A stretch of DNA of 64,000 nucleotides from an uncultured bacterium (GTDB taxonomy: Bacteria > Bacillota_I > Bacilli_A > RF39 > UBA660). The translations under genes and the position numbers were made by a program. The stretch spans positions 9,645 to 73,644 of the forward strand of contig CAMERI010000004.1 in the NCBI GenBank assembly GCA_945935525.1, in the 5' to 3' direction. The notes under the pieces were generated by a model. It was not told the DNA's origin. It made no database searches and saw only the letters and a program-made list of their open reading frames with translations. Below, one piece after another: positions 1-64,000 of the stretch. The first letter of the stretch is position 1. The number at the start of each line of letters is the position of its first letter.

Positions 1-984
1 TCTTGAATAGATAGTTGCCAAATCACGAGTAGCATATATAGTAGATCCATCATTCTTAATAACAATTAGTGGTGGGATCTCTATCTTATCATCATCTTTC
101 TTTACATCTATTACTTTAGCTCCTTCAGAAGTATACATATATGGTTCTAGCACTTTTAATGTATCCGGTACATACTCTAATGAACTAAGTTCACCTTCCC
201 ATAAATCAAAATTACAATTCAAGTAGTCATAACTCTTCTTAATTGCTTCTTTAGATACTTCAACTATATCTTTCCACATAGTAAAGTATGGTTCTTTTCC
301 TTCATCTACTAAAGCAGTTACTTTTCTTACTTCTTCCATTCTTTCAGGATTTTCTTTAGCAGCTATACTTGCAGCTGGATAATATTCTCCTAATTCTTCA
401 GTAGTTATTTCTAATTTTGGATATTCTCCTTTATAATCAGGATCAAAATAACATAAATCAGGTTTTCTCTTCTTAATCTCAGTTATTAACATACCTGATT
501 GTCTTCCTATATCTCCTAAGTGAACATCTCCAATAGTTTTATCTCCAAGTAAAGTAGCAAGTCTCTTTAATGATTCTCCAATGTTAGCAGGTCTCATGTG
601 TCCTACATGAAGTGTTTTAGCTGCATTAGCTCCACCATAATCTACTATAATAGTTTTTTCTTCACCCTTATCTACAAAACCATTAGTATCTTTAATGTTA
701 TTATTAATATAATCTAGTAAATATTTATCACTAATACTAACATTTATAAAACCAGGTCCTGCTATATTAACATTATAAAACCTATCATCAAAACTTCCAA
801 TTATAGTTTCTGCAATCTCTCTTGGATTCTTACCATACTTTTTAGCAAGACCCATACACACATTAATTTGAAATTCTCCTAAATCGCGTCTTGAAGAGGA
901 CTCCAAAATAACGTTATCGACTTCATAGCCACATTTTTTTATTACATCTGTAATATAATTTTCAGTTTCTTTAATAAAACTCAT
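1..984 (-). CDS. argS: Arginine--tRNA ligase, 5' part (runs off window start)
   Basis: Manual translation from ATG at 984: MSFIKETENY...AGPGFIN...DYGGANAAKTLHVGHMR (HIGH-type motif)...HLGDIG; RBS GGAG upstream. Confidence 0.95.
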   Translation of the reverse strand, partial: MSFIKETENYITDVIKKCGYEVDNVILESSSRRDLGEFQINVCMGLAKKYGKNPREIAETIIGSFDDRFYNVNIAGPGFINVSISDKYLLDYINNNIKDTNGFVDKGEEKTIIVDYGGANAAKTLHVGHMRPANIGESLKRLATLLGDKTIGDVHLGDIGRQSGMLITEIKKRKPDLCYFDPDYKGEYPKLEITTEELGEYYPAASIAAKENPERMEEVRKVTALVDEGKEPYFTMWKDIVEVSKEAIKKSYDYLNCNFDLWEGELSSLEYVPDTLKVLEPYMYTSEGAKVIDVKKDDDKIEIPPLIVIKNDGSTIYATRDLATIYSR

Positions 985-1092
985 AATATCCTCTCCTTCT
1001 TGACTTAGATTATAGCATATTAACATCTATTTGAGAATAACATATTTATTTTTATAGTAAAAAATATTATAATAGATATACTAGGAGATTAT

Positions 1093-1632
1093 ATGAATGT
1101 ATTATATGCTCAATTAATTGGTGCAGCAGCAATGCTTACTATGACTCTTTCTGTACAATGTAGAAAGAAAAAACACATGATGATAGTTCAATCAATTGCT
1201 CACATGTTCTATTCATTTCAGTATGCACTACTGGGAGGTTTTTCAGCCGCATTCATGGATATAATTTCAGTACTAAGAATTCTATTATTTTATAAATATG
1301 ATAAATCTAAAATGAAAATACCACTTATATTACCAACAATAGTTATATTAGTAACTGTATTTGTAGGTATTCTAACATATACTAATCCACTATCACTTTT
1401 ACCAGTATTTGCTGCAATCATCTATACAATAGGTGCATCATTTAAAGATCCAAAAGTATATAAATTTGTATTTGGTACATGTGCTATCGGATGGTTATTC
1501 TATAACCTAAAGTTTCAAGCTTACGTATGCGTAATTGGTAACATAATGGAAATAACATCAACTACTATAGCTCTTATAAGAGAAACAAAAAGAAAAAATA
1601 GAAAGAGAAAAAATATTAAAAAACATAAATAA
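1093..1632 (+). CDS. YgjV-family inner membrane protein
   Basis: 179 aa, about 6 hydrophobic segments, Q-x-K-x-K after TM1, W-x-x-YN near C-terminus, basic tail. Confidence 0.7.
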   Translation: MNVLYAQLIGAAAMLTMTLSVQCRKKKHMMIVQSIAHMFYSFQYALLGGFSAAFMDIISVLRILLFYKYDKSKMKIPLILPTIVILVTVFVGILTYTNPLSLLPVFAAIIYTIGASFKDPKVYKFVFGTCAIGWLFYNLKFQAYVCVIGNIMEITSTTIALIRETKRKNRKRKNIKKHK

Positions 1633-1667
1633 TTTAAAGACATACTTCATATAATATAGTGTGTCCT

Positions 1668-1696
1668 TTGACATTTCTACCTAAATATGGTATAAT
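1668..1696 (+). promoter_or_regulatory. Consensus sigma-A promoter for the OLE-like RNA/oapA
   Basis: TTGACA(1668-1673)-17 bp-TATAAT(1691-1696) with extended TG. Confidence 0.9.
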
Positions 1697-1703
1697 TTTA
1701 GAT

Positions 1704-2157
1704 GTATGGAGCATTATACTAGTCAAACATACCACTAGAAGATGGGGCTAAAAATCCATCAATTGTGTAAAATGATACTTTATATATTGCGCTTCTTACG
1801 CCCAGTTTGGGGCGGATATATAATTTTAGTTTTAAGGATATGATGTAATGGCATATATCTGAATTCCTTAATTCACATCGTAAAATATGAAAGCACATGT
1901 CGTGAGTGACTTATTGGGATAGTAATTGAAAAATAAGTTGCAAAAGCGAATAAAAGTGATACGTGTTTGCTTGGGAAAACCTCTAGTATGTCTATATTAT
2001 AAGGATTGAAGTGCGGACTAAGTGGTGATCGAGTGATCATTAATGGTAACAAGTGATTAATTCTTTTAAAGAGAAATCGCCTGCAGGTAACTAATGGTAA
2101 GAATTAGAGAAATTCAACTCGACCAAAGCCGTAAAATTAATTTATAATATTCCATAC
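1704..2157 (+). ncRNA. ole: OLE-like RNA, shortened (about 454 nt)
   Basis: GC-richer non-coding stretch; ends pair (GTATGGAGCATTATA / TATAATATTCCATAC); internal hairpins GATGG..CCATC and CGCCC..GGGCG; GGATTGAAGTGCGGACTAAGTGG recalled as OLE-like; lies immediately upstream of an oapA homologue. Confidence 0.8.
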
Positions 2158-2183
2158 TATTATATTAAGGGAGTTTATTAGAA

Positions 2184-2705
2184 ATGAAAAAAGATAATTG
2201 GATTCTAAAAGCATTTTTAATGACTTTTTTTATAGCTTTAATTTTTAGTAGTGCATCTAACTATCTAATATCAAAATTCAATAATACAATACTTTTAATT
2301 GTGTTATGTGTAATATTTATTGGTATAGGTATTCTATTTGATATTATAGGTACAGCTGTACTAACAGCAAACGAAGCATCATTTCATGCAAAAAGTGCTA
2401 AAAAAATAAAAGGTTCAAAAGAAGGAGTATATCTAGTTAAAAACTCAAGTACCATTGCAAGCATATGTAATGATGTTATCGGAGATATATGTGGTATAGT
2501 AAGTGGTTCTATAGGAGCAATGCTTGCCATAAATATATCTACTAAATTAAATGTATCAACAGTTATTGTTACACTACTAATAAGTTCAATTATTTCATCA
2601 CTCACAGTAGGTGGTAAAGCTATAGGAAAGAAACAAGCAATTAAAAATAGCGATGCAATTATATTCGTAGCCGCAAAAGTATTAAGTAAATTCAAAATTA
2701 AATAG
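2184..2705 (+). CDS. oapA: OLE-associated membrane protein A (DUF21/CNNM-like TM domain)
   Basis: GILFDIIG..A..A.E..FHA, CNDVIGDICGIVSG (DxxxD, GxxxG) and LTVGGKAIGK motifs typical of OapA. Confidence 0.85.
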   Translation: MKKDNWILKAFLMTFFIALIFSSASNYLISKFNNTILLIVLCVIFIGIGILFDIIGTAVLTANEASFHAKSAKKIKGSKEGVYLVKNSSTIASICNDVIGDICGIVSGSIGAMLAINISTKLNVSTVIVTLLISSIISSLTVGGKAIGKKQAIKNSDAIIFVAAKVLSKFKIK

Positions 2706-2716
2706 TTTCCAATACA

Positions 2717-2748
2717 AAAAGACTTAAGAAAAAATTCTTAAGTCTTTT
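2717..2748. terminator. Bidirectional intrinsic terminator between oapA and typA
   Basis: Perfect IR AAAAGACTTAAGAA / TTCTTAAGTCTTTT between convergent genes. Confidence 0.85.
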
Positions 2749-2751
2749 ATT

Positions 2752-4554
2752 TTATCTATTATTTCTAAATCTTTCTTTTTCATCAAGTATTTTCTTACGT
2801 AATCTAATTGCATCAGGAGTTACTTCTACTAACTCATCTTTTTCTATAAATTCTAATGCTTCTTCTAATGTAAATGTTCTAGGTCTTGGAAGTATTATTG
2901 CTTCATCACTACCAGATGAACGAGTATTAGAAAATTCTTTATTTTTACATGGATTAACATTTAAATCATTTTCTCTATTGTTAATACCAACTATCATACC
3001 AGAATATACTTCAGTAGATGGTTCTATTATCATAGTACCTCTATCTAATAAGTTATAAAGTGCGTATCCAAATGCTTTACCACTTTCCATAGATACAAGT
3101 ACACCATTCTTGCGTCCAGATATTTCTCCAGCATATGGTCTATAATCTTCAAAACTGCGTACCATAATACCTTCACCCTTAGTATTAGTAATAAAGTTAC
3201 TTCTATATCCTATTAAACCTCTTGTAGGAACAATAAACTCAAGTCTTACATAATTATCTTCAGCAGGTTCCATTATTTCCATAGTACCTTTTCTTTCACT
3301 TAAATCACTAATTACATTACCAGAATAATCATTAGGTACAGTAATTACTACTCTTTCATATGGTTCACATTTAACACCATCTATTTCTTGGAAGATAACT
3401 TCTGGTTTAGATACACCAAGTTCATAACCTTCTCTTCTCATATTTTCTATTAATATTGATAAGTGTAATTCTCCACGACCAGATACTTTAAATCCATCAC
3501 TACTTGGTAATTCTTCTACTTCAAGTCCAACATTACGTTCAAGCTCAGCCATTAATCTATCTCTTAAATGTCTAGATGTAACAAACTTACCAACTTTACC
3601 AGCAAATGGACTATTATTAACCATAAAATTCATTGATAATGTTGGTTTTTCTATTTCAATCTTAGGTAGAGGATCTACATGATTAACATCACAAATAGTG
3701 TCTCCAATAGATATTTCAGGACAACCAGCTACTATAACTATATCACCATAATATGCTTCACTTACTTCTTTTCTCTTAATTCCTTCATTAACGAATATTT
3801 TAGTAATTCTTTCTTTAGTAAGTTCTCCATTATTTTTAGATATTGCTACTGTTTCACCAACTTTAATTTTACCTTTATTAATTCTACCTATACCAAGTCT
3901 ACCAATATAATCATCATAATCAAGTGATGATATTTGTAATTGTAAAGGATCATTTTCATTTCCTTCAAATGGTTTAGTAGTTTCTATAATAGTATCAAGA
4001 AGTGGTGTAATATCTTTACTATCATCATTTTCTTCATACTTAGCTATTCCTTCTTTAGCTATACCATATATGATTTTAAAATCTAATTGTTCATTAGTAG
4101 CACCTAACTCACAAAATAAATCAAAAGTCATATTAACTACTTCTTCAGCACGAGCATCTTTCTTATCTATTTTATTAATAAATAGTATTGGTCTAAGACC
4201 ATATTTTAATGCTTCTTTTAATACAAATCTTGTTTGAGGCATTGGTCCTTCAGCTGAATCTACTAATAATACTACAGTATCTACTGTTTTAATAATTCTT
4301 TCTATTTCACTAGAAAAATCAGCATGTCCTGGAGTATCAACTATATTCATCTTAATACCTTTATATTTAATAGAACAGTTTTTAGCAGTAATTGTAATAC
4401 CACGTTCACGTTCTAAGTCTCCACTATCCATTACACAGTCAACTACTTGCTCATTTTCTCTAAATACTCCATTTTGTTTTAATAAAGCATCTACTAAAGT
4501 ACTTTTACCAGCATCAACATGAGCAACAACTGCAAAGTTAATAATTTTCTCCAT
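2752..4554 (-). CDS. typA: Translational GTPase TypA/BipA
   Basis: AHVDAGKST, ERERGITI, DTPGHADF, NKID, GRGELHL, VEVTPDAIRLRK; likely start MEKIINF at 4554. Confidence 0.97.
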   Translation of the reverse strand: MEKIINFAVVAHVDAGKSTLVDALLKQNGVFRENEQVVDCVMDSGDLERERGITITAKNCSIKYKGIKMNIVDTPGHADFSSEIERIIKTVDTVVLLVDSAEGPMPQTRFVLKEALKYGLRPILFINKIDKKDARAEEVVNMTFDLFCELGATNEQLDFKIIYGIAKEGIAKYEENDDSKDITPLLDTIIETTKPFEGNENDPLQLQISSLDYDDYIGRLGIGRINKGKIKVGETVAISKNNGELTKERITKIFVNEGIKRKEVSEAYYGDIVIVAGCPEISIGDTICDVNHVDPLPKIEIEKPTLSMNFMVNNSPFAGKVGKFVTSRHLRDRLMAELERNVGLEVEELPSSDGFKVSGRGELHLSILIENMRREGYELGVSKPEVIFQEIDGVKCEPYERVVITVPNDYSGNVISDLSERKGTMEIMEPAEDNYVRLEFIVPTRGLIGYRSNFITNTKGEGIMVRSFEDYRPYAGEISGRKNGVLVSMESGKAFGYALYNLLDRGTMIIEPSTEVYSGMIVGINNRENDLNVNPCKNKEFSNTRSSGSDEAIILPRPRTFTLEEALEFIEKDELVEVTPDAIRLRKKILDEKERFRNNR

Positions 4555-4716
4555 AATCTCATCCCCTCTTAGATACGCACTTAATAATACACTATTTTCA
4601 AGCATTTTTCAAGAAAAATCGTATTTTTTTATAAATTATCACTATAAGTGTATTTTTATCATTCTTAGTAAATGGTTAAAATTTCCAAATAATGGGAAAA
4701 TATTACTAGGAGTTTA

Positions 4717-4980
4717 ATGATGAAAGATACATTTGATTTTAAAGATGAAAAAGAAATTTATACCATTATCGGAAAGAATATTAAATACTATAGAAAACTT
4801 TATAGTTTAAATGTTGAAGAATTAACACAAGAACATTTAGCAGAACTAGCTAATGTATCAACATCATTAATAGGTAATCTTGAAAGTAAAAAGACTTACC
4901 AAGGTATAAGTATTTATAATTTATACAAGATAAGTCTAATATTAAATGTCCCAATAGAAAAGTTTTTTATTAATCGTTAG
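4717..4980 (+). CDS. XRE-family HTH regulator (paralogue 1)
   Basis: IGKNIKYYRK..LTQEHLAELANVS..LIGNLE..GISIYNLYKIS. Confidence 0.85.
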   Translation: MMKDTFDFKDEKEIYTIIGKNIKYYRKLYSLNVEELTQEHLAELANVSTSLIGNLESKKTYQGISIYNLYKISLILNVPIEKFFINR

Positions 4981-5230
4981 CCTCTATTGACTCAAAGAAC
5001 TTATCAATAGACACATTTAGTACAACAGATATTTTATATAAAGACATTAGTGATAATCCTTCGCTACCTCTAGTACTTTCAAATTTTCTTATGAATTCAG
5101 GTGATACACCTATATCTATTGCAAGTTGTTCTTGAGTAATACCACATAACTTTCTATATTTAATTACATTATATGCTATTGTCTTAATTATATTTTCATC
5201 AAAATTGAAATCTCTTTTAAACTTAGTCAT
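4970..5230 (-). CDS. XRE-family HTH regulator (paralogue 2)
   Basis: IAYNVIKYRK..ITQEQLAIDIGVS..GLSLMSLYKISVVLNV. Confidence 0.85.
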   Translation of the reverse strand: MTKFKRDFNFDENIIKTIAYNVIKYRKLCGITQEQLAIDIGVSPEFIRKFESTRGSEGLSLMSLYKISVVLNVSIDKFFESIEAND

Positions 5231-5331
5231 TATTTCACCTAAGTAATATTTTACATTGTTTTAATATTAAATTATGTAATGTAGTACTATACATTTATTA
5301 TTATTTATTCTATAATTGTAATAGGTGAACT

Positions 5332-5580
5332 ATGGATCAAAATAAATTAAATAAAATAATTGGTAAGAATATAAAGAAATATAGAAGCAAAACTATATTA
5401 AATGGAAAGAAACTAACTCAAGAAAAACTAGCTGAATTAATAAACGTTTCTGTATCTCTAATAAGTAATTTAGAAAGTAATAAGTGTAAAACTGGTATAA
5501 GTATAAACAATCTATATAAGATATCTATAGTTCTAAACACACCTATAAGTAAATTTATGGAGGATAATGATGAACTATAA
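5332..5580 (+). CDS. XRE-family HTH regulator (paralogue 3)
   Basis: IGKNIKKYRS..LTQEKLAELINVS..GISINNLYKISIVLN. Confidence 0.85.
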   Translation: MDQNKLNKIIGKNIKKYRSKTILNGKKLTQEKLAELINVSVSLISNLESNKCKTGISINNLYKISIVLNTPISKFMEDNDEL

Positions 5581-6094
5581 TATTATTTTAAAAGATTATA
5601 TAAATAATAGTTCTGATATTATAAATTTTATAAATGATAAATTACTAGATGACTTAATAAGCAATATAGATAATAGTATTATAATAGTTACTTCTCACCT
5701 AATTCATAAAGAAAATACTATTACTCACAAAGAACAATTTATATTCAATTTAGATAATTATATTTCATTCATAAAAGAACACATACATATCAGTGAACTA
5801 AAAATAAGATATATCTTAAGTGAAACATTAAATAACAGATACAATAAGATTCTTTTATCAAATAAATACTACTATAGTAATGTAGAACTATATCAAAAAG
5901 AGTTCATTAATATGTTTATGTATAAATACTTAAAAAATACAGAATATCTAAGTAAATATATAAAACTGGATAAATTAGACTTTAATAGTCTTTGTAATCT
6001 TATTAACACAAATAAAAAAGCACATATTTACTTTGAAGATATAACAAGTAATAATGTGCATTATTATATAAATTTAATTAGAAGTATTAGTTAA
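5567..6094 (+). CDS. Hypothetical protein
   Basis: 175-aa ORF with GGAGG RBS, overlapping XRE3; no recognised motif. Confidence 0.6.
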   Translation: MMNYNIILKDYINNSSDIINFINDKLLDDLISNIDNSIIIVTSHLIHKENTITHKEQFIFNLDNYISFIKEHIHISELKIRYILSETLNNRYNKILLSNKYYYSNVELYQKEFINMFMYKYLKNTEYLSKYIKLDKLDFNSLCNLINTNKKAHIYFEDITSNNVHYYINLIRSIS

Positions 6095-7159
6095 TATATC
6101 ATACATATTAGTATAAGTGAAAGTTACTCTATTAGTACCTTTCCTTTTTTCTTTTACTAAGTATCCTTGTTCTACCAATTTATTAAGAACCTTATTAACA
6201 GAATTAATATGTAATTTACATTCTTCTACTATGTCATTAGTTGTAAACACTATTCTTTTAGCTATAACAGGATATACTTTATATATAGTACTTCCACCTA
6301 TAGTTATTTTAAAATCTTCTAAATCTCTAGTATATATTTTATTAAGTTTCTTTATTCTTTTAATATTTATACCACATTGATTAATAATACATTCTAGAAT
6401 AAACTTTATAAACTTAGGAAACTTTTCATCATTTTCATCACTTAATAAAGTAAAATATGTATTTTTCAAATTATCAATTGCCTCTGATATAAATAATATT
6501 GGAGGTTCTTTTTTGTAAAATGATAATTGTATAGGTATAGTAAGTCTTCCTATTTTACCATTACCAGTTAAATATGGATGTAACTTTTCATATTGATAAT
6601 GTGTTACCGCTATAGATATAAAATCAGGTTCTGTAGGTTCATTCATATATTCACATAAATTTTTCATATAACCATTTAGTTCATTATATAATGGCGGTAC
6701 AAATGAAACACTAGATCCAGCAAGACCAGGCTTTAATATATAAGTTTGAGTCTTTCTTAAATGTCCACTACCTTTAGTAGAATTATCTTTCTTACAATTA
6801 CTTAAAAGAACTTTATTTACTCTATTAAATGTATCAATTGAAAATCCATTCTTACTAGCATAAGAAAGTCCAGATAATAAAGCCATCTTAATATTATTAA
6901 ATTGTATTACTGTATTATTTTTATTCTTATACGGCATTAAAAACATATCATCTTTAGTAATCTTAGCATTATCAATTTTAAAAGAATAATATGTATCAAT
7001 TATAAATGCTGACTCTAAAAAAGATTTATAATCAAAAGTCATACTCTTAAGAAATCCTTTATACTCTCCATATGCTTCTTTCGCATCACATAGAAGTTTC
7101 ATAAGAGAACTATCAAGTTCATAATTAAAAGGTAATTTTTTAGCTTTATATGGTTCCAT
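6074..7159 (-). CDS. Fic-family protein (N-terminal Fic_N-like region, C-terminal HTH), degenerate active site
   Basis: HYQYEKLHPYLTGNGKIGR resembles HPFxDGNGRxxR; GxLRxxQ flap; C-terminal wHTH-like segment. Confidence 0.85.
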   Translation of the reverse strand: MEPYKAKKLPFNYELDSSLMKLLCDAKEAYGEYKGFLKSMTFDYKSFLESAFIIDTYYSFKIDNAKITKDDMFLMPYKNKNNTVIQFNNIKMALLSGLSYASKNGFSIDTFNRVNKVLLSNCKKDNSTKGSGHLRKTQTYILKPGLAGSSVSFVPPLYNELNGYMKNLCEYMNEPTEPDFISIAVTHYQYEKLHPYLTGNGKIGRLTIPIQLSFYKKEPPILFISEAIDNLKNTYFTLLSDENDEKFPKFIKFILECIINQCGINIKRIKKLNKIYTRDLEDFKITIGGSTIYKVYPVIAKRIVFTTNDIVEECKLHINSVNKVLNKLVEQGYLVKEKRKGTNRVTFTYTNMYDILTNTSN

Positions 7160-7234
7160 ACTTTACACTCCTTAATTATATATTATCATAAATATAATAA
7201 AAAATATACATATTTAATTAAAAATATGTATATT

Positions 7235-7621
7235 TTAATATGGATTAGGATAACTAGTAAGACCAGTACCTTCTCCTTTAGTCCATATAATTTTATTTCC
7301 TAATACTTTAAGACCATATATTATTTTATATAGTGTTTTATCTCCATTTTTATAATAAAATGTTAATGTAGTATTACCATTTTTATTAGGTTCAAATACC
7401 CATTTATCATCTTCATCACTAGTAAGTTTAACATTATCATTAGTAGATTCATAACTCCAACTATAGCCATCTTTAGAATCCATATCATACTCTATAGTCA
7501 TCTTATCATTATATACCGCTAAATACTTAGAAGCTGGACCCCAAAATACCAAATAAATTGATACTAAAGCTGTTACTCCAAACATAATATAAAATCTTAA
7601 ATACTTCTTTATATGTTTCAT
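7235..7621 (-). CDS. Membrane-anchored protein, possibly chagasin/I42 protease-inhibitor-like
   Basis: N-terminal TM, GYSW motif, W-x-F...G-x-T-x-L-x-F-x-Y; candidate own promoter TTGCTT-17-TATTAT upstream. Confidence 0.5.
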   Translation of the reverse strand: MKHIKKYLRFYIMFGVTALVSIYLVFWGPASKYLAVYNDKMTIEYDMDSKDGYSWSYESTNDNVKLTSDEDDKWVFEPNKNGNTTLTFYYKNGDKTLYKIIYGLKVLGNKIIWTKGEGTGLTSYPNPY

Positions 7622-7662
7622 ATCTTCACCATAATAATAATATCACTTTTAACATATTTAAG

Positions 7663-7702
7663 CAAACAAAAAACAACCCGTTCTGATAAAACAAGATTGT
7701 TT
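7663..7702 (-). terminator. Intrinsic terminator ending the putative ncRNA
   Basis: Minus strand AACAATCTTGTT-loop-AACGGGTTGTT followed by a T-run; G-U pairs work only on the minus strand. Confidence 0.7.
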
Positions 7703-8134
7703 CGAGTTTCCGAAAATAAATTATGAATCATTTATATTAATAATTAAATTAATATAAATACTTCTAAATATTATCAGTATTTAGCATAATTTCTTATCAT
7801 TTTGAGTTTTGCTTTCTCAACGTTATAACATTTGTCCTTAGTAGATAAGACATCTATTTCTTAAATTAATAAGATATTTTTATTATTTATATTATTTTGA
7901 TATAAAATATTATTAGTAAGATAGATATATAATTAAGTTAGTAAATTAATACTAATTAAGAACATATAATTGAAAAATAATATTAGTATATCCAATATAA
8001 ATAAGTAAAAATAATATAGATTTTTTCACTAATATAATTAAATTATTTATATTATTATATAAGTTTATAAAAGTAATTAAACTTAAATAAATTATTATAT
8101 AATAGATATAATATTTAATTATCTATTGGACAAC
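7663..8134 (-). ncRNA. Putative novel structured AU-rich ncRNA (about 470 nt)
   Basis: Promoter TTGACA(8166-8161)-17-TAATAT, terminator hairpin plus U-tract at about 7702-7663, no ORF of 60 aa or more, many inverted repeats. Confidence 0.55.
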
Positions 8135-8217
8135 TATATATTATCAAATATTTCATACCCTGTCAATATATTTTTAAATTTTTTTTCAAAAAAATAAAAT
8201 AATTGCATTTTCAGCAA

Positions 8218-9738
8218 TTATTTTTCTTCTCCTCTTAACAGATAACTCTTATCACTATAAGAAGTATGTAATAATTTAAAACTCTCTTCACTAAGTGGTT
8301 TTCTTAAATAATTCTTGTATAATATTTTTAATTCTTTATTATCATGAGCAAATCTAACAGCTCTTTTAGAATCTATATTATAAAGTCCTTTAGCTCTTTG
8401 CTCCCTAATCTTATCTAATTGTGTTATTTGGCATAATGGTTGTCCACCACCACCAATACATCCTCCTTTGCAATTCATAACTTCTATGAAATGATATTTC
8501 TTATATCTATCATCTTTTAATAGTTCTTCTAAATTTTCAAGTTGTTGAACAACAGCAACCTTAAGTTTATAATTATGTATCTCTATAGTTGCTTCTTTTA
8601 TTCCATTAAATCCTCTTAAATCACTAAATACTAATTGATCTTTCTTTAAATTAGTTTTAGTCATAATTCTATAAAGCGTACGAATAACTGATTCAGTTAC
8701 TCCTCCAGAATTACCAAATATTACTCCACCACCACTACCTTCTCCTAATAATTTATCATATTCACTATCATTTAAATTATTAAGTTTAATATCTTCTTCT
8801 TTAAGTAAAATAGAAAATTCACTAGCTGTCATTACATAATCAATATTAATTGTATATTCACGTGCTTCCATCTTCTTAGAAGTACAAGGTGTAATAGCTA
8901 CAGTAACTATCTTTGATGGATCTATATTCTTTTCTTTAGAAAAATATTCTTTAATAATTGCACACTGCATACCTATAGGACTCTTACAAGTAGATAAATT
9001 ATCTAATAGTTCTGGATGATACACTTCAGCATATTTAACCCAAGCAGGGCAACAACTTGTAAACTGAGGCATAGGGCCTTTATTAGTAAGTCTAGCCGCA
9101 AACTCAGCTACTTCTTCCATAATAGTTAAATCTGCTCCAAATGCAGTATCAAATACATAATCAAAACCTATCTTCTTAAGAGCAGTAACAAGTTTACCCT
9201 CTGTATTATCTCCAGGTTCCATTCCAAAGTTTTCACCCATAGAAACTCTAACAGCAGGAGCAATCATAGCTACAACTACTTTTTCATTAGTATTTATTAT
9301 TTCTTTAACTTCCTTATAACAATATCTAGGTACTATAGCACCAGTAGGACAATTCAAAATACATTGACCACATCCCAAACATATAGGATTCTTACATACA
9401 TTTAAATCATAAGAAAGGTTAACTACCTTCTCACAAGTCTTCTTACATTGCCCACAATTAATACATTTTTCAGGTATTCTAACTATTGCTGGATTATATT
9501 GACTTATTCTTACTTTTTTATCTTCTACTGTATCATTAACAATTTTACTTGTTTTAATATCTAATGCTTCTTCAACTACTGAATCTATTACTGAATCTAA
9601 ATCATCTTGATCAAATATATCATTAGTTACTAACTTAAATTCATTTTTTACGCTTTCACACATGGGACAAACATAATCATCAGATAACTTATCAGTTTCG
9701 ACTATATAACCACATTTAGCACATATATATTTTGCCAT
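8218..9738 (-). CDS. hydA: [FeFe] hydrogenase with N-terminal rubredoxin-like domain and 2x[4Fe-4S] domain
   Basis: CAKCGY..CPMC; CINCGQCKKTC and CLGCGQCILNCP; H-cluster motifs FTSCCPAW, TPCTSKKME, EVMNCKGGCIGGGGQP. Confidence 0.93.
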   Translation of the reverse strand: MAKYICAKCGYIVETDKLSDDYVCPMCESVKNEFKLVTNDIFDQDDLDSVIDSVVEEALDIKTSKIVNDTVEDKKVRISQYNPAIVRIPEKCINCGQCKKTCEKVVNLSYDLNVCKNPICLGCGQCILNCPTGAIVPRYCYKEVKEIINTNEKVVVAMIAPAVRVSMGENFGMEPGDNTEGKLVTALKKIGFDYVFDTAFGADLTIMEEVAEFAARLTNKGPMPQFTSCCPAWVKYAEVYHPELLDNLSTCKSPIGMQCAIIKEYFSKEKNIDPSKIVTVAITPCTSKKMEAREYTINIDYVMTASEFSILLKEEDIKLNNLNDSEYDKLLGEGSGGGVIFGNSGGVTESVIRTLYRIMTKTNLKKDQLVFSDLRGFNGIKEATIEIHNYKLKVAVVQQLENLEELLKDDRYKKYHFIEVMNCKGGCIGGGGQPLCQITQLDKIREQRAKGLYNIDSKRAVRFAHDNKELKILYKNYLRKPLSEESFKLLHTSYSDKSYLLRGEEK

Positions 9739-9768
9739 ATTATCTCCTTTACATCTTTTTCAAAACCA

Positions 9769-11163
9769 TTATAACATATTTTTCTTATCAATTTCAAAAT
9801 AGAATGTAGTACCCTTATTTTTAACACTTTTAACACCATATTTATAATTATGACTCTCAAGTATTGTCTTAACTATAGAAAGTCCTAAACCAGTACCAAA
9901 AGCATTTCTCTTATGTTTCTTTTCATTATGATAATATTTATTCCATATATATTTAATTTCTTCTTTATCAATACCTTTACCAGTATCTCTAATTTCAACT
10001 AATACTTTCTTCTTTTCATCAGTAACATTTATATATATTTTTTTATCTTCTCCAGTATAGTTAACAGCATTATTAAGTAAATTATATATAACTTGTTCAA
10101 TTCTCTTCTTGTCAGCCTTAACTTTTATTTCTTTATCATTAGTATATATAAATTCATAACCATCACTATCTATAAGAATATAAAATCTCTTAATAATATT
10201 TCTAATTAACTCATTAAGATCAAACTCTTCTATTTTAAGTTCATAAGTACTAGATTGTAACTTAGATAAATCAAGAATATCACTTACTAAAACATTTAAT
10301 CTATCAGTTTCTTCTATAATTATATTCATATTTTCTACTCTTTTTTCAGGAGTTTGACTTTCTAAATCCCTAGTCATTTCAGCATATGCTTTTATCATGG
10401 TAAGTGGAGTCCTTAAGTCATGACCTACATTTGCCATTAAATCACGTCTTAATTCATCAGTCTTAGATAACTCATTCTTAGCTAAATCTAGTGTAGTTGA
10501 TAATTCTTTTATCTCTTGTACTTTACTATCTGTTGAGAATGATACATTAAAGTCTCCATTAGCTAGTTTTTTAGCAGAATTACTTATCTTAACAATAGGT
10601 CTAGATATTTGACTAGATATAACATAACTTATTATTAAAGATATTCCAAATATTATTAATGCTATATATCCATATTGACTTTTTAATAATATTATAGATG
10701 AATCTAATGGTTGAATAGAAGTATTTAGAAATATATATACTTCATTATTATATTTTAGTGCTTTAATTATAGTTTTATTACCAAATCTTTTATTATAAAG
10801 AAGTTTAGTATCTTCAGTTTTACCACTACTTACAAAAGAAGTTATATAGTTATCACTAGTATCTTTATCACTAAATAAGCATCCCTTATTATAAGTATTT
10901 GATATAGTTTGTATCACTCCGTTAGAATATATCGATACACAAACTCCATAGTTATAAGCTATATCTTCAAGGGTATTTATATCCATAGAATTGTTAGTTT
11001 TAATAGAATTTACTATATCATCTAGTTGATTCTTTTTATAAACTTCATAATATTTATTTAGAAATACTATCTGCATCAAAAAAAGAAATAGTAATATAAA
11101 ACATGAGAATGCTACTAAGCACCCAAGTACTATATGTTTAATCTTACTATTCTTTATCATCAA
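9769..11163 (-). CDS. HAMP-domain sensor histidine kinase
   Basis: Two TMs, HAMP, H-box GHDLRTPL, N-box NLLNNA, DTGKGI, GTGLGL. Confidence 0.95.
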   Translation of the reverse strand: MMIKNSKIKHIVLGCLVAFSCFILLFLFLMQIVFLNKYYEVYKKNQLDDIVNSIKTNNSMDINTLEDIAYNYGVCVSIYSNGVIQTISNTYNKGCLFSDKDTSDNYITSFVSSGKTEDTKLLYNKRFGNKTIIKALKYNNEVYIFLNTSIQPLDSSIILLKSQYGYIALIIFGISLIISYVISSQISRPIVKISNSAKKLANGDFNVSFSTDSKVQEIKELSTTLDLAKNELSKTDELRRDLMANVGHDLRTPLTMIKAYAEMTRDLESQTPEKRVENMNIIIEETDRLNVLVSDILDLSKLQSSTYELKIEEFDLNELIRNIIKRFYILIDSDGYEFIYTNDKEIKVKADKKRIEQVIYNLLNNAVNYTGEDKKIYINVTDEKKKVLVEIRDTGKGIDKEEIKYIWNKYYHNEKKHKRNAFGTGLGLSIVKTILESHNYKYGVKSVKNKGTTFYFEIDKKNML

Positions 11164-11812
11164 ACTTATACCCCATTCCTCTTACAGTGGTAATTAAATC
11201 TCTATATTCTCCTAAATTATTTCTAAGCATCTTTATATGTGTATCTATTGTTCTATCATTTCCTAAATAATCATAATTCCATATATTATTAAGTAATTGT
11301 TCACGAGATAAAGCAATACCTTTATTATTTATAAAATATACAAGCAAATCATATTCTTTAGGTGTTAATAATAATTCTTTTCCATTTATATATGCAGCAT
11401 GTCCTAAGAAATCTACTTTAAGATTCTTATATATATAGAAATCATCTTCTCCTTTATATCTCTTTATAACTGCATTTATTCTAGCCATTAACTCTTTAGG
11501 ACTAAATGGTTTAGTCATATAATCATCTATTCCTAAATCAAAACCAGCTAATTTATCATATTCTTCTCCTCTAGCTGATAACATAATAGTAGGAGTATTA
11601 TATCTTTCTTTAATTATTTTATATGCGCTAAAACCATCCATCTTAGGCATCATTATATCTAAAATAATAATGTCTGCATCTTTTGCTTTTTCAATAGCCT
11701 CAACACCATTTTCAGCTTCTAATACATCATACTTATTTCCAATACAATATTCTTTTATAACATCTCTTATAAGTTTTTCATCATCTACAATTAGTACTTT
11801 CACATTATTCAC
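11147..11812 (-). CDS. OmpR-family response regulator
   Basis: VDDE, LDIMMP, KPFS, RTIDTHIKMLR, TVRGMGY. Confidence 0.95.
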   Translation of the reverse strand: MNNVKVLIVDDEKLIRDVIKEYCIGNKYDVLEAENGVEAIEKAKDADIIILDIMMPKMDGFSAYKIIKERYNTPTIMLSARGEEYDKLAGFDLGIDDYMTKPFSPKELMARINAVIKRYKGEDDFYIYKNLKVDFLGHAAYINGKELLLTPKEYDLLVYFINNKGIALSREQLLNNIWNYDYLGNDRTIDTHIKMLRNNLGEYRDLITTVRGMGYKFDDKE

Positions 11813-11826
11813 CTCTGATATTTAAT

Positions 11827-11867
11827 ATAATATCATATTATGAAATATTTGTGAAAAATTTATGTGC
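11827..11867 (-). promoter_or_regulatory. Candidate autoregulated promoter with 11-bp-period direct repeats
   Basis: Minus strand CACATA-N5-TTCACA-N5-TTCATA upstream of TGnTATTAT. Confidence 0.45.
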
Positions 11868-11877
11868 ATTATTAAAA

Positions 11878-12669
11878 TTATTTATTATAGAATGCACTAC
11901 AATTAAAGCCATGACATTTAATTAAATATGAATCTATTATTTTACTACCATTAGTTATTATAACTTTAGGATAAGCTTCATTGTAAAAATCTAAATTTTT
12001 TGAAAATTCTTTATTAATTTTATAAAGTGTATTTGTTATATTAGTGTTAAGTTCATCACTATTTATATAGTATGCATTAGTAGATACACTTAACCATTTT
12101 TCAATAACATCATAAGAAGATAAGCAATCAACACTACTACATTTATTTCCCATAAATATTATTTTAGCGTCTTCTTTTTCTTTTATAATATTTATTAAAC
12201 TATTAACTGGTAATTTTATAGAATCTATTACGTGACTCTCTGATTTTTTATATTCAGACATACTTTTACCATAGAATTTACTGAACTCATAATTTAAAGA
12301 ATCATCTATATTATTAAAAAATACATTTTCTTCACCATCTATTAATAATGTTAATTTATCTTTATCATTGCCTTTAATAACTATTTCTTTATTACAATCT
12401 AATATTATAGTTTTCTTTTTCTTATTGTATCTATAATTACTACATTTATCATATGTATTAGTAAAATTCTCACTGCTTGGCCTATAATAAGACATTTTAT
12501 ATTCATTTATATTAAATACATCATAATATCCATTTACATAGTTATATCTATACCAATTTTTATCAAGTATATCATTATTTATTTTATCATACTTAAAAAT
12601 ATATAATAACGTAAGTATTATACCCATTATAAAGACACCTATTATACATATTATATTTCTATTATTCAT
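11878..12669 (-). CDS. Membrane-anchored hypothetical protein, possible C-terminal thioredoxin-like fold
   Basis: N-terminal TM; CSSVDC and YP-K-V-I-I pattern near the C-terminus. Confidence 0.5.
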   Translation of the reverse strand: MNNRNIICIIGVFIMGIILTLLYIFKYDKINNDILDKNWYRYNYVNGYYDVFNINEYKMSYYRPSSENFTNTYDKCSNYRYNKKKKTIILDCNKEIVIKGNDKDKLTLLIDGEENVFFNNIDDSLNYEFSKFYGKSMSEYKKSESHVIDSIKLPVNSLINIIKEKEDAKIIFMGNKCSSVDCLSSYDVIEKWLSVSTNAYYINSDELNTNITNTLYKINKEFSKNLDFYNEAYPKVIITNGSKIIDSYLIKCHGFNCSAFYNK

Positions 12670-12704
12670 AATATTATGATATCAAAAAACAAATAACTTT
12701 TCAA

Positions 12705-12971
12705 TTACTTGTTAGTATTTGCATAATAATTAAATTCACTTATCTCTCTAGATACATTGTCAAGATCATCAGCATCCGCATCATCTTCAAGTACCTCATC
12801 TATAAGAAACATAATATCTTTTATAGAACCACATTCCATAGGATCTATCCCATATCTATTAAGTACTTCTATTTGATATTCTGATAAGTATATACCTTTT
12901 TTAATCTCTTTATGCATATATTTTTTATCATATAAATCATTTATATCTACTTCTTGTCCATTAATATTCAT
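12705..12971 (-). CDS. Hypothetical acidic protein
   Basis: ORF with GGAG RBS before MNINGQ; downstream of rpmE. Confidence 0.65.
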   Translation of the reverse strand: MNINGQEVDINDLYDKKYMHKEIKKGIYLSEYQIEVLNRYGIDPMECGSIKDIMFLIDEVLEDDADADDLDNVSREISEFNYYANTNK

Positions 12972-12997
12972 AAATTCTCCTAAGAAAAAAATCACTA

Positions 12998-13198
12998 TTA
13001 ATCAGTGATTCCATATTTATCTTTGAATTTTTGTACGTTTCCAGTCTTAACAGTTTTAAATTTACCTGTATAGAATGAATGACATTTATTACAAGATTCT
13101 AATTGAATTTCATCTTTAGTTGATTTAACTTCAAATTCATTTCCACAAGCACATTTAACTTTGCATACTTTTTGTACTGGATGTATTCCCTTTTTCAT
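12998..13198 (-). CDS. rpmE: 50S ribosomal protein L31 (Zn-binding type)
   Basis: MKKGIHP, CACG, CNKCHSFYTG. Confidence 0.97.
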   Translation of the reverse strand: MKKGIHPVQKVCKVKCACGNEFEVKSTKDEIQLESCNKCHSFYTGKFKTVKTGNVQKFKDKYGITD

Positions 13199-13308
13199 AT
13201 TTTATCCTCCTCGCCATAACTAATTAACAGTTATAGAAATAACTTCAGTGAGTATTATACATGGTTTTTTATCTAAAATCAAGTACAAAATGTTAAATTA
13301 ACACACCA

Positions 13309-13920
13309 CTAACTAATATATTCAACAATTTTATTATATATTTGATAATTTACTTTATCATTTAATCTCTTACTTTTAGAATTTTGATATTTATAGTATA
13401 TTTGGTTTAAATTAATATCTCCGTTATTTATATTATAATTTTGGTTATAACAATAGTTAGAAATAACAACGACTTTAGCTGGACTTATTTTCTTAATAAG
13501 ATTCTTTAATTCATTTATATCATTAGATACATCTTCATCATATTTTAAAATTACGCTTTCACTCTTATTACATTTTTCAAAATATTTCTCATTATTAGCA
13601 TTAACTATTATTATATCAGCACTAGCTATTAATGGATTTAAATATACTTTTTTATCTTTTGAATACACATAATAATTATCTTTAATATTTTTTATAATAT
13701 CTTTATAAGTAATATTTTCAGATGTGAATAACTTGTTTAAATCATTAAGATTATAATATTTATCAAGTAAATATTTATCATAAGTTTTATAATTACTATT
13801 AATTAAATAATTATCTCCAAGTACTAAAATATCAATTCTATTATTTATAGTATAGTTATAAATTATATATGAGAAAATACAAGACAAGAAAAAAATAACT
13901 AGTAATTTATTTTTTTTCAT
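13309..13920 (-). CDS. Membrane-anchored protein, degenerate SGNH/GDSL-like fold
   Basis: N-terminal TM, LVLGDN (catalytic Ser absent), ADIIIV. Confidence 0.45.
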   Translation of the reverse strand: MKKNKLLVIFFLSCIFSYIIYNYTINNRIDILVLGDNYLINSNYKTYDKYLLDKYYNLNDLNKLFTSENITYKDIIKNIKDNYYVYSKDKKVYLNPLIASADIIIVNANNEKYFEKCNKSESVILKYDEDVSNDINELKNLIKKISPAKVVVISNYCYNQNYNINNGDINLNQIYYKYQNSKSKRLNDKVNYQIYNKIVEYIS

Positions 13921-13941
13921 AGATTTATCACCTAATAAATA

Positions 13942-15195
13942 TTACTCAGTTACTTTTATTTTAGCACCTACATTTGCTAGTTTCTTTTCAACATCCCCAT
14001 ATCCTCTTAGAATATATTCACTACTTTCTATTTCAGTAACACCTTCTGCTATAAGACCAGCTATCAATAATGATGCTCCACCTCTTAAATCAGTAGCTAT
14101 TACTTTAGTACCTTTAAGTTTACGAGGACCTTTAATTTCTATTTTATTTAAACTTAATATATTAGTAATTGCTCCCATTCTATTAAGATCATATGTGTTT
14201 TTAAATCTATTTTCATATAGTGTTTCTTCTACTATAGATTTACCTTCTGCTTGAGTTAATAACGTTGTTATTGGCTGTTGTAAATCAGTTGGAAATCCCG
14301 GGAACACTAAAGTTTTAATATAAGTTGGTTTTAAATGTTCACACTTAGATATTGTAAGAACATCAGCATTTATTGAATACTCAACTCCGATCTCTTTAAG
14401 TTTCATAAGAAGAGCTTCTATATGTTCTTTAATAATACCTTTAATTCTAAGATTATCTCCAAGTAGTGCACCTATAATTATATAAGTACCACTTTCTATT
14501 CTATCTGGAAATACCTCAATAACTCCATTATCTAAGTTTTTAGTGCCTTCTATTTCAATACGTTTAGTACCAGCACCTCTTATCTTAACACCCATATTTA
14601 TTAAGAAAGATGCTACATTTACTATCTCAGGCTCCATCGCAGCATTATCTATAATAGTAGTGCCTTCTGCTCCAACTGCTGCAAGCATAACATTAATAGT
14701 TGCTCCAACACTTGGGAAGTCGAAATATATTCTTTTACCTACTAACTTATCAGCAGTGATAATATATCTATTCTTAATTATTTCTACTTTAGCACCTAAT
14801 TGTTCAAATCCTTTGATATGAATGTCTATTGGTCTTGCACCTATATTACATCCACCTGGAAAAGACATTTCAACTCTTCCAAACTTAGCAAGCAACACAC
14901 CCATAAAATAATATGATGCTCTCATTTGAACACTTAATTCTTCAGGTATAGGTTTATTAACAAGATTAGTTGAATCTATATATAATGCATCATCTTTATG
15001 TTCAACTTTACAATTAAGTAACTCTAAAATATTAATTAAATATTCTATATCACTTATAGTTGGTACATTATATATAACACTCTTAGTTTTAGCAAGTATT
15101 GCAGTAGGAATCAACGCAACTGCACTATTCTTGGCCCCACTAATTTTAATTTCACCAGATAACCTATGGTTACCTTCTATAGTTATCTTTGACAT
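13942..15195 (-). CDS. murA: UDP-N-acetylglucosamine 1-carboxyvinyltransferase
   Basis: SGAKNSA, MRASYY, PGGCNIGARP (Cys retained), PGFPTDLQ, TDLRGG. Confidence 0.97.
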   Translation of the reverse strand: MSKITIEGNHRLSGEIKISGAKNSAVALIPTAILAKTKSVIYNVPTISDIEYLINILELLNCKVEHKDDALYIDSTNLVNKPIPEELSVQMRASYYFMGVLLAKFGRVEMSFPGGCNIGARPIDIHIKGFEQLGAKVEIIKNRYIITADKLVGKRIYFDFPSVGATINVMLAAVGAEGTTIIDNAAMEPEIVNVASFLINMGVKIRGAGTKRIEIEGTKNLDNGVIEVFPDRIESGTYIIIGALLGDNLRIKGIIKEHIEALLMKLKEIGVEYSINADVLTISKCEHLKPTYIKTLVFPGFPTDLQQPITTLLTQAEGKSIVEETLYENRFKNTYDLNRMGAITNILSLNKIEIKGPRKLKGTKVIATDLRGGASLLIAGLIAEGVTEIESSEYILRGYGDVEKKLANVGAKIKVTE

Positions 15196-15280
15196 AAACA
15201 CCAATGCCTTTCTACTTATAATATACTATTAAAAATAGATTTTATCAATGAATTAGACAGTTTTTAGGCAGTGTTTACAT

Positions 15281-15784
15281 TTAGAACCATTTAGATAAAA
15301 CTTCATAAATTTTAGATTTATATTCTATTTTTTCATCTTTTTCATAATCAACCATACAAAGTGGAGGATATAAAATACACCAATAATTGTTACCTTTAGC
15401 TTCACCAATTTCAACGACTAAACTCTCGTATTCTCCCGCCTCAAACTCAATATTATTATATTCTTTTCTAGGAAAATAGTTCATACCATACTTAACTTTA
15501 TATTTTAAATTATAATTGTTTTCCTTAAATGCTTTATCTATACTTAAGTTTACTTTATCTAAATTATTAACTACATTATTACGTGTTTCATTAATATCAT
15601 TAGAATCTTTAAATAACAATGTTGATAACTCGTTAACAACTTTTTCCTTTATTAATATATCTTTAGATGAATTACTATTAGGTATCACTCTAAATCTAAC
15701 CATATCACCACTTAAATTATATCTTGGCTTAGATACAACTATTAAAACTATTACAAAAAGTACTAAATATATTATTTTCTTCAT
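15281..15784 (-). CDS. spoIIR: Stage II sporulation protein R
   Basis: RFRVIPNSNS..D..IKEKV, FPRKEY..AGEYESL..IGEAKGNNYWCILYPPLC; follows prmC as in Bacillus. Confidence 0.93.
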   Translation of the reverse strand: MKKIIYLVLFVIVLIVVSKPRYNLSGDMVRFRVIPNSNSSKDILIKEKVVNELSTLLFKDSNDINETRNNVVNNLDKVNLSIDKAFKENNYNLKYKVKYGMNYFPRKEYNNIEFEAGEYESLVVEIGEAKGNNYWCILYPPLCMVDYEKDEKIEYKSKIYEVLSKWF

Positions 15785-15830
15785 TTAAAAACCAACCTTT
15801 CAATTTAATGTTGGCCGGTTTTATATATTT

Positions 15831-16571
15831 TTATTCACTAATTATAAAGACATATCTATCTCTATTAGTTAAATCTTTTTCTATTATTATTTTAGAATCT
15901 TTAAAGTATTCAGTTGCTATATCTTTTATAAGATTTCCTTGCCACCATCCTATTTCAAAAGCAATTATAAACTTTTTATTTAGAAATGGTTTTATATTAG
16001 ATATTATTTTTTTATAAAAGTAAAGTCCATCTTCACTAGCAAACAATGCTATATTTGGTTCATACTTTTTAACTGAATCCATTATCTTTTCATCAGTATC
16101 TATATATGGTGGATTGCTTATAACTATATCATATTTACCAGTTACTTCATCTAACATATCGCTTTTAATAAACTTAATATCTAAGTTATTCTCTTTAGCA
16201 TTCATTTTAGCTACTTCTAAAGCACTATCTAATATATCAACAGCAGTCACATTAGAATCTAGTTCTTTACCTAAAGCAATACTTATAGCTCCACTACCAG
16301 TACCTAAATCAAGAATATTCATTTTATTATTAAATAATTTTTTTGAATATTTTATAGTTTTCTCTACTAAATATTCTGTCTCATATCTAGGTATTAACAC
16401 ATTCTCATTAACATTTATCTTATAACCATAAAAGTTAACGTATCCTATTAAATATTGTATTGGATAACCTTCTAGTAATCTTTGATAATCTTTATCTATA
16501 TCTTTACTTACTTTAATTAATTCTTCACATTCGGGACGACTAAATCCTAAAGACATTAATTTATTAATCAT
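15831..16571 (-). CDS. prmC: Release-factor glutamine methyltransferase
   Basis: LIPRYETE, DLGTGSG, SNPPY. Confidence 0.96.
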   Translation of the reverse strand: MINKLMSLGFSRPECEELIKVSKDIDKDYQRLLEGYPIQYLIGYVNFYGYKINVNENVLIPRYETEYLVEKTIKYSKKLFNNKMNILDLGTGSGAISIALGKELDSNVTAVDILDSALEVAKMNAKENNLDIKFIKSDMLDEVTGKYDIVISNPPYIDTDEKIMDSVKKYEPNIALFASEDGLYFYKKIISNIKPFLNKKFIIAFEIGWWQGNLIKDIATEYFKDSKIIIEKDLTNRDRYVFIISE

Positions 16572-17625
16572 TATGTTCTTCAAGTCTCATTCTTTCATCT
16601 TCAGCTATTAATGCATTAATTAAGTCTTCTAAGTCACCTTCCATAATCTTATCTAAATGCATTACTGTATAGTTAATTCTATGATCAGTAAGTCTATTTT
16701 GTGGATAATTATATGTTCTTATCTTTTCAGCTCTGTCTCCTGTACCTATTTTACTTCTTCTTTCATTACCAAGTTTTTCATCTTGTTCTCTTTGTTTTAA
16801 ATCATAAAGTCTTGTCTTTAATATTTGAAGTGCTCTTTCTTTATTCTTTATTTGACTTCTTTCTACTTGGCAATAAACTATTATACCAGTTGGTATATGT
16901 GTAACTCTAACAGCAGAATCAGTTGTATTAACACATTGTCCTCCAGCTCCACTACTACGAGTTATATCTATTCTAATATCACTATCTTTAATTTCTACAT
17001 CTATTTCTTCTGCTTCAGGCATAACTAATACTGTTGCAGTACTTGTATGTACTCTACCAGCAGATTCTGTTTCAGGTACTCTTTGAACTCTATGAGCACC
17101 ACTTTCATACTTAAGTTTTGAATAAACACTTTCTCCACTAAGCATAAATTCTATTTGTGAGTATCCCCCACTTTCACCAGGTACCTCATGAGTTACTTCA
17201 AGTTTCCATCCTTGCTTTTCAGCATATTTAGTATACATTCTAAATAGGTCTCCAGCAAAGATATTAGCTTCATCTCCTCCAGCCGCACCACGAATCTCAA
17301 TAATAACGTTCTTTTCATCATTAGGATCCTTTGGTAAAAGCATTACTTTTAATTTACTTTCTAAAGTTTCTTTTTCTTTATGTAAATTGTCTATTTCTTC
17401 TAAAGCAAATTCCTTCATTTCAGGATCTTTACTCATCTCTTTAGCTGCCTCTATATCATCTAAAACAGTATTATACTTTTTATAAGCTTCTACTACTGGT
17501 TCTATAGAATTCTTCTCTTTTGATATAGTTTGCATCTTTTTATAATCATTATATACTTCTGGTTTTAATAATTCATCACATAAATTATTATATCTTTCTT
17601 GTATTATTTCTAATCTTTCTTTCAT
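16564..17625 (-). CDS. prfA: Peptide chain release factor 1
   Basis: GGDEA, QRVPETE (PxT), GAGGQ. Confidence 0.98.
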   Translation of the reverse strand: MKERLEIIQERYNNLCDELLKPEVYNDYKKMQTISKEKNSIEPVVEAYKKYNTVLDDIEAAKEMSKDPEMKEFALEEIDNLHKEKETLESKLKVMLLPKDPNDEKNVIIEIRGAAGGDEANIFAGDLFRMYTKYAEKQGWKLEVTHEVPGESGGYSQIEFMLSGESVYSKLKYESGAHRVQRVPETESAGRVHTSTATVLVMPEAEEIDVEIKDSDIRIDITRSSGAGGQCVNTTDSAVRVTHIPTGIIVYCQVERSQIKNKERALQILKTRLYDLKQREQDEKLGNERRSKIGTGDRAEKIRTYNYPQNRLTDHRINYTVMHLDKIMEGDLEDLINALIAEDERMRLEEHND

Positions 17626-17661
17626 ATTTCCTCCCTTTATTAAATATTTAAGAAAGTCTCG

Positions 17662-18108
17662 CTACAAGTCAGATTCGTCTTCGTATCCTTCATCAACAAT
17701 AACTAAATCTCTTAAGTCATCATCAGTATCATCATCTTCAGTTTCATCAATATCATCATAGAAGTCACTTTCATGTTCTTCCATATCTTCTTCTTTTTCA
17801 TCTAGTTCTTCTTCATCATCTTCAAGTTCTTCTTCAAGTTCCTTAATATTGATTTCAGCAGTATGATTCTCTCTTAAATCCCAATATCCTTTTTCAAGTT
17901 GAATAAATCTCTTTTCAGTCGCAAGTAATGCAAAGAAATCAGCTATTTGATTTTCAAATGCATCCTCTCCAAGATTAAGTTCATCACATATTATTTTAAA
18001 TATGTCATTGATCTTCATCTTTTTTCCCTTTTCTTTTAATATTATATATGCAATGTCATCAAATGGCATTGTTTCTAACTCTTCTTTACTTACAGTTTTA
18101 AATTTCAT
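17662..18108 (-). CDS. rpoE: RNA polymerase delta subunit
   Basis: HARE-HTH-like N-terminus (RF..L..G.WDLR) and highly acidic C-terminus. Confidence 0.9.
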   Translation of the reverse strand: MKFKTVSKEELETMPFDDIAYIILKEKGKKMKINDIFKIICDELNLGEDAFENQIADFFALLATEKRFIQLEKGYWDLRENHTAEINIKELEEELEDDEEELDEKEEDMEEHESDFYDDIDETEDDDTDDDLRDLVIVDEGYEDESDL

Positions 18109-18227
18109 TCTTTATTAAGCCTCCTTAAGACTATTTTTTCTTTCCCTTAAAATTATACATATTTTTTTGTATAAATCAAGTATTTTTTCTAGATTTACAA
18201 TACATAATAATTAATGGTGTAAATGAT

Positions 18228-20162
18228 ATGAAAAAATTACTATTATTAACTAAAATATTTATATTCACATTTTTCTCTATTATTATAATAATTTTAAGTC
18301 TTTATGCTTATGCTTTTATCACACCTAAGTTTAATATTAATACAAGTAAGAGTATAACTTATTATGATAAATATGGTAATGATTTATTCCAAGAAAGAGA
18401 AAAAAATGATTATGTAGAACTTTCTAACATCAATGATTATGTTAAAAATGCTATTGTTTCTATTGAAGATAAAAACTTTTATAATCATAAAGGTTTTGAT
18501 TATTTAAGAATAGCTAAAGCTATGTTTGTAAATATAAAAAGTAAAAAAATTAAAGAAGGAGCCTCTACTATATCACAACAATATATTAAGAATTTATATT
18601 TAACTTTCGATAAAACATGGGAAAGAAAAATACAAGAAGCACTTCTTACTTTAGAACTTGAAACCCATTACTCTAAAAATGAAATACTAGAAGGATATTT
18701 AAATACTATAGATTTTGGTGCTGGTAATTACGGAATTAAAGAAGCAAGCAAATATTATTTCAATAAAGAACCTAAAGATCTAACACTTGCTGAAGCATCT
18801 ATTATAGTTGGTATACCTAAAAACCCTAGTTATTATAATCCGGTTACTCATTATAAGAATGCAAAAGATAGACAAAAAGATGTACTATCTAGTATGGTTA
18901 AAAACAAACTTATAACTACAGATGACATGAATAAAGCATATGACGAAGAATTAAAATTTTATGGAAAAAATGATAAAGTAGAACTTTCAAGTATTTATTA
19001 TTACAAAGATGCTGTTTTAAAAGAACTTTCAAATATAAAAGAAATACCATCTTCTCTACTTGATATGGAAGGTCTTAAAATATACACTAATCTTGATAAA
19101 GATGTACAAAAAAATCTAGAAAATAATGTTGATAGAGAAATGAAAGACACTACTTTACAGGTAGCTTCTGTAGTAATAATGCCAACGAATGGTAAAATAG
19201 TTGCTCTAATTGGAGGCAAAGATTACTCAGTATCACAGTACAATAGAGCATACTCTTCAAAAAGACAAGTCGGCTCAACAATTAAACCTTTTCTTTATTA
19301 TAGTGCCCTTGAAAATGGATTTACTCCTTCAAGCACATTTCTAAGTGAAAGAACAACATTCAATCTAGGTGACACTATGTATTCCCCAAGAAATGCAGGT
19401 AATATCTATGCAAATAAAAATATTTCTATGTTATCAGCTATCGCATATTCAGATAATATTTATGCTATGAAAACACATCTCTTCTTAGGAACTGATATGC
19501 TATCTAAAACAATAAAACGTGTTGGTATCAAAACAGAAGTAAAAGAAAATGCTTCTTCTGCCTTAGGTACTACTGAAATAAACATGATAGACTTTTCTAA
19601 TGGATTTATTACTCTTGCTAACGAAGGTAAACATGAAAGTCCACACCTTATTGAAAAAGTAACTGATAACACAGGTAAGATTCTTTATGAATATAAATAT
19701 AATGAAGACTACGTATTAAATAAAAAATATGTATATATTCTAAACAACTTATTAACATCTACTTATAACTATAGTCTTATTAATTATACTTCTCCAACAC
19801 TAGTTAGTATAGGAAATGAACTAAAAGGCAAATATGCAGCTAAAAGTGGTAGTACATCAACAGATTACTGGACTGTAGGCTATAATAAAGACTATTTAAT
19901 GATTGTTTGGGCTGGAAACGATGACAATACTGATGTTAAATCAAAAGACTCTAAAATAACTAAAAAAATATGGGCTAAAACAATTACTTCTATTAAAGAC
20001 AATAAAAATGAATGGTATGATATACCTAAAGGAATAACTGCTGCATCAATAAACTCAATTAGTGGAGATCCTAATAGTAATGGCTTTGTATGCTACTACG
20101 AAAAAGGATCAGAACCTACATATGATTTAAATTTTTCTAATATAAAAGACTCTTTTAATTAA
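18228..20162 (+). CDS. Class A penicillin-binding protein (PbpG/PBP2d-like)
   Basis: EDKNFY, GASTISQQ, RKIQE; SxxK (STIK), SxN (SDN), KSG. Confidence 0.92.
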   Translation: MKKLLLLTKIFIFTFFSIIIIILSLYAYAFITPKFNINTSKSITYYDKYGNDLFQEREKNDYVELSNINDYVKNAIVSIEDKNFYNHKGFDYLRIAKAMFVNIKSKKIKEGASTISQQYIKNLYLTFDKTWERKIQEALLTLELETHYSKNEILEGYLNTIDFGAGNYGIKEASKYYFNKEPKDLTLAEASIIVGIPKNPSYYNPVTHYKNAKDRQKDVLSSMVKNKLITTDDMNKAYDEELKFYGKNDKVELSSIYYYKDAVLKELSNIKEIPSSLLDMEGLKIYTNLDKDVQKNLENNVDREMKDTTLQVASVVIMPTNGKIVALIGGKDYSVSQYNRAYSSKRQVGSTIKPFLYYSALENGFTPSSTFLSERTTFNLGDTMYSPRNAGNIYANKNISMLSAIAYSDNIYAMKTHLFLGTDMLSKTIKRVGIKTEVKENASSALGTTEINMIDFSNGFITLANEGKHESPHLIEKVTDNTGKILYEYKYNEDYVLNKKYVYILNNLLTSTYNYSLINYTSPTLVSIGNELKGKYAAKSGSTSTDYWTVGYNKDYLMIVWAGNDDNTDVKSKDSKITKKIWAKTITSIKDNKNEWYDIPKGITAASINSISGDPNSNGFVCYYEKGSEPTYDLNFSNIKDSFN

Positions 20163-20173
20163 GAGTCTATTTT

Positions 20174-21331
20174 TTATTCTTCTAATTTAGTTCCACAATT
20201 ACTACAGAACTTACCTACAGCTATTTCTCCACAATTAGGACATTTCTTTGGTTCAGGTACATCTTCTACTTTAACTTCTTCATTATTGAATATTGTACCC
20301 ATCTCTGGTTGATTAGTCTCAGGTTTATAACCATTAACATCAGTACCATTATTTATAGCACCCATCATATTATTAACAGCACCACTAGCCATATTCATAC
20401 CCATGAATCCCATCATAGCACCATTCTCATTAGAAGATGCATTTCTTAAAGCATCAGCAGAAGCACTAGCCATTAATCCAGATTGTAAATTCTTATTTGA
20501 GAATATAGTTGCTTCATCAATCTTATTAACTTTAATCATAGATTCATCAGTAAGATTAATGTCTCCGATAGCTACATCTACTACTTCTAAACCAAAATTC
20601 TTTTTCCAAGAATCATCTAAACATACATTCATTTCTTCAGAAATATCACCATTATATAGACCTATATCTCCAAAAGAAACTTTATGTTTTCTCATAACAA
20701 CAGTAATTGCTTGAGTTAATTTTTCTATAAACTTAGATTGTAATTGACTACCAATAACATCTTCATAATAAACTGTATCGGCAGCATTAGCTCCTATAAC
20801 ACTATTTACTAACATAATTGGATCTGCTACTTTAAATGCATATTCACCAAAGAATGTTACTTCTAACATACCATATTTTTCATCGGTAATCTTTCTAGGT
20901 TGTGGTGAACCAAATTTATTACCTGCGATAGTTAATAGATTTACATAGTAAACTCTTTGATCTTTAGCAGTTTGTCCTCCATAAGTAAAACGTTTTCCAA
21001 TAGTCTTAAATGTATCTATAATACCTTTTCCAAGTCCACCAGTAAATATACTAGGTTCACTACTAGTATCAAAATAAAATGTACCCGCATCAGCAGTAAA
21101 TTCCTTTATTTCACCATTTTCAATAAGCATCATTGCCATACCTTGAGGTACTACAATAGTACTTCCATTAGTAATAATACCATCACTCGGATTGCTATTA
21201 CCATTTCCATGATTAACAATTCCTCTTTGAATTAATACATTTTTTGAAATAGTTGGACAAGTGACAAACTCTTTAAATTGATCTCCAAGAGCAGTAGTAG
21301 TAGCCCCTGATAAAGCCTTAATTAATCCCAT
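20174..21331 (-). CDS. SPFH-domain protein with C-terminal zinc ribbon
   Basis: NGS.IVV..G, FTYGG....DQRVYYVN, KFGSP; CPNCG...FCSNCG. Confidence 0.8.
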   Translation of the reverse strand: MGLIKALSGATTTALGDQFKEFVTCPTISKNVLIQRGIVNHGNGNSNPSDGIITNGSTIVVPQGMAMMLIENGEIKEFTADAGTFYFDTSSEPSIFTGGLGKGIIDTFKTIGKRFTYGGQTAKDQRVYYVNLLTIAGNKFGSPQPRKITDEKYGMLEVTFFGEYAFKVADPIMLVNSVIGANAADTVYYEDVIGSQLQSKFIEKLTQAITVVMRKHKVSFGDIGLYNGDISEEMNVCLDDSWKKNFGLEVVDVAIGDINLTDESMIKVNKIDEATIFSNKNLQSGLMASASADALRNASSNENGAMMGFMGMNMASGAVNNMMGAINNGTDVNGYKPETNQPEMGTIFNNEEVKVEDVPEPKKCPNCGEIAVGKFCSNCGTKLEE

Positions 21332-21426
21332 AACGATTACCTCTTTTCTATAATTCTAAATTAATTATAACATTTATATTTTCTTAGTAAATAATTTTTT
21401 ATTTTAAAATGTAAAGTAAAAACACA

Positions 21427-22665
21427 CTACATAGGTGTGTTCTTGTTAATTTCAATAACTATTTGATACTTATCAGTTAAATCCACTTCACTTGTCTCAA
21501 TTAAACTACTTACTTCAGATAATCCACTAACAAAATCTCTAACTTTATTAATTACTTTTGGTAAATTTACTTCTCCATATTCATTAAGTAATGAGTCTTC
21601 ATCAGGTTTTTCTTCTTTTACTTCTTCTTGTTCTTCATGAAATTTATATGGGTTAAAATATGTATTATTAGTAGTTGTATTATTTACTGATCCATCATTC
21701 TTAACAAAATTTACTGGTTCACTTTCAACTTCATTATTTGTATTATAAGAATTATTAGTATTTTCACTTATAAATGGAGTTTCCATATTACTTGATATTT
21801 CATTATTTGTTGTAACATTGTTATTCATATTATTTTGAACTGGATTAACACTTTGAAATGGATTTATTATTTCAGTGTCATCAGTATATTCAGTTAATGT
21901 AGACGTTTCAGGTTCTATAGAAACTACTTCAGGAACCTTAATATCTAAATATTCTTCTACTGGATTATTACCAATAACTTGTTCTTTACTTTCAACAACT
22001 GGCTCAGGTTTCAAGAACTTTTGAATATCAGATGGTAATTCTTCTTTTTCTATTTTATCTCTATTTAATAATTCACTAACTGCTTCTTCTGTTTGTCTAA
22101 CAGTTAATTTTTCACTAGTAATTCTATGTAATAAACTCTTTTGTAAATCTTCATTATTAAGTGATAATAAACTTCTAGCGTGTCTTTCAGATATTCTATT
22201 ATACAAAAGAGCATCTTGTACTTCTTTTGGTAAATTTAAAAGTCTCATTTTATTAGCAACTGCTGATTGACTTATTCCAAGTTTAATAGCTATATCTTCT
22301 TGAGTAAATCCTCTATCCATTAATTTCTTATATGATTGAGCTTCCTCAATAACAGATAAATTCTTTCTTTGAAGATTCTCAAGTAAAGCTATCTCAGCAC
22401 TAGTATTATCATCGGTATTGTTTATAATAGCAGGAATTTTTTTAAGACCAGCAATACAAGAAGCTTTATATCTTCTTTCACCTGCAATTATTTCATATTT
22501 TTCACCAATACTTCTAAGTACTATAGGTTGAATAACACCATACTTAATAATAGAATTAGCAAGTTCATTTAATTCTTTCTCGTCAAAAGCAAGTCTTGGT
22601 TGAAATCTATTAGGTATAATATCTTCAACAGGTATATAATAAATTTTATCTTTATTCTCGTCCAT
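21427..22665 (-). CDS. noc: ParB-family CTPase, Noc-like, with a long low-complexity insertion
   Basis: PNRFQPR, IAGERR, ENLQR; QSAVANK and ERHAR are Noc-type; position after rsmG is the noc locus. Confidence 0.75.
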   Translation of the reverse strand: MDENKDKIYYIPVEDIIPNRFQPRLAFDEKELNELANSIIKYGVIQPIVLRSIGEKYEIIAGERRYKASCIAGLKKIPAIINNTDDNTSAEIALLENLQRKNLSVIEEAQSYKKLMDRGFTQEDIAIKLGISQSAVANKMRLLNLPKEVQDALLYNRISERHARSLLSLNNEDLQKSLLHRITSEKLTVRQTEEAVSELLNRDKIEKEELPSDIQKFLKPEPVVESKEQVIGNNPVEEYLDIKVPEVVSIEPETSTLTEYTDDTEIINPFQSVNPVQNNMNNNVTTNNEISSNMETPFISENTNNSYNTNNEVESEPVNFVKNDGSVNNTTTNNTYFNPYKFHEEQEEVKEEKPDEDSLLNEYGEVNLPKVINKVRDFVSGLSEVSSLIETSEVDLTDKYQIVIEINKNTPM

Positions 22666-22744
22666 AATCTCTATCCTTTTTACCTACTATATATTCATTT
22701 TAAAGCATTTTAAAGATTTTATCAAGTTAATAACAAGATATTTA

Positions 22745-23455
22745 CTACTTATTTTTATACATTTTTAATAAAGAATTATAACTTCTAGGATACTTTTTAT
22801 TAGTCATTTTTTCTTTTTTAAATACTGGTATTACTCTATATGCATCATTTATAGGTAAACTATATACCTCTTTTTTAATAAGTTTTATTCCAAGATCATT
22901 TTCTAAATAACTATATTTCACTAATTCTTCTTCACAATAAGACTTTAATGGAACTAAAACACCATTAACTTTTACCAAAGATGTGGCCATTTCAAGTATC
23001 ATAGGTATTGATGTAACTGCTCTACAAGTAACTATATCAAACTTTTCACGTTCTTTAGAACTATAATTTTCAATTCTATCATTTATAACTATTACATTTT
23101 CTAATTTTAAAGCCTCTTTTACTGCATTTAAGAACATACATTTCTTCTGATTAGATTCAACTAATGTAACACTTACTTTAGGAAATACTATAGCTAATGG
23201 TAGTCCAGGAAAGCCAGCACCTGTACCAAAATCACATAAACTTTTTTCTTCGTTTAATTCTACTACTTTTGATAAACATAATGAATCGTAAAAATGCAAT
23301 AAGAATACATCTTTTTCTTCAAGAATAGTAGTCATATTAAATTTATTATTCCATTCTACTAGCATTTCAAAATAAGTAAAAAACTTATTATATAATTCTT
23401 CACTTATCTTAATATTTAATTTATCACAATATAATATAAATTCTTCTTTAGTCAT
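22745..23455 (-). CDS. rsmG: 16S rRNA m7G527 methyltransferase
   Basis: HFYDSL, DFGTGAGFPG, CRAV, KYPR. Confidence 0.96.
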   Translation of the reverse strand: MTKEEFILYCDKLNIKISEELYNKFFTYFEMLVEWNNKFNMTTILEEKDVFLLHFYDSLCLSKVVELNEEKSLCDFGTGAGFPGLPLAIVFPKVSVTLVESNQKKCMFLNAVKEALKLENVIVINDRIENYSSKEREKFDIVTCRAVTSIPMILEMATSLVKVNGVLVPLKSYCEEELVKYSYLENDLGIKLIKKEVYSLPINDAYRVIPVFKKEKMTNKKYPRSYNSLLKMYKNK

Positions 23456-25310
23456 TATTGTATTCCTTTTTTAAATAAACTAATAACATAGTAATATCAG
23501 ATGGATTAACACCACTTATTCTAGACGCTTGTCCAATAGTTAAAGGTCTAATCTTACTAAATTTTTGTCTTGCTTCAGTAGCTATATTAGGTACTTTTTC
23601 ATAATCTATATCTTCAGGTATTTGTTTATTTTCAAGCTTTAACATCTTTTCTACTTCAGCTTTAGTCTTATCTATATAACCTTTATATTTAATTTCAATT
23701 TGAACCATATCAGCTATCTTCTTATCATATGATTTATTCATAAATCCGAGTAAAACACATATATCTATTTCAGGTCTTTTTACTAAATCTTTTAAAGATG
23801 TTCTTCCATATATTTTAGATGAATTAATACTTTCTAAGAACTTATTTACTTCATCAGTAGATGTTAAATAAGTACTATTTAAGTAGTCTTCTAACTCATT
23901 AATATCATTAACCATTTTAGTAAATATTTGATACTTTTCATCATTTATAAGACCAAGTTTTCTACCATAAGGAGTTAGTCTTAATGCCGCATTATCATGT
24001 CTTAAAAGTAATCTAAATTCAGCACGAGAAGTTAATAATCTATATGGTTCTGTTATACCCTTATTAATCAAGTCATCAATAAGTACACCTATATATGCTT
24101 CATTTCTTTTTAATATAAATGGCTCTTTTCCTTGTAACTTCAAAGATGCATTTATACCTGCCATAAGCCCTTGAGCAGCAGCTTCTTCATAACCACTAGT
24201 ACCATTTATTTGACCAGCAGTAAATAAGTTTTCTAGTACTTTATTCTCTAATGACATCTTTAATTGTAATGGATCTATTGCATCATATTCAATTGCATAA
24301 CCATACTTAGTTATTACAACATTATGAAGACCATTCATAGTTTTTAATAATTTTTCTTGAATTTCATGAGGCATAGTAGTAGAAAAACCACCAACATAAT
24401 ACTCTATATCATCACTACGTTCAGGTTCTAAGAATATTTGATGTCTATCTTTATCATTAAATTTAACTACTTTATCCTCAATAGATGGACAATAACGAGG
24501 ACCTATTCCTTTAATCATTCCACTATATAAAGCACATTTATCTAAGTTATCCATAATTATTTTATGTGTTTCTTTATTAGTGTAAGTTAAATAACAAGGT
24601 GTTTGCTTATTAACATCGTATGTTGCATCATAAAAATTACTAAATGTAAGTGGTTCTTTGTCTCCTTCTTCAATTTGTATTTCATCAAAATTAATACTGC
24701 TTTTTAATATTCTAGGAGGAGTACCAGTCTTTAATCTAATAATATTTATACCATTCTTTTGAAGAGAATCACTTAAATACATAGAATTCTTTTCACCATG
24801 AGGCCCACCTTTATGTTTTTCATGACCACACATAATATCAGAATTTAAATATGTTCCAGTCGTAAGAATAACTGCTTTACTTTCAATTCTTTCTCCATCT
24901 TCAGTAATAATTCCACATACTTTTTTATCTTCAACAATTAGTTCTTTAACTATTTCTTCTTTAATATCTAAATTTTTAGTTTCTCTTAAAGTCTTTAACA
25001 TTTCTTTAGGATAGTTTACCTTACATCCTTGACATCTTAGTGATCTAACACCAGGTCCCTTTTTTACATTAAGCATCTTAATTTGAAGATGAGTTTTATC
25101 AGCACAATAACCCATTTCTCCACCTAATGCATCTATTTCACGTACAACAATACCTTTGGCAGATCCACCTATTGATGGATTACAAGGCATGTCAGCTATA
25201 TTATTTATATTAATTGTAATAAGCAAAGTCTTTTCACCCATTCTAGCACACGCTAAAGAAGCTTCACATCCAGCATGACCACCACCAACAACTATAACAT
25301 CATATTTCAT
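23448..25310 (-). CDS. mnmG: tRNA modification enzyme MnmG/GidA
   Basis: GGGHAGCEA, CNPSIGG, KTGTPPR, GPRYCPSIEDK, GQINGTSGYEEA. Confidence 0.98.
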   Translation of the reverse strand: MKYDVIVVGGGHAGCEASLACARMGEKTLLITININNIADMPCNPSIGGSAKGIVVREIDALGGEMGYCADKTHLQIKMLNVKKGPGVRSLRCQGCKVNYPKEMLKTLRETKNLDIKEEIVKELIVEDKKVCGIITEDGERIESKAVILTTGTYLNSDIMCGHEKHKGGPHGEKNSMYLSDSLQKNGINIIRLKTGTPPRILKSSINFDEIQIEEGDKEPLTFSNFYDATYDVNKQTPCYLTYTNKETHKIIMDNLDKCALYSGMIKGIGPRYCPSIEDKVVKFNDKDRHQIFLEPERSDDIEYYVGGFSTTMPHEIQEKLLKTMNGLHNVVITKYGYAIEYDAIDPLQLKMSLENKVLENLFTAGQINGTSGYEEAAAQGLMAGINASLKLQGKEPFILKRNEAYIGVLIDDLINKGITEPYRLLTSRAEFRLLLRHDNAALRLTPYGRKLGLINDEKYQIFTKMVNDINELEDYLNSTYLTSTDEVNKFLESINSSKIYGRTSLKDLVKRPEIDICVLLGFMNKSYDKKIADMVQIEIKYKGYIDKTKAEVEKMLKLENKQIPEDIDYEKVPNIATEARQKFSKIRPLTIGQASRISGVNPSDITMLLVYLKKEYNND

Positions 25311-25320
25311 TATTTATCAT

Positions 25321-26673
25321 CTACTTTCCAAGACAGAACTTGCTAAATATTTCATTTAACAAGTCGTCACTTCCAACTTCACCAGTTATTTCACCTAAAG
25401 TTTCCCATAATCTCTTAACATCTATTTCAATCATATCTACTTCTAAATCATTATTAACAGCATTTTCAATCTCATCAACTATACTTAATGATTTATTTAA
25501 TAAAGCTATTTGTCTAGCATTAGATATATACGTATAATTTGATTCAGCAATTGATTTTAAATCAAATATACAAGAGATTTTATCTTTAAGTTTTTCTATC
25601 ATATTACTATCAAATGTTGAAATATTAATAGAATTATAACTACTTAGTTCATCAACTTTATAATCTTTTATCTTATCATTTTTATTATAAACTACCAGTA
25701 TTTCTTTATCTTTAATTTTATCAAGTACTTCTTTGTCTTCCTTATCAAACCCATCTTCACTATCGATAACAAAAAGTACTAAATCAGCTTCATCTATCGC
25801 ATCTACACTTCTTTTAACACCAATTGCTTCAACTACATCATTAGTTTCTCTTATACCAGCTGTATCTAATATATCAATTTTGACTCCATCAATCATTAAA
25901 GTACCCTCTACTATATCACGAGTAGTTCCTTTTATATCAGTAACAATTGCCTTATTTTCGTTTAATAATGAATTTAAAATACTACTTTTACCAACATTAG
26001 GTTTACCAACAATAACAATTTTAAGACCATTTTTTATGAGTAATCCTTTTTTACTATTTTTAAGTAATTTTCCTACTTTTTCTCTTATAAATTCATTTGT
26101 ATCATTTATCATTTCTTTAGTCACAACTATTGCATCTTCATATTCAGGATAATCTATATTTACTTCAATATTAGCAATTAACGCAAGAACCTTCTCTTTT
26201 AATTCATTTATTTCACCAAATATAGTTTTATCAACACCTTTAAGTGCCATCTTTCTTGAACTTTCTGTTTGAGCATTTATAAGGTCTCCAACTGCTTCAG
26301 CCTGAGTTAAATCTATTCTACCATTTAAGAATGCTCTTTTTAAAAACTCTCCTGGTTCAGCAAGTCTAGCACCATTTGATAATACTAATTCCATAACTTT
26401 GTTAACAGATGCACTACCACCATGCACACTAATTTCAACTATATCCTCAGTAGTAAAACTTTTAGGAGCTCTAAATACAGATAAAAATACTTCATCAATT
26501 TTTTCATCATTTTCCATCATAAAACCATAATGTACTGTATGACTTGATACATTACTTATATCCTTTGAAAATATTTTATTTGCTACATTAATAGAATCCT
26601 TTCCACTAATTCTAATAACATTAATAGAACTTTCCCCAATAGTTGTAGCAACTGCTGCTATAGTATCTTCCAT
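25321..26673 (-). CDS. mnmE: tRNA modification GTPase MnmE
   Basis: GKPNVGKSS, GTTRD, DTAG, C-terminal FCLGK. Confidence 0.98.
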   Translation of the reverse strand: MEDTIAAVATTIGESSINVIRISGKDSINVANKIFSKDISNVSSHTVHYGFMMENDEKIDEVFLSVFRAPKSFTTEDIVEISVHGGSASVNKVMELVLSNGARLAEPGEFLKRAFLNGRIDLTQAEAVGDLINAQTESSRKMALKGVDKTIFGEINELKEKVLALIANIEVNIDYPEYEDAIVVTKEMINDTNEFIREKVGKLLKNSKKGLLIKNGLKIVIVGKPNVGKSSILNSLLNENKAIVTDIKGTTRDIVEGTLMIDGVKIDILDTAGIRETNDVVEAIGVKRSVDAIDEADLVLFVIDSEDGFDKEDKEVLDKIKDKEILVVYNKNDKIKDYKVDELSSYNSINISTFDSNMIEKLKDKISCIFDLKSIAESNYTYISNARQIALLNKSLSIVDEIENAVNNDLEVDMIEIDVKRLWETLGEITGEVGSDDLLNEIFSKFCLGK

Positions 26674-26753
26674 ATATTAGTCTCCTTTTTCTTCACGCTA
26701 GATTATAACACAATATAATTAATATGTAAAACAAAAAGTATGCATTTCGCATA

Positions 26754-27377
26754 CTATTCATCTTCTTTATTATCTGTGTATTTAATAACTACACATCTAT
26801 TTGGTTCTTCTCCTTCACTTTCAGTTTTAATATATTTAAAACCTTGAAGAGCTGAATGAACAACTTTTCTTTCATAAGAGTTCATTGGATCTAACTTAAC
26901 ATCTACTTTTGACAAAGTTACATCTCTAGCTATTTTCTTAACCTTCTTTTCTAAGAAGTAATTTTGTTTTTCCTTATATCCTTCAACATCAATTGTAATA
27001 TTTACATATAAATCAATTGCATTTAATACTGCTTGTCTTACATATGTTTGAATTGAATCAAGTATATGACCATTCTTTCCAATTAATAATGAATTATTTT
27101 GAGAATGTAATCCATAATAGATTTGTCCATCTCTAATTTTAGTTTCAACATTAGCACTTACTCCCATAGAAGATAACAATTCTTTAATTATTTCTTTTCC
27201 TACTTCAGCAACGTCACTAATTTTAATTACTTCTAGTGTATATTTTTTACCACTAAATAATCCACCTTTTTCTTCATATGATCTAGTAATTACATCTTCT
27301 TCTTTAACTCCTAGTTCATTTAATGCTTTATTTAAAAGTCCTTCTTCACTTTTAGCTTGAAATTTATACTTCTCCAT
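26754..27377 (-). CDS. jag: Jag/KhpB (EloR) RNA-binding protein
   Basis: Jag_N, KH (LIGKNG), R3H (ERKVVH, SEGEEPNR). Confidence 0.93.
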   Translation of the reverse strand: MEKYKFQAKSEEGLLNKALNELGVKEEDVITRSYEEKGGLFSGKKYTLEVIKISDVAEVGKEIIKELLSSMGVSANVETKIRDGQIYYGLHSQNNSLLIGKNGHILDSIQTYVRQAVLNAIDLYVNITIDVEGYKEKQNYFLEKKVKKIARDVTLSKVDVKLDPMNSYERKVVHSALQGFKYIKTESEGEEPNRCVVIKYTDNKEDE

Positions 27378-27381
27378 ATTA

Positions 27382-28299
27382 CTACAACTTACCTTTCTTT
27401 AATATCAAGTTTTGAACAACAGTAAATCCATTTGAAACTATCCAATATAAAGCTATAGATGTTGGTAAACTAAATGAAACTATTGATATAAATACTATCA
27501 TAAATGTACTCATCATTTTCATCTGTTTAGCCTGTTCAGCATCTCCACTTACATTCATATTCTTAAATGAGAAATATGTTGCTCCAATAATTAATAATAT
27601 AAGAATTATATACCAGTAATTACCAGCTTTAAATCCTTCAAGTGGCGTAGTACCTAAATTAAATACTAAGAAATTCTTTTCAAAGAATGCTGGTACTCTA
27701 TATACAGCTTCTAAAAATGCAAAGAATATTGGTAATTGTAAGAATGAGAATAAGCATCCTGACAATGGACTAATATCATATTTCTTATAAATAAGCAACA
27801 TTTCTTGACTCTTAGCCATCATAGCATCTCTATCTGCTTCTCTACCTTTATACTTTTTCTCTAACTTATTTAAATCTTTTTGAGCTTTTTGCATATTTTC
27901 ACTCATATTAACAGATTTTTTAGATAAAGGGAACATTATAGCTCTAAGTATAAGTCCAACAATCATAATTGCTACACCATAGTTTTTAACAAGTAATCCA
28001 ACCTTAACAATTACCCAAGCCAATGGTTTAACAAATATTGATGTCCATAATCCCTCATAACCACCAGAATTAATTTTTAAATCTTTACAAGCAGGTAAAT
28101 TATCATATTCAACGATCAAATTATCCTTATTGTTTTCATATAATTCTTTTAATTCAGCACTTTCTGGCTTACATATTATGTTTGAAACATAACTCTTTTC
28201 TACCTTCTTACCATCAATATCAACTTCAGTATTAAATCTTTTAGTACATCCACAAAGTGTTAACATTAATAGAAGAACGATAGCAACCTTCTTCTTCAT
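27382..28299 (-). CDS. yidC: Membrane protein insertase YidC/SpoIIIJ
   Basis: Lipobox LCGC, GCL..LQLPIF, ALYWIVSN. Confidence 0.95.
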   Translation of the reverse strand: MKKKVAIVLLLMLTLCGCTKRFNTEVDIDGKKVEKSYVSNIICKPESAELKELYENNKDNLIVEYDNLPACKDLKINSGGYEGLWTSIFVKPLAWVIVKVGLLVKNYGVAIMIVGLILRAIMFPLSKKSVNMSENMQKAQKDLNKLEKKYKGREADRDAMMAKSQEMLLIYKKYDISPLSGCLFSFLQLPIFFAFLEAVYRVPAFFEKNFLVFNLGTTPLEGFKAGNYWYIILILLIIGATYFSFKNMNVSGDAEQAKQMKMMSTFMIVFISIVSFSLPTSIALYWIVSNGFTVVQNLILKKGKL

Positions 28300-28619
28300 T
28301 ATTTTTCTCCTCTCAATAATTTAAGTAATTCATTACTTACTTCTTGATATGAACTACCTAAAATGTTAGTCCTTAATATTATAACATAATCATTAGAAGA
28401 ATTAATAACATTTTTCATTAGTATATCTTTAACTCTTCTTTTATATAAGTTTCTAGTATGAGCTTTTCCAATCTTTTTACCAACACTTATACAAAATCTA
28501 TTATATCCTAAGGAATTTTTGGCAAAATAAAGCACAAAAAATTTATTATATTTTTTGTTAGATTTTTTTATTATTTCTTGTATTTCTTCATTCTTTCTTA
28601 CTATAAATTTTTTATTCAT
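28299..28619 (-). CDS. rnpA: RNase P protein subunit
   Basis: RFCISVGKKIGKAHTRNLYKRR; synteny. Confidence 0.95.
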   Translation of the reverse strand: MNKKFIVRKNEEIQEIIKKSNKKYNKFFVLYFAKNSLGYNRFCISVGKKIGKAHTRNLYKRRVKDILMKNVINSSNDYVIILRTNILGSSYQEVSNELLKLLRGEK

Positions 28620-28674
28620 ATCTGCCTCTAGAAAATATTATATAAAAAAAATTACTTATTTTAAAGTAATTTAT

Positions 28675-28797
28675 TTATTTTGATAATTCTTTTCTTCCTT
28701 TTGCTCTTCTAGATTTTAATACATTAGTACCTTTTCTTGCTAAAAATCCTGAAGTTTTTGCTTTCTTTCTATTATTAGGTTGAAATGTTCTTTTCAT
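28675..28797 (-). CDS. rpmH: 50S ribosomal protein L34 (40 aa; absent from the ORF track)
   Basis: Manual translation [40 protein letters not shown]; GGAGG RBS. Confidence 0.95.
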
Positions 28798-28866
28798 TGA
28801 TTTTACCTCCATTTCTTCTCTCGACTGAGTTAGATTATATACTAACAAGTCAAAATTGTCAATTAT

Positions 28867-30330
28867 TTATTTAAATTCTATTAAAGTTATTAGTGAATTT
28901 CTTAAATTTTCAAAAGTATCATATAATCCTATATACTTATATAAATCTCTTAAAAAATCTTCACCTTTTAAAATTTTTCCATCTTTCATATATACAAGAG
29001 AATTTAATGGAATAGTATCCAATACTTTATTTATTCTAAAATATTCTTTAACTGTTATTTTAGATTTATCTTTTAAATCTACAACTTTATTACCATACTC
29101 AATATTAAGTGGAAATATATATACATTCTTTGGTTTATCAAATTCTTCAAGGGACTTTATTTCAATTTCAAAATTATATTTTTTAAATAAAACATATTTT
29201 AATAGAGAATAAACATCATTTAATGAAAAATTCATCTTTTTATATGCAAAGAACAAACTTGATATTAACATCATCAAAGTATAAATATAATCTTTCTGCA
29301 TACTTGAAAAATCTAGCAACTTATCGACGTCTTTGTAATTTTCTGATAACAATTTACTAAAAATGTTATAAAAATAACCATAATACGTTGAACTTTCTTC
29401 TCTTTTAATAAAATTATCATAGAATTTCGAATAAACTAAGTTTAAATATTCTTCACTACCATATGAAATTATTCTCTCATCTAACTTATTAACAAAATAT
29501 ATCATTTTATTTTCATCAAGCTTTAAATTGTACTCATTTGGATTCATACTACCAATATCCATATCAGAATTATATTTAAACATAGAAAAAATATCTTCAT
29601 CATTATTTATGACTCTAATACTACTATAAATTGACAATAACATCCTCTTTTTATTTAATCTTTTCTCTATCTTATACTTATTATCTATGTAAACTTCTAA
29701 ACCATCTAAAGATAAATCTTCAACAGATTTTAATGTTGAAAAATACTCATATAAACAAACATAATAGAAATTCTTAAAATTATAAGGTTTATATTCGTAT
29801 GAAAAACCTAATAGATTACTTTCAGGTAAAAATGGAACTACTCTTGATTTAATTTCATCTACTATTTCCTTATTATTTTTAAAATGATTAACTATCTTAA
29901 TAGCTTCTGATTCATTATCAACACGAATTTCAAGTAAAGCGTTTTGAGACACTTTTTGTAGCTTAATATAAGAATTTATTTTGTTTTCTATTAGAAATTT
30001 TGTTAAATTTATTGTAATTTTTTTATAGTTCTCTATGAATAACGGAACATCAATTATAACTTTAGGTGTTGGATCATTATACACTTTATATATTATATTT
30101 ATCTTGTAAAAATTGTTAAATTCTTTATATGAAAATTTTGCCTTACTTTCAGGGAGTAAAACCAATATTTCGTCGAAAATACTTTTAGAAATTGACGAAA
30201 TATCTTTTTTATAGTCTCCAATTCTAATATTATAGCTTAGTATAGTATTAACAAACTCATTAAAGTCTTTTTCTATATAAATTATATACATTTTTTTTAA
30301 ATAATTTTCTAGTAATTCTTTCTTATTCAT
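28867..30330 (-). CDS. Hypothetical 487-aa protein between rpmH and oriC
   Basis: Long ORF with GGAG RBS; no recognised motif. Confidence 0.75.
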   Translation of the reverse strand: MNKKELLENYLKKMYIIYIEKDFNEFVNTILSYNIRIGDYKKDISSISKSIFDEILVLLPESKAKFSYKEFNNFYKINIIYKVYNDPTPKVIIDVPLFIENYKKITINLTKFLIENKINSYIKLQKVSQNALLEIRVDNESEAIKIVNHFKNNKEIVDEIKSRVVPFLPESNLLGFSYEYKPYNFKNFYYVCLYEYFSTLKSVEDLSLDGLEVYIDNKYKIEKRLNKKRMLLSIYSSIRVINNDEDIFSMFKYNSDMDIGSMNPNEYNLKLDENKMIYFVNKLDERIISYGSEEYLNLVYSKFYDNFIKREESSTYYGYFYNIFSKLLSENYKDVDKLLDFSSMQKDYIYTLMMLISSLFFAYKKMNFSLNDVYSLLKYVLFKKYNFEIEIKSLEEFDKPKNVYIFPLNIEYGNKVVDLKDKSKITVKEYFRINKVLDTIPLNSLVYMKDGKILKGEDFLRDLYKYIGLYDTFENLRNSLITLIEFK

Positions 30331-30395
30331 TTTACAATATCTCCATATATATTTTAAACTATTTTTAATATTATGTAAACTTATTTTTAAAAATT

Positions 30396-30461
30396 ATTAT
30401 GTCAACTTATCCACATTGTATCAACAATATTATGTCAACTTATCAACATTGTATCAACAAT
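30396..30461 (+). repeat. 33-bp tandem repeat (2 copies, 1 mismatch) carrying DnaA boxes
   Basis: ATTATGTCAACTTATC(C/A)ACATTGTATCAACAAT at 30396-30428 and 30429-30461. Confidence 0.9.
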
Positions 30462-30570
30462 TAAAAAAATAATTAAAATGTAAATTTGTTGATATTGTGG
30501 ATAACTAAAACTAAACTAATAAATAAAAGAAAAAAGTTGTTTACAAATCGTGAATAAGTTGTTAATATAA
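30396..30570. other. oriC, upstream DnaA-box cluster
   Basis: TTATCCACA 30407-30415, TGTGGATAA 30496-30504, variants TTATCAACA/GTATCAACA; gene-strand switch here. Confidence 0.9.
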
Positions 30571-30655
30571 ATGTTAAATAAATTTTGTATTTGACTTTAA
30601 AAAAAGATGAACTATAATTTTAGTTAGAAAGCAACGTTAGAAAGGAGAGTAAGTT

Positions 30656-32065
30656 ATGGATATTGAAGATATTTGGAAAAAATTCTTAGAAAAAATAAAG
30701 ACAAAAGTATCATTGATGTCCTATAACTATATATTTAAAGACCTGAAACTCTATTCTTACGAGGACAGCAAAATAATAATTATAGTGCCGACAAATGAAC
30801 TTTTATTACAAAATATAACTAAAAATTACAGTTCAATCATCGAAGATATATTAAATGATATAACAAGTGATACCTGTGAAATTCAATATATATTCGAAAA
30901 AGATGTAAAAAAACTTGATAAAATGTCAGAAAAAACTAAAAAACAAAGTAAAAAAGACATTGAAGAAGAAATTGAAGAATCAACAGCTAATAATTTAACA
31001 AATTATAAATATATAAGTAATTTTAATCCAAAATATACTTTTGATACATTTGTTGTAGGAGATTCAAACAAATTAGCATATGGAACAGCTCTTGCAGTAG
31101 CACAAAATCCAGGTAAATTATATAATCCTTATTTTATATATGCAAAAAGTGGTTTAGGAAAAACACATTTAATGCATGCCATTGGAAACTATATAGTAAA
31201 TCACTCAGATAAAAGAGTACTTTATATAACAGCCGAACAATTTACAAACGATTATAGAGCAATAATTAATGCTAAAAGTAAATATGATAACAATGTTAGT
31301 TATTTAGAAGCATTTAGAGAAAAATATAGAAACGTTGATGTATTAATGATTGATGATATTCAATTCCTAGAAAATGCTACTAAATCACAAATAGAATTTA
31401 CAAATACATTTAATACATTATATGATAATGAAAAACAAATAATAATAGCTTCAGATACATCAATAAATGACTATAAATATCTAGAAGATAGGCTTAAAAC
31501 AAGATTTAGATGGGGATTAACAGAATCAATTAATCCACCAGAACCAGAGCTTAAAAAGAATATAATAAAAAATAAAATAATGGTTAATGATTATGATTTG
31601 GATATAAATGAAGATGTTATTAACTATATAGCAAATAACTGTGGAAGTGATATAAGAAACTTAGAAGGTGCAGTAATTAGAATTGTTGCATATAAAGCAG
31701 CATTCAATATACCTGAAGTTACATTAGAAATAGCACAAGAAGCATTACAAGAATTTGTACCAAAAACCGTATATAGAACTAATTCGGTAGCAAAAATCAT
31801 CGATATAGTCGCTAAATACTTCAACCTAGAAGCATCGATGCTAAAAGGAAAAATGAAAAAGAAAAATGTTACAGATGCTAGAGCAATAGCTATGTATTTA
31901 AGCAGAATAATGACAGAAGAGAGCTTACAAAGAATAGGTTTAGAGTTTGGAGGTAGAGATCATTCAACAGTTATATATTCACACGAAAAAATTTCTAATG
32001 AATTAAAAACAAATACAAAACTTCAAGAAGAAATCAAGATACTAAAAGAAAAGATTTGTGAATAA
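30656..32065 (+). CDS. dnaA: Replication initiator DnaA
   Basis: YTFDTFVVG, SGLGKTHL, IDDIQF, IRNLEGA, GGRDHSTV. Confidence 0.99.
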   Translation: MDIEDIWKKFLEKIKTKVSLMSYNYIFKDLKLYSYEDSKIIIIVPTNELLLQNITKNYSSIIEDILNDITSDTCEIQYIFEKDVKKLDKMSEKTKKQSKKDIEEEIEESTANNLTNYKYISNFNPKYTFDTFVVGDSNKLAYGTALAVAQNPGKLYNPYFIYAKSGLGKTHLMHAIGNYIVNHSDKRVLYITAEQFTNDYRAIINAKSKYDNNVSYLEAFREKYRNVDVLMIDDIQFLENATKSQIEFTNTFNTLYDNEKQIIIASDTSINDYKYLEDRLKTRFRWGLTESINPPEPELKKNIIKNKIMVNDYDLDINEDVINYIANNCGSDIRNLEGAVIRIVAYKAAFNIPEVTLEIAQEALQEFVPKTVYRTNSVAKIIDIVAKYFNLEASMLKGKMKKKNVTDARAIAMYLSRIMTEESLQRIGLEFGGRDHSTVIYSHEKISNELKTNTKLQEEIKILKEKICE

Positions 32066-32195
32066 AGACACAAGTTATAAACATCTTAACAATTAAAAGT
32101 TTACATAATATGTAGATAAAACCTAGTGATAAATGAGTTATCAACATTATTAACACTCTATAATAGTAATAAGTAATATATATAATAAGAAAAAG
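32057..32195. other. oriC, dnaA-dnaN intergenic part (DnaA boxes plus likely unwinding element)
   Basis: TGTGAATAA, TTATAAACA, TGTAGATAA, TTATCAACA followed by TAA/TAG trio-like AT-rich run. Confidence 0.8.
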
Positions 32196-32210
32196 GAGGA
32201 AAAAATTATT

Positions 32211-33329
32211 ATGAAAATGTTAATAGAAAAAAATATATTAATGGAAGGACTAAATTGTGTAAGTAAAGCACTATCAACAAGAAATATAATTCCTGTACTT
32301 AATGGTATTAAGTTTGAACTAACGAAAGATGGATTATATTTGACAGCAACTGACAATGATATTACAATTCAAACATTTATTGATAAAAGAGATATAAAAA
32401 GTATAGACGAAGTTGGTTGTACTATTATATATGGAAAAACATTATTAAGTACTGTTAGTAAACTACAAAATACTAACATATTAGTAGAAAATTTTGAAAA
32501 CAATGAAGTTTCATTTAAAACAGAAAGCGGAGGCATTTATGATTTTCCTTGCTTCAATCAAGAAGACTTCCCAAATATTAAATTAGAAGAAGTTAAAAAT
32601 CCTATTAAATTAGATAGTCAAAAATTTAAAGAAATAATCAATAAAACATCATTTGCTTGTTCACTACAAGAAAGCAGACCATTATTAACAGGTGTTAACA
32701 TTAAATTAATAGGAGATATATTTGAATGTGTAGCAACAGATTCATATAGACTTTCAAAAGTAACTATTAAATTAGATGAAATGTATTCAGAAAATGTTAA
32801 TATGGTAATACCAGCAAGAAATATAAACGAATTAGTTAAAACAATTGACAAAGAATCTGAATTAGAAATTCACGTATTTCCAAATAAAGCATTATTCAAA
32901 TTTGATAATATAATATTTCAAACATCATTATTAAATGGAACATATCCAAATACTGACAATTCGATTCCTAAAGAATTTAAACATAAGATTAAAGCAAATT
33001 TAAAAGAACTATATAGCTTACTTGATACTGCATCTTCACTTACTCAATCAAAAGATAAAAACATCGTAGATATGGAAGTAACAGGTTCTGAACTTATTAT
33101 TAGAGCTGCAAGTACTGAAGGAAAAGGAAAAGATAAAATAGCAATTACAAATGAAACAAAAAATGATATTAAAATTTCATTTAGTGTTAAATACATGATG
33201 GAAGCATTAAAAGTATTTAATAAAGAAGATATATATATATTATTAAATGGTGAAATAAGTCCAATAATTCTAAAAGAAGCTGAAAATGATGAACTAATTG
33301 AATTAATTTTACCTATGAAAACATATTAA
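32211..33329 (+). CDS. dnaN: DNA polymerase III beta clamp
   Basis: SRPLLTGV, ATDSYRL, GTYP, LILPM. Confidence 0.97.
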   Translation: MKMLIEKNILMEGLNCVSKALSTRNIIPVLNGIKFELTKDGLYLTATDNDITIQTFIDKRDIKSIDEVGCTIIYGKTLLSTVSKLQNTNILVENFENNEVSFKTESGGIYDFPCFNQEDFPNIKLEEVKNPIKLDSQKFKEIINKTSFACSLQESRPLLTGVNIKLIGDIFECVATDSYRLSKVTIKLDEMYSENVNMVIPARNINELVKTIDKESELEIHVFPNKALFKFDNIIFQTSLLNGTYPNTDNSIPKEFKHKIKANLKELYSLLDTASSLTQSKDKNIVDMEVTGSELIIRAASTEGKGKDKIAITNETKNDIKISFSVKYMMEALKVFNKEDIYILLNGEISPIILKEAENDELIELILPMKTY

Positions 33330-33354
33330 AAAACGAAATTATTCGTTTTTTTTT
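33330..33354 (+). terminator. Terminator after dnaN
   Basis: AAAACGAA-loop-TTCGTTTT followed by a T-run. Confidence 0.65.
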
Positions 33355-33380
33355 GCAATTTTTTAAAATTTTTTTCATTT

Positions 33381-33410
33381 TTCGACAAAATTCGACAAAA
33401 TTCGACAAAC
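33381..33410. promoter_or_regulatory. Three tandem Spo0A boxes (10-bp period)
   Basis: TTCGACAAAA TTCGACAAAA TTCGACAAAC; TTCGACA is the reverse complement of TGTCGAA (0A box TGNCGAA). Confidence 0.75.
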
Positions 33411-33457
33411 GTGTTGTGCTAGTATAGTGGCCATTATTTATGAAAGGGGGAAAAACT

Positions 33458-33913
33458 ATGAATTATGAGATAAATTATGATACTCAGTTAATATTACCTT
33501 TGGGTGAATTTAAATCAAAAGTTATAGAACACGACGATGAGTATATAGTAAACAGTAGTGTACAAGAAATATTAGAACATAGTTGTGAATACTTTGGAAG
33601 CTCATTTGAAGGCAGAAAAGATGGAACACGCAAGATGCTTGGAATAACTCATAAATCACCCATAATAGTAGAAGAAAGTAGAAAAATGATATTTTTTCCA
33701 ACAACATCTCCTGAAAGAGAAGACTGTATCTGGATAAATTTAGAAAAAATAGAAAAGTACTATAAAGTAGAAAATGGTAAGTCTGCAATACTATTTAAGA
33801 ATGGTGATATTCTAGAATTTGACTTATCATATGGTTCATTATCTAATCAAATTCTTAGAGCAACTAGATTAAAGTTTGTTTTAGATGAAAGAACATCAAA
33901 AAAAGGTAATTAA
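33458..33913 (+). CDS. comK: Competence transcription factor ComK family
   Basis: YEIN..T, SCEYFGSSFEGR, HKSPII, FFPTTSP..DCIWI; likely start MNYEIN. Confidence 0.88.
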   Translation: MNYEINYDTQLILPLGEFKSKVIEHDDEYIVNSSVQEILEHSCEYFGSSFEGRKDGTRKMLGITHKSPIIVEESRKMIFFPTTSPEREDCIWINLEKIEKYYKVENGKSAILFKNGDILEFDLSYGSLSNQILRATRLKFVLDERTSKKGN

Positions 33914-34022
33914 AATCAAAATTATCTTTTTTTATGTACTAAATTATGGTATAATTTAATTGTTGTGTAGGTGTACCTAAATAATAGAAAAATCAAAAAA
34001 AAGGGGTAAATGAGGTTTAAAA

Positions 34023-35108
34023 ATGAATATTACAAGAATAGAACTACTAAATTTTAGAAATTACAAGAAAAAAAACTTTGATAATTTTTCAAATTTAAAC
34101 ATCATTATTGGTAAGAATGGAATTGGCAAGACAACAATTATTGAATCTATCTATTTAGGTAGTTTAGCAAAATCTTTTAAAACAAGTAATGAAATGTCGA
34201 TTATTAAAGATGGAGAAGATTTTTTTAAAATAAAAGTTTTCTATTTTGATTACGGTCCTAAAAAGAATCTTGAACTATATCTTGATAAGAATGGAAAAAA
34301 GACAAAAATAAACACCAAGATTCAAAGAAAACTTAGTGATTTTATCTCTCAATATAGGATAATAATGCTTTCCCCAGATGAGTTAAAATTAATTAAATCA
34401 TCACCAAACACTAGAAGAAATTATCTAAATATACAAATATCTCAACTACACAAAGAATATATTTATTATTTAAACAATTATAATACATTAATTAAAAACA
34501 AAAATGACTTTTTAAAGAAATTAATGTTAAATAATAATTTAGATTCCAGATATTTAGATATATTAGATGAAAAAATAGTTGATGAAGGCTTAAAAATTTA
34601 TAATTATAGAAAAAACTATATTGATTTAATCAATTCATACATTAATGACATATTTAAAAACTACATAAAGGGTCAAAAAATAGAGATTGAGTATGAATCA
34701 GACTATAAAGCAAATGATAAAGAAAAATTACTAAGAGAACTAAAGAAAAATAGAAAAAAGGAAATAAATATAGGCATGACTTCATTTGGAGTACACAGAG
34801 ATGACTACAAATTCTGTCAAAACGGAAAAGACGCTAAAGAATATAGTTCACAAGGTATCCAAAAGTTAATAATACTAGCAATGAAACTAGCAGAAGTAAA
34901 AATATTCATAGAAAAATATGATATAAAACCTATATTACTACTCGATGATTTATTTAGTGAACTAGATGAAAAGAACAAAAATAATATTTTTAAATCACTA
35001 GACAAAAACATACAAGTATTCATCACAACAACAGATTTAAAAAATATTAATAAAAGAATAGTAGAAAAAGCAAAAATATTTGATTTAGATGAGGGAGTGA
35101 GTAAATGA
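34023..35108 (+). CDS. recF: DNA replication/repair protein RecF
   Basis: [33 protein letters not shown]. Confidence 0.96.
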
Positions 35109-37015
35109 AAGAAGAATATGGCGTAAATGATATTCAAGTATTAGAAGGCTTAGAAGCAGTAAGAAAAAGACCTGGTATGTACATTGGAACAACAGGTGTT
35201 AGAGGACTACATCACTTAGTTTGGGAAATTGTTGATAACTCAGTAGATGAATCTCTAGCTGGATATTGTGACGATATTGAAATAATAGTAAATGAAGACA
35301 ATAGTGTTACAGTTAAAGATGATGGTAGAGGAATGCCTACAGGTATACATCCAAAAACAGGAATTTCCACAGTAGAAACAATATTTACCGTATTACATGC
35401 AGGTGGAAAATTTGGAGGAAAAGGATATAAAGTATCAGGTGGTCTACATGGTGTAGGTGCATCAGTAGTTAATGCGTTATCAAGTTGGTTAGAAGTTAAG
35501 GTTTATAGAGATGGAAAAATCTATCATCAAAGATTTGAAAATGGTGGTCATCCGGTTAAAAGCCTAGAAGTAATAGGAGATTGTGATGAAAATAGAACAG
35601 GAACAACAGTTACCTTTAAACCAGATCCAACAATATTTGAAGAAACAACAGTATTTGATTATGAAACATTAAAAACAAGATCAAGAGAATTAGCGTTCTT
35701 AAATAAAGGACTTAGGATCATTCTTAGTGATTTAAGAAGTGGCCAAAAAGATGAATTTCTATATAATGGTGGACTTGTAGAATACGTAAAATTATTAAAC
35801 ACAAATAAAAAAGTAATCCACGAAGATATAGTAGATGTATCAGGTACAGAAGATGATATTAGCATCGAAGTAGCAATGCAATATAATGATGGATATAACA
35901 GCAATGTTTACTCATTCACTAACAATATTAATACGGTTGAAGGTGGAACACATGAAGATGGTGTTAGACTTGCATTATCAAGAGTTATTAACAATTATGC
36001 AAGAAATAATGGATTTTTAAAAGAAAAAGATGATTCACTAACACAAGATGATGTTAAAGAAGGAATCACAATGGTAATATCTTGTAAACATCCAAATCCA
36101 CAATTTGAAGGACAAACAAAGACAAAATTAGGAAACGTTGAAGTTAGAAAAATAGCAAGTAACATTTTTGGAGCAGGATTTGAAAAATTCTTACTAGAAA
36201 ATCCAGATCAAGCAAAAGCAATAATGGAAAAAGTACTACTTGCATCTAGAGCTAGAGTAGCAGCTAAAAAAGCAAGAGAATTAACAAGAAGAAAAGGAGA
36301 CCTAGAAATAACTAATTTCTACGGAAAATTAACAGATTGTAAGAGCAAAGATCCAAGTGAATCAGAAATATTCTTAGTCGAGGGAGATTCAGCCGGTGGT
36401 TCTGCTAAAAAAGGTAGAGATTACATGACACAGGCAATTCTTCCATTAAGAGGAAAAATATTAAATGTCGAAAAAGCAAGACTTGATAGAGCGTTAAGTA
36501 ACGAAGAAATAAGAACAATAGTTACAGCCTTTGGTACAGGAATTGGTGAAGAATTTGATTTATCAAAGCTAAGATATGACAAAATCATAATAATGACCGA
36601 TGCCGATGTAGACGGTTCACACATAAGAATTCTTCTACTAACATTATTTTATAGATTCTTTAAACCAGTTGTAGAAAATGGCCATGTTTACGCAGCTCAA
36701 CCACCTTTATTCAAAATTGTATATGGTAAAAATATTAAATATGTTTTAGATGAAAATGAAAGAGATGAATACCTAAAAACATTACCAGAAAATGCAAAAT
36801 ATACTATTACACGTATGAAAGGTTTAGGTGAAATGGACGCAGATGAATTAAGAGACACAACAATGTCAAAAGAATTCAGAATTCTAAGAAAAATCACTGT
36901 TGATGATGCCATGGGAGCAGACGAAATATTTACAACTCTTATGGGTGAAGATGTAGAACCAAGAAGAAAGTTCATAGAAGAAAATGCTATATATGTTAGC
37001 AACTTAGATATATAG
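35105..37015 (+). CDS. gyrB: DNA gyrase subunit B
   Basis: [35 protein letters not shown]. Confidence 0.98.
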
Positions 37016-37024
37016 GAGGTTAAA

Positions 37025-39466
37025 ATGGATAAGATAGAACAAAATAATATAATAAAAGAAGTAAAAGATTCATTTTTAGATTACTCAATGAGCGTTATCG
37101 TTTCAAGAGCAATTCCAGATTTAAGAGATGGTTTAAAGCCAGTTCATAGAAGAATTCTTTACTCAATGTATGAATCAGGTTACACTCCAGACAAACAACA
37201 CAGAAAATGTGCTAGAATTGTCGGAGATGTAATGGGAAAATACCACCCACATGGAGATTCATCAATCTATGAAGCTATGGTTAGAATGGCTCAAGACTTT
37301 AGTTATAGATATATGCTAGTTGATGGACATGGAAACTTCGGTAACATGGATGGTGATGGTGCAGCTGCAATGCGTTACACAGAAGCGAGACTTGCAAAAG
37401 TAAGTTTAGAATTATTAAGAGATATTAATAAAGATACTGTTGATTTCACACCAAACTTTGATGAAACAGAAAAAGAACCAGTAGTTCTACCAAGTAGATT
37501 TCCAAATATATTAGTAAATGGAACAATGGGAATTGCAGTAGGCATGGCAACAAATATTCCACCACATAACTTAGGAGAAGTAATAGATGGATGTGTAGCT
37601 TACATAGATAATCCTGAAATAGATACCATGGAAATGATGAACTATATTAAAGGTCCAGATTTCCCTACTGGTGGTATAATCTTAGGAAGTAGCGGTATAA
37701 AAAAAGCTTATGAAACAGGTCGTGGAACAATAACTATAAGATGTAAAGCGGAAATAGAAGAAACAAACAATAGAAATAGAATAGTAATAACTGAAATACC
37801 TTACAATGTTAATACATTGGATTTAAAAAATAGAATAGCAGAGTTAGTTAGAGATAAAGTATTAGAAGGCATTGCTGATTATCATGAAGAAACAAATATT
37901 GAAAATGGTATTAAAATCGTAGTTACACTAAAAAAAGAAGCAAATGCAAACGTAGTATTAAATAATTTATATAAACATACACAATTACAATCAACATTTG
38001 GAATTATATTCTTAATGTTAGATCAAGGACAACCAAGAACACTTGGAATTAAAGACATTATTTCAAAATATGTTGATTATCAAAAAGAAATTATAATAAG
38101 AAGAACAAAATTTGATTTAGCAAAAGCAGAAGCTAGAGCTCATATTTTAGAAGGATATAAAATAGCTTTAGATCACATTGATGACATTATTAAGATAATA
38201 AAAGAAAGTCAAAGTGACTCAATAGCAAAAGCAAGATTAATTGAAAAATATAGATTTAGTGAAATTCAAGCAGATGCAATTCTAGAATTAAAATTAAGAA
38301 GACTAACTGGATTAGAGAGAGAAAAGATTGAAGAAGAATTAGCAAATATATTAAAGTTAATTGAAGAATATAAATCAATCTTAGCAAGTGAAGAAAAAGT
38401 ATTATCAATTATTAAACAGGAAATGTTAGAAATTAAAGCTAAATATGGTGACGAAAGAAGAACAAAGATTGATAACAGTGCTATAGAGTATATTGAAGAT
38501 GAATCATTAATACCTCAAGAAGAGATAATTGTAACAATTACTAATAAAAATTATATTAAGAGAACACCAAAAGATACATATAAAGTGCAAAATAGGGGTG
38601 GTGTTGGAGTAAAAGGAATGACAACAACAGAGGAAGACTATGTTGAACAATTATTATCAATGAATACTCATGATTATATATTATTCTTCTCAAATAAAGG
38701 AAAAGTATATAGATTAAAAGGATATAAAATTCCTGAATATTCAAGAACAGCTAAAGGACTTCCAATAGTTAACTTATTATCACTAGAAAAGGACGAAAAA
38801 ATAAATACAATAATTAGAATAAATGAAAATGAAACGTACAAATGTTTGCTTTTTGGTACAAAAGAAGGATTAGTTAAACGTACATTAATATCTGAATTTG
38901 ATAATATAAGACAAAGTGGAAAAATAGCTATAACACTAAAAGAAGACGATGAACTGATATCAGTGAAGAAAACAACTGGAAATGATCAAGTATTAATGTG
39001 TTCATCAAATGGAAGAATGGCTAGATTTAGTGAAGAAGAAATAAGAATAATGGGAAGAACAGCATCTGGAGTAAGAGGAATTAATTTAGAAGATGATAAA
39101 TGTGTAGGAATGGAAATTTCTGAACCTGGAAAATTACTATTAGCTGTAACAGAAAATGGATATGGAAAGAAAACAGCAATTGAAGAATATAGAGAAACAA
39201 AAAGAGGAAGTAAAGGAGTAAAAACTATTAACATTACTGAAAAAAACGGAAAAGTAATAGGATTTAAATCAACAGATAATAATAAAGACCTAATGATAAT
39301 TACTTCTGATGGAATAATAATAAGAATGGATATTAATAGTATCTCACAAATGGGAAGAGTAACAAAAGGTGTAAGATTAATAAATTTAAAAGACAAAAAT
39401 AAAGTAGCTTCAATTTCAATAATAGAGAAAGAAGAAAATTCTGATTCTTATATAGAAGAAGAGTAA
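37025..39466 (+). CDS. gyrA: DNA gyrase subunit A
   Basis: YHPHGDS, AAMRYTE, GyrA box QNRGGVG. Confidence 0.98.
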
Positions 39467-39485
39467 TTTATTACTCTTCTTTTTT
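39457..39485 (+). terminator. Terminator after gyrA
   Basis: AAGAAGAGTAA / TTACTCTTCTT inverted repeat plus T-run. Confidence 0.75.
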
Positions 39486-39511
39486 AATATTTCACGAGGA
39501 ACATAAAAAAA

Positions 39512-39527
39512 TATTTCCCGGGAAATA
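39512..39527. promoter_or_regulatory. Noc-binding site (NBS)
   Basis: Perfect palindrome TATTTCCCGGGAAATA matching the B. subtilis NBS consensus. Confidence 0.8.
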
Positions 39528-39547
39528 AAAAGCAAAGTTATAAACAA

Positions 39548-40306
39548 TGTTCCACGTGGAACATAAAAGAAAAAATAGCTAAAAATAACACAAATATAAC
39601 ATTGAAAAAATATACACATTTTTAGAATTTATAATAATACAATAAGTTGAAGAGAATGCAAAAAATATTAACAACTGATCTTGAAATAAAATAATTAATA
39701 ATGTTCTGTAATCAAATATATTAAAAAAATAATATACAAATATAAAATTATTAACAATGTTCCACGTGGAACATTGTATTATTAATACTAATAAACAAAA
39801 AAATAAGTAAAAAAATGGGTTAAAACATAATACATATATTAAAAAAAATAAAATTTGAATTTTAATTTTTTTGCTTTTAATGATTATTAACAAAAAAATA
39901 AAACAAACTATCAAGAAAAACTCAAATGTTTAAAATTATAAACATTATGTTCCACGTGGAACATAATGAAATAATTAATGATATTTAAAGTAAAATATAG
40001 TTTTAAATATTAATTTAATAAGAATAATACAAAAAGTTTATTTACAAGAAATAATAATAAACTATATGTTGAAATATAGATTAATTTATTGAATACAATA
40101 TTAAATGAAATTTTTAATTTGCAATAAAATATAATACATAAAAATATATTATAAGTACATTTAATAAATATGCATTTCTTAGAAACAGCACATTTATAAA
40201 AAAAGTAAAATTATTAACAAACAAGCCATAAAGTTATTAACATCTAAACTATAATTGTTAATATGAAAGAAATATAAATTATTAACATTATGTTCCACGT
40301 GGAACA
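39548..40306. repeat. parS cluster: four identical palindromes
   Basis: TGTTCCACGTGGAACA at 39548-39563, 39758-39773, 39948-39963 and 40291-40306. Confidence 0.92.
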
Positions 40307-40352
40307 TAATAAAGTACTTGATTTTATTTTAAAAATAATATATAATCTACTT

Positions 40353-40423
40353 GTGCAACAGAAAAAATGCAAATCAGGTCAGAATCGGAAGATAGCAGCC
40401 TTAAGTGATTATTCTGTGTGCAC
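40353..40423 (+). ncRNA. ffs: SRP RNA, minimal form (about 71 nt)
   Basis: TCAGGTC..GGAAG..AGCAGC core, closing stem GTGCA/TGCAC, T7 tail, promoter TTGATT(40318)-17-TATAAT(40341); next to tadA-dnaX. Confidence 0.88.
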
Positions 40424-40441
40424 TTTTTTTGTGAGGTAAAA

Positions 40442-40852
40442 ATGAATGAATTAATTTTAAAACAATTAAAACAACTAACACTTAAAGCATTAAAAAAAGA
40501 TGAGGTTCCAGTAGCTTGCATTATTGTTAAAGATTCAAAAATAATTTCTAAAGCATATAATCAAAAAGTTTCAAAAAAAGATCCTACAGCTCACGCTGAA
40601 GTTATAGCAATAAAAAAAGCATGTAAGAAAATTCACTCATGGAATTTAAAAGATTGCAAATTATATGTAACGCTTAAACCATGCAATATGTGTTTGACAA
40701 TAATTAAAGAAGCGAGAATAACAAATGTTGAATATTTAGTTGATAATAATAAGATAGTTAATAATAAAATGATAATAACAAAAAACAATAATCAAGAATA
40801 TGAAGAATATTTTAGTAATATAATTAGCAAATTCTTTAGAAATAAAAGATAG
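40442..40852 (+). CDS. tadA: tRNA adenosine deaminase
   Basis: EVPV, TAHAE, LYVTLKPCNMC. Confidence 0.9.
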   Translation: MNELILKQLKQLTLKALKKDEVPVACIIVKDSKIISKAYNQKVSKKDPTAHAEVIAIKKACKKIHSWNLKDCKLYVTLKPCNMCLTIIKEARITNVEYLVDNNKIVNNKMIITKNNNQEYEEYFSNIISKFFRNKR

Positions 40853-40896
40853 ATAATATATAAATATTTTGATATAATATTCAAAGGAGGTTTATT

Positions 40897-42501
40897 ATGT
40901 CTTACATATCATTATATAGAAAATATAGACCAAAAACATTTTCAGATGTTGTCGGCCAGGAAGTTGTAATAAAAATACTTGAAAATTCAATTTTAACAGG
41001 CAAAATAGGCCATGCATACATTTTTAGTGGACCCAGGGGTACTGGTAAAACTAGTATTGCTAAAATCTTTTCTAAGGCCGTAAATTGCCTTAATAATGAT
41101 ACAGGGGATTTATGTGAAAAATGTAGCGTTTGTTTATCAGACTTTGACGATGAAATTGATATTGTCGAAATAGACGCTGCAAGTAACAATGGAGTAGATG
41201 AAATAAGAGAAATAAGAAACAATGTAAAACTTGCTCCAAATCACTTAAAATATAAAGTATATATAATTGATGAAGTTCATATGTTATCAACAAGTGCATT
41301 TAATGCATTATTAAAAACACTTGAAGAACCACCTTCTAACGTAATATTTATTCTTGCAACTACTGAATTTAATAAAATTCCTGCAACTGTTATTTCTAGA
41401 TGTCAAAAATTTGATTTTAAGAAGCTTACTAACAATCAAATAGAAAATAGATTAAAATATATTTTAGAAAAAGAAAATAAAACTATTAGTCAGGATGTTA
41501 TAGAGTTAATAGCGCAATTAAGCGATGGAGGCATGAGAGACGCTATTAATATGTTAGACCAGTTAATTTCTTTAGATAAAACTAATATTAATATTGATGA
41601 TGTTTATAATCTTATAGGTGATGTTAGTGAAAACAAAATATTTGAATTATTAAAAGAAATAACAAACCAAAATGTTAAAAAAATTCTTGAAATTATTGAT
41701 GAATTATTTACTGAAGGAAAAAATTTTATTAATATTACTAATAGACTACAAACTATAATAAGAAATATAATTATTTATAATAATTCAGACAATTATTTTT
41801 CTAAAGAATATGAACAAAAATTAAATATTTTTGCAAAAATAGATTTAGAAAAATTCATAGAATTATCAAGTCTTTTATTTAAGTTATCTACTGAATTAAA
41901 GAAGACTACAAATCAAAAGGTATTAGTTGAAATATATCTTTTAAAAGCTTCATTGATTTTTGACGAGAAAAAGAAAGAAAATATTGTAGAAACTCAGGAA
42001 ATAGGTAAAAAAAATGATATCAAAAATGATAATAAAAATAGCAAAGAAAATGAAATTAAAATTAACAATTCGTTATATGGTGCAGATAAAACACTCAAAA
42101 ATACTTTCATAAAAGGATACGAAAATATTAAAGAATATTTGTCAAATAAAGAGTACAATTCTGTTGCAAACTTAATGCAAAAAGCAACACCTGAAGTTGT
42201 ATCAGAAAAAAACGTATTATTTAGTTTTAAAAATAATTTTGAAGTTGTATTATTTGAAAAAAATATAAACGAAATTCAAAAACTTATGAAGCAAATTTTT
42301 GATAAAAAATATTCCATAGTAGCTGTTACGATAGATGAATGGAATGATATAAAAAAAGAATATATAAATAATAAAAAAAATGGAATAAAATATGAATATA
42401 TAGAAGAGGCAGTACAATCAGAAAAATCAAAAAAAACGACAATATTAGAAAATACTGTTGAAAATTTATTTGGTGATAGTATTATAAATAATGAAGATTA
42501 G
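40897..42501 (+). CDS. dnaX: DNA polymerase III gamma/tau
   Basis: LYRKYRP, GPRGTGKT, EIDAASN, IDEVHML, SRC. Confidence 0.97.
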   Translation: MSYISLYRKYRPKTFSDVVGQEVVIKILENSILTGKIGHAYIFSGPRGTGKTSIAKIFSKAVNCLNNDTGDLCEKCSVCLSDFDDEIDIVEIDAASNNGVDEIREIRNNVKLAPNHLKYKVYIIDEVHMLSTSAFNALLKTLEEPPSNVIFILATTEFNKIPATVISRCQKFDFKKLTNNQIENRLKYILEKENKTISQDVIELIAQLSDGGMRDAINMLDQLISLDKTNINIDDVYNLIGDVSENKIFELLKEITNQNVKKILEIIDELFTEGKNFINITNRLQTIIRNIIIYNNSDNYFSKEYEQKLNIFAKIDLEKFIELSSLLFKLSTELKKTTNQKVLVEIYLLKASLIFDEKKKENIVETQEIGKKNDIKNDNKNSKENEIKINNSLYGADKTLKNTFIKGYENIKEYLSNKEYNSVANLMQKATPEVVSEKNVLFSFKNNFEVVLFEKNINEIQKLMKQIFDKKYSIVAVTIDEWNDIKKEYINNKKNGIKYEYIEEAVQSEKSKKTTILENTVENLFGDSIINNED

Positions 42502-42517
42502 GAAGGAATGATATAAA

Positions 42518-42811
42518 ATGAATATGCAAAGTATTATGGCTCAAGCCAGAAAGTTACAAGGAGATATAGAAAGAACATCTAAAGAAATAGAAAAAACTGT
42601 TTTCACTTATGAAAATGAGAATATTTTAGTAGAAGCCTTAGGAACTTATGCAATTACTAAAATTCAAATAAAAAATGAAAGTATCTTAGAAGATAAAGAA
42701 ATGCTAGAAGACATTATTTATGTTGCTGTAAATGATGTAATAAATCAAGTAAAGAAGGAAAAAGATAAAAAGTTAGGAAAATATACTAATGGACTTGGAG
42801 GAATTCTTTAG
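42518..42811 (+). CDS. ybaB: YbaB/EbfC nucleoid-associated protein
   Basis: MNMQSIMAQARKLQ, EMLED..AVND; between dnaX and recR. Confidence 0.88.
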   Translation: MNMQSIMAQARKLQGDIERTSKEIEKTVFTYENENILVEALGTYAITKIQIKNESILEDKEMLEDIIYVAVNDVINQVKKEKDKKLGKYTNGLGGIL

Positions 42812-42813
42812 AA

Positions 42814-43422
42814 ATGGCACTCCCAAGAGTTTTCACTGATTTAGTTAACAATTTGACATTATTTCCAGGAGTGGGTGAAAAAACAGCTGAAAGATATGTT
42901 TATTCTTTGTGTGATAAAGAACCTGAAGAAGTTGAAAATCTTGCAAATGCTCTAATTGACTTTAAAAAAAATATAAGATATTGTGAAGTATGCGGATGTT
43001 TAACTGATACAGACTTGTGTGATATTTGCTCAGATAAGAATCGTGATAAAAGTACAATTTGTGTGGTTGAAGACTCAAAAAATGTATTTTTTATAGAAAA
43101 AACAAAAAAATATAATGGCCTTTATCATGTTCTTAATGGTGTAATATCACCCATAGAGGGAAAAAATCCAGAAGATTTAAATCTTTATAGTTTATTAAAT
43201 AATAGAATAACTAAAGATGTAAAAGAAGTAATAATTGCTTTAAATCCTTCAATCGAGGGAGAGGTAACATCTTTATATATCCAAAAAGTGTTGGAAAAAT
43301 ACAATGTTAAAGTATCTAGACTTTCATATGGTATACCAATGGGATCTGATATAGAATATTTAGATCCAATAATGATATCAAAAGCATGGGATGATAGAAA
43401 AGTAATATCAAATGAAAAATAA
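42814..43422 (+). CDS. recR: Recombination mediator RecR
   Basis: PGVGEKTAER, C4 zinc finger, EGEVT, YGIPMG. Confidence 0.97.
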   Translation: MALPRVFTDLVNNLTLFPGVGEKTAERYVYSLCDKEPEEVENLANALIDFKKNIRYCEVCGCLTDTDLCDICSDKNRDKSTICVVEDSKNVFFIEKTKKYNGLYHVLNGVISPIEGKNPEDLNLYSLLNNRITKDVKEVIIALNPSIEGEVTSLYIQKVLEKYNVKVSRLSYGIPMGSDIEYLDPIMISKAWDDRKVISNEK

Positions 43423-43433
43423 TCATAAAATTT

Positions 43434-43619
43434 ATGGATATTATGATTATAATGGTTATAAAGAAAATTGTTTATGCATTATGTCTTTTATACACAGTAA
43501 ATATATTTGTAAGCAAAAGAGGAAAAATAATTCCAATAAATATATATACAATAATATTAGTTACAATATTTGGATTTTTAGCTATTTTATCACTAATTTA
43601 TCTTAAATATTATTGTTAA
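43434..43619 (+). CDS. bofA: BofA-like pro-sigmaK processing inhibitor (short)
   Basis: Two TMs with N...IPIN..T..FG pattern; position after recR; start uncertain. Confidence 0.65.
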   Translation: MDIMIIMVIKKIVYALCLLYTVNIFVSKRGKIIPINIYTIILVTIFGFLAILSLIYLKYYC

Positions 43620-43629
43620 GGAGTAGTAA

Positions 43630-44430
43630 TTGAATATAGTAGAATATTTTGAAAAACTTAATGAAGAAGACAAGCTAACACAAGCATTTCTTATAGGAAA
43701 TGTTCTTTTTGATGATATCAAAAATGAAATAAATGAAGTTCTACAAAAATATATTTTTAATAATAATATAGATAATTTAAAAGATAACCCAGATGTGTAT
43801 ATATTAAAACAAGATGAAACAAATATAACTAAAGATATAATAAAGGACTTATTAAACAAGTTATCTACAACGTCACAATTTAACAATAAAAAAGTATATA
43901 TAATAGATAAAACAGAGTATTTATCTGATACAATATTTAATGCAATACTAAAAACACTTGAAGAACCTAAAGAAGGAATTTATGCAATTTTAATATCAAA
44001 TAATATAGATGCAGTAAAGCCAACAATAATCAGTAGATGTCAAAAAATATTCTTAACATCATCTTCTGATAAATTAGAATTCACAGAAGAATTAGAAGAA
44101 ATAACAACTGATTTAATAAATTCTATTGAAGAAAATGGTCCTAAAACTATTGCAAAAAATTATAAAATGTATAATATAATAAATGATAGAGATAAATTTA
44201 TTCAGGTTTTAAAGACAATGATGAATGAATACCATAAAGTATTAAAATCAATTATTGAAGAAAAAGAAGAAGAATTTTTAAATAAAAAAATACTTGAAAA
44301 TAATAATTTAAGTAGTATTTTAAATAAAATGCTGGTAATTGATAATACAATAAATTTAATGCAAAATTATTTAAATAAAAATTTAAGTATTGATAGATTT
44401 ATTATAGAAATGTGGAGATGTAATATATGA
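43630..44430 (+). CDS. holB: DNA polymerase III delta' subunit (reduced)
   Basis: NPDV, NAILKTLEEP, PTIISRC; synteny. Confidence 0.88.
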   Translation: MNIVEYFEKLNEEDKLTQAFLIGNVLFDDIKNEINEVLQKYIFNNNIDNLKDNPDVYILKQDETNITKDIIKDLLNKLSTTSQFNNKKVYIIDKTEYLSDTIFNAILKTLEEPKEGIYAILISNNIDAVKPTIISRCQKIFLTSSSDKLEFTEELEEITTDLINSIEENGPKTIAKNYKMYNIINDRDKFIQVLKTMMNEYHKVLKSIIEEKEEEFLNKKILENNNLSSILNKMLVIDNTINLMQNYLNKNLSIDRFIIEMWRCNI

Positions 44431-45236
44431 AATGTGTAGGAGTAGAATTTAAATCAGGTGGAAAGCAATATACTTTTTTTGATAATGATATAGATATAAA
44501 TTGTGAAGATTATGTAATTGTTGAAACTGAAAGAGGACAACAATTTGGAAAAGTATGTACACTTCTTGGAGAATTAAACGATGGAAAAGAACACACAAAA
44601 GTTATTCAAATAGCTAAAAGCAAAGAAATAAAGCAAAATGAGTCAAACATAAAGGATGCACAAAAAGCACTTGAAAAGGCTCAAGAACTAGCAGAAAAAC
44701 TATCACTTGAAATGAAGTTTTTAGATGCATACTTCACATTTGATAGAAAACAGCTTGTATTTCAATTCTTAGCAGATAATAGGGTGGATTTTAGGGAACT
44801 TGCTAAATCCTTAGCTGCAATCTATAAAACTCGTATAGAGTTAAGACAAGTAGGAGTAAGAGATAAAGCAAAAGAAATTTCAGGAATAGGTCAATGTGGA
44901 AGAAAAATATGCTGTTCAAGTTTTCTAAGTGATCTTGATTCAGTTGGTATAGCACAAGTTAAAAATCAAAACTTAGCCTTAAATCCAAGTAAAATTAATG
45001 GTTTATGTGGTAGATTATTATGCTGTTTAAAATATGAAGATGATTTATATACTGAATTTAGAAAAGATTTGCCTGAAGTAGGAGACAAAATTAAACACGA
45101 AAATGAAGATGTAGTGGTTATAAATGTTGACATTCCAAATAGAAAGTATACAATATTAGGCGAATCAGGAACAAAAGAAGAGATTGTTGTTCCATTGAAA
45201 TGTAGTGGTAAATGTGGGAAAAATAGAAATAAATGA
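44427..45236 (+). CDS. ricT: PSP1-domain protein RicT/YaaT
   Basis: RVDFRELAK, RIELRQVGVRD, GQCGRKICC, GLCGRLLCCLKYE. Confidence 0.93.
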   Translation: MKCVGVEFKSGGKQYTFFDNDIDINCEDYVIVETERGQQFGKVCTLLGELNDGKEHTKVIQIAKSKEIKQNESNIKDAQKALEKAQELAEKLSLEMKFLDAYFTFDRKQLVFQFLADNRVDFRELAKSLAAIYKTRIELRQVGVRDKAKEISGIGQCGRKICCSSFLSDLDSVGIAQVKNQNLALNPSKINGLCGRLLCCLKYEDDLYTEFRKDLPEVGDKIKHENEDVVVINVDIPNRKYTILGESGTKEEIVVPLKCSGKCGKNRNK

Positions 45237-45942
45237 TTTAGTATATTTTAAAGATATTAAAATAGTTCAGAATAAAGACTATTTTAATTTTAGTTTAGAT
45301 TCAGTTTTATTACCAAATTTTGTAGAGATAACTAAAAAAACAAGTAAAATACTAGATATGTGTACTGGAAATGCACCAATACCACTTATTTTATCAACAA
45401 AAACAACTGCAAAAATATATGCGATCGAACTACAAAAAGAAGTATATTCTTTAGCCGAAGAAACAATAAAAATAAACAAACTTGAAAATCAAATAAAACT
45501 TATAAATGACAATATAAAGAATTTAAAGAAATTTTTCAATACTGAGACATTTGATATAATTACTTGTAATCCTCCATATTTTAAGAAAAAAGATGGAAGC
45601 ATTATTAATGAAAATAAAGTTAAATCAATCGCAAGACACGAGATAGAGATGGAACTAGAAGATGTGATGATAATAAGCAAAGCATTATTAAAGAATGAAG
45701 GATCGCTAGTATTGGTTCATAGAACTGAAAGACTAATTGAAATAATAGAGTTAATGAAAAAACATAATATTGAACCAAAAAGAATGAGATTGATATATCC
45801 TAAAGTTAATACTGAATCTAATCTCGTATTAATAGATGGAAGAAAAAATGGAAAAGATGGATTAAAAATATTACCTCCATTATATATTCATAATGAAGAT
45901 AATAGTTACACTAAAGAGGTATTAGAAATGTTTGGGAAGTGA
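45205..45942 (+). CDS. tRNA1(Val) A37 N6-methyltransferase (YabB/TrmN6-like)
   Basis: FSLDSVLL, DMCTGN, CNPPYF, ARHE. Confidence 0.9.
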   Translation: MVNVGKIEINDLVYFKDIKIVQNKDYFNFSLDSVLLPNFVEITKKTSKILDMCTGNAPIPLILSTKTTAKIYAIELQKEVYSLAEETIKINKLENQIKLINDNIKNLKKFFNTETFDIITCNPPYFKKKDGSIINENKVKSIARHEIEMELEDVMIISKALLKNEGSLVLVHRTERLIEIIELMKKHNIEPKRMRLIYPKVNTESNLVLIDGRKNGKDGLKILPPLYIHNEDNSYTKEVLEMFGK

Positions 45943-45946
45943 TAAA

Positions 45947-46783
45947 ATGATACAAAAAAGTTATGAAAAAAGTCCATATGGAAAATTATATTTAATACCA
46001 ACACCTATTGGTAATTTAGAAGACATAACTTTAAGAGCAATAAATACATTGAAAGAAGTAGACATTGTTTATGCAGAAGATACAAGAGAAACTTTAAATT
46101 TATTAAAATATTTAAATATACAAAAGAAGATTGAATCTTGTCATAAATATACCGAAATGATGCATAAAGATAAAATTGTTAACATCTTAAAAGATGGGAA
46201 AAATATTGGATATGTAACAGATAGAGGTACACCTCTTATAAGTGACCCAGGAAACGTAATAGTAGATGAAGTTATAAAAGAAGGCATTACAGTAATAGCA
46301 CTTCCAGGACCAAATGCACTTTTACCCGCAATCAACATGTCAGGAATAAGTAATGAAAGATTTCTTTTTTATGGATTTTTAAATAGTAAGCAAACACTAG
46401 CTAGAAAAGAACTTATTAATTTAAAAGAAATAAAACAAACACTTATATTTTATGAGGCACCTCATAGAATAAAGAACACATTAGAATTATTAAAAGATGT
46501 ACTAGGAGATAGAAAAATTGCAATTGTAAGAGAAATATCAAAATTATACGAAGAAGTAATAAGAGACAATATTAGTAATATTTTAAAAATATGTGATAAA
46601 ATAAAAGGTGAAATGGTAATTGTAGTAGAAGGATACAAAGAAGTAGAACAAGAAATAAATTATCAAGAAGCTATCAACAAATTAATAGAAAAAGGATATT
46701 CAAAAAGAGATGCCATCAAAGAAGTATCAGATAGATACAATGTTAGTAAAAATAAACTTTATAATGAATATAAGGAGGACTAA
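45947..46783 (+). CDS. rsmI: 16S rRNA Cm1402 methyltransferase
   Basis: PTPIGNLEDIT, AEDTR, GTPLISDPG, YEAPHR. Confidence 0.96.
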   Translation: MIQKSYEKSPYGKLYLIPTPIGNLEDITLRAINTLKEVDIVYAEDTRETLNLLKYLNIQKKIESCHKYTEMMHKDKIVNILKDGKNIGYVTDRGTPLISDPGNVIVDEVIKEGITVIALPGPNALLPAINMSGISNERFLFYGFLNSKQTLARKELINLKEIKQTLIFYEAPHRIKNTLELLKDVLGDRKIAIVREISKLYEEVIRDNISNILKICDKIKGEMVIVVEGYKEVEQEINYQEAINKLIEKGYSKRDAIKEVSDRYNVSKNKLYNEYKED

Positions 46784-47347
46784 ATGAAACTAATCGTAGG
46801 ACTCGGAAACCCAGAAAAAAGATATGAAAAAACAAGACATAATTGTGGATTTCGAGCAATAGACTATTATGCTAAAAAAAATAATCTAACATTTAAATCT
46901 AAATTTAAAGGACTTTATTGTGAACAAGTTGTTAACAATGAAAAAATAATTCTTTTAAAGCCTCAAACTTATATGAATTTATCCGGAGAATCAGTACGTG
47001 AGATAGTAAAATTCTATAATATTGATATAAACGATATATTAGTCATCTATGATGATGTTGATTTTGAAGTTGGAACATTCAAAATAAGAAGAGGAGGAAG
47101 CTCCGGAGGACACAATGGTATTAGAAATATAATAGATAACCTAAAAACAGAGAATATAGGGAGAGTTAGAATAGGTATATCTAAAAATGAAATACCATTA
47201 ATGGACTACGTTCTTGGAAAATTCACTCCAGAAGAAGATAAAAAAATAGAATCTATTCTTCCACAAGTTGCTAATATTATAAATGACTTTTCAAATCATA
47301 ATATCGACGAATTAATGGAAAAATATAATAGGAATAAAAATGAGTAA
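46784..47347 (+). CDS. pth: Peptidyl-tRNA hydrolase
   Basis: GLGNP, TRHN, KPQTYMNLSG, GGHNG. Confidence 0.97.
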   Translation: MKLIVGLGNPEKRYEKTRHNCGFRAIDYYAKKNNLTFKSKFKGLYCEQVVNNEKIILLKPQTYMNLSGESVREIVKFYNIDINDILVIYDDVDFEVGTFKIRRGGSSGGHNGIRNIIDNLKTENIGRVRIGISKNEIPLMDYVLGKFTPEEDKKIESILPQVANIINDFSNHNIDELMEKYNRNKNE

Positions 47348-50300
47348 TAATTTATATAAAGAATTATTTGATTTTAATATTGATACTACTAAAAGAATAT
47401 CAGTTACTAAGAATGAAATATATAACCAATTATTGTTATATATCTTTTTAACATCAAAAAAAAATTTACTTTTAGTTCTTCCAACATTAAACGAAGCAAC
47501 TGAAGTATATAATGAACTTAAAAACTATCTAGATGAAGTATATCTATTCCCAGAAGATGATATTATGACTAAAACAGCTATAGCAAGCTCACCGGAACTT
47601 CTATTTATGAGAGCAAATATTCTAAATAAATTTAATGATAACAAGGCAAAAATAGTTATAGTTCACCTAAATAGTTTTATAAAAAAATTACCTAACAAAG
47701 ACGTATTTATAAAGAATAAGATAAATCTATCAAAAGGGACAAAAATCAACAGAGATGACCTTATAAAGAAACTAACTGAAATAGGTTACAAAAGAGAAAG
47801 TATGGTTTATGATACATCTGACTTTTCAGTTAGAGGTTTTGTTGTAGATGTTTATCCAATTAATGAAGAAAATCCAATTAGAATAGAATTTTTTGATGAT
47901 GAAATAGAAAAAATTAAACATTTCGAAGTAGTGACTCAAAAATCAGTAGATGAACTAGATACTATAGAAATTCAATCTATAAAAGATGACTTTGGAGATA
48001 ATACTTCATCAATAAGAGAATACATTGAAGACGGAAAAGTAGTTTTCAGCAATTATAATCAACTTTTAAATCAAGAAAAAATGATCCAGCCACAACTAAA
48101 ATATTTAGAAATAGAAAATTCTGTTTATAAAGTAAAAGATTTAACAAACAAAGATGATATATTCTTAGATACAATAAATAACAAGAATAGTGACTTAGAC
48201 ATAGAAGCAAAATCTATCGCAAACTATGAAAATAATAAAGAAGCATTTACTAAAGCAATAGAAAAATGCAATGGAACACTATATACAACTAACAAATTAT
48301 TAACAAAAGAAATCAAAAAACTAGACAAAAACATAAAAATAGTGAATAACACATTAAATCATGGATTTGTGTATAAAAATAATTATTATTTCTCAGAATT
48401 TGATTTATATGGACGTAAAAATAAGCAGGAATTGACACGTGATAAGTCACTTGGAACAAAAATAATGTCAATTGACGCTATAAAACCAGGAGATTATGTA
48501 GTACATAGAAAATCAGGTATTGGTATCTATATGGGTATTACAACTATTGAAAAGAAAGGTCTAAAAAAAGATTACCTACTTATTCAATATAAAGGTAATG
48601 ATAAACTTTATATGCCAGTAGAAGACATATCAAAACTATATAAATATTCCGCTAAAGAGGGTGCTAAACCAACTATTAACAAACTAAATAGTGTTGAATG
48701 GACAAAAACAAAACTTAGAATTAAGGAAAGAATCAAAAGTATTACTGGAGAACTTCTTAAAATATATCAAGAAAGAAACAAAGCGACAATCGAACCATTC
48801 AAAAAAGACGATGAAGAACAAGAAATATTTGAGTCAGAATTTGAATATGAAGAAACGGTTGATCAATTAAAAGCAGCTAATGATATAAAAAAAGATTTAG
48901 AAAAGCCACGTCCAATGGAAAGACTACTTTGTGGCGATGTAGGTTATGGAAAAACAGAAGTAATCTTTAGAGCAATGTTCAAAACAGTAGAAAATGGTAA
49001 ACAAGTATCATACCTATGTCCAACAACATTACTTTCTCATCAACAATATGATTCAGCTTTAGAAAGATTTAAAAATCATGGAATTAATATTGATTTGATT
49101 AATAGACATTTTACTAACAAACAAGTTCAAGAAAAAATAAAAAGACTAAAAGAAGGTAAAACAGATATTATATTTGGTACTCATAGACTTCTTAGTTCAG
49201 ATGTTGAATACAAAGATCTAGGCCTTTTAGTTATAGATGAAGAACATAGATTTGGTGTAGAACAAAAAGAGAAAATTAAAAAATTAAAATCAAATGTACA
49301 TGTTCTTTCAGTATCCGCAACACCAATCCCAAGATCGCTTCAAATGTCACTTGTTGGTATTAGAGATTTAAGTTTAATAGAAAGTGCCCCTAAAAATAGA
49401 TATCCAGTTCAAACATACGTAATTGAATACAACGAAATGCTTATAAGAGAAGCAATTCTAAAAGAAATGTCTAGAAAAGGACAAGCATTTATTCTTTATA
49501 ATAATATTACTAACATGGAAACACTAGTTTCAAAATATAAAAGACTTATTCCCGAAGCTAGAATCTGCTATGCACATGGAAAAATGACTAAGAATGAAAT
49601 GCAAGATATAATTTATGACTTTACTAACAAAGAATATGATGTATTAGTAAGTACAACTATTATAGAAAATGGAATAGATATACCAAATGCTAACACAATA
49701 ATTGTTATTGACAGTGATAGATTTGGGCTTAGTCAACTTTATCAAATAAGAGGAAGAGTTGGTAGAGGAGACAAAATTGCATACGCATACCTAATGTACA
49801 AGAAAGAAAAAGTACTAAATCCAACTGCATTAAAAAGACTTGAAGCGATAAAAGAATTTACTGAACTAGGCAGTGGATACAAAATATCAATGAGAGACTT
49901 GGCTATAAGAGGTGCAGGCGATATATTAGGTAAAGAACAGGCAGGATTCATAGATTCAGTTGGTGTTAATATGTACTTAGACTTAATCAATGAAGAAGTT
50001 AATGGAATCAAAGTAGATGAAGATGAAGAAAAAGAGCCTACTATGATAGATGTCGCAACTCACATTGGAAAAGAATATACAGATGAAAGCGAAATAGTAA
50101 TAGAACTACATAAAAAGATAAATGGCATAACAAACAAAAAAGAATTAAAAGAAGTATTATCAGAAATAAGAGATAGATTTGGAATGACTAATCATGAACT
50201 AGAACTTTATGCTCATGAAAAATACTTAGAAAAACTTTTAATTATTACTGGAGTAAAAATACTAGAAAATGATAACTTAAAAGTAGTTCTAAAACTTAAA

Positions 50301-50492
50301 AAAGAAATTTACGAATCAATTAGCGTAGAAAAACTATTTATTGAATCAACTAAAATAACTACAAAATTTAACTTTTCATATAAAGCAGGTTCAATACTAG
50401 TAACTCTTCTAAAAGCAACTTTAGAAAAAGATTATATCTATTATTTAGAAGAACTTTTAGAAGTAATATATAACTTAAAATTTAAAGTATAA
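47340..50492 (+). CDS. mfd: Transcription-repair coupling factor
   Basis: CGDVGYGKT, DEEHRFG, SATPIPR, QIRGRVGR, DLAIRGAG. Confidence 0.96.
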   Translation: MSNNLYKELFDFNIDTTKRISVTKNEIYNQLLLYIFLTSKKNLLLVLPTLNEATEVYNELKNYLDEVYLFPEDDIMTKTAIASSPELLFMRANILNKFNDNKAKIVIVHLNSFIKKLPNKDVFIKNKINLSKGTKINRDDLIKKLTEIGYKRESMVYDTSDFSVRGFVVDVYPINEENPIRIEFFDDEIEKIKHFEVVTQKSVDELDTIEIQSIKDDFGDNTSSIREYIEDGKVVFSNYNQLLNQEKMIQPQLKYLEIENSVYKVKDLTNKDDIFLDTINNKNSDLDIEAKSIANYENNKEAFTKAIEKCNGTLYTTNKLLTKEIKKLDKNIKIVNNTLNHGFVYKNNYYFSEFDLYGRKNKQELTRDKSLGTKIMSIDAIKPGDYVVHRKSGIGIYMGITTIEKKGLKKDYLLIQYKGNDKLYMPVEDISKLYKYSAKEGAKPTINKLNSVEWTKTKLRIKERIKSITGELLKIYQERNKATIEPFKKDDEEQEIFESEFEYEETVDQLKAANDIKKDLEKPRPMERLLCGDVGYGKTEVIFRAMFKTVENGKQVSYLCPTTLLSHQQYDSALERFKNHGINIDLINRHFTNKQVQEKIKRLKEGKTDIIFGTHRLLSSDVEYKDLGLLVIDEEHRFGVEQKEKIKKLKSNVHVLSVSATPIPRSLQMSLVGIRDLSLIESAPKNRYPVQTYVIEYNEMLIREAILKEMSRKGQAFILYNNITNMETLVSKYKRLIPEARICYAHGKMTKNEMQDIIYDFTNKEYDVLVSTTIIENGIDIPNANTIIVIDSDRFGLSQLYQIRGRVGRGDKIAYAYLMYKKEKVLNPTALKRLEAIKEFTELGSGYKISMRDLAIRGAGDILGKEQAGFIDSVGVNMYLDLINEEVNGIKVDEDEEKEPTMIDVATHIGKEYTDESEIVIELHKKINGITNKKELKEVLSEIRDRFGMTNHELELYAHEKYLEKLLIITGVKILENDNLKVVLKLKKEIYESISVEKLFIESTKITTKFNFSYKAGSILVTLLKATLEKDYIYYLEELLEVIYNLKFKV

Positions 50493-50531
50493 AATAATTA
50501 ATTAAATTCAAACTATTACTAGGGTGATTAC

Positions 50532-51029
50532 ATGAAACCAACTGGTATAGTAAGAAAAATAGATGAATTAGGAAGAATTGTACTTCCTAAAGAACTAAGA
50601 AAATGTCTAAACATTAACACAGGAGATGACTTTCAAATAAGACTTGAAGATGAAAAAATAATACTAGAAAAATACTCTTACTTAAAAAAATATGAACAAG
50701 AAATAAAAAGTATTATTAACTGTTTTATAAGTGAAACATCTTATGACATTAGCTTAGTAATCAATAGTAAAATAATAAATAAAAATAATGAAACAATAGA
50801 TCAAAAACTAGATAGACTAATTCAAGAAAGAAAAATCTACGAATGTAAAAATATAGAAGAATTACACTTAAATAATAATTTAGTCATTGAAGGAAGATAC
50901 ATTATACTTCCAATAGTGGTAAATAGTGACTTACTAGGTTCCTTAATAATAGTCAGTAAAGACAACATAATTAACATGGAAAAAACATCAAAACTTCTAT
51001 TAAAACTCATAAAGTCTAAATTTGAATAA
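50532..51029 (+). CDS. spoVT: SpoVT-like regulator (AbrB domain plus GAF-like C-terminus)
   Basis: MKPTGIVRKIDELGRIVLPKE, PIVVNSDLLG; follows mfd; sigma-G-like promoter. Confidence 0.8.
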   Translation: MKPTGIVRKIDELGRIVLPKELRKCLNINTGDDFQIRLEDEKIILEKYSYLKKYEQEIKSIINCFISETSYDISLVINSKIINKNNETIDQKLDRLIQERKIYECKNIEELHLNNNLVIEGRYIILPIVVNSDLLGSLIIVSKDNIINMEKTSKLLLKLIKSKFE

Positions 51030-51136
51030 ATGTCAAATATTCTATAATTATGTCTAACTAGTTGAAAATAAAAAAATAAAAGTGATAATATAAATATGTA
51101 TAGTTAAAAAAATATAGAATGTTTGGTGATAAAAAA

Positions 51137-51883
51137 ATGATAGATTCACATGCTCATATATTAAGTGAATATTATGATGACATAGGTTCATTCATAGAAA
51201 ATTTAAAAGATAAAAATGTATTAAAAGTAATAAATTGTGCTGACTCAATACCTACATCAAAAGAAGTACTAGATTTATATAAAAAATATGATGGTTACTT
51301 AGTACCAGCTATAGGTATACATCCAGAAAATGTAGATTTAAAAGAAAATACTATTGAAGCACTAGAAGAGTTATTAAAAGAGAATAAAGTAGTTGCAATA
51401 GGTGAAATAGGACTCGACTATAACTTTAATGATGAAAATAAAGAAGAACAAAAAGAATTATTTAATAAGCAACTAGATCTAGCTGAAAAATACAACCTAC
51501 CAATAATAGTTCATACGAGAGATTCTATTCAAGATTGCTTTGATATATTAAAGAAAAGAAAACTAAAAGGTGTAATTCATTGTTATAGTGGAAGTATTGA
51601 AATGGCAAGAGAATTTATAAAACTAGGATACAAACTAGGTATAGGTGGAGTATTAACATTTAAAAATGCTAAACTTTATCAAGTGGTTGAACAACTAGAT
51701 ATGAAAGATATTCTTCTAGAAACAGATAGTCCATTCTTATCTCCAGAACCATATAGAGGAAGAAAAAATAAACCATCTAACGTACTTTATGTAGCTAAAA
51801 GAATAGCTGAACTAAAGAATATACCATTAAAAGATGTAATGAAAATGACTACGGCTAACGTAAAAGACATTTTTGACATTTAA
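51137..51883 (+). CDS. tatD: TatD-family DNase
   Basis: DSHAH, GIHP, GEIGLD, HTR, HCYSG, LETDSP. Confidence 0.95.
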   Translation: MIDSHAHILSEYYDDIGSFIENLKDKNVLKVINCADSIPTSKEVLDLYKKYDGYLVPAIGIHPENVDLKENTIEALEELLKENKVVAIGEIGLDYNFNDENKEEQKELFNKQLDLAEKYNLPIIVHTRDSIQDCFDILKKRKLKGVIHCYSGSIEMAREFIKLGYKLGIGGVLTFKNAKLYQVVEQLDMKDILLETDSPFLSPEPYRGRKNKPSNVLYVAKRIAELKNIPLKDVMKMTTANVKDIFDI

Positions 51884-51922
51884 ATATACATATTATATAA
51901 TTTAATTACGAAGAGGTAATTA

Positions 51923-52474
51923 ATGAAGGAGTATATTAAAAGTAGAATATTAATGACTTTTGAAGCAATAATAATATGTTCTTTAATACTATTATTAAAT
52001 AAGGGCTCTTATGAAAAGAGTTCTCTTTCTATTGCTTTAAATGATACTATAGATAAATCTATTGATAAGGATGTAATCCAACAAACACAAAATACACTTT
52101 ATCAAGAAGGAATACAAAATCCACTTTATACATTTATAGGAGAACTAACTGGTTATACTGGTGACTGTCCATTATGTTCAGGATACCTAGCTTGTCCTCC
52201 AAGAACAAATGTAATAAAAGAAGGAATTTACTTTAATGATAAAAAATATGGAAAAGTTAGAATTGTTGCCAGTAGTAAAAACTATCAATGTGGAACAATA
52301 TTAAAATTTAATGTAGGAAAACTATCAGATGAACCAATGATCGCAATAGTACTAGATAGAGGTGTAAGTGGTAATGTAATAGACTTACTTACAGATAGTC
52401 AAGATTACGCAGTTAAAAAAATAGGTAGAGTTAGAAACCTAGAATTCGAAGTATTAAGAGAAGGATGGAAATAA
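51923..52474 (+). CDS. Membrane-anchored 3D-domain-like (YabE-like) cell-wall protein
   Basis: TGY..DCPLCSG, RIVA, AIVLDRG..GNVIDL; position of yabE. Confidence 0.6.
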   Translation: MKEYIKSRILMTFEAIIICSLILLLNKGSYEKSSLSIALNDTIDKSIDKDVIQQTQNTLYQEGIQNPLYTFIGELTGYTGDCPLCSGYLACPPRTNVIKEGIYFNDKKYGKVRIVASSKNYQCGTILKFNVGKLSDEPMIAIVLDRGVSGNVIDLLTDSQDYAVKKIGRVRNLEFEVLREGWK

Positions 52475-52475
52475 T

Positions 52476-53249
52476 ATGAAATTTGACTATAAAAAATCTT
52501 TAGGACAAAACTTCTTAAAAGATAAAAATATTATTAATAAAATAGCTAACTCTATAAACCCTACGAAAGATGACTTAATAATAGAAATAGGTCCAGGTGC
52601 CGGAGCACTTACTAAAGAACTAGTAAAAAAAGAATCAGATGTCATTTGTTTTGAAATAGATACAAGACTAAAGGAAATACTAGAACAAATAGATAATAAT
52701 AAGCTAACAATAGTATTTAAAGACTTCTTATCTATTAATATAAATGAATATATTGATCAAAATAAATATAAAAATCTTTACTTTGTAGGTAATTTACCTT
52801 ATTATATAACAACTGCGATTATAAACAAAATAGTAAAAGAATCTAACCCATACGAAATAACAATAATGGTTCAAAAAGAAGTAGCTGATAGATTCAGTGC
52901 TAAACCAGGAACTAAAGACTACGGTTCCATAAGTGTATTCTTACAATATAATTTTGATATTGAAAGAGTATGCAACGTAAGTAAAACTTGTTTTGAACCA
53001 GTACCAAAAGTAGATAGTTCAGTTATTAAATTTAAAAGAAATAAAAAAATAACTTCTAATAACGAAGAACAATTCTATAAACTTATAAAGGATTCATTTA
53101 CTCAAAAAAGAAAGAATTTAAGAAATAATCTTAAAGGATACGACCTAAATAAAATAGAAACAATATTACAAAAACACAATAAAGACTTAACATCAAGAGC
53201 AGAACAACTATCTATAGAAGAATTTATAGATATATCAAATAACATATAA
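52476..53249 (+). CDS. rsmA: 16S rRNA dimethyladenosine transferase
   Basis: KSLGQNFL, EIGPGAG, NLPYYIT, MVQKEV, PVPKVDS. Confidence 0.97.
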   Translation: MKFDYKKSLGQNFLKDKNIINKIANSINPTKDDLIIEIGPGAGALTKELVKKESDVICFEIDTRLKEILEQIDNNKLTIVFKDFLSININEYIDQNKYKNLYFVGNLPYYITTAIINKIVKESNPYEITIMVQKEVADRFSAKPGTKDYGSISVFLQYNFDIERVCNVSKTCFEPVPKVDSSVIKFKRNKKITSNNEEQFYKLIKDSFTQKRKNLRNNLKGYDLNKIETILQKHNKDLTSRAEQLSIEEFIDISNNI

Positions 53250-53256
53250 TTATGAA

Positions 53257-53970
53257 ATGCTAAATAAAATTATAAGAATAATAAACATACTAGAAGTAAT
53301 AGTCTTAATACTACTACTTTCTTTTAGTACGATAAAAATTATCACTTGGAACAAAGAGAACTTTGAAACAAAAGAACTAATAAAAGAAATAAATACATAT
53401 AAAGAATCAAAAAATGATACACCAAATTTAAAAGATTCTAAGAGTAAAAACAACGATACAATTGGATGGATAAAAGTAAATAATACTAACATAGATTATC
53501 CATTCGTACAATCAAATGACAATAATTATTACTTAACACACAACTTTAATAAAAAGAAAACATCATCTGGATGGGTATTTTTAGATAAAAGAAATAATAA
53601 AAACTTAAATAATAAAAATAATATAATATATGGTCACTCAAGAAAAGATAAATCAATGTTTGGTACTTTAAAAGACACTCTAAATAAAAAGTGGTATAAG
53701 AACAAAGATAATCTAATCATCAAAATAACAACTGAAACTAAAGAATATAATTATGAAATATTTTCAATTTATACCATTGAAAAAGAAAATTATTACTTAC
53801 AAACAGTCTTTAAAACATCAAAAGAATATAAGACTTTTCTAAATATTTTAAAAGAAAGAAGTATTTATAATTTTAATATTAATTTAGAAAATACAACTTC
53901 AATCCTAACACTAAGTACTTGCTATAAAGAAAATCAAAGAGTAGTAGTCCACGCTAAGTTAACAAACTAA
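53257..53970 (+). CDS. srtB: Class B sortase
   Basis: N-terminal TM, GWI...IDYP.VQ..DN.YYL, IYGH..MFG, TLSTC, RVVVHA. Confidence 0.88.
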   Translation: MLNKIIRIINILEVIVLILLLSFSTIKIITWNKENFETKELIKEINTYKESKNDTPNLKDSKSKNNDTIGWIKVNNTNIDYPFVQSNDNNYYLTHNFNKKKTSSGWVFLDKRNNKNLNNKNNIIYGHSRKDKSMFGTLKDTLNKKWYKNKDNLIIKITTETKEYNYEIFSIYTIEKENYYLQTVFKTSKEYKTFLNILKERSIYNFNINLENTTSILTLSTCYKENQRVVVHAKLTN

Positions 53971-54013
53971 TGCATAATTTCAAAACTTATCCATAAGATT
54001 TAATGGAGGAATT

Positions 54014-54778
54014 ATGTTTAAAATAGGTGATTTAGTTACAAGAAAAAAATATGGTAATGACATCATATTTAAAATTGACAAAATAGAGAATAACGTTATT
54101 TATTTAAAAGGTTTAGATGTAAGACTATATGCTGATACTAAAGAAGATGACTTAATACTTGCTACAATTCCTAAAAAAAAAGAAATAGTTAACCCTGTAA
54201 GAACGTTAAAAACTGATAACTATTTTTATATACCAGGAACTATACTACATCTAGATGGAGATAATGAATACCTAGAAAAATGTATGAATTTCTACAAAGA
54301 ACAAAAAATTAAATGTTATGGATACACATACAAAGAAAATGAATTCAAAGATAATATAAAGAAACTTCTAATAACACATAATCCAGATATCTTAGTTATA
54401 ACTGGACACGACGCACATTATCAAAAACGAAAGAATAATGAAACATATAAGAATAGCAAATATTTTATAGAAACAGTACTAGAAGCAAGAAAAATAAAAA
54501 AGAATCACGAAGATTTAGTAATTATCGCAGGAGCCTGTCAAAGTGACTATGAAAATATAATAAAAGCTAAATCAACATTCGCATCAAGCCCAAAATCAAT
54601 AAACATACACGCACTAGATCCAGCAATCATTGCATCAACTATCGCTTTAACAGATAAAACAGAAAAGATAGATATAGAAAAACTACTATCAAAAACTAAA
54701 TATGGAAGTGATGGAATAGGTGGAATCATAATTAATGGAATGATGCACACTGGGTATCCAAGAAAGGATAAAAATTGA
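54014..54778 (+). CDS. yabG: Sporulation peptidase YabG
   Basis: LHLDGD, PDILVITGHD, AGACQS, ASSP..IHALDP. Confidence 0.93.
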   Translation: MFKIGDLVTRKKYGNDIIFKIDKIENNVIYLKGLDVRLYADTKEDDLILATIPKKKEIVNPVRTLKTDNYFYIPGTILHLDGDNEYLEKCMNFYKEQKIKCYGYTYKENEFKDNIKKLLITHNPDILVITGHDAHYQKRKNNETYKNSKYFIETVLEARKIKKNHEDLVIIAGACQSDYENIIKAKSTFASSPKSINIHALDPAIIASTIALTDKTEKIDIEKLLSKTKYGSDGIGGIIINGMMHTGYPRKDKN

Positions 54779-54990
54779 ATATAAATAAAATTAAGAATGA
54801 TGTTATTGCTTTAAAAGATACTAAACTAAAAATAAAAGTAAATATCGGAAGAAACAAGTATGAATATTATGAAGGAATAATAGATAAAATATATAATAAT
54901 CTATTTACTATAAAAACTAACAAAGGATTGAAGTCTTATACATACACTGATGTGGCTATAAAGCAAGTAATACTAAGCAAATTTACTTAA
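54775..54990 (+). CDS. veg: Veg-family protein
   Basis: GRNK..EG.I...Y.NLF, SYTYTDV; follows yabG. Confidence 0.88.
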   Translation: MNINKIKNDVIALKDTKLKIKVNIGRNKYEYYEGIIDKIYNNLFTIKTNKGLKSYTYTDVAIKQVILSKFT

Positions 54991-55053
54991 AAAGATTGAT
55001 ATTCAAAAATATTTGTAATATAATTAAATTAACAAAATGTTAAGGAGGTACTT

Positions 55054-55338
55054 ATGGAAATTACATCAGTTAGAATTCGTAAGGTTGAAAGAGAAAATTC
55101 TCGTATGAAAGGAATCGCATCAGTAGTAGTAGACAATGCTATCGCTATTCACGATATTAGAATTATCGAAGGTGATAACGGACTATTCATTGCTATGCCA
55201 AGTCGTAAGACTCCAGTTGGTGAATATAAAGATATAGCTCATCCAATCAACCAAGAAGTAAGAACAATGTTTGAAAAAGCTATTCTTGATGCATATGAAA
55301 ATGCAGAAGATGAAGAAACAAAAGAAGATAACGAATAA
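55054..55338 (+). CDS. spoVG: SpoVG
   Basis: [33 protein letters not shown]. Confidence 0.96.
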
Positions 55339-55349
55339 TTTGTAATCTT

Positions 55350-55374
55350 AAAGCTACTTAATGTAGCTTTTTTT
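55350..55374 (+). terminator. Terminator after spoVG
   Basis: AAAGCTAC-loop-GTAGCTTT plus T-run. Confidence 0.75.
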
Positions 55375-55421
55375 CATATATTAAATCTTACAGCATAAGA
55401 TTTAATATCGGGGGAAAATAT

Positions 55422-55709
55422 ATGGATAAAAAAGATATAAATGAAACATTCAATCATATGATTACACTAAATGAAAGAAAAAATATAGTACTTTCAGGAA
55501 TAAAAAAATTAAATAGTTTTGATGATTCAGAATTTTTCGTAGATAGTATTATGGGAGCTATTCTCATTAAAGGAGATAATTTAGAACTATTAAAACTTGA
55601 TACATTTCAAGGAACATTATCTATAAAAGGAAAAATAAATTCAGTAAACTATTTAGATGATAACAAAAAAATAAGAACAGAAAATATAATGGCAAGGTTA
55701 TTTAAATAA
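55422..55709 (+). CDS. yabP: Sporulation protein YabP
   Basis: H.ITL.ER..SGI...SFD, G.ILIKG..L, C-terminal RLFK. Confidence 0.9.
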   Translation: MDKKDINETFNHMITLNERKNIVLSGIKKLNSFDDSEFFVDSIMGAILIKGDNLELLKLDTFQGTLSIKGKINSVNYLDDNKKIRTENIMARLFK

Positions 55710-55996
55710 TGGATTTAAATGAACAAATAATCTCATTTATATTTTCTTTTTTATATGGAGTAATTGTACAAAAACTATATCAATTATCATATGAACACAT
55801 ACATACTAAAAAACAAATATATAGTTTTTTAAATAGTTTATTATTTATGATAAATATAACACTAATATATTTTAAGATATTCTATTTAATAAATGATGGA
55901 ATAATAAACACAATTTTTATCATAATAACCATAACTACTTTCTTATACTTTAATAATAAAAATTTACAAAAAAAATGTAAAAATATGTGTAATTAA
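55709..55996 (+). CDS. yabQ: Spore cortex protein YabQ (N-terminal TM domain only)
   Basis: MDL..Q..SF..YG, INDG; between yabP and divIC. Confidence 0.7.
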   Translation: MDLNEQIISFIFSFLYGVIVQKLYQLSYEHIHTKKQIYSFLNSLLFMINITLIYFKIFYLINDGIINTIFIIITITTFLYFNNKNLQKKCKNMCN

Positions 55997-56047
55997 TTGT
56001 ATTTACGTCTATAGAATATTATAATTATAGATGAAAATGGGGTTAAT

Positions 56048-56338
56048 ATGAAAAAGATGAGTCAAAAAACAAAATTTAGAGTGACTTTTTATACAATAGG
56101 CCTTATAATATCTATTGTACTTTGTACAACTTCTTTTTTAACAAACGGACGTCAAATAGTCGATAATAAAAAAGAAATGCAAAAATTAGAACAAGAGTAT
56201 CAAAACAAGCTAGCTGAGGAAGAAGAACTAAAAAATGAAATAAATAAACTACAAGATCCTGAATATATGGCTAGATATGCTCGTGAAAAATACTTATATT
56301 CTAAAAATAATGAAATAATAATTAAAATAGAAGAATAG
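56048..56338 (+). CDS. divIC: Septum formation initiator DivIC
   Basis: TM, coiled coil, DPEY.ARYAREKY.YSK..E. Confidence 0.9.
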   Translation: MKKMSQKTKFRVTFYTIGLIISIVLCTTSFLTNGRQIVDNKKEMQKLEQEYQNKLAEEEELKNEINKLQDPEYMARYAREKYLYSKNNEIIIKIEE

Positions 56339-56349
56339 GAAAAGGCCAA

Positions 56350-57675
56350 ATGGAAGAAGTTTATAATTTTATAAAGAAAGATATAGAATTAAAATCAGAC
56401 GATATAATTGTCATTGGTGTTTCTGGAGGACCAGACTCAATGGCACTTTTATATATAATGAACGAATTTAAAAATAAAATTGGTTTTAAGATTGTATGTG
56501 CTCACGTAAATCATAATAAAAGAGTAGAAAGTGAGCAAGAAAAAATAGATTTAGAAAACTATTGTAAAGAAAACGATATAATATTTGAATACATTAAGAT
56601 AACTAAATGGGGTGACGATAACTTTCATAATGAAGCAAGAAGTGTTAGATATAACTTCTTCGAAGAATTAGTTGAAAATTATGGAGCTAAATATTTAATG
56701 ACAGCTCATCAAGGCGATGACTTAATGGAAACAATCTTAATGCGTATCGTAAGAGGTTCAACATTAAAAGGATATAGTGGATTTAGTAGAATAGTTGATA
56801 AAGGTGACTACAAAATAGTAAGACCACTAATAACTGTTACTAAAGACGAAATAAATAGGTTTGATGAAGAAAATAATATTAAATATGCAATAGATGAATC
56901 AAATAATGAAGATCACTATACAAGAAATAGATATAGACACACAGTACTTCCATTCTTAAAGAATGAAGAACCAAATGTACACAAAAAATTCTTAAAATTT
57001 AGTGAGACATTACTAGAAAATAGTAATTATATTGATTCAGAAGCTAGAAAAGTATTTAATAAAGTATTCCAAAATGGAGCACTAGAAGTAGACAAATTCA
57101 TACAACTAGACCATGTAATTCAAACAAAAATAATTTATAACATACTTGAAAGAATATATGGTGATGATCTTCTAATTATAGGAGATGCTCACGTAGAACT
57201 AATATTTGACTTAATTAATTCAAGTAAATCAAATAGTGTAGTTCACTTACCAAACAATGTTATAGTTATAAAATCATACAACGAACTTACATTTAGTTTT
57301 GATGAAGATGAATATGATACATATGAAATAGAAATAGAAAGAATAGTAAATCTACCAAACGGTAAAATAATAGAAAGAGTTGAAGACAGCAACGATACAT
57401 CAAATTACACAATAAGAATAAATAGTAGTGAGATTAAACTTCCATTATATGTAAGAAATAGAAGAGATGGAGATAAAATGGAAGTAAAAGGAATGAATGG
57501 TAGAAAAAAAATAAGTGATATATTCATCAATGAAAAAATTAAAATAAGTGATAGAAATACATGGCCAGTAGTACTAGATTCAGAAGAAAACATAGTATGG
57601 CTACCAGGAATCAAAAAATCAAAATTTGACAAAAAAAATACAGAAGAGTATGATATAATACTAAGATATTATTAG
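56350..57675 (+). CDS. tilS: tRNA(Ile)-lysidine synthetase
   Basis: SGGPDS, EARSVRY, TAHQGDD..ET, DESN..YTRNRYR. Confidence 0.96.
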   Translation: MEEVYNFIKKDIELKSDDIIVIGVSGGPDSMALLYIMNEFKNKIGFKIVCAHVNHNKRVESEQEKIDLENYCKENDIIFEYIKITKWGDDNFHNEARSVRYNFFEELVENYGAKYLMTAHQGDDLMETILMRIVRGSTLKGYSGFSRIVDKGDYKIVRPLITVTKDEINRFDEENNIKYAIDESNNEDHYTRNRYRHTVLPFLKNEEPNVHKKFLKFSETLLENSNYIDSEARKVFNKVFQNGALEVDKFIQLDHVIQTKIIYNILERIYGDDLLIIGDAHVELIFDLINSSKSNSVVHLPNNVIVIKSYNELTFSFDEDEYDTYEIEIERIVNLPNGKIIERVEDSNDTSNYTIRINSSEIKLPLYVRNRRDGDKMEVKGMNGRKKISDIFINEKIKISDRNTWPVVLDSEENIVWLPGIKKSKFDKKNTEEYDIILRYY

Positions 57676-57692
57676 AAGAAAGGAAGAAAAAA

Positions 57693-59675
57693 ATGAATAT
57701 AAAAAAGAGTAAAAAAACTATGAATTTTATGCCATATTTAATACTATTAATAGTAGTATTTGGAACATACTTATTCATAAATACAGCAGGAACAAAAATA
57801 AACAAATTAGACTATAATCAATTTACAACAGAACTAAGTAGTGGAAAAGTTACAGAGTTAAATGTAACACCAAAAAGTAGTTCAGGAGTATATATACTAA
57901 CAGGAAAGTTAGAAGGATACAAAAAAGGTGAGACATTCTCAGTTCAAGTACCTTATACAGATACAGTAATTTCTACAATATATGAAAATGCTGAAAAGTA
58001 CAACTTAAAAGTTGAAACAAATACAAACCCAGAAAATAGTGTGTGGTTATCAGTATTATTCAATATTGTACCAATCTTTATATTTGGTGTATTCATCTAT
58101 ATGATGCTTATCAAAATGGGTAATAATGGTAAAGGAACATTTGATTTCTCTAAGAGTAGAGCTAAACTATCAGAAGATGGAGGAACTAAAACATTTAAAG
58201 ATGTAGCTGGACTTAAAGAAGAAAAAGAAGAGGTTCAAGAGTTAATAGATTTCCTTAAAAATCCTAAAAAATTCACTAAAATGGGAGCAAGAATTCCAAA
58301 AGGTGTATTATTAGTAGGCCCTCCAGGAACAGGTAAAACATTACTAGCAAAAGCAGTAGCTGGAGAAGCAAAAGTACCATTCTTCTACATAAGTGGTTCA
58401 GACTTTGTAGAATTATTCGTAGGTGTCGGAGCATCTCGTGTAAGAGATATGTTCAAACAAGCTAAACAAACAGCACCATGCTTAATATTTATAGATGAAA
58501 TAGATGCAGTAGGACGTGAAAGAGGAACAGGCTTAGGTGGAGGACACGATGAAAGAGAACAAACACTTAACCAATTACTTTCAGAAATGGATGGTTTCAG
58601 CGAAAATGAAGGAATCATAATCATAGCTGCAACAAATAGACCAGATGTATTAGACCCAGCACTACTTCGTCCAGGAAGATTTGATAGACAAGTAACAGTT
58701 GGAAGACCAGATGTAAGAGAAAGAGAAGAAATACTAAAAGTACATGCTAAAAATAAAATACTTGCTAAAGAAGTTAAATTAAAACATATAGCTGAAAGAA
58801 CTCCAGGATACTCAGGAGCAGACTTAGAAAACTTACTAAACGAAGCAGCACTTCTAGCAGTAAGAAGAAATAAAGAAGCAATCACTATGGATGAAATAGA
58901 TGAAGCTAGTGATAGAGTATTAATGGGACCAGCAAAAACAAGTAGAAAAGTAACTGACTATGAAAAGAAAATTGTATCATACCATGAAGCTGGACATGCA
59001 GTAAGTGGTATAGTACTTCCAAATGGAGAAGAAGTACATAAGATAACAATCATACCTCGTGGTATGGCTGGTGGATATACACAAATGTTACCAAAAGAAG
59101 AAAGAACACTTGTATATACAAAAGACGAGTTAGAAGAACAAATCATAACATTACTTTCAGGTCGTGTTAGTGAAGAAATGTATTGTCATGAACAATCAAC
59201 AGGAGCAAGTGATGACTTTAAGAGAGCTACCAAAATAGCAAGAAGTATGGTAACTGAATATGGTATGTCATCATTAGGACCAGTTCAATTAGAACATAGA
59301 AGCGAAAGTGTATTCTTAGGAAGAGATTACAATCAAACTAAAAACTTCTCAGACAAAGTAGCACATGAAATAGACCAAGAAGTTAGAAAGATTATAGATG
59401 AATGTTATGAAAAAGCTAAAGAAATACTAAGAACTCATAAAAAACTAGTAGACGTTTTAGCAGAAACTCTAATTACTAAAGAAACACTAACTAAAGAAGA
59501 AATAGAAGATTTAGTAGAAGCAAATAGTGATATCAAAATCAAAAGAGAAGAAAAAATGTCAGATCTAATCGAAGAAGATATCAAAGAAGAAAAAGATGCT
59601 AAAGAAGAAACTCAAAACAACGAAGAAACCAAATCAAAAAAAACAAAAACTTCTAAAAAAGAAACTGAAGAGTAG
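57693..59675 (+). CDS. ftsH: ATP-dependent zinc metalloprotease FtsH
   Basis: [26 protein letters not shown]. Confidence 0.98.
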
Positions 59676-59789
59676 AAATACTCTTTTTCTTTTGATATAA
59701 TATGTAATCAAGCAAGAAGTCAAATAAACTAAAAATACTAAAAATAATATATTGAAAGTGATATAATATAACAAGAAAAGAGGAGCATT

Positions 59790-60338
59790 ATGATATTATT
59801 TATAGATACACATACTGAATTAATAACAATTGCACTTAAAACAAAAAACAATCTATTCATTAAAACAAAAGAAAGTGAATATAGCCATTCAATATACACA
59901 ATGCCTATGATAGAAGAAATATTTAAAGAAAATAATTTAAATGTTCAAGATTTAGATGAAGTAGTAGTAGTTAATGGTCCAGGTAGTTTCACAGGTATAA
60001 GAATAGGTCTTTCAATAGCAAAAACTATCGCATACGCATTAAATTTAAAGATACATACAATATCAAGTTTAAAAGCCTACTTAATAAGTAGTGACTTAAA
60101 AGAAGATAAAATGGCTGTTATAGAAGATAATAAAGGCTATTATATATGTGCATTTGATAAAGATAATAACACAATCGTAGAAGAAACATACAAAGAAGAA
60201 AATCCATATAAATATACTGAAGTAGAACATAAACTAGATATTAATAAAATAATAGAATACGTAGACAAATTTGATAGTGAAAATCCACATCATATAAAAG
60301 CAAACTATATAAAGAAAATAGAGGTAGAAAAAAAATGA
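59790..60338 (+). CDS. tsaB: t6A biosynthesis protein TsaB
   Basis: LFIDT, HS, GPGSFTGIRIG. Confidence 0.93.
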   Translation: MILFIDTHTELITIALKTKNNLFIKTKESEYSHSIYTMPMIEEIFKENNLNVQDLDEVVVVNGPGSFTGIRIGLSIAKTIAYALNLKIHTISSLKAYLISSDLKEDKMAVIEDNKGYYICAFDKDNNTIVEETYKEENPYKYTEVEHKLDINKIIEYVDKFDSENPHHIKANYIKKIEVEKK

Positions 60339-60667
60339 TAGAAAAAGAAATATTAAGCGATACTGATTCAGTTTATAATTACATTGATAACGATAAAGTA
60401 TTAGGATACTTAGAAATAAGACTAGTAGACGGTGTTATAGATATAATGAATATATTCGTAAACGAAGAAAATAGAAAGCAAGGAATAGCAACTTCTCTAA
60501 TGGAAGAAATGTTTAATAAAGAAGACTACAGTAGAATAATGCTTGAAGTAAATGAACATAATGACGACGCAATAAGACTATACAACAAACTTGGATTTAA
60601 AGAAATAAGTTTAAGAGATAGATACTATGGAGAAGATACAGCTATCATAATGGAAAAGGTGAAGTAA
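60335..60667 (+). CDS. rimI: RimI-like GNAT acetyltransferase (short)
   Basis: RKQGIA, LEV..N..AI.LY.KLGF..R.RYY; between tsaB and tsaD. Confidence 0.8.
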   Translation: MIEKEILSDTDSVYNYIDNDKVLGYLEIRLVDGVIDIMNIFVNEENRKQGIATSLMEEMFNKEDYSRIMLEVNEHNDDAIRLYNKLGFKEISLRDRYYGEDTAIIMEKVK

Positions 60668-61680
60668 TGAATGATGTGTATATTTTAGCAGTAGAGTCTT
60701 CTTGTGATGAAACAAGCGTAAGTATAATTAAAAATGGAAAAGAAGATATAGCTACAATAATTAATTCACAAATAGATGTACATACTAAATATGGAGGAGT
60801 AGTTCCAGAAGTAGCAAGTCGTTTGCATTTAGAAAATATAACTATGGTAATAGATGAATGTCTTGAAAAAGCAAATATGAAGTTAGAAGATATGGATGCA
60901 TTTGCTTGTACTTATGCTCCAGGACTCTTAGGTAGTCTTTTAGTAGGAGTAGAAGCAACTAAAGCACTGTCATTCATATATAATAAGCCTTTTATAGCTG
61001 TAAATCATATGATGGGACACATATATGCTAATATGATAGGAAACACTCTAGAATACCCTCTATTATCCCTTATAGTCTCAGGTGGGCATACTGACTTAAT
61101 ATTAATGGAAACAGAAGATTCATTCAAATATTTAGGGCAAACACTAGATGATGCAATAGGTGAAGCATATGATAAAGTTGCAAGAATACTAAATCTTCCA
61201 TATCCAGGAGGACCAAACGTAGAAAAATATGCTTTAGAAGGAAAACCTACATACAAAATGCCAAACATACTTAATGATGACTCATTTAACTTTAGTTTTA
61301 GTGGCATAAAAAGTCATTGCAACAATCTAGTTCATAATGAACATCAAAGAGGCAATGAAATAAATAAACAAGATTTAGCAAGATCATTCCAAGATTGTGT
61401 AACAACACATTTAGTAGATAAAACTAAAAAAGCGTTACTTAAATATAATTTAAAAACACTATTAATTAGTGGAGGAGTAGCAAGTAATTCATATATAAGA
61501 GAATCACTAAAAGAGATGTGTGAAAGTATTGGTGTTACTATGCATATGCCAGAAAAAAAATACTGCACAGATAATGCAGCGATGATAGGAGCAGCAGCAT
61601 ACATTCTATATAAGAATAATAAATTTGCTCCATTAAATACTAATGCTCAAAGTAATATACAACTTACTAACATAAAATAA
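60667..61680 (+). CDS. tsaD: t6A threonylcarbamoyltransferase TsaD
   Basis: ESSCDET, GGVVPE, HMMGH, SGGHT, DDAIGEAYDK, DNAAMI. Confidence 0.97.
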   Translation: MNDVYILAVESSCDETSVSIIKNGKEDIATIINSQIDVHTKYGGVVPEVASRLHLENITMVIDECLEKANMKLEDMDAFACTYAPGLLGSLLVGVEATKALSFIYNKPFIAVNHMMGHIYANMIGNTLEYPLLSLIVSGGHTDLILMETEDSFKYLGQTLDDAIGEAYDKVARILNLPYPGGPNVEKYALEGKPTYKMPNILNDDSFNFSFSGIKSHCNNLVHNEHQRGNEINKQDLARSFQDCVTTHLVDKTKKALLKYNLKTLLISGGVASNSYIRESLKEMCESIGVTMHMPEKKYCTDNAAMIGAAAYILYKNNKFAPLNTNAQSNIQLTNIK

Positions 61681-61702
61681 AAACTCTTCATCAAAGAGTT
61701 TT
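61680..61702. terminator. Bidirectional terminator between tsaD and the GtrA gene
   Basis: AAAACTCTT / AAGAGTTTT inverted repeat. Confidence 0.7.
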
Positions 61703-62132
61703 ATTTTTTCTTAAACACTAATAATTTACTAAGTACATAGTTTAATATTGTAACAACTACTTGAACTACTAACTTCATAATCTTATCATTAAAGCCAATT
61801 AATGTTACAAATACAAACATAATGCCCATATCCATAAGAAGTGTAGCTATTCTAGAACTATAGAAACTAACTGCTTCTTTTAATTTATCTTTTCTTTTAC
61901 TCTTAAATACAAATATTCTATTAGCAAAATAAGCAAATGTTACACAACATATCCAAGAAATAATGTTAGCTAGTTGTAACTGAAAAGCATTTTCTGGATC
62001 TAAGAATGTATATACACAGAAATAATAAGTTCCAAGACTAACAACAGTAGTTAATCCACCAACTATTAAGTAATTTATTATTTCTTCATACTTCTTATAT
62101 AATTTCCATATCTTCTTTAATAACTTTTTCAT
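61701..62132 (-). CDS. GtrA-family flippase
   Basis: YLIVGGLTT, AN..SW..FAY.ANR.FVF, NYVLSKLLVF. Confidence 0.9.
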   Translation of the reverse strand: MKKLLKKIWKLYKKYEEIINYLIVGGLTTVVSLGTYYFCVYTFLDPENAFQLQLANIISWICCVTFAYFANRIFVFKSKRKDKLKEAVSFYSSRIATLLMDMGIMFVFVTLIGFNDKIMKLVVQVVVTILNYVLSKLLVFKKK

Positions 62133-62133
62133 A

Positions 62134-63060
62134 TTATAAGAAATCCTCATCAAAACCTATACGTTCACGAGCAATAAATATTGGTCTTCTTTTAGTTTCA
62201 TTATAAGTTTTACCTAAATATTCACCAATAATACCTAAGAATATTAACTGTATACCACCTAAGAATAACATAACACACATAAGTGATGCATATCCAGGCG
62301 TTTCAATTCCAGTAGTAAATGTCTTAATAAGTATTACTATTAAATATATAAATGCTATAAAACTAGTAAGAATACCAGTATATGTAGCAAACCTAAGTGG
62401 CTTTGTACTAAAACTTACTATACCATCAAAAGCATAATTAAGAAGTTTAAGTTTATTCCATTTAGAAACTCCAGCTTTTCTTTCTTTTACTTTATATGAA
62501 TCATAATAAGTTCTAAAACCTACATAACTAAATATACCCTTAGAAAATCTATTTCTTTCACTCATTTCAAGTATAGCATCAACAACATTTCTTCTAAACA
62601 TTCTAAAGTCTGACGCACCATCAACTATTTCCATATTTGAAAGTTTACCCATTAACTTATAGAACATTCTTTGAAGTCCTCTTTTTTCTTTTTGTTTTTG
62701 ACACATACAAACTGCATCATATTGATCATTTTCTCTTAAAAACTTATACATCTTTACAAGATAAGCAGGATCTTGTTGTAAATCACAATCTATTATACAA
62801 GTAAACTCTGCTTTAGAATGTAAAAATCCAGCATACATTGCGGCTTCTTTTCCAAAATTCTTTGAAAAACTAACAATTTTTACACACTCATCATCTTTTT
62901 TATGCAATTCTTTTAATCTTTGTAGTGTTTTGTCCTTTGAACCATCATCTACAAATATAAAATTATGTTTTATTCCTTTTAAAGCTTCATTAACTGCATC
63001 ATAAAAATTGAAAATATTATCTTCTTCATTATATGCAGGCACAATAATATCTAATTTCAT
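62134..63060 (-). CDS. GT2 polyprenyl-phosphate glycosyltransferase (GtrB/CsbB-like)
   Basis: PAYNEE, DDGSKD, NFGKEAA, DCDLQ, two C-terminal TMs, GEYLGK..ETKRRP. Confidence 0.92.
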   Translation of the reverse strand: MKLDIIVPAYNEEDNIFNFYDAVNEALKGIKHNFIFVDDGSKDKTLQRLKELHKKDDECVKIVSFSKNFGKEAAMYAGFLHSKAEFTCIIDCDLQQDPAYLVKMYKFLRENDQYDAVCMCQKQKEKRGLQRMFYKLMGKLSNMEIVDGASDFRMFRRNVVDAILEMSERNRFSKGIFSYVGFRTYYDSYKVKERKAGVSKWNKLKLLNYAFDGIVSFSTKPLRFATYTGILTSFIAFIYLIVILIKTFTTGIETPGYASLMCVMLFLGGIQLIFLGIIGEYLGKTYNETKRRPIFIARERIGFDEDFL

Positions 63061-63071
63061 TAATCTTACTC

Positions 63072-63560
63072 CTAATATCCTAATTTTCCATCAAGACTTT
63101 CATCATCATTAATCCAATCTTGAACATCTATTTCTCTATATTTATCTTTACTATCTCTAACGATTACTTTTGTTATACCACTGTTGATAACAACTCTTTT
63201 GCACATAGAACAACTTGAAGAATTTTCTACGTACTCACCAGTTTTAGAATCTTTTCCAACCATATATAATGTTGCACCAATCATATCTTTTCTGGGAGCA
63301 GATATAATAGCATTTTGTTCAGCATGAACACTTCTACATAACTCATATCTTTCTCCACGAGGAATATTAAGTTTTTCACGAACGCAATAACCTAAATCAT
63401 CACAATTCTTTCTACCACGAGGAGCACCATTATAACCAGTAGATATAATTTCATCATTCTTAACTATTACAGCCCCCCATTTTTTTCTAAGACAAGTAGC
63501 TCTTTCTAAAGTTGCTTCTGCAATATCTAAATAATAATTATTTTTATCTATTCTTTCCAT
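63072..63560 (-). CDS. dCMP deaminase (ComEB-like)
   Basis: RATC, TGYNG.P, HAEQNA, CSMC. Confidence 0.88.
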   Translation of the reverse strand: MERIDKNNYYLDIAEATLERATCLRKKWGAVIVKNDEIISTGYNGAPRGRKNCDDLGYCVREKLNIPRGERYELCRSVHAEQNAIISAPRKDMIGATLYMVGKDSKTGEYVENSSSCSMCKRVVINSGITKVIVRDSKDKYREIDVQDWINDDESLDGKLGY

Positions 63561-63677
63561 ACTAAAACCTCTATAAGTATTCTACCATAAAAATAAATAA
63601 AAGAATATATTTTAAATCAAACTTGTAATTTATTTACTGAATGATATAATATTTATAGATAAAAATAGGGAGTACAT

Positions 63678-64000
63678 ATGAAAAATTATATAAAAAGAAT
63701 ATTAAAAAAATCCAAAAAAGAAATAATTATAGAAGCCTTAGTATGTATAGTTCTAAGAGCAATACTTCTATTAAATCCAATACTTTATAGTGATGCGGTA
63801 AATGCTATATCAGCAAATTCTTATCAAACAGCAATCAACATATTAATTATTTATATAATTTCAATAAGTGTTTATAAATTATTTGAATATTTTAGGCAAT
63901 ATACTTTCTATAACGTTTATAACAAAATATATAAAGAAAGCACTAGTATAGGTCTTCAATATACTAACGATAACTCAATATTTAGTTTATCTAGATTTAG
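63678..64000 (+). CDS. Probable ABC transporter permease/ATPase, N-terminal part (runs off window end)
   Basis: Manual translation MKNYIKRILKKSKKE..LLLNPILYSDAVN.. with two TMs, ABC-TMD-like; GGGAG RBS. Confidence 0.55.
   Translation, partial: MKNYIKRILKKSKKEIIIEALVCIVLRAILLLNPILYSDAVNAISANSYQTAINILIIYIISISVYKLFEYFRQYTFYNVYNKIYKESTSIGLQYTNDNSIFSLSRF

Follow-up and report, generated by a model that had tools for sequence, protein, structure and literature searches.

A shortened OLE RNA of the variant 2 class and its predicted membrane partner OapA in an uncultured, probably gut-dwelling bacterium

The segment 1668-2748 of the window (the whole stretch of DNA that was analysed, 64,000 nt) is best read as one transcription unit composed of a shortened, variant 2 type OLE RNA and its membrane partner OapA, with a function assigned by analogy to studied OLE ribonucleoproteins; the probability of this reading is estimated at about 0.9. 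A covariance-model scan of the whole window placed the Rfam OLE family (RF01071) at 1690-2171 on the plus strand, with 209.5 bits against a family threshold of 50 bits (E 1.7e-57) and with the whole model covered (positions 1-616), in agreement with a previous sequence-only reading that had proposed an OLE RNA-oapA module at this site. The match comprises 482 nt against the 616 positions of the model and is thus 134 positions, or ~22%, shorter, which is in line with the loss of roughly a quarter of the length claimed in the same reading. It is the single OLE copy in the genome (1.5 Mb, 29 contigs, 93% complete).

Results

Structure of the Short OLE RNA

The structured core of the RNA was delimited at 452 nt because helix P1 pairs positions 1705-1710 with 2151-2156, which corresponds to the closing terminal helix noticed earlier. 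Stems were named by comparison of the Rfam consensus with the stem descriptions given in PMC12265935 and PMC12286853, while the helix names of domain 2 are an assignment made here from the descriptions in the text of PMC7936274. The parts of the RNA are as follows.

1690-2171, plus strand: short form of OLE RNA (RF01071 match), structured core 1705-2156, ~452 nt
1705-1710, plus strand: P1 5' strand, closing helix, pairs with 2151-2156; 2 of 6 pairs compensatory
2151-2156, plus strand: P1 3' strand, partner of 1705-1710
1715-1722, plus strand: P2 5' strand, pairs with 1983-1990
1724-1728, plus strand: P3 5' strand, pairs with 1965-1969; 4 of 5 pairs compensatory
1733-1736, plus strand: P3.1 5' strand, pairs with 1955-1958; 4 of 4 pairs compensatory
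1741-1760, plus strand: P4 hairpin, its A-rich loop CUAAAAAU invariant (model alignment and relatives' alignment)
1764-1768, plus strand: P4a 5' strand, pairs with 1893-1897 and encloses P5 and P6; 3 of 5 pairs compensatory
1780-1823, plus strand: P5/P5.1 with the invariant loop GCCCA (model alignment and relatives' alignment)
1829-1874, plus strand: P6/P6.1 with the loop AAUGGCAU and an AAGG/CCUU duplex (UCCU invariant)
1875-1892, plus strand: variable linker of 18 nt replacing J6/7, P7 and P8 (model 191-277)
1900-1949, plus strand: P9, proximal part only, with the GGAU/UGAAA internal loop capped directly
1973-1981, plus strand: P10 mini-hairpin (GGGAAAACC)
1994-2150, plus strand: domain 2, P11-P15 region, complete
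2035-2058 and 2079-2098, plus strand: P13 and P14.1, each capped by a GUAA (GNRA) loop

Some of these parts have been given roles in the OLE literature. The P3/P3.1 stem is proposed to cross the membrane and the P4a region holds a mapped OapA site (PMC12265935), the L4 loop CUAAAAAU forms dimer contact B1 according to cryo-EM (PMC12286853, PMC12265935), and P6 of H. halodurans is the site of bS21 with an anti-SD mimic (PMC12054373).

Mapping of the missing helices revealed that P7, P8, J6/7 and distal P9 are gone, and the RNA is therefore not a full-length OLE. In the cmscan alignment, 9 nt stand for model positions 198-241 (P7) and 7 nt for 242-277 (P8); the GUGGAG consensus of J6/7 has been deleted, and J4a/5 is altered. 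Against a full-length relative, the P7 and P8 columns retain 3 and 6 nt. No conserved pairing was detected in the linker at 1875-1892 by RNAalifold among 25 short forms. The long P9 hairpin is reduced from 50 model positions to 4 nt, with its distal part and palindromic tip loop gone, and the window's genus has the shortest P9 among the forms that retain P5/P6. The hairpin at model 424-435 is also missing; the short form is not alone in this, as the full-length OLE of the relative G119 (596 nt, 386.7 bits) lacks it too. The parts kept are P1-P6, P4a, the proximal part of P9, P10 and the whole of domain 2, and the genus keeps the L4 loop and the L5/L6 loops, of which L5 and L6 are complementary. 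[quoted passage not shown]

Locus Organization, Transcription Signals and Expression

The genes and signals around the RNA are listed below.

1-1026, minus strand: argS, flank of the OLE-oapA unit
1093-1632: gene of a YgjV-family membrane protein (PF10688 match)
1668-1696, plus strand: promoter of the sigma-70/sigma-A type, TTGACA, 17 nt, TATAAT, with an extended -10 TG
2184-2705, plus strand: oapA, encoding a membrane protein of 173 aa with DVIGD at residues 97-101; RBS AAGGGAG upstream
2717-2748, plus strand: intrinsic-terminator-like hairpin of 14 pairs with a T run, closing the ole-oapA unit and facing the end of typA
2752-4605, minus strand: typA/bipA, flank of the OLE-oapA unit

The promoter, described earlier as a perfect sigma-A promoter, scores 12/12 and is the sole such match within 1000-3000. 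In the genus loci with a full OLE match, a promoter of at least 10/12 with the TG was present in 18 of 18 (12/12 in eight of them), at a fixed spacing of 7-10 nt 5' of helix P1. The RNA probably starts near 1703, as judged from the promoter, because the first ~13 nt of the Rfam match overlap the -10 box. The 454-nt GC-enriched non-coding stretch of the sequence-only reading agrees in length with the 452 nt between the two P1 strands, but its GC enrichment turned out to be weak, as the GC content of the OLE RNA (0.30-0.32 vs. 0.26-0.29 in adjoining sequence) equals the coding level of argS and typA.

Genomic context analyses revealed TypA and ArgS as neighbours in 17 of 20 genus loci each and YgjV in 11 of 20, whereas YgjV or TypA was beside OLE in none of the 60 loci of other genera. 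The order argS-(ygjV)-OLE-oapA-typA is specific to the window's genus among the loci compared, and the context of a YgjV gene and typA, pointed out before as unusual, is indeed so; these flanks differ from the neighbours that the earlier reading had called usual for OLE.

Contigs from the RNA libraries of two studies cover 1717-2091 (1 mismatch) and 1759-1962 (no mismatches), both on the OLE RNA, and a contig with 32 differences, from a related strain, extends from 1971 to 2638, inside oapA. Because DNA may be present in such libraries, these contigs cannot prove transcription, ends or abundance; they are a weak hint that the unit is, as is probable, expressed. An apparent joint between 1817 and 2003 in the RNA-library data was discarded as evidence because it comes from full-length OLEs of other organisms matching conserved blocks, and the parts of the window left uncovered were likewise not used.

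The gene oapA begins 28 nt 3' of P1, and no terminator was found between the OLE RNA and oapA when 1000-3000 was scanned, the site at 2717-2748 being the only terminator-like one in that range. With the oapA RBS located 15-30 nt 3' of P1 across 18 genus loci and the related-strain contig spanning this junction, the structured stretch could be seen mainly as a long 5' leader that acts in cis on the translation or stability of oapA and not as a separate RNA particle. This is considered very unlikely: the RNA is homologous along its whole length to OLE, a known stable component of a membrane-bound ribonucleoprotein (PMC12265935, PMC12286853), and in G119 the full-length OLE and oapA are separated by a gene of 330 aa, so that adjacency of the two is not required. 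Of the RNA-library contigs, the two that match most closely lie on the RNA alone, which is a weak hint in the same direction, and co-transcription followed by processing fits an OLE RNA working with OapA as well.

Covariation and Conservation of the RNA

The covariation analysis was based on an alignment of 25 sequences (18 from the genus and seven other short forms) that are 67-95% identical to the RNA of the window. RNAalifold predicted 123 pairs, of which 58 were compensatory. The paired cells amounted to 98.5%, compared to 36-42% when the partners were slid by 1-3 columns, changes on both sides were found in 58 pairs vs. 12-21 in the slid controls, and none of 500 shuffles reached the observed values, in a comparison that favours the structure somewhat, as it was predicted on the same alignment as tested. 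The fold recovers P1, P2, P3 and P3.1, which are missing from the Rfam model, and eight of the nine pairs of P3 and P3.1 together are compensatory. As judged from the aligned sequences, the short OLE-oapA unit is genuine and under selection.

An OLE match was present in 19 of 24 congeners, 17 of them complete at 479-483 nt and two cut or partial. The remaining five, which include genomes 94% and 90% complete, had neither OLE nor OapA, and the module is thus dispensable in the genus.

OapA

The sequence-only reading had recognized OapA motifs including DxxxD in the product of the downstream gene, and DVIGD is found there at residues 97-101; the pattern D[VI][VI]GD was kept in all 80 OapA relatives fetched. 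In the alignment of 30 relatives (A2), both D residues of DxxxD are invariant, as are the motifs GIxFDxIG, KxxG, CNDxxGD and TxGxKA, and the basic cluster HAKSxKKIKG is conserved, with K74 and G77 invariant. The AlphaFold2 model (pLDDT 86.5, pTM 0.78) has long helices at residues 6-31, 35-61, 88-122 and 126-154, and OapA is accordingly modelled as a membrane protein of small size and largely helical structure, in which the basic cluster may be cytoplasmic.

OapA had no Pfam or NCBIfam match. When its model was compared to the PDB by Foldseek, the top five matches were CNNM membrane domains of CorB/CorC (including 7m1t, 7m1u, and 7cff), with a probability of 0.99-1.00 and TM of 0.50-0.60 but E values of only 0.005-0.46. 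The best match of an OapA profile against the PDB was CorB, with an E value of 0.43 that is not significant alone, and the OapA of G119 gave a sub-threshold CNNM match of 19.7 bits. A relation between OapA and CNNM proteins is already published (PMC11332333), and the fold comparison reproduced it. While its predicted fold matches the CorB/CorC membrane domains, OapA differs from CNNM/CorB/CorC/MpfA proteins in that it has DxxxD and no CBS or CorC domains, and the sequence similarity to them is marginal.

Distant OapA relatives (46-54% identity) were located directly behind an OLE in seven of seven cases, with OLE scores of 209-474 bits (309-474 bits at five loci and 209-233 bits at two); one of these loci belongs to a Syntrophomonadaceae MAG with a 588-nt OLE. 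By way of these relatives, sequence comparison indicates that the protein is homologous to the OapA found behind canonical full-length OLE. Within the genus, an OapA match was present 3' of OLE in 20 of 20 loci and was partial in four, two of the matches covering 121 and 67 residues and two being 120 residues long, while no OapA was found in the five congeners without OLE. The nearest OapA loci are in gut MAGs whose titles read Bacilli, Mollicutes, Tenericutes, Clostridium sp. CAG:628 and Ca. Coprovivens, and together with the 1.5-Mb genome they would suit a host of the RF39-type, reduced-genome gut Bacilli. A CNNM/MpfA protein was considered as a stand-in in the congeners that lack OLE, and no match was found in G010 and G002, nor in G000 and G243 (incomplete MAGs).

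Deletion Series Within the Family

OLE was detected in 96 of 151 sampled genomes of the order, the other 55 having no match. The importance that the sequence-only reading had drawn from the retention of OLE in a streamlined genome is not borne out as a general rule, since retention is not universal either in the order or among the 24 congeners. The length of the 96 OLEs was at least 570 nt in 64, 520-569 nt in 11, 480-516 nt in 19 and 378-381 nt in two. For comparison of their parts, 78 sequences were aligned (that of the window, those of 17 congeners and 60 from the remaining 95 matches, the 35 left out being all 573-615 nt), and two further sequences were then added, with the following states.

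P7/P8 present, distal P9 present: 30 rows
P7/P8 present, distal P9 lost: 6 rows
P7/P8 lost, distal P9 present: 6 rows
P7/P8 lost, distal P9 lost: 34 rows
P5-P8 all lost: 4 further rows

In an unrooted RNA gene tree, built quickly by maximum likelihood from the 462 columns that remained, the forms without P7/P8 made up a clade of 42 rows with an SH-aLRT of 100, and the window's genus is inside it. The number of state changes on the tree was at least two for P7/P8, at least five for distal P9 and one for P5/P6. The clade indicates that the short form is old and not the product of recent decay. A decaying remnant, a non-functional RNA whose deletions are steps towards loss as the genome shrinks, is the least probable reading: the three missing modules, the loss of OLE and oapA in 5 of 24 congeners and the 55 genomes of the order without a match would suit it, but relatives with only 67-95% identity preserve the same architecture, with invariant loops and compensatory change in 58 pairs, and conservation extends to the promoter in 18 of 18 loci, the oapA match in 20 of 20 genus loci (partial in four) and its motif in 80 of 80 relatives.

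A G/C-containing palindrome (GGCC, UGGCCA, UAGCUA, UGUACA or GUGCAC) was present at the tip of the long P9 in 32 of 34 long forms, which, on sequence grounds, fits the kissing loop described by cryo-EM. The palindrome was found in none of the 18 genus sequences and in none of the six forms that combine P7/P8 with a short P9.

The window's RNA had been proposed as a possible minimal functional core of OLE. It is not, because even shorter forms of ~378-397 nt (micro-OLE) exist in the same family, where BLAST detected them in 4 of 401 sampled genomes from three genera. In these, model positions 74-277 are represented by 12-14 nt, P4a is a capped hairpin and P5-P8 are gone, and in each case a promoter-like site is present and an intact oapA of 172-174 aa follows directly downstream. 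What remains of the architecture is common to the four micro-OLEs, in which 13 of 101 pairs show compensatory change, and the tip of their short P9 is an invariant loop, CUGAUCA, that contains the palindrome UGAUCA. This tip was read from alignment A4, as the P9 columns had earlier been misaligned, and a MAFFT alignment (A3) was left out of the mapping, the 5' part of the window's RNA being misplaced in it relative to the micro-OLEs. A pattern scan for the micro-OLE junction was abandoned in favour of BLAST within the family, as the matches listed were mostly chance matches in unrelated phyla. No description of micro-OLE was found in the OLE literature searched.

Genome streamlining was ruled out as the driver of OLE shortening within the family by the correlation between OLE length and assembly size (Spearman rho 0.06, p 0.55, n=96), in which sizes are rounded, assemblies are MAGs and relatives are non-independent. 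The mean assembly was 1.24 Mb in hosts of short forms vs. 1.16 Mb in hosts of long forms, the OLEs of at least 570 nt in 64 of the 96 OLE-bearing genomes are all in assemblies of at most 1.6 Mb, and a relative with a genome of 0.8 Mb (98% complete) retains an OLE of 596 nt.

Candidate Protein Partners

The OapC family (YbxF/L7Ae, PF01248) was detected in none of the four genomes searched, among them that of the window (93% complete), while the Bacillus subtilis control was positive. A search with the KOW model (PF00467) gave two matches per genome in four of four genomes, with sizes that fit L24 and NusG. An OLE-bearing Clostridia MAG likewise showed only two KOW matches, and for this reason the KOW model probably misses OapB. 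PF09953 (DUF2187), perhaps the family of YbzG (OapB), was found in none of five genomes, with a positive B. subtilis control, and was not counted as evidence on OapB. The bS21 gene was found in five of five genomes. At the RNA level, the GNRA loop of P13 is kept, but the single-nucleotide bulge on which OapB binding depends in H. halodurans (PMC7936274) is replaced by a 3-nt/1-nt internal loop. According to the text of PMC11332333, RF39 and TANB77 are largely without OapB and OapC.

Discussion

The finding is already known in kind, because the RNA of the window belongs to the published variant 2 class. Fernando and Breaker (mSphere 2024; PMC11332333) describe in their text a variant 2 that is common in RF39 and 'entirely lack[s] P7 and P8', note the reduced genomes of its hosts and propose a pressure for RNA shrinkage; their scores for variant 2, 235-310 bits, refer to the authors' own model and are not on a scale comparable with Rfam bits. 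The RNA analysed here resembles this class in lacking P7 and P8 while keeping the conserved nucleotides elsewhere, and also in its setting, with an uncultured and probably gut-dwelling host, a genome of ~1-1.5 Mb, oapA kept and the OapC-family gene not found in the genomes searched. It differs by the loss of distal P9 in the genus, as the text of that paper names a shorter P9 for variant 1 only, although its Figure 1 may already draw it. With variant 1 (TANB77), as described in the same text, it shares a shortened OLE, a shortened P9 and gut hosts with reduced genomes; that variant keeps a short P7/P8 and often has no OapB site at the P13 tip, whereas here P7/P8 are gone and the P13 GNRA loop is present. 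In the article texts searched, PMC11332333 was the only paper found on OLE variants.

Compared to full-length OLE, the RNA has in common P1-P6, proximal P9, P10, domain 2, the loops L4 (CUAAAAAU), L5 (GCCCA) and L6 (AAUGGCAU), both GNRA loops and the position of oapA directly downstream, and it differs by the absence of P7, P8, J6/7 and distal P9, so that bridge B3, and B2 as far as it involves L7, cannot form in the way described in PMC12286853. According to Lyon and Breaker (2025; PMC12265935), P7 and P8 do not belong to the dimer contacts, and this may explain why both can be dispensed with.

By analogy with the studied OLE ribonucleoproteins, the RNA would fold into two domains with the P3 stem connecting them, OapA would bind it and anchor it at the membrane, and the particle would aid the cell under Mg2+, cold, alcohol and poor-carbon-source stress. 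The function, the membrane location and the binding of OapA are thereby carried over from H. halodurans and from the Clostridium structures. The copy in the window would work with fewer parts, without P7, P8, J6/7 and the distal P9 kissing loop, and would still have L4, L5/L6, the bS21-assigned site in P6, the P2-P4a region to which OapA sites have been mapped, and domain 2.

Every form sampled keeps the A-rich L4 and, in addition, either L5 and L6 or a P9 palindrome that contains G/C, which may mean that L4 and one further bridge suffice for the dimer. Possibly, and we put this forward only tentatively, the deletion series says more than the three published classes, in that P7/P8 would have been lost essentially once, distal P9 at least three times, the window's genus being one of the cases, and P5-P8 in one sub-lineage, a dimer would need L4 plus any one bridge, and the irreducible core would consist of P1-P4a, proximal P9, domain 2 and OapA.

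OLE is among the largest bacterial RNAs of unknown biochemical function. By itself, the RNA of the window is of little weight, being one more member of a published short class, and the loss of the P9 kissing loop in the genus and the micro-OLE series are modest additions that may already stand in the figures or data of PMC11332333. Cryo-EM work proposes OLE as a membrane-spanning dimer (PMC12265935, PMC12286853), and the value of the present forms is comparative: natural OLEs that lack dimer contacts and protein sites and are nevertheless selected together with oapA reveal which parts are dispensable. Missing in the window's genus are L7, the kissing loop of P9 and the strand for the kink-turn; missing in micro-OLE are L5/L6. 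Both short forms would also provide smaller constructs for structural and reconstitution work.

Short and interrupted forms of the OLE locus

Analysis of the family revealed that 4 of the 401 genomes sampled, spread over three genera, carry an OLE RNA of only ~378-397 nt, referred to here as micro-OLE (coordinates are local to each locus):

L139:1001-1378, micro-OLE of genome G243
L140:1001-1381, micro-OLE of genome G264
L298:1497-1881, minus strand, micro-OLE of genome G482
L305:1484-1880, minus strand, micro-OLE of genome G342

In this form, P4a carries a cap in place of stems P5, P6, P7 and P8, and an invariant palindromic loop closes the short P9. Each copy is directly followed on its 3' side by an intact oapA gene, encoding a protein of 172-174 amino acids with the motif DVVGD. 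No description of micro-OLE was found in the literature searched.

A further arrangement was observed in G119, a relative of 0.8 Mb. Its OLE is full-length, and the gene for a 330-amino-acid multi-pass membrane protein separates this OLE from oapA:

L169:293-1917, interrupted OLE-oapA arrangement of genome G119

The OapA of this genome has 199 amino acids, and its Pfam CNNM match (19.7 bits) is sub-threshold.

Both OLE and OapA were absent from 5 of the 24 congeners of the window's genus (G002, G005, G009, G010, and G017), two of which are 90-94% complete. The replacement of OLE by MpfA is a published idea; no CNNM/MpfA gene was found in G010 and G002, the two OLE-less congeners tested (both incomplete MAGs), and thus such replacement is not seen in these two.

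Other features of the window and the 3' end of OLE

The window also contains the following features:

4717-5580, alternating strands, three paralogous ORFs of 82-87 amino acids each, adjoining typA
7764-7856, minus strand, full-length match (83.4 bits) to the PGK RNA motif of Rfam (RF03040)
40349-40429, plus strand, match of 49 bits to the small bacterial SRP RNA (RF00169), which leaves both the 5' and the 3' end of the model uncovered

The three paralogues, which lie in very AT-rich DNA (GC ~0.20-0.26), look like helix-turn-helix proteins.

Regarding the 3' end of OLE, in some congeners (loci L003, L008, L012, and L014) a run of 8-9 U immediately follows the 3' strand of P1, ahead of the oapA ribosome-binding site. 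In these congeners, P1 could work as a terminator-like stem. No U run of this kind stands behind P1 in the window's copy.

Follow-up and report, generated by a model that had tools for sequence, protein, structure and literature searches.

The closest described system to the RNA treated here is the PGK RNA motif (RF03040), which Rfam types as Cis-reg and which has been listed there since 2017 as a 92-nt 'cis-regulatory' candidate. It carries the name PGK because members in other lineages precede phosphoglycerate kinase genes. The motif stems from Weinberg et al. (2017, NAR 45:10811; PMC5737381). Throughout the main text of this motif-discovery paper, the name 'PGK' is absent, as it likewise is from a 2020 orphan-riboswitch review. 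Literature searches by motif name or by RF03040 returned no paper using the name, hence no study of PGK RNA was found.

Within the window (the whole stretch of 64,000 nucleotides analysed here, from an uncultured bacterium), an Rfam covariance-model scan matched RF03040 to positions 7764–7856 of the minus strand with 83.4 bits (E 1.4e-11; gathering score 50.8 bits). The alignment spans model positions 1–92 of 92, with P1, P2, and P3 aligned without non-canonical pairs. An earlier note, made from the sequence alone, had described an unrecognised, new ncRNA at this place; the match to a known family refutes this claim of novelty, and it includes two of the helices listed there, TTGAG/CTCAA and a 7-bp hairpin. 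The match covers 93 nt of a unit of ~470 nt on the minus strand, which runs from a conserved promoter (start near 8131–8134) to a terminator (3' end near 7665–7668); for other members, we estimate about 310–480 nt from their sequences. Beyond the 92-position model lie a 5' domain with its pairing into the core, a junction, a 12-bp hairpin, and the terminator, and these parts keep their architecture family-wide. The unit is almost certainly a PGK RNA in its full-length form, of which the 92-nt Rfam motif is only the conserved core. The earlier picture held up in its outline of a large structured RNA, specific to one strand and with several junctions, that has a promoter and a terminator of its own; this RNA is conserved, covarying, and strongly folded (z −5.56). 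Since the parts outside the model are conserved across the family, the idea of an RNA gene fairly describes the parent RNA of the PGK motif. The helices read from the sequence were largely right, and a routine Rfam scan already identifies the core.

Using the Rfam model, RF03040 was present in 45 of the 49 genomes of the same genus, in one of 11 genomes from other genera of the family, and in none of 40 from other families; a strict pattern searched across the class matched in five of 401 genomes, one of them falsely. All 19 tested loci of other lineages passed the RF03040 cut-off (70–98 bits). Tandem copies, each with its own promoter and terminator, occur in three members. As the distribution is patchy, and as RNase P RNA, tmRNA, and SRP RNA lie elsewhere in the genome, we rejected a housekeeping RNA. 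No match to 6S RNA was found in the genome, with a model that detects 6S in only five of 14 control genomes; in shape, PGK RNA is not a rod like 6S. A phage origin was rejected as well, none of the 19 pattern matches on viral contigs being PGK-like.

Architecture and conservation of the full-length RNA

The 475-nt RNA folds at −96.3 kcal/mol, compared to −65.7 ± 5.5 kcal/mol in shuffles (z −5.56); none of the 100 shuffles folded as well. Taken separately, the 5' half has a z of −5.36 and the 3' half one of −3.15. The opposite strand folds at −79.3 kcal/mol (z −3.34), a difference of 17 kcal/mol in favour of the minus strand. The comparison set comprised 36 full-length relatives plus about 90 non-redundant copies, reaching into other lineages. 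When a model of 12 helices was applied to the 36 full-length sequences, 96.3% of cells were paired, compared to 37–45% with slid partners, and 33 of 79 pairs were compensatory, compared to 7–15; 0 of 500 shuffles reached any of five measures. Most of the helices proposed in the earlier note thereby covary. In the layout supported by this covariation (Table 1), helix H1 encloses the 5' domain, which varies between lineages, together with helix H2, the 16-bp hairpin, and hairpin P0, and the core is followed on its 3' side by a three-way junction (P3 and P4), the conserved AAACUCGAA linker, and the intrinsic terminator.

Table 1. Features of the PGK RNA unit and its neighbours (positions in the window).
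Feature	Position	Strand	Details
Terminator hairpin of upstream [FeFe]-hydrogenase gene	8188..8222	minus	arms 8222-8214 and 8206-8198, then U run
Promoter	8138..8166	minus	TTGACA (8166-8161), 17 nt, TAATAT (8143-8138); TG at 8146-8145; preceded by A/T tract
Predicted RNA 5' end and H1 5' strand UUGUCC	8128..8134	minus	pairs with GGACAA 7837-7832
5' hairpin domain	8034..8122	minus	lineage-variable; minimum-energy fold
Conserved block UUAGUGAAAAAAUCUAU	8016..8032	minus	source of H2 5' strand
Long internal 16-bp hairpin	7925..7967	minus	tip UUAGUA-UUAAUU-UACUAA
Hairpin P0	7859..7874	minus	UCUUA-UUAAUU-UAAGA; just 5' of RF03040 match
PGK core P1	7849-7844/7798-7793	minus	RF03040 match
H1 3' strand	7837-7832	minus	within RF03040 match
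Palindromic mini-hairpin	7831-7820	minus	within RF03040 match
PGK core P2	7820-7816/7806-7802	minus	nested in P1
PGK core P3	7784-7764	minus	loop CUGAUAA at 7777-7771
Three-way junction	7718..7792	minus	closing stem 7792-7785/7725-7718 around P3 and P4 (7759-7730)
Intrinsic terminator region	7665..7709	minus	conserved AAACUCGAA 7709-7701; stem 7703-7695/7678-7670; UUAUCAG 7689-7683; U run
Candidate promoter of next gene	7637..7665	minus	TTGCTT, 17 nt, TATTAT (7642-7637); TG 7645-7644; from sequence
Downstream gene, 128 aa, hydrophobic N-terminus	7235..7621	minus	weak chagasin-type inhibitor I42 match
Second downstream gene, 361 aa, Fic/DOC family, C-terminal winged-helix region	6074..7159	minus	PF02661, E 9.5e-11

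The minus-strand TTGACA-17-TAATAT promoter proposed for the unit was the top site of its strand in a promoter scan, with 10 of 12 matches and a TG. However, the scan returned 15 sites, compared to 15.4 ± 4.6 in shuffles, and by itself is therefore no evidence. Conservation speaks for the site: TTGAYA-N16-18-TAnnnT, followed by G[A/T]CC within 3–9 nt, occurs in 38 of the 56 related copies, and four of the 18 copies missing the pattern are cut by a contig end. The promoter is present in other lineages, too, 200–315 nt upstream of P3; in every lineage, it is near-consensus and placed so that the transcript begins with the H1 strand, which starts 4–7 nt past the −10 element. The stretch described as ORF-free holds just two ORFs of 37 aa, both touching its 3' edge.

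As shown by covariation, GGACAA in the P1-enclosed loop is the partner of UUGUCC, the predicted start of the transcript, and their pairing forms a pseudoknot. This helix, H1, had been proposed as 8128–8133/7832–7837, closing about 300 nt. It was retained by RNAalifold and changes from GUCC/GGAC to GACC/GGUC in five of the 36 full-length sequences; across lineages, it takes 31 different forms, all of them complementary. Between the 18 nt after the promoter and the core of the same copy, 58 of the 75 non-redundant copies can form a duplex of −6.5 kcal/mol or lower; the median was −8.6 kcal/mol with the own partner, compared to −4.6 kcal/mol with foreign partners.

Within the 5' hairpin domain, the pairings AATAGATA/TATCTATT and AAGTTTA/TAAACTT exist in the window sequence. 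The window's minimum-energy hairpins, the only ones counted in this domain, have 51–87% of cells paired in relatives, in an unreliable alignment, and the whole domain measures only ~50 nt in one family member. The proposed 19-bp helix (7994–8013/7875–7893) reached 65–69% of paired cells, compared to ~45% for slid partners, likewise in a poor alignment. H2, in which AUCUAU (8021–8016) pairs with AUAGAU (7857–7852), has 91% of cells paired and four of six pairs compensatory. UUAGUG has a possible partner in UACUAA (7843–7838; 87% paired); this pairing may form but is unproven, the sequence being almost invariant. The 16-bp hairpin was also found by RNAalifold, with 97.2% of cells paired and nine of 16 pairs compensatory, and P0 is paired in 91.6%, its closing pair changing from U-A to A-U or G-C.

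An AT-rich spacer that folds by chance, with the 92-nt motif as the only functional RNA, would fit the extreme AT-richness of the region, the promoter-site count equal to that of shuffles, and the poor conservation of the 5' hairpins. We consider its probability close to nil: the 5' half is strongly folded by itself (z −5.36), the conserved promoter keeps a constant spacing to the H1 strand, and H1, H2, the 16-bp hairpin, P0, the junction stem, P4, and the terminator covary outside or across the RF03040 match. Chance folding was therefore rejected, being contradicted by the compensation in H1 across lineages together with the covariation of the 12 helices.

In the core, all cells (100%) of P1 and P3 were paired, compared to 96% for P2 (36 relatives of the genus). 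P1 changes from CUUAUC/GAUAAG to CUAAUC/GAUUAG in five of 36 sequences, and P3, the 7-bp hairpin of the earlier note, is confirmed with covariation. The UUGAG/CUCAA helix at 7802–7820 is kept as a pairing (96%), but none of its five pairs is compensatory within the genus. The mini-hairpin of the core is a perfect 10–14-nt palindrome in almost every member. Its four 'loop' bases change compensatorily, yet cannot pair within one molecule; the mini-hairpin may instead pair between two molecules.

The proposed three-way junction stood up in both its parts, the closing stem being paired in 96.4% of cells with five of eight pairs compensatory, and the 12-bp hairpin (P4) having eight of 11 pairs compensatory. 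Across lineages, junction partners of the same copy had a median of −4.95 kcal/mol, compared to −3.20 kcal/mol with the partners of other copies. The terminator was missed by a simple scan, which demands three G-C pairs, although its stem is paired in 100% of cells and covaries (six of nine pairs compensatory).

The P3 loop CUGAUAA and the terminator loop UUAUCAG are invariant in 36 of 36 sequences and mutually complementary. TTATCAG lies within the terminator loop in 88 of 90 copies, both misses being false pattern hits, compared to two of 83 upstream control regions. In the genome-wide search for copies, the P3 loop was fixed by the design of the pattern; with this loop left free, the pattern yielded only three further genuine members, in addition to the copy in the window and a single false match. 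Two of these members have the identical two loops, and the third has the P3 loop but no clear terminator hairpin. One divergent paralogue has a P3-like loop CGACUAA and a terminator loop UCUUGUCAG, in an ambiguous register. The invariant P3 loop would dock on the terminator loop as a kissing contact, for which there is no covariation, as neither loop varies in any copy found. Together with H1, this contact would tie both ends of the RNA into the fold.

The conserved features suggest that the motif in Rfam represents the middle part of a far larger RNA, to whose fold the first bases and the terminator hairpin would belong. The unit has a conserved promoter and an intrinsic terminator of its own, both predicted from sequence, as expected of a stand-alone ncRNA gene. 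In our preferred reading, to which we give about even odds, the unit would be transcribed separately, as a structured RNA that stops at its own terminator and has a role of its own. Such an RNA would most likely fold into a particle that binds protein or RNA; transcription continuing into the next gene would be a side effect, which some genomes of the same genus may exploit. A more elaborate form, with the PGK motif as the core of an ornate stand-alone RNA of 310–480 nt that has its ends tied, pairs with itself via the palindrome, and assembles RNA to RNA, seems rather unlikely.

Contigs from RNA libraries lend weak support to transcription of the unit; they carry no strand, and even true RNA libraries can hold DNA. 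Library X5 contains a contig of 440 nt (depth 59.7) on 7700–8133, which ends at the predicted 5' end, and library X10 two contigs of 151 nt (7794–7944 and 7961–8111), both libraries being marked 'probably DNA'; library X9 contains a 254-nt contig on 7710–7963. No contig (at least 90% identity) lies on the hydrogenase gene, and none in these three libraries joins the RNA to the downstream gene, gaps that are not probative. Library X11 has a contig piece on the downstream gene (7342–7572) and none of this species' RNA, and such holes prove nothing.

Gene contexts and read-through

The upstream gene encodes an [FeFe]-hydrogenase, whose domains were assigned by Pfam. Its terminator, read from the sequence, is AU-rich and overlaps the stop codon of the gene; the only tool trace over the hairpin was a chance-level mir-242 match. 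Downstream, the 128-aa protein matches Pfam PF09394 with 28.6 bits (cut-off 27.2). For the candidate promoter of its gene, scripted scoring picked the neighbouring TTTGCT-18-TATTAT (8 of 12), and close relatives have, by eye, a TGnTAYTAT element at gaps of 35–46 nt. This I42-like gene keeps its position downstream of the RNA in most relatives, and the Fic gene is in some of them directly preceded by an RNA copy of its own. The RNA moves with both genes to different loci, where it is duplicated before each. This joint travel looks like gene-specific coupling and would count against a stand-alone RNA.

At other loci, the downstream genes are pgk-tpiA, lepA, a gene for an LPG-synthase-like membrane protein with gyrB, and a cytidine deaminase gene, and further contexts include proteins of 118–122 aa without known identity and a CotD-like/M23/holin set. 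In the window, the RNA does not lie upstream of pgk, the only PF00162 match of the genome being on contig C9; it does so in at least four other members, as an association and not as a feature of the model. Of the 75 non-redundant copies, which represent only about ten independent gene contexts, 74 have their nearest downstream ORF on the strand of the RNA.

As the main alternative, the unit could be a cis-acting attenuator, that is, a 470-nt leader in which a signal (a small molecule, protein, or RNA) binding to the pseudoknotted core decides whether the terminator (7703–7668) forms, and thereby controls how much transcription continues into the genes beyond it (I42-like and Fic here, pgk and others elsewhere). 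We regard this as a real possibility, though short of probable. It agrees with the Rfam type Cis-reg, with the same-strand ORF downstream of nearly every copy (74 of 75), and with the separate, co-moving RNA copies before the I42-like and Fic genes. In many loci of the same genus, moreover, a ribosome-binding site follows only 12–22 nt past the U run of the terminator; this leaves no room for a promoter, so that the gene must be read through from the promoter of the RNA, as an attenuator would have it. A weak alternative pairing of the core (UGAU...UUGAG) with CUCGA and the 5' arm of the terminator (−4.5 to −9.2 kcal/mol) ranked first among the partners in 19 of the 36 sequences. However, this candidate antiterminator does not keep its register from one species to another, and it breaks down at flanks that read AAACUAGAA; the antiterminator search in the 36 sequences thus gave a weak, shifting pairing and no clean covariation.

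Several observations speak against an attenuator. Loci of the pgk lineage have, between terminator and pgk, another hairpin and then a consensus promoter, with 12 of 12 matches to TTGACA-17-TATAAT at three of these loci and 11 of 12 at two; two lepA loci have TGATATAAT after the terminator, and loci with the 118-aa genes have TTGAYT-17-TATTAT. Such promoters at pgk, lepA, and 118-aa genes would mean that any attenuator is bypassed. The downstream genes (I42-like, Fic, pgk-tpiA, lepA, and others) share no metabolic theme, and tandem copies each have a promoter of their own. Finally, 88 of 90 copies keep the sequence of the terminator loop and of the flank on its 5' side, which suggests that the hairpin belongs to the fold rather than serving as a platform that can be switched; a terminator loop conserved in sequence is unlike the expression platform of a riboswitch.

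A third reading takes the RNA and the Fic/DOC-family (or I42-like) protein as a functional pair, in which the RNA, for example, restrains a Fic-type toxin. Fic/DOC domains include known toxins, and the pair would loosely resemble a type III toxin–antitoxin locus, in which the RNA-to-protein ratio is governed by a terminator. The recurring order of promoter, structured RNA, terminator, and gene would suit such a pair, as would the movement of the RNA together with the Fic and I42-like genes and the phage-like neighbours in relatives (an ORF6N protein at one locus, an M23 peptidase with a holin at another). We nevertheless consider it very unlikely, given that other members adjoin the housekeeping genes pgk-tpiA, lepA, and gyrB, that no ToxI-type tandem repeats were found, just five low-complexity AT rows with scores of 33–49, and that 0 of the 19 viral-contig matches is PGK-like. 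As for the separately transcribed RNA, its contexts suggest that PGK RNA adjoins unrelated genes that often have promoters of their own.

Relation to known RNA systems

With the PGK motif, the RNA in the window shares P1, P2, and P3; it differs by its I42-like and Fic neighbours in place of pgk. To the 92 positions of the model, the unit adds the pseudoknot at the 5' end, the junction, and a terminator with a conserved loop. If the reading as a separately transcribed RNA is true, the family is to be re-modelled at full length and treated as an RNA gene, rather than screened for ligands, and it would be one more large structured RNA among the poorly studied, uncultured, small-genome gut Bacilli.

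Leaders of the riboswitch and terminator type have in common with PGK RNA a conserved pseudoknotted RNA that is followed by an intrinsic terminator and a same-strand gene. PGK RNA differs from them by the lack of a metabolic theme, by its post-terminator promoters, and by having no supported antiterminator. Typical aptamers are also much smaller than 310–480 nt. The HMP-PP riboswitch is reported to have an aptamer embedded in the terminator (PMC6478431), with conserved nucleotides in the terminator hairpin as in PGK RNA.

T-box leaders are likewise long leader-like RNAs that end in a terminator. In PGK RNA, AUC occurs within the terminator loop UUAUCAG, and this loop is complementary to CUGAUAA, the anticodon loop of the genome's tRNA-Ile(GAU), which is identical to the P3 loop; this identity may be due to chance, at roughly a few percent for a loop of U-turn format. 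The T-box model had no match in 7550–8300 at E values up to 10. In a T-box, the codon-like element belongs to a 5' Stem I, whereas that of PGK RNA is part of the terminator loop, and the genes downstream of PGK RNA are not aminoacyl-tRNA or amino-acid genes.

The raiA motif RNA is named after a neighbouring gene, like PGK RNA. PGK RNA is a family separate from OLE, ROOL, GOLLD, and raiA; none of these models matches 7550–8300 at E values up to 10. Elsewhere in the window, an OLE RNA was identified at 1690–2171 (209.5 bits). OLE, ROOL, and GOLLD, the 'ornate' RNAs of a recent preprint (bioRxiv 10.1101/2024.12.08.627333), share with PGK RNA that they are large, highly conserved RNAs of many helices in anaerobic genomes of the Firmicutes type. 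The title of the preprint speaks of 'RNA-only complexes', and the conserved self-complementary element of PGK RNA could, judged from its palindrome alone, allow a similar assembly.

Family assignment and predicted transcription unit

Scanning the window against Rfam returned three matches, i.e., OLE (ornate large extremophilic) RNA, SRP RNA, and PGK RNA (RF03040), the last covering model positions 1–92 of 92 with 83.4 bits (gathering score 50.8). The RNA, which the earlier note had described as unrecognised, is thus a member of the catalogued PGK family, and the TTGAG/CTCAA helix and 7-bp hairpin proposed there are P2 and P3 of its consensus. Beyond PGK, a permissive scan of 7550–8300 (E up to 10) gave only three chance-level rows. 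The OLE RNA is full-length (209.5 bits, cut-off 50), which places two large structured RNAs less than 6 kb apart in the window. In the hydrogenase, the ferredoxin and H-cluster domains are preceded by an N-terminal region that weakly matches a rubredoxin-like domain (PF21349; 22.2 bits, under the cut-off).

Features of the PGK RNA locus and other Rfam matches (window positions)
Feature	Position	Strand	Remark
OLE RNA	1690-2171	plus	Rfam match
Fic/DOC protein gene with winged-helix tail	6074-7159	minus	accessory gene downstream of RNA
128-aa protein gene, weak chagasin/I42 match	7235-7621	minus	accessory gene downstream of RNA
37-aa ORF	7618-7731	minus	probably non-coding
Candidate TG-extended -10 element	7645-7637		for next gene
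Terminal hairpin with U run	7703-7665	minus	closes RNA unit
Terminator stem	7703-7695/7678-7670		loop 7689-7683
Three-way-junction closing stem	7792-7785/7725-7718
P4	7759-7730
P3	7784-7764		loop 7777-7771
PGK RNA match	7764-7856	minus	Rfam match
P2	7820-7816/7806-7802
P1	7849-7844/7798-7793
Small core hairpin	7831-7820		between H1 and P2
H1	8128-8133/7832-7837
H2	8021-8016/7857-7852
P0	7859-7874
16-bp hairpin	7967-7925
ORF-free stretch, ~470 nt	3' of promoter	minus	ORF scan
A/T tract, then promoter TTGACA-17-TAATAT with upstream TG	8166-8138	minus	promoter scan
AU-rich hairpin with U run ending hydrogenase gene	8222-8188	minus	read from sequence
[FeFe]-hydrogenase gene	8218-9738	minus	5' neighbour of RNA
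SRP RNA	40349-40429		Rfam match

On the minus strand, the 475-nt RNA folded to −96.3 kcal/mol, compared to −65.7 ± 5.5 for shuffles (0/100 as good; z = −5.56). Values were −51.4 against −33.5 ± 3.3 for the 5' half (7858–8134; z = −5.36), −38.7 against −27.5 ± 3.6 for the 3' half (7660–7857; z = −3.15), and −79.3 against −62.1 ± 5.2 for the plus strand of the 475-nt stretch (z = −3.34). Based on these z-scores, the excess folding is genuine and greater on the minus strand, the one named in the earlier note. The promoter scan alone says little (15 sites, 15.4 expected in shuffles), and the terminator scan detected no terminator because it demands three G–C pairs. The case for an RNA unit therefore stands on folding and comparison. 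The anatomy proposed in the earlier note was largely right.

Fifteen sequencing runs contain part of 7000–8400, four of which were compared as contigs. Run X5 yielded one 440-nt contig (depth 59.7) on 7700–8133, an end of which coincides with the predicted 5' end. The RNA library X9 contained a 254-nt contig on 7710–7963, X10 two 151-nt contigs within the unit, and the RNA library X11 part of the gene downstream together with the P3 region of a relative. X5 and X10 are flagged "probably DNA", and such libraries can contain DNA. The contigs fit a transcribed unit but establish neither its strand nor its ends.

Conserved structure

The Rfam model detected the RNA in 45/49 genomes of the window's genus, in 1/11 genomes of other genera within the family, and in none of 40 genomes from other families; this patchy distribution shows that its role is an accessory one. 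A MAFFT alignment of 32 loci was conserved from ~7876 to 7660, with further blocks upstream that include the promoter; G[A/T]CC follows the promoter within 3–9 nt in 38/56 copies. Full-length units could be delimited in 40 cases, and 36 of them were aligned (A1; L024, L024_2, L039, and L044 were omitted for atypical lengths). The 37-aa ORF begins at a conserved AUGAUUCAUAAUU within the RNA, reads across the terminator, and is fused in frame with the downstream gene in the relatives L034, L035, and L017 (154–172 aa); it is probably non-coding, since conservation is at the nucleotide level, third codon positions included.

RNAalifold on A1 retained the long-range helix (5' end/7837–7832), three-way-junction stem, P3, P4, and terminator, all as proposed in the earlier note, together with a mid hairpin and the small core hairpin, and found compensatory changes in 28/57 pairs. 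Our hand-built 12-helix model adds Rfam P1 and P2, a second long-range helix (H2), P0, and a loop–loop contact. It paired 96.3% of cells (slid partners, 37–45%; shuffles, 90.3 ± 0.3%), with compensatory changes in 33 of 79 pairs (7–15 and 15.1 ± 2.4, respectively) and a covariation score of 0.207 (0.042–0.055 and 0.100 ± 0.004). None of 500 shuffles matched any of five measures, a count that is not a probability because the sequences are related; the slid-partner control is fairer. As H1 crosses P1 and both covary, the 5' end and core form a pseudoknot. When the minimum-energy fold of the window was mapped on A1, the 16-bp hairpin was upheld, with 97% of cells paired, but just 65–69% were paired in the putative 19-bp AU helix of the earlier note and 51–87% in the putative 5' hairpin domain, a part in which A1 is unreliable.

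A U-run hairpin with a TTATCAG loop lies 3' of the core in 88/90 non-redundant copies, the two misses being false pattern hits, while TTATCAG occurred in 2/83 upstream control regions. Its sequence is the exact complement of CUGAUAA, the P3 loop. Neither loop varies (36/36 sequences), so we infer their contact from co-conservation and not from covariation. In the window's own genome, tRNA-Ile(GAU), identified by aragorn, has an anticodon loop of the same sequence as the P3 loop; hence the terminator loop, which includes the Ile codon AUC, is complementary to that anticodon loop as well. We treat this identity only as a lead.

Variation across lineages

A wider search with the P3 hairpin pattern over species-representative genomes gave at least 120 loci. 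About 80 of the matches listed were PGK-like, the others being chance matches in unrelated phyla, and 19/19 re-scanned loci exceeded the Rfam cut-off (70–98 bits). The architecture is constant across lineages, with a near-consensus promoter 200–315 nt upstream of P3; in the second tandem copy of locus L061, just ~50 nt separate transcript start and core. In all lineages, the transcript opens with a strand that complements the part of the core separating P1 from P2; the H1 strands themselves vary (UUGUCC/GGACAA, AGACC/GGUCU, GCUUAG/CUAAGC, ACCUAGA/UCUAGGU, UUGUCUAG/CUAGACAA, UUGCUC/GAGCAA, and UCCUAAAG/CUUUAGGA). In 58/75 non-redundant copies, the first 18 nt beyond the closest promoter-like site paired with the copy's own core at ≤ −6.5 kcal/mol, in 31 distinct versions; for the remaining 17, the script took a nearer spurious promoter site or found none. 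Own partners gave a median of −8.6 kcal/mol, compared to −4.6 for foreign ones, of which 11.9% attained the own median. This is our strongest single result, and it bears out the helix closing ~300 nt that the earlier note had proposed.

The small core hairpin is self-complementary end to end, its four "loop" bases included. Palindromes of ≥10 nt (G–U allowed) occurred in 41/46 distinct core segments (shuffles, 18%) and of ≥8 nt in 45/46 (shuffles, 43%); in L054, the palindrome spans just 6 nt with the centre GAUC. The central four bases of the 45 segments were AAUU (23), UAUA (11), UAUG (5), UGUA (3), and AUAU (3), types that differ by changes on both sides. As four loop bases cannot pair inside one hairpin, we hypothesize that the palindrome may pair between two molecules, and no more firmly than that, since the central types are few and related.

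Furthermore, a PGK-like element that diverges from the family (42 bits, under the cut-off) is present in the window's own genome (G000:C2:30686-30771, i.e., L002 1501–1586, minus strand) and in L172 and L173. Its P2-like and P3-like hairpins and its terminator are its own, with different loops (CGACUAA and UCUUGUCAG), and a small ORF (MATKGQKQ...), a putative IS-type transposase gene judged by eye, follows downstream. The 586-nt stretch is shared by three species of the genus at ~99% identity, a sign of probable recent horizontal spread.

Leader or separate RNA gene

Within the genus, the common gene order is hydrogenase, ~350 nt, motif, ~130 nt, ~125-aa gene, and Fic. A second RNA copy lies immediately upstream of Fic in some genomes, and in others a different locus carries the copy that precedes the 125-aa gene. 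An RNA–protein module with the Fic or the I42-like protein seems very unlikely to us. A conserved inverted repeat, ATATACATATTT...AAATATGTATAT, lies between RNA terminator and Fic start in L077, L101, L102, L084, and L036 and precedes those Fic genes that have an RNA copy to themselves. We see in it a possible operator for the Fic winged-helix domain, or a second hairpin.

In other lineages, the RNA is followed by pgk-tpiA, from which the family takes its name, by lepA, by an LPG-synthase-like membrane protein and then gyrB, by cytidine deaminase, or by unknown 118–122-aa proteins. L041 belongs to another genus of the family; there, the genes behind the RNA encode a 110-aa CotD-like protein, an M23 peptidase, and a holin, together resembling a lysis cassette. 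In one lineage (L109, 4866–5321), the RNA is followed first by an ORF for a 151-aa fragment in which IS605 OrfB/TnpB-type domains occur.

In Rfam, the family is classed as Cis-reg, and an attenuator or leader acting on the next gene would agree with a nearest downstream ORF on the same strand in 74/75 copies, a ribosome-binding site 12–22 nt after the U run in many genomes of the genus, and the movement of the RNA together with the genes behind it. However, these genes share no common theme, and several appear to have promoters of their own: the pgk lineage has a second hairpin and TTGACA-17-TATAAT after the terminator (12/12 matches in three loci, 11/12 in two further loci), both lepA loci have TGATATAAT, the 118-aa loci TTGAYT-17-TATTAT, and the window's next gene the candidate −10 element. 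Each tandem copy likewise has its own promoter. Unlike an expression platform, the terminator is conserved in sequence at its loop and 5' flank, and a search for a consistent antiterminator found none. We regard a cis-acting leader as possible but doubtful, and give a stand-alone RNA gene an even chance.

By folding and covariation, a large structured RNA does exist here, as the earlier note held; its supposed newness gave way to the PGK match. The motif goes unmentioned in the main text of the paper that reported its discovery (PMC5737381), and a literature library searched by motif name or accession gave no paper. Compared to the catalogued family, what is possibly new is the full-length architecture, along with the doubt cast on the label "cis-regulatory".
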